A stretch of 19,149 bases of DNA, taken from assembly GCA_027491395.1 (NCBI GenBank), contig JAOZFI010000014.1:1-19149 (forward strand), written 5' to 3'. Shown in pieces: positions 1 through 19,149 of this stretch. The DNA is from Thermoproteota archaeon (GTDB lineage Archaea > Korarchaeota > Korarchaeia > Korarchaeales > Korarchaeaceae). The notes below the pieces were generated by a model. It was given only the letters and a program-made list of their open reading frames with translations. It did not search any database and was not told where the DNA came from. The position numbers and the translations under genes were made by a program. How positions within the stretch are numbered: position 1 is the first letter of the stretch; each line of letters opens with the position of its first letter.

Positions 1-632
1 CTCTCTATCTCCAGCAACGCGTTAGCCATGGCGTATATCAGACCGAACCAGTGATCCAGCTTCCCCTTCGGCTTGAGGTGCCTCGTCTTGGACCTGCCAG
101 CTGCTAGTATCGCGACCTGCAGGTTACAGTCGTTCACCAAGTAGTGCCTCCTAACATCCCAGCCTAGGAAGTCAAGTATCCGGGCGAAGGAGTCGCCTAT
201 TATAGCGTTCCTCCCGCTACCTACGTGGAGGGGATGTACTGGGTTGACGCTGGTGTGCTCCACCATCAACTCCTCTCCCCTCCTCTCCCCCCTGCCCAGC
301 TCCTCCCTAGACGCCAAGGAGAGGACATCCTTGAAGAGGGCCTCACGAGAAACCCTTACGTTGAGGTATCCATTTTCAACCCTTACTTCCTCGGTATACG
401 GTATACTGGAGGTATCTATCCTCTCAGCCACTAAAAGCGCCGCTTCGTCCGGCTTCCTCCTCAGGTATCTAGCTACCTTGAATCCGACTGGTAGTCCATA
501 GACATCCGCATCCTTGGGGGACCGAGCCACTTGAAGGGGGGAGAAGGACTCCTCCACTACCATCTCTGAGAGGGCCTTATTCACTTCATCAACTAGAGCT
601 GATTTCATGGAGCCGAGCGGATCCGTGGTCAT
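1..632 (-). CDS. argS: Arginine--tRNA ligase, N-terminal part (runs off the window edge)
   Basis: Manual minus-strand translation from ATG 632: MTTDPLGSMKSALVDEVNKALSE...LMVEHTSVNPVHPLHVGSGRNAIIGDSFARILDFLGWDVRRHYLVND. This is the ArgRS 'EHTSxNP..PLHxGH.RN.IIGD' signature. Absent from the ORF track because it has no stop in the window. Confidence 0.95.
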   Translation of the reverse strand, partial: MTTDPLGSMKSALVDEVNKALSEMVVEESFSPLQVARSPKDADVYGLPVGFKVARYLRRKPDEAALLVAERIDTSSIPYTEEVRVENGYLNVRVSREALFKDVLSLASREELGRGERRGEELMVEHTSVNPVHPLHVGSGRNAIIGDSFARILDFLGWDVRRHYLVNDCNLQVAILAAGRSKTRHLKPKGKLDHWFGLIYAMANALLEIE

Positions 633-651
633 CCCTTTAACTTTGGGTTCG

Positions 652-660
652 TTATTTAAA
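652..660. promoter_or_regulatory. Probable bidirectional TATA box for the divergent argS and ATL-endoV genes
   Basis: TTATTTAAA in a 47-nt GC-poor gap, 20-28 nt from both ATG 632 (-) and CTG 680 (+). Confidence 0.55.
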
Positions 661-679
661 ACGGTGGTGAGGGATCCGA

Positions 680-1546
680 CTGACGCGCTTCCAAGAGATA
701 CTTGCTAAGGCCTTGCAGAGCATTCCCCCGGGCAGGGTTTCATCATTCGGTGCCATAGCCTCCGCCCTAGGGGATGTCAGGGCCGCTCTCGCTGTGAGAA
801 ACGAGTGCCTAAGGCTATCTAACCTCGCACCTCATGTTCCTTGGTGGAGGGCCGTGTCGTCCGATGGTAAACCACTTCCGGGAGCCTTGAAGAGAATCAG
901 GGAGGAGGGAGGACTTGAACACCTCAGGAAGAGGGAGTTCTTCCACGACATCAGGGCCTGGCCCGTCTTCCGGTTGATGGCGGAGGCTCAGCTAATGCTC
1001 TCCTCTAGGCTGGATCTAAGGTCCCTGAAAGGAGTTGAAGTGGCTGCCGGTGTCGACGTCAGTTATGGGGGCGAGGAGGCTGTCGCGGCCTGCGTCTCGA
1101 TCGATTCAAAATTGGAGATCGTTGAAGTCAGTTACGAGAGGTTCGTCCCTCAGATACCTTATGTGCCGACCTACTTGGCCTTCAGGGAGTTGAGGGGCAT
1201 GCTTCCCTCCGCCCTCAGGTGCGATTTCGATGTGATATTTGTGGATGGGCACGGGCTCTCCCATCCGAGGATGCTAGGGGAGGCCTCACATTTGGGGTTG
1301 CTTCTGGGGAAACCCTCCATCGGAGTTGCGAAGTCTAAGCTGGTAGGGAGATTGGAGGGGGACCGTGTCTTACTCCGAGGCAGGGAGGTCGGTGCCGTAG
1401 TGAGGAGGGGTTTCGTCTCCCCCGGTCACTTGGTGGACTTGGAGAGCAGCATAGAGATATCCAAGGAGTTCTGGAGGGAAGGAAAGCAACCTCTACCCCT
1501 CATACTAGCCCACAGGATTTCCAAGGAGGCTATACGGGGATCCTGA
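680..1546 (+). CDS. nfi: Alkyltransferase-like (ATL/MGMT DNA-binding) domain fused to endonuclease V
   Basis: N-terminal domain 'IPPGRVSSFGAIA...VPWWRAV' has the MGMT fold with Trp in place of the PCHR Cys. C-terminal domain has EndoV motifs GVDVSY, YVPTYLAFRE, VDGHGLSHPR, GVAKS and a terminal LAH. Start extended from TTG 713 to in-frame CTG 680 (see findings). Confidence 0.9.
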   Translation: MTRFQEILAKALQSIPPGRVSSFGAIASALGDVRAALAVRNECLRLSNLAPHVPWWRAVSSDGKPLPGALKRIREEGGLEHLRKREFFHDIRAWPVFRLMAEAQLMLSSRLDLRSLKGVEVAAGVDVSYGGEEAVAACVSIDSKLEIVEVSYERFVPQIPYVPTYLAFRELRGMLPSALRCDFDVIFVDGHGLSHPRMLGEASHLGLLLGKPSIGVAKSKLVGRLEGDRVLLRGREVGAVVRRGFVSPGHLVDLESSIEISKEFWREGKQPLPLILAHRISKEAIRGS

Positions 1547-2981
1547 TCTCGCGCGATTTCCCAGCCTCCAGATCAACCCTCATGACGGAGTCCTTGCCCT
1601 CGGGGTTTATCACCATGAGTTGTAGGTCCTTCACATCATTGTAGGGCATTATCTTGCCCTCCAAGTACTTCCTGTCGTACCTGAAGGTGCCCTTCACACC
1701 GCTCACCGCCCTGAACCTCTCAACTAGGGTGCTGGGTGGGGCGACCCATATCCCCCTCTCGTGAGCGTTCCTGAGGAGCGAGAGAGTGGATAGCTCGTCC
1801 ATCGCGTCGACCGCCACCATGCACCCCCAATTGGCCACGAACTCCGCTGCTCTCGAAGCAGCTCCTCTATCAGAGACCCTCCCTACCAGTGGGATGTTCC
1901 AGACAAGGCCGTTAGGCCTGAATGGGCATCCGATGCCAAGCGGGAACCCGAATTCCCCAGCGATCTCGCCAGCCAGTACGTATCCCGCCTCGACGTATAC
2001 CGCCGACTTCCAAGCGTCCATCAGGGTGGAGGCTATACCCTTGAACCTGATCCCTATGCCTCCCCTCTTTATGAGGGTGGCCACCTCCTCATACTCCTCG
2101 GCCATCGACATGTGATCTATGGAGGCCCTGACTGAGGCTAGGAGGCCCACCTCGTGACCGTCCTCCTCCATTGATATGAGCAGGTCCCTGATCTTACTCG
2201 GAGTGTAGTCTTCTCCCTTCCCCACGAAGAACGTGAGGTCCTCAGTTCCCTTAATCAACCTCTCTATCCAAGATTCCGTTCTTCGAAGCAACCTTCTCAG
2301 GTCGAACCTCAGGCCGGAACGCCCCGTCCTATATATGGGAATAGAGACGGACATCCCTCCCCTGTAGCCAGAAGGGGAGATCTGCTTCATTATGAGAGGG
2401 AGCTTCTCCCTTTTGTGGAGAAGAAGAATGGAGAAGAGAAGGAACTTGGCATGCAAGTCAACTATAGGAGTGGATACGGGGACCCCTCTGAGGTCCTCCA
2501 AGACCTTGGGATTGAATCGCCTGTCGCTGGTCCTTATCCTCTTTATACCCAAGGAGGACTCCGCCCCCTTTAGGAAGTAGCTCACGTTCCTGAAGAGGTC
2601 GTATCCCAAGAGAAGGTGCGAATCCTTCGAGTAGAGAGGGGCCTGCCTGAGCAGTCTCTCGCCTTCTGGATCATACTTGGCTCCAAAGTAGGGTATCTTT
2701 ATCCTGTCCACTACCATGAAGCCTGCAGGCTCAGGCGGGGATTTCTTCACCTCAGTCTTATCTCCCCCATAGTATGAGAGGGCTGTCTCGCCCACGAATA
2801 TCGAGGGGATAGTCACTGGGACGAATTCGGTGGCCTCTGGGAATATGGCCACGGAGTGCTTTAAGGGATCTGGTTCGTCCACCTCCTCCCAGAACAGTCC
2901 CAGTGAGTCCAATGTGTGTTTGACCGCATCTCTCACATCACTGTCCAGGGATCTAACAGCCGCAATGTTCGTCGGGACCAC
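1530..2981 (-). CDS. Polysaccharide deacetylase-like (NodB/CE4-fold) protein, probably catalytically degenerate
   Basis: GTG at 2981 preceded by GGGGG; the ORF-track extension to 3101 reads through the tRNA. The segments 'YDLFRNVSYFL..E...RF...PIVD', 'TFF', 'GHEVGL', 'GIRF' and 'GFPLG...PFRP' follow the CE4-like layout, but the HDVD and His motifs are missing. Confidence 0.55.
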   Translation of the reverse strand: MVPTNIAAVRSLDSDVRDAVKHTLDSLGLFWEEVDEPDPLKHSVAIFPEATEFVPVTIPSIFVGETALSYYGGDKTEVKKSPPEPAGFMVVDRIKIPYFGAKYDPEGERLLRQAPLYSKDSHLLLGYDLFRNVSYFLKGAESSLGIKRIRTSDRRFNPKVLEDLRGVPVSTPIVDLHAKFLLFSILLLHKREKLPLIMKQISPSGYRGGMSVSIPIYRTGRSGLRFDLRRLLRRTESWIERLIKGTEDLTFFVGKGEDYTPSKIRDLLISMEEDGHEVGLLASVRASIDHMSMAEEYEEVATLIKRGGIGIRFKGIASTLMDAWKSAVYVEAGYVLAGEIAGEFGFPLGIGCPFRPNGLVWNIPLVGRVSDRGAASRAAEFVANWGCMVAVDAMDELSTLSLLRNAHERGIWVAPPSTLVERFRAVSGVKGTFRYDRKYLEGKIMPYNDVKDLQLMVINPEGKDSVMRVDLEAGKSREIRIPV

Positions 2982-3039
2982 GCCCCCTATAGAACGGAGG
3001 TGGTGGGGCCGGTGGGACTTGAACCCACGTCCTACGGGT

Positions 3040-3061
3040 CTCCCCCTCAGTGCTCCAATGA
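3040..3061 (-). other. 22-nt tRNA intron at the canonical 37/38 position
   Basis: Sequence UCAUUGGAGCACUGAGGGGGAG. Central helix CUCC/GGGG, 3' bulge AG|A, relaxed 5' side (bulge-helix-loop type). Confidence 0.9.
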
Positions 3062-3082
3062 CTGGAGCCCGCCGCCCTACCT

Positions 3083-3118
3083 TTCCAGGGCGTTCCCCCA
3101 ATCATGGGGGGAGAGCCA
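3083..3118 (-). other. Non-canonical 36-nt tRNA intron in the D-loop (position 17/17a)
   Basis: Bulge-helix-bulge: central helix CCAG/CUGG, 3-nt bulges CC|U and AA|A, inner helix GGC/GCC. Splicing restores the D-loop AGCCAGGUA. Confidence 0.85.
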
Positions 3119-3150
3119 GGCTGGGCCACGGCCCCCCGAATCCTCCTCCC

Positions 3151-3174
3151 TTTAAATCGAGGAAGTTATATAAA
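3151..3174. promoter_or_regulatory. Divergent TATA boxes for tRNA-Trp (-) and the thiolase operon (+)
   Basis: TTTAAA (3151-3156) and TTATATAAA (about 3166-3174) lie in the 59-nt gap between the tRNA 5' end (3135) and ATG 3195. Confidence 0.6.
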
Positions 3175-3194
3175 TAGTTTGTCTGGTGTTAGCG

Positions 3195-4079
3195 ATGAAA
3201 TGCCACTACTGCCAGCGTGAAGGTACTATATTCGTAGATAATTTAGGTGATTGGGTTTGCGAGGAGCACTTCGAGAGGTATTTCCTGAAAAGAGTTGATC
3301 GCGTGTTGAGGAGGGTCAGGAAAGGTAGTTCCCTCCTGTACGGGGTGTCGGGCGGGAAGGATTCGGTGGCAGCCCTGCACGCGTCCAGCCTAGTCGCATC
3401 CAAGTACCGGCTCAAGCTGGGGGCCGCGATAGTGTACACTGGCTTGGCCCCCGATTGCCTCGAGGTATTCAAATCCCTGACCGAGGAGCTGGGACTGGAC
3501 GGGATCGTGATAGATGTAAGGGCCTGGGGGATAAAGATCCCTCCCGATCCCAGGGCTGCCTGTTTTGTCTGCGGGGTGGTCAACAGGTACCTGCTTAATA
3601 GGTACGCTGTGGAGAGGGGATACGATTACGTCGCTACAGGCCACAACTTGGACGACATGGCCTACTTCGGGTTCAATAACCTCATCACCCATTCCCTAGA
3701 TTACCTCTTCTACCAGTACGATTCCGTCACCAGGCCGATGCCCGAGTACAGGATGGCCGGGAAGGTGAAGCCCCTCTTCTGGGTCAGCGACTCCGATGCC
3801 CTGAACTACGTGAGGATGAAGAGCCTCCCAACCTGCATTACCAAGTGCCCTTACGAGGGAAGGGATAAGCAGGCCGAAATCAAACCCCTACTTAATCAGG
3901 TCAGGAAGAAGTGGCCTCCATCCCTAGTCAATTTCGTGAGCAGTTTGAGGGAGCTTGCGAAGACAGCCGAACCTCCACCACGCAAGATTAATCTATGTGA
4001 GAGGTGCGGTTACCCGACATCGGGCAGGGTTTGCGCCTTCTGCAGGCTGAAGGAGAGGCTCGAGAGGGAGGTAGTGTGA
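3195..4079 (+). CDS. TtuA/Ncs6(CTU1)-like PP-loop tRNA thiolation enzyme
   Basis: N-terminal Zn finger CHYC...CEEH, PP-loop SGGKDS, CFVC, GHNLDD, KPLF, CP and C-terminal Zn finger CERC...CAFC. ATG 3195 follows GGTG; GTG 3186 is an alternative start. Confidence 0.88.
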   Translation: MKCHYCQREGTIFVDNLGDWVCEEHFERYFLKRVDRVLRRVRKGSSLLYGVSGGKDSVAALHASSLVASKYRLKLGAAIVYTGLAPDCLEVFKSLTEELGLDGIVIDVRAWGIKIPPDPRAACFVCGVVNRYLLNRYAVERGYDYVATGHNLDDMAYFGFNNLITHSLDYLFYQYDSVTRPMPEYRMAGKVKPLFWVSDSDALNYVRMKSLPTCITKCPYEGRDKQAEIKPLLNQVRKKWPPSLVNFVSSLRELAKTAEPPPRKINLCERCGYPTSGRVCAFCRLKERLEREVV

Positions 4080-4840
4080 TGAGGCTCTTCGACGCCCACT
4101 GTCACCTCGAGGAGGAGGCTTTCGACGGGGATAGGGATGAGGTGATTGAGAGGGCGAGAGAAGCGGGACTGGTGGGCATAGTGACCTCTCCCATTTACCC
4201 GGAAGATGCGGAGAAAGCTCTGAGGTTATTCAGGAACCATCAGCTGGTGAAGGTGTCTATTGGATTGGATGTCGCTGAGTACGGAGATGAGGAGGAGGTA
4301 AAGGTCACTATGGATCTTATAAGGGCCCACGTCGATGAGATAGTCGCGGTAGGAGAGGTGGGGCTGGATTACAGGATTTTAAGGTCGGATGGTCCCTCAA
4401 AGGAGAAGCAGAAGGAGGTATTTAGGCTCTTCATAAGGCTCGCCAAAGAGCTGGACAAACCATTGGTAATTCACAGCCTGTGGGCTCAAAGACCAGTTCT
4501 AAGAGTGTTAGACGAGGAAGGAGCTGAGAGGGTCGTCCTACACGCATTTGGAGGAACCCCAGAGGATGTCAGGTTTGCAGTGGAGAGGGGATGGATGGTC
4601 AGTATCCCCACCAATGTAGTGAGGTCCAACAACGTTCAGAAGGTGGCTGGAGCCACTCCAGTGGATCATATGGTGCTGGAGTCCGACTCGCCTGTGCTCG
4701 CTCCCAACCCCAAGGAGAGGAATGAACCCGCGAACATCAGGATCTCAGCAAAGTTCGTGGCCGAAATGAAGGGGATCGATGTCGAGGATTTGGCAGAGAT
4801 AACCACTAGAAACGCCATGAGGGTGTACGGTCTTGGGTAA
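4079..4840 (+). CDS. tatD: TatD-family metal-dependent nuclease/hydrolase
   Basis: Motifs DAHCH, GEVGLDY, VIHS, LHAF, LESDSP and RNEPAN. ATG 4079 overlaps the upstream TGA (TGATG); the extension to 4004 is spurious. Confidence 0.92.
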   Translation: MRLFDAHCHLEEEAFDGDRDEVIERAREAGLVGIVTSPIYPEDAEKALRLFRNHQLVKVSIGLDVAEYGDEEEVKVTMDLIRAHVDEIVAVGEVGLDYRILRSDGPSKEKQKEVFRLFIRLAKELDKPLVIHSLWAQRPVLRVLDEEGAERVVLHAFGGTPEDVRFAVERGWMVSIPTNVVRSNNVQKVAGATPVDHMVLESDSPVLAPNPKERNEPANIRISAKFVAEMKGIDVEDLAEITTRNAMRVYGLG

Positions 4841-5645
4841 GAGGAAGGGGCCTAGGGTACCTTACGATCTCATAGGCTCCAGGGAGACGGGAGCTGTGGC
4901 CATCGTAGAGGTACCCGAGGGCATGGACCCGGAGGAGGCGGCTAGGGAGGTGATGAGTCGCCATCCACACGTCAAGTCCGTTCTGTTGAAGGCGGGGGCT
5001 AGAGAGGGTGAGTTCAGGGTGAGGCCCCTGAAGCTCCTAGCCGGCAGTGAGGAGACGGAGGTCATCCACAAGGAACACGGATACAGGATAAAGCTCGATC
5101 CCCGTAGAGTCTACTTCTCCCCCAGGGAATCGACCGAGAGGCAGCTGGTGGCGGAAAGCGTGAGGGACGGGGAACTGGTGCTCGTCATGTTCGCGGGAGC
5201 CGGTCCCTACGCCATCGCCATTGCAAAGCGCAGGAGGGCCCAAGTGGTCGGGATCGAGCTGAACCCGATAGCTGTCAGGTACTTCCAAGAGAATGTGATC
5301 CTCAACAGGGTGGGGCACCTCGTCTTCCCCATCGAGGGAGATGTGGCTTACGTCACGCCCGCTATGTACGGCAGATTCGACAGGGTGGTCATGCCCCTAC
5401 CCAAGGGGGCTTACGCCTTCATCGGTTACGCCCTCCGAGCGCTCAGGGGAGGGAAGGGTGTCATTCACTTTTACTACTGGGGTGGAGATGAGGCCCTCTC
5501 GGAGGCCGAGGAGATGTTCAGGAAGGAAGCCGCCTCCATAGGTTTAGAGGCCACCTCCATAGGTTACCGCATTGTCTCCAGCTATGCTCCTAAGGTGTAC
5601 AAGATGCGTGTGGATTTTTTAGTGAGACCTTTAAATGTAGAGTGA
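4833..5645 (+). CDS. trm5: Trm5-family tRNA (G37) methyltransferase, Trm5a/Taw22-like
   Basis: Motifs GEFRVR, HKEHG, VYFSPR..ER, MFAGAGPY, IELNP and DRVVMPLPK. At 270 aa it lacks the D1 domain. Confidence 0.88.
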   Translation: MGKRKGPRVPYDLIGSRETGAVAIVEVPEGMDPEEAAREVMSRHPHVKSVLLKAGAREGEFRVRPLKLLAGSEETEVIHKEHGYRIKLDPRRVYFSPRESTERQLVAESVRDGELVLVMFAGAGPYAIAIAKRRRAQVVGIELNPIAVRYFQENVILNRVGHLVFPIEGDVAYVTPAMYGRFDRVVMPLPKGAYAFIGYALRALRGGKGVIHFYYWGGDEALSEAEEMFRKEAASIGLEATSIGYRIVSSYAPKVYKMRVDFLVRPLNVE

Positions 5646-5701
5646 AGTTTGAAAATTAGGTTTTTAGTTCAACCCTCAGTATCGATAGAGGGGATTCCAA
5701 A

Positions 5702-6496
5702 TTGGACCGGAATTTACGAGAAGACGTCAAGGATCTTCTAAACAGCCTCTCTCCAGAAATGAGGACCAGAGTCATCGATCACTTGGACCGACTAAACAAA
5801 ACGTTCCCCATAAATGAGGGCCCCCTCTACGAACTCATCTCATCCTTTAAGAAGAGCTTGGAGGCGGTGAATCACATTCCCAGCCTCCTCACTGACAAAT
5901 TGACCGATCATTTCAGGATGAATAGGGATAGATTCGCTAATCAGTTCCAGCAAGACGTCGAATTTCTCATCAAGGCCGGAGATATCAGGGAGTTGGACGA
6001 GGCTGAGGTGAAGCTGCTCACGCAGGCTGCCAAGGATTCCATGGAGGCCATGTTCTCCTCACTGATTGATGCGATGAGTAAAGTACTGAATGATTATCTC
6101 AGGTGGGCCCCCAAGGCACTAGGTCCCTCCGCTGGTAACGGAGTTGCCGAGAGGACATTGGACCTGTTCGCTACCCTCATGTACCAGCTGGCACTGGCTA
6201 AGGCAGAGAAGGATCTCTGCAGAGAGGAGGTCGAATCGCTCAAGAACGTGGTGATGCCTAGGGCTACGGGAAGGTACAAGGTGCTTGAAGTCCTCGAGAA
6301 AGCCACCGAACCCATGAGGACCATAGCCATAGCTTCGGAGCTCGGACTGGCCGAAGTGACGGTGAGGAGGTACATAAAGGACTTGGAAAAGGAGGAGCTC
6401 GTGGAGAGGGTCGGCAATGGCAAGCCCTACAAGTATGTCCTGAGGGATAGGAATTGGAGGAAGAAGTTGGTAGAGCGGAGGAAGAAAAGGAAGTAA
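5702..6496 (+). CDS. Putative transcription regulator with a helical/coiled-coil N-terminal region and C-terminal winged HTH
   Basis: C-terminus 'YKVLEVLEK..EPMRTIAIASELGLAEVTVRRYIKDLEKEELVERVG..KPYKYVL' is a typical wHTH. TTG start follows GAGGGG. Confidence 0.75.
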   Translation: MDRNLREDVKDLLNSLSPEMRTRVIDHLDRLNKTFPINEGPLYELISSFKKSLEAVNHIPSLLTDKLTDHFRMNRDRFANQFQQDVEFLIKAGDIRELDEAEVKLLTQAAKDSMEAMFSSLIDAMSKVLNDYLRWAPKALGPSAGNGVAERTLDLFATLMYQLALAKAEKDLCREEVESLKNVVMPRATGRYKVLEVLEKATEPMRTIAIASELGLAEVTVRRYIKDLEKEELVERVGNGKPYKYVLRDRNWRKKLVERRKKRK

Positions 6497-6714
6497 TTGT
6501 TCTATTATCTCCTATATGCGAATCCTCCTTGAATGCCGCCCGCCGACTGAAGGAGTGGGCCCATCGCAGGGGCTTGAAGATCAGAGAGGTCTCTGCCTTG
6601 GAGCCTGAGGGGCAGAGCTACATACTGGAGTTAGGTATAAGAAAGGTCCCAGCCGTCATAATCGGGGGAAAGCTGATCTCTGAGGGGAGGATAAAGTTTC
6701 CAGAGGTCTCCTGA
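6454..6714 (+). CDS. Small glutaredoxin/thioredoxin-fold protein (CxxS)
   Basis: 'SPICESS' active-site position and 'GIRKVPAVIIGG' cis-Pro motif. Its stop is coupled to the next ATG. Start position uncertain. Confidence 0.75.
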   Translation: MEEEVGRAEEEKEVIVLLSPICESSLNAARRLKEWAHRRGLKIREVSALEPEGQSYILELGIRKVPAVIIGGKLISEGRIKFPEVS

Positions 6715-7832
6715 TGCGTAGTGAGGTGCTCATAGTTGGAGGAGGTATCTCCGGCTCTACGCTCGCCTATCTGCTGTCGAGGAAGGGCTTCTCCGTTACC
6801 GTGGTTGAGAGGAGGAGAGTCATAGGGCATCCACACCACTGCTCCGGTATACTGGGTCCTGACGCCGTAAGCGAGCTTATGCTCTTCTCCGAGGAATGGG
6901 TCATCGGAGAGGTAAACTGGGCGACCTTCGTATCTCCCGGAGGTAATGAAATAGAGGTACGGAGGCACCTAGCCACGGTCGTCGACAGGACCCAGATGGA
7001 CAGGGAGACATGGGAAGCGGCGCTCTCAGAGGGAGCTAGGGGGTTCCTCTCGACAGGATTCAAGGGATTAAGATCGAAGAACGAGGCTCTCGTGGGCAAT
7101 ATGGTGATAGAGTACAACCTGCTGGTGGGAGCGGATGGGGCCCTCTCCTCTGTAGCTGATGAGCTTGGCTTCCCACCCATGAGAATCGAGATTGGGGTTC
7201 ACAAGATCGTGGAGGGCGGGAAGATGGATGGCTACCAAGTGAAAGTGAGGAAGGGTAGCAGGTTCAGCTGGATCCAGCCTTGGAAGGGAGGGAGGAAAGT
7301 GGGGGCGCTGGGAAGGATCGATGATCCGCTGCTCACATGGATCCAAGAGACATCGGGAGATCCGGCGATTGGGTACGAGGGAGGGGTGATCCCGGTAGGT
7401 CCGAGAAAGAGATTCTGGATGGATAATGTGGCGCTGGTGGGAGATGCAGCTGGCCAAATAAAGCCTGTTAGTAGGGGAGGGGTCCTACTAGCGGTTAGGG
7501 GAGCAAAGAATCTAGCTGGCTGTCTCGAGGACTTGGACGACTTGGAAAGGGCCCTGAGGTGCTACGAGTCAAGGTGGTGGAGGCACAACAGGCGTGAGAT
7601 CTCCCTAGGATGGGCAGTGAGGAAGTATCTGGAATCCCTGAATGACCGGCAGATTGACACGCTCTTCACCCTAGTTCGTGGGGAAGGCCTCTTGGAAAGG
7701 GACTTTCACGTGGACAGGCAGTCAGCACCACTCAAAATCAGTCGTTTACCTAAAATTCTTAAATTAGCTTCCGTGAATATAGGATCAGCTGCATCGGCCC
7801 TCGCCGAGGCACTGAAGTACATGCTACGGTGA
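6714..7832 (+). CDS. Geranylgeranyl reductase-family FAD oxidoreductase
   Basis: Motifs GGGISG, CSG, VDR..MD, GADG and LVGDAAGQIKP..GG. The PxxYxWxFP motif is only partly kept (GSRFSWIQP). Confidence 0.85.
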   Translation: MRSEVLIVGGGISGSTLAYLLSRKGFSVTVVERRRVIGHPHHCSGILGPDAVSELMLFSEEWVIGEVNWATFVSPGGNEIEVRRHLATVVDRTQMDRETWEAALSEGARGFLSTGFKGLRSKNEALVGNMVIEYNLLVGADGALSSVADELGFPPMRIEIGVHKIVEGGKMDGYQVKVRKGSRFSWIQPWKGGRKVGALGRIDDPLLTWIQETSGDPAIGYEGGVIPVGPRKRFWMDNVALVGDAAGQIKPVSRGGVLLAVRGAKNLAGCLEDLDDLERALRCYESRWWRHNRREISLGWAVRKYLESLNDRQIDTLFTLVRGEGLLERDFHVDRQSAPLKISRLPKILKLASVNIGSAASALAEALKYMLR

Positions 7833-8485
7833 TAGAAAAGATGATGGAGTTCCTGACTGAGATCCTGCTGGGCATTGGCGTCACCCTTTTCTCGTTCATC
7901 CTCTTTAAAATGTATTCCAGCATTCCTGAGGTGACCTCGGCCCTAATCTCGATCAATCTCGGGCTCTACGCTATGACGTCTCCCGCACTCCTCGAGGCGA
8001 ACAGGTACGTGCTCCTCTACTTCGGCAGTTCAGGCCTCTACTTGATGCATGGTAGGTACTATACATTGATCACGTCAATGTTCCTCCACGCCAATATCCT
8101 CCACCTAGGGCTGAACATGTATGCCCTATACATACTAGGCAAGGTGGTTGAGTTATCCCTAGGTAGGATCAAGTACCTCCTCATGTACTTTATCTCGGGC
8201 GTGGTTGGGAACCTCCTGTCAGCTTTCCTCGATCCCCGCACGGTGGGAGTTGGGGCCTCAGGGGCTATAATGGGCCTCTTAGGATACATGGTTGCCATGG
8301 AATATAGGGTGACTGGAAAGCTGAGTTCCTCCACCATATTCATAGCGCTCTTCGTGATCTTCGGTGGTTTCTCAGCTAATGTGGACGTGCTGGCCCACGC
8401 TGGCGGCTTCGTCGTTGGGTTGATGTGGGGTCTAGGCAGGAGGTTCAGGCCCGCCTACACCGTCAGCTATGACCTCTATTATTGA
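7829..8485 (+). CDS. Rhomboid-family intramembrane serine protease
   Basis: SMFLHANILHLGLNM, catalytic GASG and AHAGG motifs, with multiple hydrophobic helices. Confidence 0.93.
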   Translation: MIEKMMEFLTEILLGIGVTLFSFILFKMYSSIPEVTSALISINLGLYAMTSPALLEANRYVLLYFGSSGLYLMHGRYYTLITSMFLHANILHLGLNMYALYILGKVVELSLGRIKYLLMYFISGVVGNLLSAFLDPRTVGVGASGAIMGLLGYMVAMEYRVTGKLSSSTIFIALFVIFGGFSANVDVLAHAGGFVVGLMWGLGRRFRPAYTVSYDLYY

Positions 8486-8559
8486 GGTAATATGGGGAAA
8501 TAACAGATATCGGCATCCCATTTTAAGAGTTCAGGTGAACGATCACATGGGTCGTGTGA

Positions 8560-8853
8560 ATGTTCAAGGTTAGAGAGGTAAAGAGAGTTAATGACGTTAG
8601 ATGGGAACCGGGGTTTAGACTGGTTCATCTAAGGGAAGATCAGAGGTGGCCAGAGCAGTTCTATTCGGAGGAGGGCTACCATGTGGAGGTCAAGGCCCCC
8701 ATGTCGTATCACAAGGGGAGCTGGATCGCACCTCGTGGGATCTACGCCATGGTCGATTACGAGATAACCCTGAAGGGGAGGAGGATAAAGGTCAGGAGGG
8801 TCGTTCACGAGAGTGATCCATACTTCCTAAAGGTGGTTCAGGAGATGCTCTAG
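8560..8853 (+). CDS. Hypothetical protein, 97 aa
   Basis: Fills the gap between genes, has similar codon usage (AGG/ATA) and an upstream TTTTAAG box at 8521. No family recognised. Confidence 0.7.
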   Translation: MFKVREVKRVNDVRWEPGFRLVHLREDQRWPEQFYSEEGYHVEVKAPMSYHKGSWIAPRGIYAMVDYEITLKGRRIKVRRVVHESDPYFLKVVQEML

Positions 8854-8889
8854 TTATATAGTTTGGCGGCGCCGTACCGGAGGTAAAGC

Positions 8890-9462
8890 ATGCTGCTAGG
8901 GAAGCTTGTGATTGTTCCAGCCGGCTTCATATACCATTGGATACTAGAATTCCTCGCCGAGAAGCTGACTCAGGCCTACCCAATCGATGTGGAAATCGAT
9001 TATACCGAGATTAAAATTCCCCCGACGTTGTACGACCACAACACCCAGCAGCTGAGGAGCGAGAAGTTCCTAGAGTACCTGTGGCAGATCGACAGATGGG
9101 CATCGGATGAGAAAGTACTTGCTGTGGTGGATGAAGATGCATACGCCAGAGGGACCAACTTCATCTTCGGTCAGGCTGAGCTTGGGGGAAGGTTCGGGTC
9201 CATCTACCTTCCCAGACTCAAGCCAGAATTCTACGGTGAGAGGGAGAACAGGGGGCTTTTCCTCCTGAGAACTCTTAAGGAGGCCTCCCATGAGCTAGGT
9301 CATCTTCTAGGCTTGGACCACTGTCCCACTCCGAGCTGCGTCATGAACTTCAGCCTCTCCGTGTGGGACGTTGACAGGAAGGACTGGAGACCCTGCGACA
9401 AGTGCCTAGGGAAGCTGGGTGTTCTCGATGTCAGGGCAAAGACCAGACGTCAGCAGATATGA
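8890..9462 (+). CDS. amzA: Archaemetzincin zinc metalloprotease
   Basis: HELGHLLGLDHC-x4-CVM...C-x2-C, plus NFIFG and D.K motifs. Confidence 0.93.
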   Translation: MLLGKLVIVPAGFIYHWILEFLAEKLTQAYPIDVEIDYTEIKIPPTLYDHNTQQLRSEKFLEYLWQIDRWASDEKVLAVVDEDAYARGTNFIFGQAELGGRFGSIYLPRLKPEFYGERENRGLFLLRTLKEASHELGHLLGLDHCPTPSCVMNFSLSVWDVDRKDWRPCDKCLGKLGVLDVRAKTRRQQI

Positions 9463-10195
9463 TCTGCTGCTCGTTGATATAGACGGCGTCGTCTGGCTTG
9501 ATGGAGAGCCAATAGGAAGCGCCGTGGAGGCCCTCAACGAGCTCTCCTCTATGATCGAGATTGGGTTCGTAACCAACAACTCCACCCGTCACAGACGCGT
9601 GATAGCCTCCCTTCTGAGGGATGCGGGCTTGGGATGGGTTAGAGAGGAGCACGTGATAACGAGCGCCAGCACGCTTGCCGACATAGTCCCCTCGATAGGG
9701 GTGGAGAGGTGTTACGTGGTAGGTGAGGAGGGCCTCAGGGAGGAGTTAAGGGAGAGAGGGGTGGACATGTCGGATGAGGGTGACGTGTGCGTGGGAATGG
9801 ACAGGTCCTTCAATTACCGGAAGCTGACGAGGGCCCTGAGGAACATATTGAGAGGGGGGCTCTTTCTAGCCACTAACGAGGATCGCACCCTTCCCACATC
9901 AGGTGGACCAATTCCCGGAGCTGGTTCCATGGTTTCAGCAATTTCTGGAGCTTGTGGCAGGAGACCGGATCTTGTAGTGGGTAAACCGAATCCCCTCATG
10001 TTTCTCCTCACCTCTCGAAGCGTTGGGGCATCCCACCCCCTAGTGATCGGGGACAGACCGGAGACGGACATTCTGGGGGCCTTGAGGGCGGGAATGGACT
10101 CCGCTTTGGTCCTCACTGGGGTGGTGAAGGAGTATGAGGGGGTGGTACCTCGACCCAAGTACGTTTTGAGGAGCTTGATGGACCTGATCCGCTGA
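9428..10195 (+). CDS. HAD-IIA (NagD-like) phosphatase
   Basis: Motifs DIDGV, TNNS, GKP and GDRPETDILGA. Start is ATG 9428 or GTG 9419. Confidence 0.92.
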   Translation: MSGQRPDVSRYDLLLVDIDGVVWLDGEPIGSAVEALNELSSMIEIGFVTNNSTRHRRVIASLLRDAGLGWVREEHVITSASTLADIVPSIGVERCYVVGEEGLREELRERGVDMSDEGDVCVGMDRSFNYRKLTRALRNILRGGLFLATNEDRTLPTSGGPIPGAGSMVSAISGACGRRPDLVVGKPNPLMFLLTSRSVGASHPLVIGDRPETDILGALRAGMDSALVLTGVVKEYEGVVPRPKYVLRSLMDLIR

Positions 10196-10635
10196 GGGGA
10201 GTTAAGGGGGCTTACATCCTCCTGATAATCTCTCCCGGCGCCGTCCTTGAAGTGGGAAGGTTGGGAACCTTCGAGTTCCCAGCTGGCGTTCTCGCGTATG
10301 TCGGCTCAGCGGCGGGATCTGGTGGCTTGGGAGCTAGGATAGGGAGGCATTTCAGGAAAGGGAAGACCTTGAGGTGGCACGTGGACTACTTGACAGAGGT
10401 CATGGACGTGCCATGTGCCTTGGCATTCCCCGATGCTGAAGAAGTGTCCTTATCTAGGATCCTTAGAGAGGTGGGAGTCCCGATCATCAGGGGATTCGGC
10501 TGCTCGGACAGGAGGGCCGATGAGACCCACCTCTACCTGATAGGTGAGGACCTCAAGGAGGCACTGGAGATCTTGGGAAGGATCGAATGGGGAAGGGCCT
10601 ATCTGATATGGAACCCCTTTTACAGGCTTAGATGA
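10192..10635 (+). CDS. DUF123 / GIY-YIG (Uri superfamily) nuclease-like protein
   Basis: In-frame 'KGAYILLI' upstream of the track start, then YVGSA, RIGRH, RWHVDYL, GFGCSD and THL. Proposed CTG start at 10192. Confidence 0.85.
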   Translation: MRGVKGAYILLIISPGAVLEVGRLGTFEFPAGVLAYVGSAAGSGGLGARIGRHFRKGKTLRWHVDYLTEVMDVPCALAFPDAEEVSLSRILREVGVPIIRGFGCSDRRADETHLYLIGEDLKEALEILGRIEWGRAYLIWNPFYRLR

Positions 10636-11419
10636 GCCCTAAATCTTTGGGAGTGACATAAAAGACTAGCTTGTACCTATGGTAATCCCTGATCACTTGC
10701 CTAGCTGCCTCCTCAATGTTGGGTTCCCCGTCTTTGAACCTCCAGCCTCTCTTCTCCGCCAACTGCTCCAGTATCTCGATGGGATCCGTATCCTCGATAC
10801 CATAGATCCTCTTCACGATCCCGGGATTAGATCTGAGGGCTCTCTCCAAGAGGGACACGGCGACCTCCACGGGGTTCTTCAGTTCCTCAGGGGGATAACC
10901 TCTTATGGCCATTTCGAGCGGACCACCCTCTACCGGAAGGATCCCCGGGGAATCCAGTATGTACAGGTTCCTGTCTATCCTGTAGAGCTGGAAGTGGCGC
11001 GTGTACCCGGGATTGCCGGGCACAGGGCTGGTTGAGGCGGAGCTCCTTCCCTTGAGGACATTTATTATCGAGCTCTTTCCCACCTTCGGGAAGCCTGCTA
11101 TGAGTACCTTGGCTGGCAGCTCGGGGGCTTCCCTCTTGATGAACCTCCTCAACCTCATGGTGCCCAGTCTCTCCCTCGCGCTCAAGTAGGTCGCTTTCAA
11201 GCCATCCTCCTCGAATATCCTCACCCACTGGTCTAGTATCTCCCTAGGAACCAGATCTGACTTGTTTATCGCCGCGAGGATCTTCCTTCCCTTTCTCTTA
11301 GCCATCTCCTCGAGTTTGCGGCTTCTAGTCGTCCAAGGGTCCCTAGAGTCGACGACCTCCAGCACCACATTTACCCTGTCCATAGCTTTCGCTATTTCCC
11401 TCCAGCTGGCTACCTTCAT
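10628..11419 (-). CDS. Circularly permuted ribosome-biogenesis GTPase (RbgA/YlqF family)
   Basis: G4 NKSD precedes G1 GFPKVGKS, G2 PGYT and G3 DSPG; N-terminal DSRDP. Confidence 0.93.
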   Translation of the reverse strand: MKVASWREIAKAMDRVNVVLEVVDSRDPWTTRSRKLEEMAKRKGRKILAAINKSDLVPREILDQWVRIFEEDGLKATYLSARERLGTMRLRRFIKREAPELPAKVLIAGFPKVGKSSIINVLKGRSSASTSPVPGNPGYTRHFQLYRIDRNLYILDSPGILPVEGGPLEMAIRGYPPEELKNPVEVAVSLLERALRSNPGIVKRIYGIEDTDPIEILEQLAEKRGWRFKDGEPNIEEAARQVIRDYHRYKLVFYVTPKDLGLI

Positions 11420-11440
11420 CCAGAATAAGTGTAGCGACGC

Positions 11441-11448
11441 TTTATATC
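11441..11448 (-). promoter_or_regulatory. TATA box of the GTPase gene (probably leaderless mRNA)
   Basis: GATATAAA on the minus strand, 22-29 nt upstream of ATG 11419, with no SD before the ATG. Confidence 0.5.
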
Positions 11449-11522
11449 ACTTCCGCACCGCACGAGGGCGGGGGATTGGTAGGTAAGTTAAGGTTAAGGG
11501 ATTCACCCAAGCCCATCCCCAG

Positions 11523-12560
11523 ATGAAGTTCGTCTACGACGACTCCATATCCTCATACGACTTCGGTCCGGGTCATCCATTCAGAGGGGATAGATTCCCC
11601 TCCTTCATCAGATTTCTCAAGGAGAGGGGTGAGCCTTTCGAGCTTGTGGGGTACGTCGGCGAACCACCGACCATCGAGGATCTGAGGGCAGTTCACGACG
11701 AAGAGTACTTGAACTTCCTCAGGGTCAGGAGTCAGACCGGGCACGGTATGGTCTCCCTAGATACGCCGGCATTCAAGGGGATGTGGGAAGCTGCGCTCAG
11801 CATGGTCTACTCCTCCATGTCAGCTGTCAGGCTCGCTTTAAAGGAGAGAGGTGCTGCGGGATTCGGAGGCGCCCACCACGCCGGTGTCAATTATGGGGGA
11901 GGCTTCTGCCTGCTGAACGACATCGCGATCGCGATCAGATGGGCCCTTAGGAACGGCGTCGGGTCCGCTGCGATATTCGACCACGACGCCCATCACGGGA
12001 ACGGCACCATGGATATATTCTACGATGACGACACGGTCCTTTACGTGAGCATTCACCAGGATCCGACCACTATCTATCCGGGCGTGGGTTTCGCGAGGCA
12101 GGTGGGGAGGGGTAGGGGGGAGGGGTACACGGTTAACATCCCCCTGCCTCCCGGAGCGGGACCCTCCTCCTATGAGATGGCTTTCGAGGAGCTGGTAAGG
12201 CCCATTGTGGAGTCCTTCGCGCCCAAGCTGCTCATAGCTCACGGAGGAAGCGATCCACACTTTCTGGATCCACTCACACAGTTGGGATTGGATTTGAGGG
12301 GGCTCTGGAAGCTGGGGAGGTGGGCATCGTCACTTCCAGCCGATCACAGGGTGGAACTCCTCATAAGCGGTTACAACGAGCATGTGAGGAACTGGGGGTG
12401 GCTGGGGATAGTTAGAGGATTCGCATCCCTAGACATGGGCTTCGACCCGGAGGAGATTGAAGGCAGGGCTCCGAACGATGACGATTACGTTATTCGAAGG
12501 GCCAGGTTGGCCATAGACGATGCAAAGAGCGTACTCTCCAAGTACTGGAACCTCTCCTGA
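11523..12560 (+). CDS. Histone deacetylase / AcuC-family Zn-dependent deacetylase
   Basis: Motifs HPF, DTP, GGAHHA, GFC..ND, DHDAHHGNGT, SIHQ, DPHFLDPL and SGY. Confidence 0.93.
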   Translation: MKFVYDDSISSYDFGPGHPFRGDRFPSFIRFLKERGEPFELVGYVGEPPTIEDLRAVHDEEYLNFLRVRSQTGHGMVSLDTPAFKGMWEAALSMVYSSMSAVRLALKERGAAGFGGAHHAGVNYGGGFCLLNDIAIAIRWALRNGVGSAAIFDHDAHHGNGTMDIFYDDDTVLYVSIHQDPTTIYPGVGFARQVGRGRGEGYTVNIPLPPGAGPSSYEMAFEELVRPIVESFAPKLLIAHGGSDPHFLDPLTQLGLDLRGLWKLGRWASSLPADHRVELLISGYNEHVRNWGWLGIVRGFASLDMGFDPEEIEGRAPNDDDYVIRRARLAIDDAKSVLSKYWNLS

Positions 12561-12610
12561 CGGGGAAATTTTTTACGCAGGCCTATCCGATCCCAGAGGA
12601 GGCACCGGCC

Positions 12611-13657
12611 TTGATAAGCATAATCATTCCCACCTACAACGAGAGAGAGAACCTAGAGGAGCTGGTGAGTCGAATAGATAGGGCACTGGCCGGTGTGGAT
12701 TATGAGATAGTGATAGTGGACGATAACTCGCCTGACGGAACGGCTGACCTGGCTAGAGAGCTCTCCTCCAAGTACCCCATCAAGGTCAAGGTGAGGCCGG
12801 GGAAGATGGGACTATCCTCTGCCGTGGTGGAGGGGCTGGAGCTGACAGAGGGAGATGTAGTGGCTGTGATGGATGCTGACCTCCAACATCCGCCTGAGCT
12901 GCTTCCTGAATTGTACAGGAAGGTAACGGAGGGTTGCGACATAGCCATAGCCTCTAGGTACGTGGAGGGAGGGTCCGTGGCTGGGTGGGGGCTGGTAAGG
13001 AGGATAATCTCTAGGGGATCGATACTGCTCGCCTGGATCCTCCTTCCGAAGGTTAGGGGTATCAGGGATCCTTCTTCTGGTTACTTCATGTTCAGGAGAT
13101 CTGTAGTGGAGGAGATTGTCGAGTATCTGGACCCCATGGGCTTCAAGATCCTCTTGGAGGTGCTGGTGAATGGGAACTATTCAAAGGTGTGTGAGGTCCC
13201 CTACACCTTCGGCGTGAGGAGGAGAGGTTCCTCAAAGCTTGGGGGCGGCGTCATACTGAGTTACCTGTTGCATGTACTGGAGCTCAGCCCTCCTATAGTC
13301 AGGTTCGCCATAGTGGGGGCTGTCGGCACCGTGGTGAATCTAACTGTCCTCTGGATCCTGCGGTACGGTCTCAAGCTGATACATGAGATCGCATCCGCCG
13401 TCGCCATAGAGGTATCCCTTCTGAGCAACTTCCTCCTCAACGACGTCTGGACATTTAGGAGGAGGAGAAGGAGCGGGTTCATTCAGAGCATTCTGAGGTA
13501 CCATGTGGCCAACCTGGCCGGCATAATCACCCAGTACGGCGTCTCGGTATCCCTTCACAGGTTCCTAGGTGTGGAGTCTCTGGCTTCCCAGTTCGTGGGT
13601 ATCTTGGTCGGGTTCCTAGTGAACTACGCCCTCAGCAGGAGCGTGGTGTGGTGGTGA
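12611..13657 (+). CDS. Dolichol-phosphate mannosyltransferase-like GT2 with a C-terminal GtrA membrane domain
   Basis: Motifs IIPTYNE, DDNSPDGT, MDADLQHPP, ASRY and GFKILLE; C-terminal 'RFAIVGAVGTVVN...NFLLNDVWTF' is GtrA-like. Confidence 0.92.
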   Translation: MISIIIPTYNERENLEELVSRIDRALAGVDYEIVIVDDNSPDGTADLARELSSKYPIKVKVRPGKMGLSSAVVEGLELTEGDVVAVMDADLQHPPELLPELYRKVTEGCDIAIASRYVEGGSVAGWGLVRRIISRGSILLAWILLPKVRGIRDPSSGYFMFRRSVVEEIVEYLDPMGFKILLEVLVNGNYSKVCEVPYTFGVRRRGSSKLGGGVILSYLLHVLELSPPIVRFAIVGAVGTVVNLTVLWILRYGLKLIHEIASAVAIEVSLLSNFLLNDVWTFRRRRRSGFIQSILRYHVANLAGIITQYGVSVSLHRFLGVESLASQFVGILVGFLVNYALSRSVVWW

Positions 13658-13658
13658 G

Positions 13659-16289
13659 ATGAGAAGATCCTTCCTGATAGGCCTTCTATTGAGTCTCCTC
13701 ATGGCTACAGCCTATATCAGCTACGCCTACTGGGAGATGTCGTCAGGAAAGTACAGAGGAGATGATTACTACGTGAGTGACGAGGTGTGGTACGCCACCT
13801 CGGCCAGGAACTTATTGAAAGAGGTGTTTGGCGTCAATGCAAAGTATGTGAGGGAGGGTTACGCTTACGCGACTCTCGTCTTCACATCCAACGAGTTCTT
13901 GGAGGAGCACCTGAGCGATGTTGTGAGGTGCCTCTCCGAGCTTGACGGGAGCGTGGTGAGGGCCAACTACACGGAGACGGGGGACAAGGTCCCCCTTCTC
14001 TGGGTGAGGGTGCCGGAATCCAACCTATCAAAGCTTGAGGGATGTGGGGGAGCCATAGAGGTGATACCAGGTTTCGAGTATCCTTCGAAGAAGGGCATCC
14101 ATGACTACCTGAATCTGGAGCACCCTCCCCTGGGGAAGTACCTGATAATGGCCTCGATTATCCTGTTCGGAGATGAACCGATGAGCTGGAGGCTCCCAGG
14201 TTTAATTGAAGGCTTCATCATGGTTATCCTCGTTTACCTGATAGGAAGCAGGTTGCTCAATCCCTTCTGGGGGGTCGTGGCATCCCTCGCCCTAGTGCTC
14301 GATCCCATGTTCGTGTCAATGAGCATGGTGGCCATGCTAGACATACACCTAGCCTTCTTCACGACTCTCGCCCTCCTGCTAGTGGTGTACGATAGGCCAC
14401 TGGCGGCCTCGGTCGCTGGATGGCTCGCATTCTCCGTAAAATTCAGCGGGCTGTTCGTTGTCCTAGCCGTTTACCTCTATCTCAGGATATACAGGGGGAA
14501 GAGGGTTCTTCCCTCCTTGGTCAAGGCTCTAGCGCCGGCCGTAACGTACATCCTCATTTCCATCCCAGTAATCTCCTACTTGGGAGTGGATAGGTGGATT
14601 ATTGAGAACCTTAATGCCGCGGCATGGCACACAACGAGCAGGGGAAGTGGACCTACCCCCTCTCCTCCGTGGGGGTGGTTCTTTAACCTAGCACCGATGG
14701 CCCTCCATTACAATCCCGACCTCATAGCCAGAGTGAACCTTGTGTCCTACGCGTTCGTGTTCGCGTTCTCCTTCATACTGCTTCCGGCCCTCCTAGAGAG
14801 GAGGAGAGAATACATACCCATGCTGTTCGTCGGTTCCATCGTATTGGGCTATACTGCCGTGTTCTTGAAGGGCAACAGGACCCTTTACAGCTTCTACGCG
14901 GTACAGCTGTCCTCAGCTGTAGCCGTCTCGTTCTCGGTGATCGTGGCCTACCTCTCCCTCTGGGAGGGCGAGGTTAACAGGTACCTCAGCGAGGGATGGA
15001 AGAGGATCTCGAGGGCGCTGCTCGGTGAGGGACTGAAGTTACCTGAGGAGCTGTCCTTCCTGAGACCCCTCCTAGCCATGGATACGAGGAGCCTCTCCCT
15101 CTCCCTTGGAATCCTAACGGCTGCGTTCTCCTCCCTCGTCCTCTATTACATGGCCTTTATGCCCACCAGCCCGGCTGCGCTCCTCGGGCTGGACGATATT
15201 GGCCTCTCCAACGTGCTTACCCACTACCTCACCGAGTCTTCATCCGAGTTATGGATAAGGGGAGCGGCCTACGGGACGGTCGTAATGCTCTCCTCCCTGA
15301 TAATCCTCTTAGACCTTTACGAGGGAAGTGGGGGCCTCACTTACGCGCCTCTCCTAGCCGTGTTGCTCCTCTCCTCATCCGACTGGACAATGCTGGCAGT
15401 GGCTCTTGCTATGGACTCGATGATGCTGGCTAGAAGGGGAAGGCGCCTGTCCTCCTCGGTCCTGTTAGGGATCTCGGGTGCCGTGAATCCGCTCACCCTG
15501 ACCGCGGCCCCTTTGGTCATCTCGATGAACGGGCGTATCTACGCGCTCGGGGTACTAGCTGGACTGATCCTACCCATGCTTATCCCGGGATCGATCCACT
15601 GGCCCTCTGACGTGACCGGGGGATTGTTGAGACCCCTACTCGGTGAATACTCCCTTTTAGCAGGTCTCATTGCTGCTCTTATAACCATTCTCATCTGGAG
15701 GGACGAGAGAGAGACTACGGTCATCTCAGCTGGGGTCTTTCTTTTAATTGCCGGTGGAAGGCCCTACTGGTCCCTCATACCCCTCTTCATGGTATCGATG
15801 ATGGGTGGAGGACCCGGGCTGGCCCTGATGGAGCTGGCCGCCTCAATCCCGGTTCTGTCCTGGGTCACTCCCAAGCTGATAAGTGGGCCCCTATTCAAGT
15901 GTGATCCGGCAGGACCCGCTGATCCCTGTTCTGATCCCTTCATCGCGCTGACTCTCCTCTCCCTCGCCCTCGTCTACTGGGGAGTGAGGAGAATACTACT
16001 GAGGAGAGGTTATCACAGGTATGCGGGCGAGGGGCTCAATTCTCCTAGCGAGGTAACGGAAGGTGACGGCGAACATACTCACTCCCCTATTTTCGGCCTC
16101 TCTGAGGACTTCAGCGAACTTGGGATCGGTCCAAGCGTTTGGGATGAGGAACTCGGCGTCCGGCCGCATCACGAGGAAGAGAACGGCCGCGCTATATCCT
16201 TCATCGACGGCCCGGATCAGGTTCAGCACATGCCTCCTCCCTCTCTCGGTGGGGGCATCCGGGAACAGGGCCGTGCCGTTCCTGACTAG
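13659..16289 (+). CDS. PMT/GT39-like multi-pass glycosyltransferase with an extended C-terminal membrane region
   Basis: SDEVWY (DE motif), NLEHPPLGKY, WRLP, MLD and KFSG, with many TM helices. The last ~97 codons overlap sfsA in antisense. Confidence 0.85.
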   Translation: MRRSFLIGLLLSLLMATAYISYAYWEMSSGKYRGDDYYVSDEVWYATSARNLLKEVFGVNAKYVREGYAYATLVFTSNEFLEEHLSDVVRCLSELDGSVVRANYTETGDKVPLLWVRVPESNLSKLEGCGGAIEVIPGFEYPSKKGIHDYLNLEHPPLGKYLIMASIILFGDEPMSWRLPGLIEGFIMVILVYLIGSRLLNPFWGVVASLALVLDPMFVSMSMVAMLDIHLAFFTTLALLLVVYDRPLAASVAGWLAFSVKFSGLFVVLAVYLYLRIYRGKRVLPSLVKALAPAVTYILISIPVISYLGVDRWIIENLNAAAWHTTSRGSGPTPSPPWGWFFNLAPMALHYNPDLIARVNLVSYAFVFAFSFILLPALLERRREYIPMLFVGSIVLGYTAVFLKGNRTLYSFYAVQLSSAVAVSFSVIVAYLSLWEGEVNRYLSEGWKRISRALLGEGLKLPEELSFLRPLLAMDTRSLSLSLGILTAAFSSLVLYYMAFMPTSPAALLGLDDIGLSNVLTHYLTESSSELWIRGAAYGTVVMLSSLIILLDLYEGSGGLTYAPLLAVLLLSSSDWTMLAVALAMDSMMLARRGRRLSSSVLLGISGAVNPLTLTAAPLVISMNGRIYALGVLAGLILPMLIPGSIHWPSDVTGGLLRPLLGEYSLLAGLIAALITILIWRDERETTVISAGVFLLIAGGRPYWSLIPLFMVSMMGGGPGLALMELAASIPVLSWVTPKLISGPLFKCDPAGPADPCSDPFIALTLLSLALVYWGVRRILLRRGYHRYAGEGLNSPSEVTEGDGEHTHSPIFGLSEDFSELGIGPSVWDEELGVRPHHEEENGRAISFIDGPDQVQHMPPPSLGGGIREQGRAVPD

Positions 16290-16694
16290 CGTGCACCCCT
16301 TCACCTCAAGATAGAGGACCCTCTCCGGATATTCCAGCATGAAATCCACCCTGCTGTCCCCGTACTTCACTTCCCTCCTCATCGAGACGAAGCCTTGGAG
16401 CTCTGGTAAGAATCCTGAAGCCAGCAGCTCGGTAGCTAGCTCCGAATGGAGGCCGGAATTGACGACAGTCCACACCTTGCCGTCCCACACCAAGAGGACC
16501 TCGCAATCAGTTTTTCTCCCGGGGTTGGATCTCTCTAAGAAGACGACTGGAGCTCCCTTCACGAACAGTTCGGTGAGTCTCCCCGGGTCCCTTACATGGC
16601 ATCTCCTCATCCCCTCTAGCGTGTCCAAGACTGCTAAGAAACGATTGGGCCTCTCGAGGAACTTACCAGATCCAAGTTTGCCTTTTATTAACAT
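15996..16694 (-). CDS. sfsA: SfsA-family PD-(D/E)xK nuclease (sugar fermentation stimulation protein)
   Basis: Motifs RPNRF, DPGRL.EL, EVKYGDSRVDF, EVKGCTL and FPDAPTERGRRH. ATG 16694 preferred over the track start. Confidence 0.95.
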   Translation of the reverse strand: MLIKGKLGSGKFLERPNRFLAVLDTLEGMRRCHVRDPGRLTELFVKGAPVVFLERSNPGRKTDCEVLLVWDGKVWTVVNSGLHSELATELLASGFLPELQGFVSMRREVKYGDSRVDFMLEYPERVLYLEVKGCTLVRNGTALFPDAPTERGRRHVLNLIRAVDEGYSAAVLFLVMRPDAEFLIPNAWTDPKFAEVLREAENRGVSMFAVTFRYLARRIEPLARIPVITSPQ

Positions 16695-16753
16695 ACGGGC
16701 CCCTATGCTACCAACATTTTTATGAATTCTCCGCCTCAAGGCGTGTGAGTCCC

Positions 16754-17938
16754 ATGAGCTGGTTCAAGAGGGAGATAGCGGAGGGGGTTACCCTCGTTAG
16801 GATCCTGAACACGAAGCTTCCAAGGTTCGAGAACTTCTGGCCCATCCCCAACGGAACATCATACAACTTCTATGTGGTGGAGGGGAGTGAGGGAGCTGCC
16901 CTCATAGATGGAGCCGATTTCAGATTCTCCAAGGAGTTTTTCGAGGCCCTCGAGAGCGTGATCAGGATCGAGGATCTGAGGTACGTGATCACTCAGCACA
17001 CCGAGCCGGACCATTCTGGCACCCTGGCGGAGGTCATGAGGAGGGCGGGGGAGGCGGTTCTCTTGGGAACTAAGCAAGCCCTCAGCATAGGTGAAGCGCT
17101 AGCCGATTTCCCCATGGACAGGGCCAGGGAGGTGAGGGACGGTGACGAGATCAGCTTGGGGAACAAGACACTGCGCTTCGTCCTTTCTCCCATGGTCCAC
17201 TGGCCCGATACGATGCTCACCTACCTAGTGGAGGACTTCATCCTGTTCACGTGCGACCTGTTCGGTTCTCACGGTGCCAGTGAAAAGGTCTTCTACGATG
17301 AGGCTCCCGACTCCTTCGAGTTACTGGATTACTATGCCTCCATACTTATGCCCTATCACGCAATGGCTGCGAAGGCCGTTGCTAAGGTCAGAGAGCTGAA
17401 TCCCAAGATAGTAGCTCCATCCCACGGAGCCCTCCACAGGGAAATCGAGGGACTGCTGAGCACGTACGAGAGTTGGACCTCCTGGAAGCCGCTTAAGAAG
17501 GCTCTGGTCGTGGTAGGAAGCCAGTACGAGAATACGGCAAGAGCGGCCGAGGCGGCAGCTGAGGGGTTGAGGGATATCGGCCTCGAGGTAGCTTTAATGG
17601 ACAGCGCGGAGACCGACCCAGATGACCTGCTCGCCCACACGCTGGAGGCTGCCGCGATACTCGTAGCTACTTCGACGCACAACGGTCACCCCTTCCTAGG
17701 CATCACCTTTTACTTGGACCTCCTCAGGGAGTACAGACCCAAGAACAAAGTAGCAGCGGTGCTCGGGTCCTTCGGGTGGGGAGGAGGCGGTACTAGGGCC
17801 GTCAAGAAGGAGCTGGAGGCTCTGGGCATACCTGTGGTGGATGAGCTGGCGTTCAAGGGTAAACCCAAGGAGAGCGATCTCAGCAGGGCCAAGGAGCTAG
17901 GTAAGAGACTTGGAGAGGAGGCGTTGAAGCTCCTGTAA
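16754..17938 (+). CDS. fprA: Flavodiiron protein (FprA; O2/NO reductase)
   Basis: Metallo-beta-lactamase diiron ligands HTEPDH, HWPD, CDLFG and PSHG, followed by a flavodoxin domain (SQYENT, GSFGWGG). Confidence 0.93.
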   Translation: MSWFKREIAEGVTLVRILNTKLPRFENFWPIPNGTSYNFYVVEGSEGAALIDGADFRFSKEFFEALESVIRIEDLRYVITQHTEPDHSGTLAEVMRRAGEAVLLGTKQALSIGEALADFPMDRAREVRDGDEISLGNKTLRFVLSPMVHWPDTMLTYLVEDFILFTCDLFGSHGASEKVFYDEAPDSFELLDYYASILMPYHAMAAKAVAKVRELNPKIVAPSHGALHREIEGLLSTYESWTSWKPLKKALVVVGSQYENTARAAEAAAEGLRDIGLEVALMDSAETDPDDLLAHTLEAAAILVATSTHNGHPFLGITFYLDLLREYRPKNKVAAVLGSFGWGGGGTRAVKKELEALGIPVVDELAFKGKPKESDLSRAKELGKRLGEEALKLL

Positions 17939-17947
17939 GCGCTACAG

Positions 17948-18952
17948 GTGATCCAAGTAGCCGGTAGCCGAGACGCCCTATCCTACCTCAAGCTGGCTAG
18001 GAAGCTGAGCGCCCTAGCCGTATTAGGCAGTTTCGCCTACATCGGCGTGGGGTTGCTCTCCCTCCCGCTGAGGTGGTACCAGGTCCACATGCACTTCATG
18101 GGGATGGGCGTGGTCTCGTTCGCCGCCGGCGTCAACATCTCGTTCTGGACCTCGGTGACGAGGAGGCGAGGCTCGGTTCTAGCGGCCCTCCTTCACTTCC
18201 TCTCGCTGCTCTTCCTGCCGCTCGGCTCGCTGCTGGGATGGGGAACCGTTACGATTGCCTTCGTCTCCCTCACTGGTCTCTTATTCCTCATCCCATTGAG
18301 GAAAAGGTCCTTGATCTATCTGCTGGAGTTGTATTCCTTCCTCTCCCTCCTCTCCACGGCCCTCAGTAGCTATCGAGGAATGGAAGTTTGGATCACGACT
18401 GTGGAGTGGGCTTATCCGGTGCCCCTCATATACGCGGTAACCCTTCACGCCCTCCCCAAGACCTACAGATACCGGGCCAGCTTACCCCTCACCATCCTAA
18501 TGACCGCTCTTCACGCGCTCGCGCTCTCTGGATTTGGCCCGAGCAGGCACCTGATGTGGGCGAGCATGCTCTCCTACCTAGGGGCAGCTAGGCTGGATTT
18601 GGCGCTTCGCGGGTTGAGATCCGTCAGGGTGAGGGAGGCCCTGCCGGCTCACCGCTACCTCATAGCGGGCTACCTCCTCCTCATTCCCCTGCTGATCCTG
18701 TCGTGGTTTATGCCCGTGAACTCGTTAGGCCTATTGCACATTCTCCTATTGGGTTTTGTAGGCCTCCACATATATGCCCATGCTCCAATGATGATCCCCG
18801 TTCTCCTTGGGATTAGGAACGCGAAGAGGTTCAACTACCCGGCCCTCATCCTGCTGTTGCTGGCTGCCCTCTCTTGGCCATTCAACAGGGACATAGCCCT
18901 TTACTTCCTCTCGGGAGGCCTCTTCCTAGTCGTCTACATAGTGAAGCCCTAG
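17948..18952 (+). CDS. Multi-pass membrane protein, possibly NnrS-like
   Basis: About 11-12 hydrophobic segments with intramembrane His motifs (HMHFMGMG, LHILLLGF, HIYAHAP); lies 9 nt downstream of fprA. Confidence 0.6.
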   Translation: MIQVAGSRDALSYLKLARKLSALAVLGSFAYIGVGLLSLPLRWYQVHMHFMGMGVVSFAAGVNISFWTSVTRRRGSVLAALLHFLSLLFLPLGSLLGWGTVTIAFVSLTGLLFLIPLRKRSLIYLLELYSFLSLLSTALSSYRGMEVWITTVEWAYPVPLIYAVTLHALPKTYRYRASLPLTILMTALHALALSGFGPSRHLMWASMLSYLGAARLDLALRGLRSVRVREALPAHRYLIAGYLLLIPLLILSWFMPVNSLGLLHILLLGFVGLHIYAHAPMMIPVLLGIRNAKRFNYPALILLLLAALSWPFNRDIALYFLSGGLFLVVYIVKP

Positions 18953-18995
18953 AAAAGAAGTGAAGTTGAATTTGATACTGACTCCAAAAAAGGGA
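18953..18995 (-). terminator. Possible U-rich terminator between convergent genes
   Basis: Minus strand reads TTCCCTTTTTT...CTTCTTTT downstream of the stop at 19028. Confidence 0.4.
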
Positions 18996-19027
18996 ATGAT
19001 TGCGAGGGGTCGAAGGGAACAGAACGA

Positions 19028-19149
19028 TCAGGAGAAGGTTATCTTCCTGTCTTTGAGGCTCCTGTTCAGCAGATCGGCGTGTTCTAGGGTCACCTGATAC
19101 TCTGCCAGTTTCGTCAGCTCGAGGGACGGGATGGTCACCTTGTTCACAT
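19028..19149 (-). CDS. C-terminal end of an unidentified CDS entering from the right edge
   Basis: Open frame VNKVTIPSLELTKLAEYQVTLEHADLLNRSLKDRKITFS*, with TGA at 19030-19028. Confidence 0.55.
   Translation of the reverse strand, partial: VNKVTIPSLELTKLAEYQVTLEHADLLNRSLKDRKITFS

What the first reader, a model, noticed from the sequence alone, without database searches (positions are those of the whole stretch)
3039..3114. Box C/D methylation guide split between two introns of one pre-tRNA-Trp, aimed at wobble C34
Seen (minus strand): the anticodon intron holds UUGGAGC-A-CUGA. UUGGAGC (3058-3052) is antisense to the tRNA's own G31-G37 (GCUCCAG, 3068-3062), and CUGA (3050-3047) is a perfect box D. 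The fifth base upstream of box D (G3055) pairs with C34 (3065). This 22-nt intron has no box C. The D-loop intron supplies one: UCUCCCCC (3114-3107) pairs perfectly over 8 bp with GGGGGAGA (3046-3039), immediately 3' of box D, and is followed by C-AUGAUUG (3106-3099). That gives C/D kink-turn geometry: stem, 3-nt CAU bulge, tandem G.A pairs, U.U. Established: archaeal L7Ae-Nop5-fibrillarin RNPs follow the D+5 rule, and the single long tRNA-Trp intron of euryarchaea such as Haloferax is a C/D guide for Cm34/Um39. Inference: here the guide is built from two separate short introns and may act in cis. I know of no description of this architecture. Caveats: box C deviates from RUGAUGA at two positions and the guide duplex is only 7 bp.
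Basis: partly seen in the sequence, partly recalled or inferred. Interest (0 to 1): 0.95.

Follow-up and report, generated by a model that had tools for sequence, protein, structure and literature searches.

The report
Two-intron C/D guide in pre-tRNA-Trp
The only tryptophan tRNA gene of this archaeon has two short introns that together appear to form a methylation guide aimed at the tRNA's own wobble base, a job other archaea do with one long intron.

Summary
One correction: the D-loop intron is 3118-3083, between positions 17 and 17a, not about 3115-3080. That placement gives a strict bulge-helix-bulge motif.

I parsed 33 genomes of one family, giving 28 distinct sequences.
- All 28 keep N-R-U-G-A in the D-loop intron.
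- All 28 keep GGAGC-N-NNGA in the anticodon intron.
- All 28 keep at least 5 contiguous base pairs between the introns, in exact kink-turn register.
- 4 of the 8 stem pairs show changes on both sides.
- Cognate strand pairs beat all 20000 shuffles.

Ten tRNA-Trp genes from other archaeal groups carry the same guide, spacer and NUGA-GG. In those genes the partner RUGA box sits in the same intron, across a short hairpin or loop. So the family has moved the box C half into a second intron.

The inter-intron stem and the guide hairpin exclude the anticodon-intron splicing motif, so the RNA has two alternative folds.

Not shown here: L7Ae binding, Cm34, and cis versus trans action. No RNA data were available. 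Five literature searches found no description. Verdict: real, a new variant of a known kind.

The parts
3001..3135 (-). pre-tRNA-Trp(CCA) with encoded CCA: three exons and two introns. It is the only tRNA-Trp gene found in the genome.
   Evidence: Cloverleaf read by hand. An Rfam tmRNA-like hit spans exactly 3001-3135 through the acceptor and T arms. No tRNA-Trp is among the 50 ARAGORN calls.
3119..3135 (-). Exon 1, tRNA positions 1-17.
   Evidence: BHB enumeration; alignment A2.
3083..3118 (-). D-loop intron, 36 nt, with a strict hBHBh' motif.
   Evidence: BHB pairs covary: 13-54 is CG in 23 and UA in 5 sequences; 21-49 is CG 18, UG 6, GC 4.
3107..3114 (-). S1: UCUCCCCC, the 5' strand of the inter-intron stem (the C stem of the kink-turn).
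3099..3106 (-). Box C region. C3106, A3105 and U3104 form the 3-nt bulge. G3103 and A3102 are the sheared-pair bases. U3101 follows. Read as box C this is AUGAUUG.
   Evidence: N-R-U-G-A is invariant in 28 of 28 sequences; the next base is U in 27 and C in 1.
3094..3099 (-). GGGGGA, the competing partner of S1 inside the same intron (own hairpin U3112-C3107 with G3099-A3094).
3082..3091 (-). GCC CUGG AA|A: the 3' strand of the D-intron BHB (h', H', bulge). This explains the invariant GCCCUGGARAGG.
3062..3082 (-). Exon 2, positions 17a-37. It contains anticodon CCA (3065-3063) and the proposed target C34 at 3065.
3040..3061 (-). Anticodon intron, 22 nt, at the canonical 37/38 position. BHB helix H is C32-C35 with G3045-G3042.
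   Evidence: H 4 bp, h 5 bp, h' 1 bp.
3052..3058 (-). Guide UUGGAGC, antisense to G31-G37. G3055 pairs with C34.
   Evidence: GGAGC plus a 1-nt spacer plus a 4-nt box is present in 28 of 28 sequences. A hairpin is predicted in 28 of 28.
3047..3050 (-). Box D, CUGA.
   Evidence: The final GA is invariant. Variants in relatives are CUGA, AUGA, UUGA, UCGA and UAGA.
3039..3046 (-). S2: GGGGGAGA, the 3' strand of the inter-intron stem. It overlaps H' and the 3' splice bulge of the anticodon intron, and includes exon base A38.
3001..3039 (-). Exon 3, positions 38-76.

Best explanation
The pre-tRNA-Trp can adopt two mutually exclusive folds.

Fold B, the guide fold:
- The C-rich start of the D-loop intron (S1) pairs with the G-rich end of the anticodon intron (S2).
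- This sets RUGAU against NUGA as a box C/D kink-turn: a stem, a 3-nt bulge, tandem G.A pairs, then U.U.
- Immediately 5' of box D, the guide UUGGAGC pairs with the anticodon loop, so that C34 lies opposite the fifth guide base.
- Inferred: L7Ae binds the kink-turn, Nop5-fibrillarin follows, and C34 is 2'-O-methylated, most simply within the same molecule.

Fold A, the splicing fold:
- Each intron forms its own bulge-helix-bulge motif.
- S1 returns to a hairpin inside its own intron.
- The GGGG of S2 pairs with C32-C35.
- The splicing endonuclease can then cut.

In fold B both strands of the anticodon-intron BHB helix are occupied, so methylation would come before splicing.

Shown here: the motifs, their register, the covariation, and homology of the guide-box D module to one-intron forms. 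Inferred: protein binding, methylation, the order of events, and cis action.
For: 1. Conservation. The stretch matches in 33 of 38 genomes of the order, all in one family. That is 32 of its 35 other genomes plus the window's own, in 4 of its 5 genera.
2. Motifs. In 28 of 28 distinct sequences, N-R-U-G-A follows S1, GGAGC-N-NNGA precedes S2, and 5-8 contiguous pairs abut the boxes with no gap.
3. Covariation in the stem. 4 of 8 pairs change on both sides: CG 9 and GC 7; UA 17 and GC 2; CG 18, UG 9 and UA 1; CG 24 and UA 4. For the whole tested structure, 0 of 500 shuffles reach the observed covariation score.
4. Cognate test. Cognate S1/S2 pairs give a summed contiguous length of 88. Shuffling S2 among the 14 haplotypes reaches that in 0 of 20000 trials. 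Mean contiguous length is 6.29 in register and at most 4.07 when shifted.
5. Independence from splicing constraints. In genus g3 the S2 strand GGAGGA lies about 20 nt from the intron's 3' end, free of the BHB. It still matches S1, CCUCC. In L059 and L062 the G-C at pair 6 has no counterpart in the intron's own hairpin.
6. Homology. 10 of 10 archaeal tRNA-Trp hits outside the family have the same guide, 1-nt spacer and NUGA-GG, then a short stem or loop, then RUGA (read by eye). The search pattern forced only the first half.
7. Own sRNAs. The genome's own C/D sRNAs use the same register and similar box C variants (AUGAUCU, AUGAUGU, GAUGAAG) with G/C terminal stems.
8. Proteins. Fibrillarin, Nop5 and two L7Ae-family genes are present.
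9. Known biology. Cm34 occurs in tRNA-Trp of H. volcanii, T. kodakarensis and S. acidocaldarius (PMC7668247, passages). Intron-borne guides for it are reported in at least 29 archaea (PMC2584109, passages).
10. Energetics. Fold B is computed at -59.6 and fold A at -48.6 kcal/mol at 37 C. At 80 C the unconstrained minimum-energy fold itself contains the inter-intron stem.
Against: - There is no experimental or expression evidence of any kind.
- The guide duplex is 7 bp in the window (5 to 10 in relatives). That is at or below the 8-12 nt usually quoted (PMC2584109).
- Box C lacks the terminal GA of RUGAUGA.
- In genus g3, box D is UCGA or UAGA.
- There is no C'/D' motif, so only a half-unit could assemble.
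- The guide helix cannot covary, because its exon strand is fixed (5 of 7 pairs never vary).
- S1 has a conserved rival partner in its own intron. At 37 C the unconstrained minimum-energy fold uses that hairpin, not the inter-intron stem.
- Beyond the inner five G-C or G-U pairs, the stem is unpaired in 9 to 15 of 28 sequences.
- The related sequences are not independent. I count only about four separate compensatory events.
- In fold B the stem crosses the D-intron BHB, so the two cannot coexist as nested helices.
Confidence: 0.68

Rival explanations
1. The two introns do form a kink-turn clamp that L7Ae binds. Its job would be structural: holding the precursor in one fold, ordering the two splicing events, or protecting it at high temperature. 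No methylation would be involved, and the anticodon-complementary GGAGC would only stabilise that fold.
For: The kink-turn signature and stem covariation support L7Ae binding as well as they support a full C/D particle. There is no C'/D' motif, the guide is short, and box C is incomplete. Fold B blocks the anticodon-intron BHB.
Against: The GGAGC, 1-nt spacer and 4-nt box spacing is kept in 28 of 28 sequences and in 10 of 10 one-intron relatives. It puts C34, a base known to be methylated in other archaea, at exactly the fifth position. A purely structural hairpin would not need this spacing.
Confidence: 0.15
2. The guide works only in trans. After splicing, the two excised introns stay paired through S1/S2 and the kink-turn as a two-piece guide particle. 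That particle methylates other precursor or mature tRNA-Trp molecules.
For: For the Haloferax intron, reviews describe action in trans and a stable circular intron (PMC4090602; PMC3326292; passages). Without the exon base A38, 7 of the 8 stem pairs remain.
Against: A 7-bp intermolecular guide duplex and a 7-bp intermolecular stem would be weak at the temperatures of a hydrothermal organism. In cis the guide hairpin is predicted in 28 of 28 sequences at -8.3 to -19.2 kcal/mol. No data bear on intron stability.
Confidence: 0.2
3. There is no functional contact between the introns. Each folds alone, using its own hairpin plus its BHB. The complementarity would follow from G-rich sequence needed to pair with CUCC and from a C/G-rich hairpin. 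The RUGAU and GA conservation would serve something else or reflect low divergence.
For: The D-intron's own hairpin is present and itself covaries. GGGG in S2 is required by the BHB. Many sequences come from one genus (20 of 33 genomes).
Against: Compensatory changes occur at stem positions that the BHB leaves free: the bulge bases at pairs 6 and 7, and the displaced S2 of genus g3. A hairpin loop gives no reason for an invariant N-R-U-G-A, nor for an invariant GA exactly abutting S2. The same two boxes face each other across a hairpin in ten distant tRNA-Trp introns.
Confidence: 0.07

Closest known systems
Intron-embedded box C/D guide of euryarchaeal pre-tRNA-Trp (Haloferax volcanii, Pyrococcus sR50)
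   Same: Same tRNA. The guide sits in the intron at 37/38. The target is C34, found by the fifth-base rule. The guide conformation competes with the splicing motif. The same L7Ae-Nop5-fibrillarin machinery is expected. (PMC2584109, PMC4090602, PMC7994747; passages.)
   Different: In those organisms one long intron (about 65-105 nt) holds all the boxes and two guides, for C34 and U39. Here the anticodon intron is 22 nt with a guide and box D only. Box C lies in a second intron in the D loop, about 55 nt upstream. There is no C'/D' motif and no U39 guide. I could not read the primary papers (PMC92551, PMC275556 and PMC2441990 are not held), so which box guides which site in Haloferax is not stated here.
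One-intron tRNA-Trp modules found here. Record titles name Altiarchaeales/Altiarchaeota (L287, L316), Aenigmatarchaeota (L294, L299), Woesearchaeota (L301, L307), Methanosarcinales (L295) and uncultured archaea (L284, L290, L291).
   Same: An identical guide core GGAGC, a 1-nt spacer, NUGA, then a stem that begins GG and ends CC, then N-R-U-G-A. L291 is a 28-nt single-guide intron, so minimal one-guide forms exist.
   Different: In those genes box D' comes first and box C' follows across a closed hairpin or K-loop in the same intron. Here the order is reversed: C is upstream and D downstream, as in a terminal C/D motif. The stem is open at its outer end, and exon 2 lies between the boxes.
Free-standing archaeal C/D sRNAs, including those of this genome
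   Same: A terminal G/C stem abuts box C and box D in the same register. Box C variants lack the final GA.
   Different: Those are independent transcripts of about 55-60 nt with C'/D' motifs and two 12-nt guides. They act in trans, mostly on rRNA.
Sulfolobus solfataricus tRNA-Trp intron (65 nt, stable circle)
   Same: It has 7-bp complementarities to the regions around positions 34 and 39 but no consensus boxes (PMC3326292, passages). This shows that short guides and degenerate boxes are usual outside the Euryarchaeota.
   Different: It is a single intron, and no kink-turn partner was identified there.

Membership tests
Archaeal box C/D methylation guide RNA | Box C (RUGAUGA) | tested here: inconclusive
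   AUGAUUG in the window. The RUGA core is invariant in 28 of 28, and the fifth base is U in 27 of 28. The last two positions are not GA. The genome's own sRNAs also show AUGAUCU and AUGAUGU.
Archaeal box C/D methylation guide RNA | Box D (CUGA) | tested here: met
   CUGA at 3050-3047. In relatives it is CUGA, AUGA, UUGA, UCGA or UAGA, and the GA is invariant.
Archaeal box C/D methylation guide RNA | Boxes C and D brought together by a flanking stem in kink-turn register (3-nt bulge, tandem G.A) | tested here: met
   5-8 contiguous pairs abut the boxes in 28 of 28 sequences. 4 of 8 pairs show compensatory change. The geometry itself is inferred from sequence and recalled rules.
Archaeal box C/D methylation guide RNA | Internal C' and D' boxes | tested here: not met
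   No second GA/GA pair is found between box C and the guide (read by eye).
Archaeal box C/D methylation guide RNA | Antisense element of 8-12 nt ending next to box D, with the target opposite the fifth base | tested here: inconclusive
   The fifth-base rule points to C34 in 28 of 28 sequences. The duplex is 7 bp in the window, 5 bp in L028 and L060, and 8 to 10 bp in genus g3.
Archaeal box C/D methylation guide RNA | L7Ae, Nop5 and fibrillarin encoded | tested here: met
   PF01269 scores 291 bits and PF01798 scores 221 bits, on adjacent genes on contig C37. PF01248 has two hits.
Archaeal box C/D methylation guide RNA | Particle assembly and 2'-O-methylation of the predicted base | not testable with these tools
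   No RNA holder was listed among the sequencing runs. No modification data exist for this lineage in the papers searched.
Haloferax-type intron-embedded tRNA-Trp guide | All boxes and guides lie inside the single 37/38 intron | tested here: not met
   The 22-nt intron has no RUGAU. The only partner is in the D-loop intron.
Haloferax-type intron-embedded tRNA-Trp guide | Dual guide for C34 and U39 | tested here: not met
   Only the C34 guide is present.
Archaeal BHB tRNA introns | A 4-bp helix flanked by two 3-nt bulges, each cut after its second base | tested here: met
   Both introns meet this. Covariation in the D-intron BHB is shown.

The most novel reading that the evidence does not exclude
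The two-intron kink-turn is a built-in checkpoint. While the guide particle sits on the precursor, the anticodon-intron splicing motif, and with the optional extra hairpin the D-loop one too, cannot form. The tRNA therefore cannot be spliced until C34 has been methylated and the particle leaves. After excision the two introns persist as a natural two-piece guide RNA. This would be the first guide RNA assembled from separate introns, and an example of how a guide can be split and relocated within a gene.
Probability: 0.3. Interest if true: 0.85.

Novelty: new variant of a known kind. Interest (0 to 1): 0.72.

Why it matters
Intron-borne guides for Cm34 of tRNA-Trp are the textbook case of a tRNA intron with a function. 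They have been described only as one self-contained intron.

This form shows that the box C and box D halves of a guide can sit in different introns and still find each other. That has three consequences:
- It widens what gene finders for guide RNAs and tRNAs should look for. ARAGORN and Rfam both fail on this gene.
- It gives a compact natural system (135 nt, one kink-turn, one guide) for the unsettled cis-versus-trans question and for the minimal requirements of a C/D particle.
- It offers a plausible reason why this tRNA keeps a D-loop intron in a genome where ARAGORN calls an intron in only 8 of 50 tRNAs.

The one-intron relatives and the other families of the phylum form a series along which the relocation might be traced.

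Tried and rejected
1. Intron placement at G19/U20, and its two equivalents, gave no BHB by hand. One search gave the 17/17a placement instead.

2. I considered the invariant GCCCUGGARAGG as a D' guide or a second kink-turn. I rejected this because it is the 3' strand of the D-intron BHB. The hairpin GCCCUG/UAGGGC that it can also form shows no consistent covariation (read), so I do not claim it.

3. I considered a plain extension of the stem through L1/L2 in place of a kink-turn, as the 80 C fold draws it. I rejected this because L1 and L2 do not covary with the opposite bases.

4. A search for a separate trans guide for C34 in the own genome gave 84 sites of the form GGAGC-N-NTGA.
   - One site, on contig C18, has 9 nt of complementarity to the spliced anticodon arm.
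   - That site lies antisense inside a 518-codon open frame and has no boxes, so I take it as chance.
   - The same motif searched in families f2 and f3 gave 30 hits in the two f3 genomes. I viewed 20 flanks across all five genomes searched, 10 of them from f3, and none looked like an sRNA. This is inconclusive.

5. A strict consensus scan for C/D sRNAs found none. The Rfam model RF00095 found several with variant boxes, all below its cut-off.

6. Intron copies elsewhere in the genome: none.

7. Rfam at a loose threshold gave only tRNA-like tmRNA artefacts and no C/D family.

8. Sequencing runs: no RNA holder was listed, and read laying was not used.

9. tRNA-Trp was not found in G023 (genus g4, 91% complete), G019 (70% complete) or G048 (71% complete).

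10. The long introns of families f2 and f4 were not resolved into boxes.

11. Literature searches found no description of a guide split between introns. Supplements were closed, so Additional file 4 of PMC2584109, which lists tRNA-Trp guides, could not be checked.

13. Neighbouring genes are unrelated to the tRNA.
Full report
THE GENE

On the minus strand, 3135-3001 is a tRNA-Trp gene with anticodon CCA and an encoded CCA end. Standard finders fail on it:
- ARAGORN in default mode finds nothing in the window.
- Rfam at gathering threshold finds nothing.
- At a loose threshold Rfam gives only a tmRNA-like hit that spans exactly 3001-3135 through the acceptor and T arms.
- ARAGORN with introns allowed finds 50 tRNAs in the 1.72-Mb genome and no tRNA-Trp. 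It miscalls this locus as tRNA-Met with a 50-nt intron.

This is therefore the only tRNA-Trp gene found. ARAGORN calls an intron in only 8 of the 50 tRNAs. That count includes this miscalled locus, and some of the other calls look spurious.

THE INTRONS

I enumerated every possible bulge-helix-bulge (BHB) motif in the 135 nt.

Anticodon intron:
- It is canonical: 3061-3040, 22 nt, at position 37/38.
- Helix H is C32-C35 with G3045-G3042, and the anticodon stem serves as h.

D-loop intron:
- It is 3118-3083, 36 nt, between C17 and A17a.
- H is C3124-G3121 with C3088-G3085.
- The bulges are CC|U and AA|A.
- h' is G3117-C3115 with G3091-C3089.
- The mature D loop is AGCC|AGGUA.

It explains an element that puzzled me at first: the invariant GCCCUGGARAGG is the 3' strand of this BHB. 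Two of its pairs covary in relatives (13-54: CG 23, UA 5; 21-49: CG 18, UG 6, GC 4).

THE OBSERVATION

RELATIVES

A BLAST search of the order found the whole 135-nt stretch in 33 of 38 genomes at E of 1e-8 or better. Counts by genus (family f1 unless marked):

| Genus | Genomes with a match |
|---|---|
| g1 | 19 of 20, plus the window's own genome |
| g2 | 5 of 5 |
| g5 | 4 of 4 |
| g3 | 4 of 5 |
| g4 | 0 of 1 |
| g6 (family f2) | 0 of 2 |

A pattern search over all 43 genomes of the phylum gave the same 33 and none in families f2 to f5. Record titles of loci with this architecture name Candidatus Korarchaeum and Candidatus Methanodesulfokora. The family is therefore korarchaeal.

I parsed 33 loci into 28 distinct sequences. 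In 28 of 28:
- S1 is followed by N-R-U-G-A. The next base is U in 27 and C in 1.
- The anticodon intron has GGAGC, one spacer base, a 4-nt box ending in GA, and then S2.
- Counting outward from the boxes without gaps, 5 to 8 contiguous pairs form.

The fifth-base rule therefore points to C34 in every sequence.

COVARIATION

On alignment A2, the count of structure pairs gave these results for the inter-intron helix, columns 22-29 with 102-109.

Four of its 8 pairs change on both sides:

| Stem pair | Columns | Pair types |
|---|---|---|
| 7 | 23-108 | CG 9, GC 7 |
| 6 | 24-107 | UA 17, GC 2 |
| 4 | 26-105 | CG 18, UG 9, UA 1 |
| 3 | 27-104 | CG 24, UA 4 |

- The inner five pairs are paired in every sequence that has letters there.
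- The outer three are unpaired in 9, 12 and 15 of 28.

For the whole tested structure:
- 93.1% of cells are paired, against 36-58% when partners are slid by one to three columns.
- 0 of 500 shuffles reach the observed covariation score.

In my own test, the 14 distinct S1/S2 haplotypes give a summed contiguous length of 88. Shuffling S2 among haplotypes reaches this in 0 of 20000 trials. The summed paired-of-8 count of 89 is reached in 107 of 20000.

These sequences are related, so the shuffles overstate significance. I count about four independent compensatory events.

Two of those events cannot be put down to the splicing motifs or to the intron's own hairpin:
- In genus g3 the S2 strand GGAGGA lies some 20 nt upstream of the intron's 3' end and of its BHB strand. 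It still matches S1, CCUCC.
- In L059 and L062 the G-C at pair 6 faces G.A in the own-hairpin alternative.

A COMPETING HAIRPIN AND TWO FOLDS

S1 also pairs with GGGGGA (3099-3094) inside its own intron, and that hairpin is kept in relatives. The RNA therefore has three pairs of alternatives:
- S1 pairs with its own 3' strand or with S2.
- The GGGG of S2 pairs with C32-C35 (the BHB) or with S1.
- C32-C35 pairs with that GGGG or with the guide GGAG.

This gives two exclusive folds.

| Fold | Content | Energy at 37 C | Energy at 80 C |
|---|---|---|---|
| A | two BHBs | -48.6 kcal/mol | -9.7 kcal/mol |
| B | inter-intron stem, guide hairpin, one further hairpin | -59.6 kcal/mol | -21.4 kcal/mol |

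At 80 C the unconstrained minimum-energy fold contains the inter-intron stem. At 37 C it uses the own hairpin together with the guide hairpin. These models do not score kink-turns or proteins.

HOMOLOGY TO ONE-INTRON GUIDES

A scan of one genome per species with the pattern for anticodon arm, gap, GGAGC-NN-TGAGG gave 36 stretches. They sort as follows:
- 21 are of the two-intron type.
- 5 are bacterial and show no tRNA context.
- 10 are tRNA-Trp genes of other archaea. Their titles name Altiarchaeales/Altiarchaeota, Aenigmatarchaeota, Woesearchaeota, Methanosarcinales and uncultured archaea.

In all 10, read by eye, the NUGA-GG is followed by a short stem or loop ending in CC, or by a K-loop in L291. 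Then comes N-R-U-G-A. The search pattern did not ask for this second half. One of them, L291, is a 28-nt intron consisting of little more than a guide, UUGA, GGAAA and GAUGAU.

Two further examples came from metagenome contigs, L203 and L243.

So the guide-spacer-box-stem module of the window is a relative of ordinary intron-borne tRNA-Trp guides. In the korarchaeal family the stem's other strand and its RUGA box sit in the D-loop intron instead.

WITHIN THE PHYLUM

- Family f2 has one 57-nt anticodon intron with GAUGAAGA and a longer guide, but no box D at the right distance.
- Family f3 has no anticodon intron.
- Family f4 has 53-58-nt anticodon introns with several box-like motifs.

I did not resolve these.

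MACHINERY AND CONTEXT

- The genome encodes fibrillarin and Nop5 side by side, and two L7Ae-family proteins.
- It has C/D sRNAs whose G/C terminal stems abut the boxes in the same register. Their box C variants include AUGAUCU, AUGAUGU and GAUGAAG.
- The two introns have no copies elsewhere in the genome.
- A scan for a separate guide that would put C34 at the fifth position gave 84 sites. None is credible.
- Neighbouring genes are unrelated: an endonuclease V fusion and a TatD-type hydrolase.

LITERATURE

From passages read in the papers:
- Cm34 is found in tRNA-Trp of H. volcanii, T. kodakarensis and S. acidocaldarius (PMC7668247).
- The tRNA-Trp guide is described as always intronic, in at least 29 archaea, with antisense elements of 8-12 nt and the fifth-base rule (PMC2584109).
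- Reviews of 2014, 2021 and 2024 describe only a box C/D RNA nested in the single intron (PMC4090602, PMC7994747, PMC11408192).
- In S. solfataricus the 65-nt intron lacks consensus boxes but has 7-bp complementarities to the regions around positions 34 and 39 (PMC3326292).

Five full-text searches found no account of a guide divided between two introns. The primary Haloferax and Pyrococcus papers are not held, and supplements were closed.

VERDICT

What remains inferred is all of the biochemistry: L7Ae binding, particle assembly on a unit without C'/D', methylation of C34, and cis versus trans action.

I put the split-guide reading at about 0.7. It is a new variant of a known kind rather than a new kind.

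Noticed in passing
L058 (G043) and L061 (G042), genus g2: These two orthologues carry a third intron, in the T loop, in addition to the two conserved ones. It is about 28 nt in L058 and about 46 nt in L061.
   Followed up: no
L066 and L067 (G028 and G027, family f3): tRNA-Trp here has a D-loop insert and a T-loop insert but no anticodon intron, so no cis guide for C34. Of the 30 CTGGAGC-NN-TGA hits in these two genomes I viewed 10 flanks, and no stand-alone guide was recognised.
   Followed up: partly
L068 and L069 (G026 and G025, family f2): There is a single 57-nt anticodon intron with a conserved GGGAUGAAGA, then the guide CGCUCUGGAGC, then directly the BHB strand GGAG. No box D sits at the fifth-base distance. 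CUGA or CCGA lies upstream of the GAUGAAGA.
   Followed up: partly
L126 and L127 (G030 and G029, family f4): The anticodon introns are long (58 and 53 nt) and both contain GCGAUGA and AUGAUU; CUGA is present in L126 only. L126 also has a D-loop insert and a T-loop insert. The box architecture was not resolved.
   Followed up: no
L291 (uncultured archaeon, genome contigs): This is a 28-nt tRNA-Trp intron made of a guide, UUGA, GGAAA and GAUGAU. It looks like a minimal single-guide K-loop unit.
   Followed up: no
L059 and L062 (G045 and G047, genus g5): Position 1 of the tRNA reads A or U opposite C72, so the first acceptor pair is mismatched as encoded.
   Followed up: no
window 713-1546 (+): This open frame combines a methylguanine-DNA-methyltransferase DNA-binding domain (residues 2-54) with an endonuclease V domain (residues 106-268).
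   Followed up: no
window 3151-3174 (-): Two A/T-rich boxes lie upstream of the tRNA: TTTATATAA at 3174-3166 and TTTAAA at 3156-3151. They were read by eye as possible promoter elements, and no promoter scan was run.
   Followed up: no
This may be spurious.
   Followed up: no
G000 contig C18, minus strand near 7854-7865: A site of the form guide-GUGA has 9 nt of complementarity to the spliced tRNA-Trp anticodon arm at the fifth-base distance. It lies antisense within a 518-codon open frame and has no boxes, so I take it as chance.
   Followed up: partly

Follow-up and report, generated by a model that had tools for sequence, protein, structure and literature searches.

The precursor of tRNA-Trp(CCA) in a hot-spring archaeon of the Korarchaeum group contains two introns, and it is probable that this precursor exists in two alternative conformations, a bipartite guide for the methylation of C34 that is split over the two introns and a fold from which both introns can be spliced. 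The gene lies on the minus strand at positions 3135-3001 of the window, by which we mean the whole stretch of DNA that was analysed (19,149 nt, GCA_027491395.1 JAOZFI010000014.1:1-19149). In about 30 related genomes compensatory change on common strands appears to preserve both folds, and both therefore appear to be selected. Dual covariation of this kind is how an RNA with two selected conformations shows itself in comparative data. From these folds we infer the formation of a kink-turn, protein binding and methylation, as well as the direction and the trigger of a switch between the two conformations.

A tRNA-Trp gene with two introns and its distribution

The exons of the gene were delimited by placing the cut positions of both introns where the geometry of their BHB motifs predicts them. 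Exon 1 (3135-3119) then comprises tRNA positions 1-17, with the 5' strand of the acceptor stem, the 5' strand of the D-stem (GCCC) and the start of the D-loop. It is followed, after C17, by a 36-nt intron in the D-loop (intron 1, 3118-3083), whose limits were placed by the BHB motif and by in-silico splicing. Exon 2 (3082-3062) contains the rest of the D-loop, the 3' strand of the D-stem, G26, the 5' strand of the anticodon stem and C32-G37. A second intron of 22 nt (intron 2, 3061-3040) occupies the canonical 37/38 position and bears the guide and box D, and exon 3 (3039-3001) runs from A38 to the CCA, which is encoded at 3003-3001. When 3135-3119, 3082-3062 and 3039-3001 were joined by their coordinates, ARAGORN returned a 77-nt tRNA-Trp(cca) cloverleaf with a 7-bp acceptor stem, a 4-bp D stem and anticodon and T stems of 5 bp each. 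With intron 1 removed and intron 2 retained, the same program called a tRNA-Trp with a 22-nt intron. The unspliced gene was missed both by ARAGORN at default settings and by an Rfam scan at the gathering score because it has two introns; relaxing the Rfam scan to E-values of up to 10 gave only matches to the tRNA-like 3' half and chance matches. The whole precursor folds more stably than most shuffled versions of itself (z = -2.48; 3 of 200 shuffles equal or better). A TATA-like element, TTTATATA (3174-3167, minus strand), is found 32 nt upstream of tRNA position 1 and is conserved across the genus in an alignment of the upstream regions, and is a putative promoter element.

To follow the gene among relatives, a covariance model was built from 29 orthologues and searched against 43 genomes of the phylum, with a match defined as a score of >90 bits. 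The two-intron design was found in 33 of the 36 genomes of the family, which comprises the genus Korarchaeum and its relatives, and in 0 of the 7 others in the phylum. By genus, it was present in 20 of the 21 genomes of the window's own genus (g1; the window is included, and one gene is cut off by the end of its contig), in 5/5 genomes of g2, in 4/4 of g5 and in 4/5 of g3, and it was not matched in the single genome of g4. The one own-genus genome that gave no match is 70% complete. The seven genomes of the four other families gave best scores of about 47-55 bits, which is the level of any tRNA. A DNA search of 61 genomes gave full-length matches throughout the own genus and three sister genera.

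Outside the family the gene takes a simpler form. Both genomes of the sister family f2 carry a tRNA-Trp with an uninterrupted D-loop and one 57-nt intron at 37/38 (L187, L188), and the tRNA-Trp of one f4 genome likewise has a single intron (L189). No tRNA-Trp was located in g4 (G023), f3 or f5, where the loci fetched (L190-L194) were other tRNAs. A loose pattern run on a sequence collection gave at least 119 stretches, mostly chance matches in bacteria, with few useful archaeal records, and a stricter one run on metagenomes yielded 20 stretches, 17 complete and 3 partial, with few new variants. One further locus, L067, shows a single-intron tRNA-Trp layout in which a guide and a D-like box are followed by a hairpin and a C-like box.

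Three sets of sequences were used for the comparisons below. The alignment holds 29 orthologues, 25 of them distinct, with L023 excluded since its contig ends inside the gene. Strand triples were counted without an alignment in 32 sequences (the 29 plus three g3 loci), giving 22 distinct triples. The pooled set of 49 sequences (29 + 3 + the 17 complete metagenome copies) contains 32 distinct sequences.

Two folds on common strands

The methylation fold is built around a long-range helix (stem I) between the two introns. Its 5' strand, UCUCCCCC (3114-3107, minus strand), lies in intron 1, and its 3' strand, GGGGGAGA (3046-3039, minus strand), spans the 3' splice site of intron 2 (3040|3039) and includes the BHB strand 3045-3042; a script confirmed 8 standard pairs between them. 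Seven of these pairs could be followed in the alignment, where 92.3% of cells are paired and 3 pairs show changes on both sides, with the outer pair read as C-G in 8 rows and as G-C in 9. Genus g3 builds the helix from other letters, at about 10 bp with one bulge, and where one strand has changed from C to U the other has changed to match. The register is fixed, such that in 22/22 distinct triples the helix starts immediately behind box D and 3 nt ahead of the UGA of box C. In register, the 22 distinct triples form 5-8 pairs (mean 6.55) versus a mean of 5.26 when partners are swapped between species, a complementarity that is partly compositional because the core of the helix is a C-run against a G-run. 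We also scored the long-range helix together with the acceptor and T stems, the guide and the local hairpin. The covariation score of this whole structure was reached by 0 of 500 column shuffles, a statistic that overstates the support because related genomes are not independent, and its pairing fell from 95% to 39-59% when partners were slid by 1-3 columns.

Next to the helix lie two box-like elements in the arrangement of a kink-turn. The archaeal consensus is RUGAUGA for box C and CUGA for box D. The box C-like element of the window, AUGAUU (3105-3100, with its UGA core at 3104-3102), lies in intron 1 and, read with the G that follows it, matches 5 of the 7 positions of that consensus. Its UGA is invariant, extended to UGAU in 21 of the 22 distinct triples and to UGAC in one. 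Box D (3050-3047), in intron 2, is an exact CUGA in the window and reads CUGA, AUGA, UUGA, UAGA or UCGA in orthologues, with the final GA invariant in 32/32 distinct sequences. This kink geometry, a helix whose box C strand carries a 3-nt bulge, recurs in 22/22 distinct triples; in the window a U-C pair would adjoin the U-U position. In the methylation fold AUGAUU is thus the predicted bulged strand of a K-turn, and in the splicing fold the same letters form the apical loop of a hairpin.

That hairpin belongs to intron 1, where the C-run (3110-3106), which is also part of the 5' strand of the long-range helix, pairs locally with a G-run (3099-3095) around the loop AUGAUU (3105-3100), as confirmed by script. 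Folded alone, intron 1 forms a hairpin with UGAU in its apical loop in 28/28 distinct orthologues, and the letters of the stem differ between genera (5-6 C-G pairs in the window, a 9-bp stem in g2). Beneath the hairpin the BHB motif of intron 1 pairs CCAG (C12-G15, 3124-3121) with CUGG (3088-3085), again confirmed by script, and its inner helix pairs GGC (3117-3115) with GCC (3091-3089). The 4-bp helix and two 3-nt bulges (CCU and AAA in the window) are found in 32/32 distinct sequences. The second pair of this helix is C-G in 25 of them and U-A in 7, the latter in two separate lineages. The inner helix keeps at least 3 in-register pairs in 32/32, with its third pair C-G in 18, U-G in 8, G-C in 5 and G-U in 1.

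The BHB motif of intron 2 pairs C32-C35 (3067-3064) with GGGG (3045-3042) as C-G, U-G, C-G and C-G, flanked in the window by the bulges AGU and AGA. This arrangement, C32-C35 with four purines and then a 3-nt bulge ending at A38, is 99% paired and almost invariant. Neither motif has the strict hBHBh' form, both being relaxed. Intron 1 has its inner helix and only one possible outer pair (C11-G3081), and intron 2 has the anticodon stem outside and is without a conserved inner helix. PMC4033280 describes the Korarchaeota endonuclease as homodimeric, with a specific loop needed for non-canonical introns. The relaxed motifs, as read from the sequence, fit an EndA of this type together with the 366-aa ORF with two endonuclease domains that is the EndA candidate of this genome.

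The two folds are mutually exclusive in the geometry of their pairs. The pairs of the long-range helix interleave with those of the anticodon stem (3072-3068 with 3038-3034) and of the BHB motif of intron 1 (3124-3115 with 3091-3085), so that the helix could coexist with those stems only as pseudoknots, with no linker between 3115 and 3114. When RNAalifold was run on the alignment only, it returned the core of the long-range helix, the guide hairpin and a hairpin between CGCCCU and AGGGCG, and the BHB helices were absent.

A sequence-only reading of this stretch had proposed that the methylation and splicing folds reuse the same strands. This was borne out: all six complementarities that it listed were found on the minus strand by script, the C-run and C32-C35 each serve in both folds, and the C-run covaries with each of its two partners, with mean duplex energies of -5.75 and -6.02 kcal/mol at 75 °C. 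The second strand in competition, C32-C35, pairs with either the guide or the purines of intron 2, and this competition is universal. The further proposal that both splice motifs are masked in the methylation fold holds for C32-C35 and does not extend to burial of the 3' splice site in g3. There the intron-2 BHB strand (GGAG and a 3-nt bulge) is separate from, and downstream of, the strand of the long-range helix, and burial of the 3' splice site by the helix is therefore limited to g1, g2 and g5.

A third competition had been suggested for the intron-1 strand 3091-3085, which can form either its BHB or, for the most part, a hairpin with exon nucleotides A21-G26 (AGGGCG, 3078-3073) as part of CGCCCU (3092-3087). 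The 6 pairs of this hairpin are present in the window (script); they lack comparative support of their own, however, as no pair is changed on both sides in the 25 distinct rows and the exon strand is invariant. In g3 a G-to-C change keeps the inner helix of the BHB and breaks one pair of the CGCCCU/AGGGCG hairpin.

Folding energies were calculated for the window RNA and its orthologues. In the ensemble of the window RNA the local hairpin of intron 1 dominates the long-range helix at 37 °C (0.80 vs 0.06), and at 60-85 °C the long-range helix is populated at 0.5-0.6. At 75-85 °C the full-length ensembles of most of the 28 distinct orthologues contain pairing of the C-run with both partners. Relative to the ensemble, the splicing fold that was drawn is less stable by 9-18 kcal/mol, with probabilities of about 0 for its BHB helices at every temperature. 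After removal of intron 1 in silico, the guide hairpin holds C32-C35 at 0.72-0.98 and the BHB of intron 2 is near 0; after removal of intron 2, the CGCCCU/AGGGCG hairpin forms at 0.70-0.99 and the BHB helices are still near 0. At face value these values would speak against a gating of intron 2 by intron 1. The control pre-tRNAs for Tyr and Ser-GCU from the same genome also gave only 0.00-0.14 for their BHB and anticodon stems, and since the controls are equally low, the energy models have no power on the splicing fold or on the order of cutting and are neutral here. High-temperature folding, which had been put forward as a check on the switch, populates both partners of the C-run and is neutral on the splicing BHBs, which are near zero as in the controls. 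An argument for the switch from folding energies was dropped, as both control pre-tRNAs gave the same near-zero BHB.

The putative guide and its predicted target C34

The guide, UUGGAG (3058-3053, minus strand), ends 2 nt from box D in intron 2 and faces the target strand C32-G37 (3067-3062), which includes the anticodon CCA (3065-3063) and pairs with either the guide or 3045-3042. Pairing of CUCCA (3067-3063) with UGGAG (3057-3053) was confirmed by script. The spacing agrees with that of a methylation guide, in that the partner of C34 (3065) is the fifth nucleotide upstream of box D and the spacer between guide and box D measures 2 nt, each in 32/32 distinct sequences. The duplex is short, with 5-6 bp in the window (6 counting one G-U). 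Among the 32 distinct sequences it has 4 bp in 2, 5 bp in 8, 6 bp in 16, 7 bp in 1, 8 bp in 1 and 9 bp in 4. A Pyrobaculum study required at least 9 continuous pairs for a credible target prediction, and most of the duplexes here fall below a criterion of about 9 pairs, as does the window with 6. The guide pairs within its own molecule, which may compensate for the short duplex.

In 6 of the 32 distinct sequences the guide hairpin extends by 1-3 nt into intron 2, and the additional pairs covary (A/U, AG/CU, AGA/UCU, AGG/CCU and AAG/CUU). Because this covarying guide pairing continues past the exon-intron junction, the substrate would be the unspliced RNA with intron 2 in place.

For full activity, two symmetric sites are reportedly required in archaeal guides. 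We searched by eye for a second, C'/D' motif between box C and the guide (3099-3058) and found no suitable GA pair; CUGGA at 3088-3084 is without a C'-like partner. No guide to position 39 was found, and this position is C in the window. We also considered the CGCCCU/AGGGCG hairpin as a D' guide for G26, with UGGA as box D', and rejected it, the fifth-position pair being C-G in only 8 of the 25 distinct rows, U-G in 13 and unpaired in 4, with no C' partner.

The proteins of the box C/D machinery are encoded in the genome, namely fibrillarin, Nop5 and two L7Ae-family genes. A strict two-motif regular expression for canonical sRNAs gave 0 matches in the genome and a looser one gave a single canonical-looking C/D sRNA candidate with a 5-bp terminal stem (G000 contig C37, near 99680); there is therefore no local box consensus for comparison.

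Proposed mechanism, alternatives and relation to known systems

We propose that, in the methylation fold, the 5' part of intron 1 would pair with the 3' end of intron 2, placing the box C-like UGAU opposite box D with a 3-nt bulge between helix and box. The resulting kink-turn geometry is of the kind recognised by L7Ae, Nop5 and fibrillarin, and L7Ae would bind a kink made of box C from intron 1 and box D from intron 2. The guide hairpin of 5-6 bp would hold the anticodon loop, and Nop5-fibrillarin would methylate C34 next to box D; as long as this fold lasts, neither BHB would form. Once the RNP leaves, the C-run would return to the intron-1 hairpin with box C in its loop, the 3' end of intron 1 would be taken up by C12-G15 and the G-run of intron 2 by C32-C35, and EndA would cut both of the BHBs so formed. 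The two BHBs of the splicing fold are separate domains, and no order is needed between them. The earlier proposal that intron 1 gates the removal of intron 2 finds no support in these data.

Two consequences follow from this arrangement. Since the folds have strands in common, and the pairs of the long-range helix interleave with those of the anticodon stem and the motif of intron 1, one molecule would never be in both folds at once. With box C in one intron and box D in the other, the guide would be lost at the first cut, whichever intron it fell in, and Cm34 could therefore be made only on the unspliced precursor, however the switch is driven. The earlier proposal that methylation precedes splicing is thus upheld on the position of the boxes. 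A stronger version, in which the D-loop intron exists to supply half of the kink-turn and the RNP hides both splice motifs until C34 is methylated and then releases them, is a possibility that we hold only tentatively and consider somewhat doubtful. In that version the precursor would be a two-state RNA driven by proteins, and two introns of one gene would make up a built-in checkpoint that couples tRNA modification to splicing.

Other explanations of the same pairs have to be weighed. If only the splicing fold were functional, the match of C-run and G-run and the box-like letters would be by-products, which could come from low-complexity G/C runs or be the relic of a D-loop intron that arose by copying of the anticodon intron. 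The core of the helix is indeed five C against five G, such that even swapped partners average 5.26 pairs, the box C is degenerate with no second motif found by eye, and the end of intron 2 recurs, in some species, within the G-rich 3' portion of intron 1 (GGGGGAGA in L009). We nevertheless give this explanation little credence: pairs outside the run covary, with C-G changed to G-C and a 10-bp helix re-made in g3, no distinct sequence departs from the 3-nt bulge, the GA dinucleotides or the 2-nt guide spacer, and a neutral relic would not hold its register across four genera. It is also unlikely that the helix and kink are real and act only as an L7Ae-bound clamp or folding chaperone, without catalysis by fibrillarin, which would hold the introns together, protect the precursor at high temperature or delay splicing. 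Such a clamp would go well with a single kink motif, with a short guide duplex and with the burial of the intron-2 3' splice site by the helix in g1, g2 and g5, three of the four carrier genera, but it gives no reason for the guide hairpin and the exact box D spacing (C34 at the fifth nucleotide in 32/32) to be fixed, and the guiding of Cm34 from a tRNA-Trp intron is an established role in other archaea.

That the guide acts in trans, by one precursor on another or through two excised introns annealed via the 8-bp helix, we regard as quite improbable; the clash of folds within a molecule would then not set the order of events. What speaks for it is that the intron-borne guide of Haloferax is reported to work in trans and also as an excised intron, and that the duplex of the two helix strands has a computed energy of -8.3 kcal/mol at 75 °C. 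A guide of 5-6 nt would, however, be too short for a target in trans at about 85 °C, intron 1, once excised, would close its C-run in the local hairpin, and the guide pairing that reaches into intron 2 in 6/32 distinct sequences argues against the mature tRNA as a target. The precursor with two conformations, one of them a C34 guide made from both introns, is therefore the reading that we carry forward.

If this reading holds, the precursor is a natural RNA with two alternative structures that are both kept by compensatory evolution, and its guide, with boxes from different introns, would be unable to outlive splicing. It would give a functional reason to keep a non-canonical tRNA intron, which has been a long-standing question. 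Removal of the tRNA-Trp intron in Haloferax and in yeast is described as having little effect. The reading also opens the questions of how tRNA modification and splicing are ordered in archaea, which have no cell compartments, and of whether a single kink motif with a hairpin-held target can support fibrillarin. A guide split over two introns appears to be new, and the two-fold principle itself appears to be already known. Neither a guide of this split kind nor a tRNA-Trp guide of Korarchaeota was found in searches of the main text of mostly open-access papers, and supplementary intron tables may list both introns.

Among known systems, the nearest relation is to multi-intron pre-tRNAs, the euryarchaeal guide in the tRNA-Trp intron and the ordinary box C/D sRNA. 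Tocchini-Valentini 2009 is said to have found a forced order of removal in multi-intron pre-tRNAs, and these resemble the present gene in having two introns in one precursor and in that structure decides when a BHB forms; there the order arises from nested or overlapping introns, whereas here it is the guide fold, as a third structure, that competes. The tRNAscan-SE 2.0 paper states that some introns lie so close together that one must go before the second BHB can form.

The box C/D guide for Cm34 and Um39 in the intron of tRNA-Trp is established in Haloferax and other Euryarchaeota (PMC4090602, PMC11408192, PMC7714728 and PMC7994747). The present precursor is like the euryarchaeal one (Haloferax volcanii, Pyrococcus sR50) in the tRNA, in the target C34 and in that the guide lies in an intron of the gene itself. 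It differs in that the euryarchaeal guide has all four boxes and both guides (for C34 and U39) in one 37/38 intron of about 65-105 nt, whereas here box C lies in the D-loop intron and box D in the 37/38 intron, with one kink motif and one guide; the excised euryarchaeal intron can still act, whereas here either splice would destroy the guide. Guide pairing and BHB were reportedly found to be mutually exclusive in euryarchaeal pre-tRNA-Trp by Clouet d'Orval 2001 and Bortolin 2003, the target nucleotides being part of the BHB, and the same exclusion of guide and splicing motif holds here.

With an ordinary archaeal box C/D sRNA the methylation fold has in common a terminal helix, a 3-nt bulge, a GA/GA kink, a guide 2 nt upstream of box D and the fifth-nucleotide rule. 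The ordinary sRNA, a single short RNA, is free, bears C'/D' boxes and acts in trans through guides of 10-12 nt, whereas here 56 nt of intron and exon, the target included, take the place of its internal half.

Automatic annotation of the tRNA-Trp locus

The unspliced tRNA-Trp gene was not called as such by ARAGORN. In intron mode, the program annotated the locus at 3001-3143 of the window as a tRNA-Met(cat) containing an intron of 50 nt; the isolated pre-tRNA-Trp precursor was classified as a tRNA-Ser. Automatic annotation can therefore mislabel this gene. Elsewhere in the same genome (contig C26, 35180-36076), ARAGORN in intron mode also reported a tRNA-Gln(ctg) with an intron of 802 nt; the call may be artefactual, or the intron may simply be very long.

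Neighbouring ORFs and processing machinery

The 60-100 nt directly downstream of the tRNA (window 2880-3000, minus strand) are conserved at the nucleotide level throughout the genus. This conserved stretch is the beginning of an ORF of 482 aa (1530-2978, minus strand), for which no family was matched in Pfam; the conservation may stem from either the encoded protein or an RNA. A further ORF at 713-1546 (plus strand) carries an Endonuclease V domain together with an O6-methylguanine methyltransferase DNA-binding domain.

The splicing endonuclease of this genome is encoded on contig C37 (52654-53481, minus strand) as a single 366-aa ORF with two PF01974 domains, and the predicted substrates of this two-domain enzyme here are relaxed BHB motifs. 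A loose regular expression returned a sole canonical box C/D sRNA candidate, near position 99680 of the same contig (minus strand). It contains GUGAUGA, has AUGA and UGAGAA in its interior and CUGA at its end, and is closed by a terminal stem of 5 bp.

Extra insertions in two orthologues of a sister genus

In two orthologues from a sister genus (g2), which also has the two-intron gene, the T-arm or T-loop region is interrupted by a third insertion, of ~49 nt in genome G034 (locus L028, 1440-1621) and ~31 nt in genome G031 (locus L024, 1461-1624). The insertion in G034 contains GUGAUGA. This insertion could represent an additional intron with box-like letters.

Single-intron tRNA-Trp genes in other archaea

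In the sister family (f2; loci L187 and L188), tRNA-Trp has one intron of 57 nt at position 37/38. This intron holds a cis guide of 9 bp that pairs with C32-G37 plus three intron bases, with an AUGAAGA element upstream of the guide, and its 3' end consists of GGAG and a bulge of 3 nt. In neither locus is the guide followed by CUGA, so that the box arrangement is unlike that of the window. An uncultured archaeon (L067, 1-260) likewise encodes a tRNA-Trp with a single intron. There, a hairpin lies downstream of the guide and a D-like UUGA, and an AUGAU element lies beyond the hairpin; compared with the window, the order of the elements is permuted.
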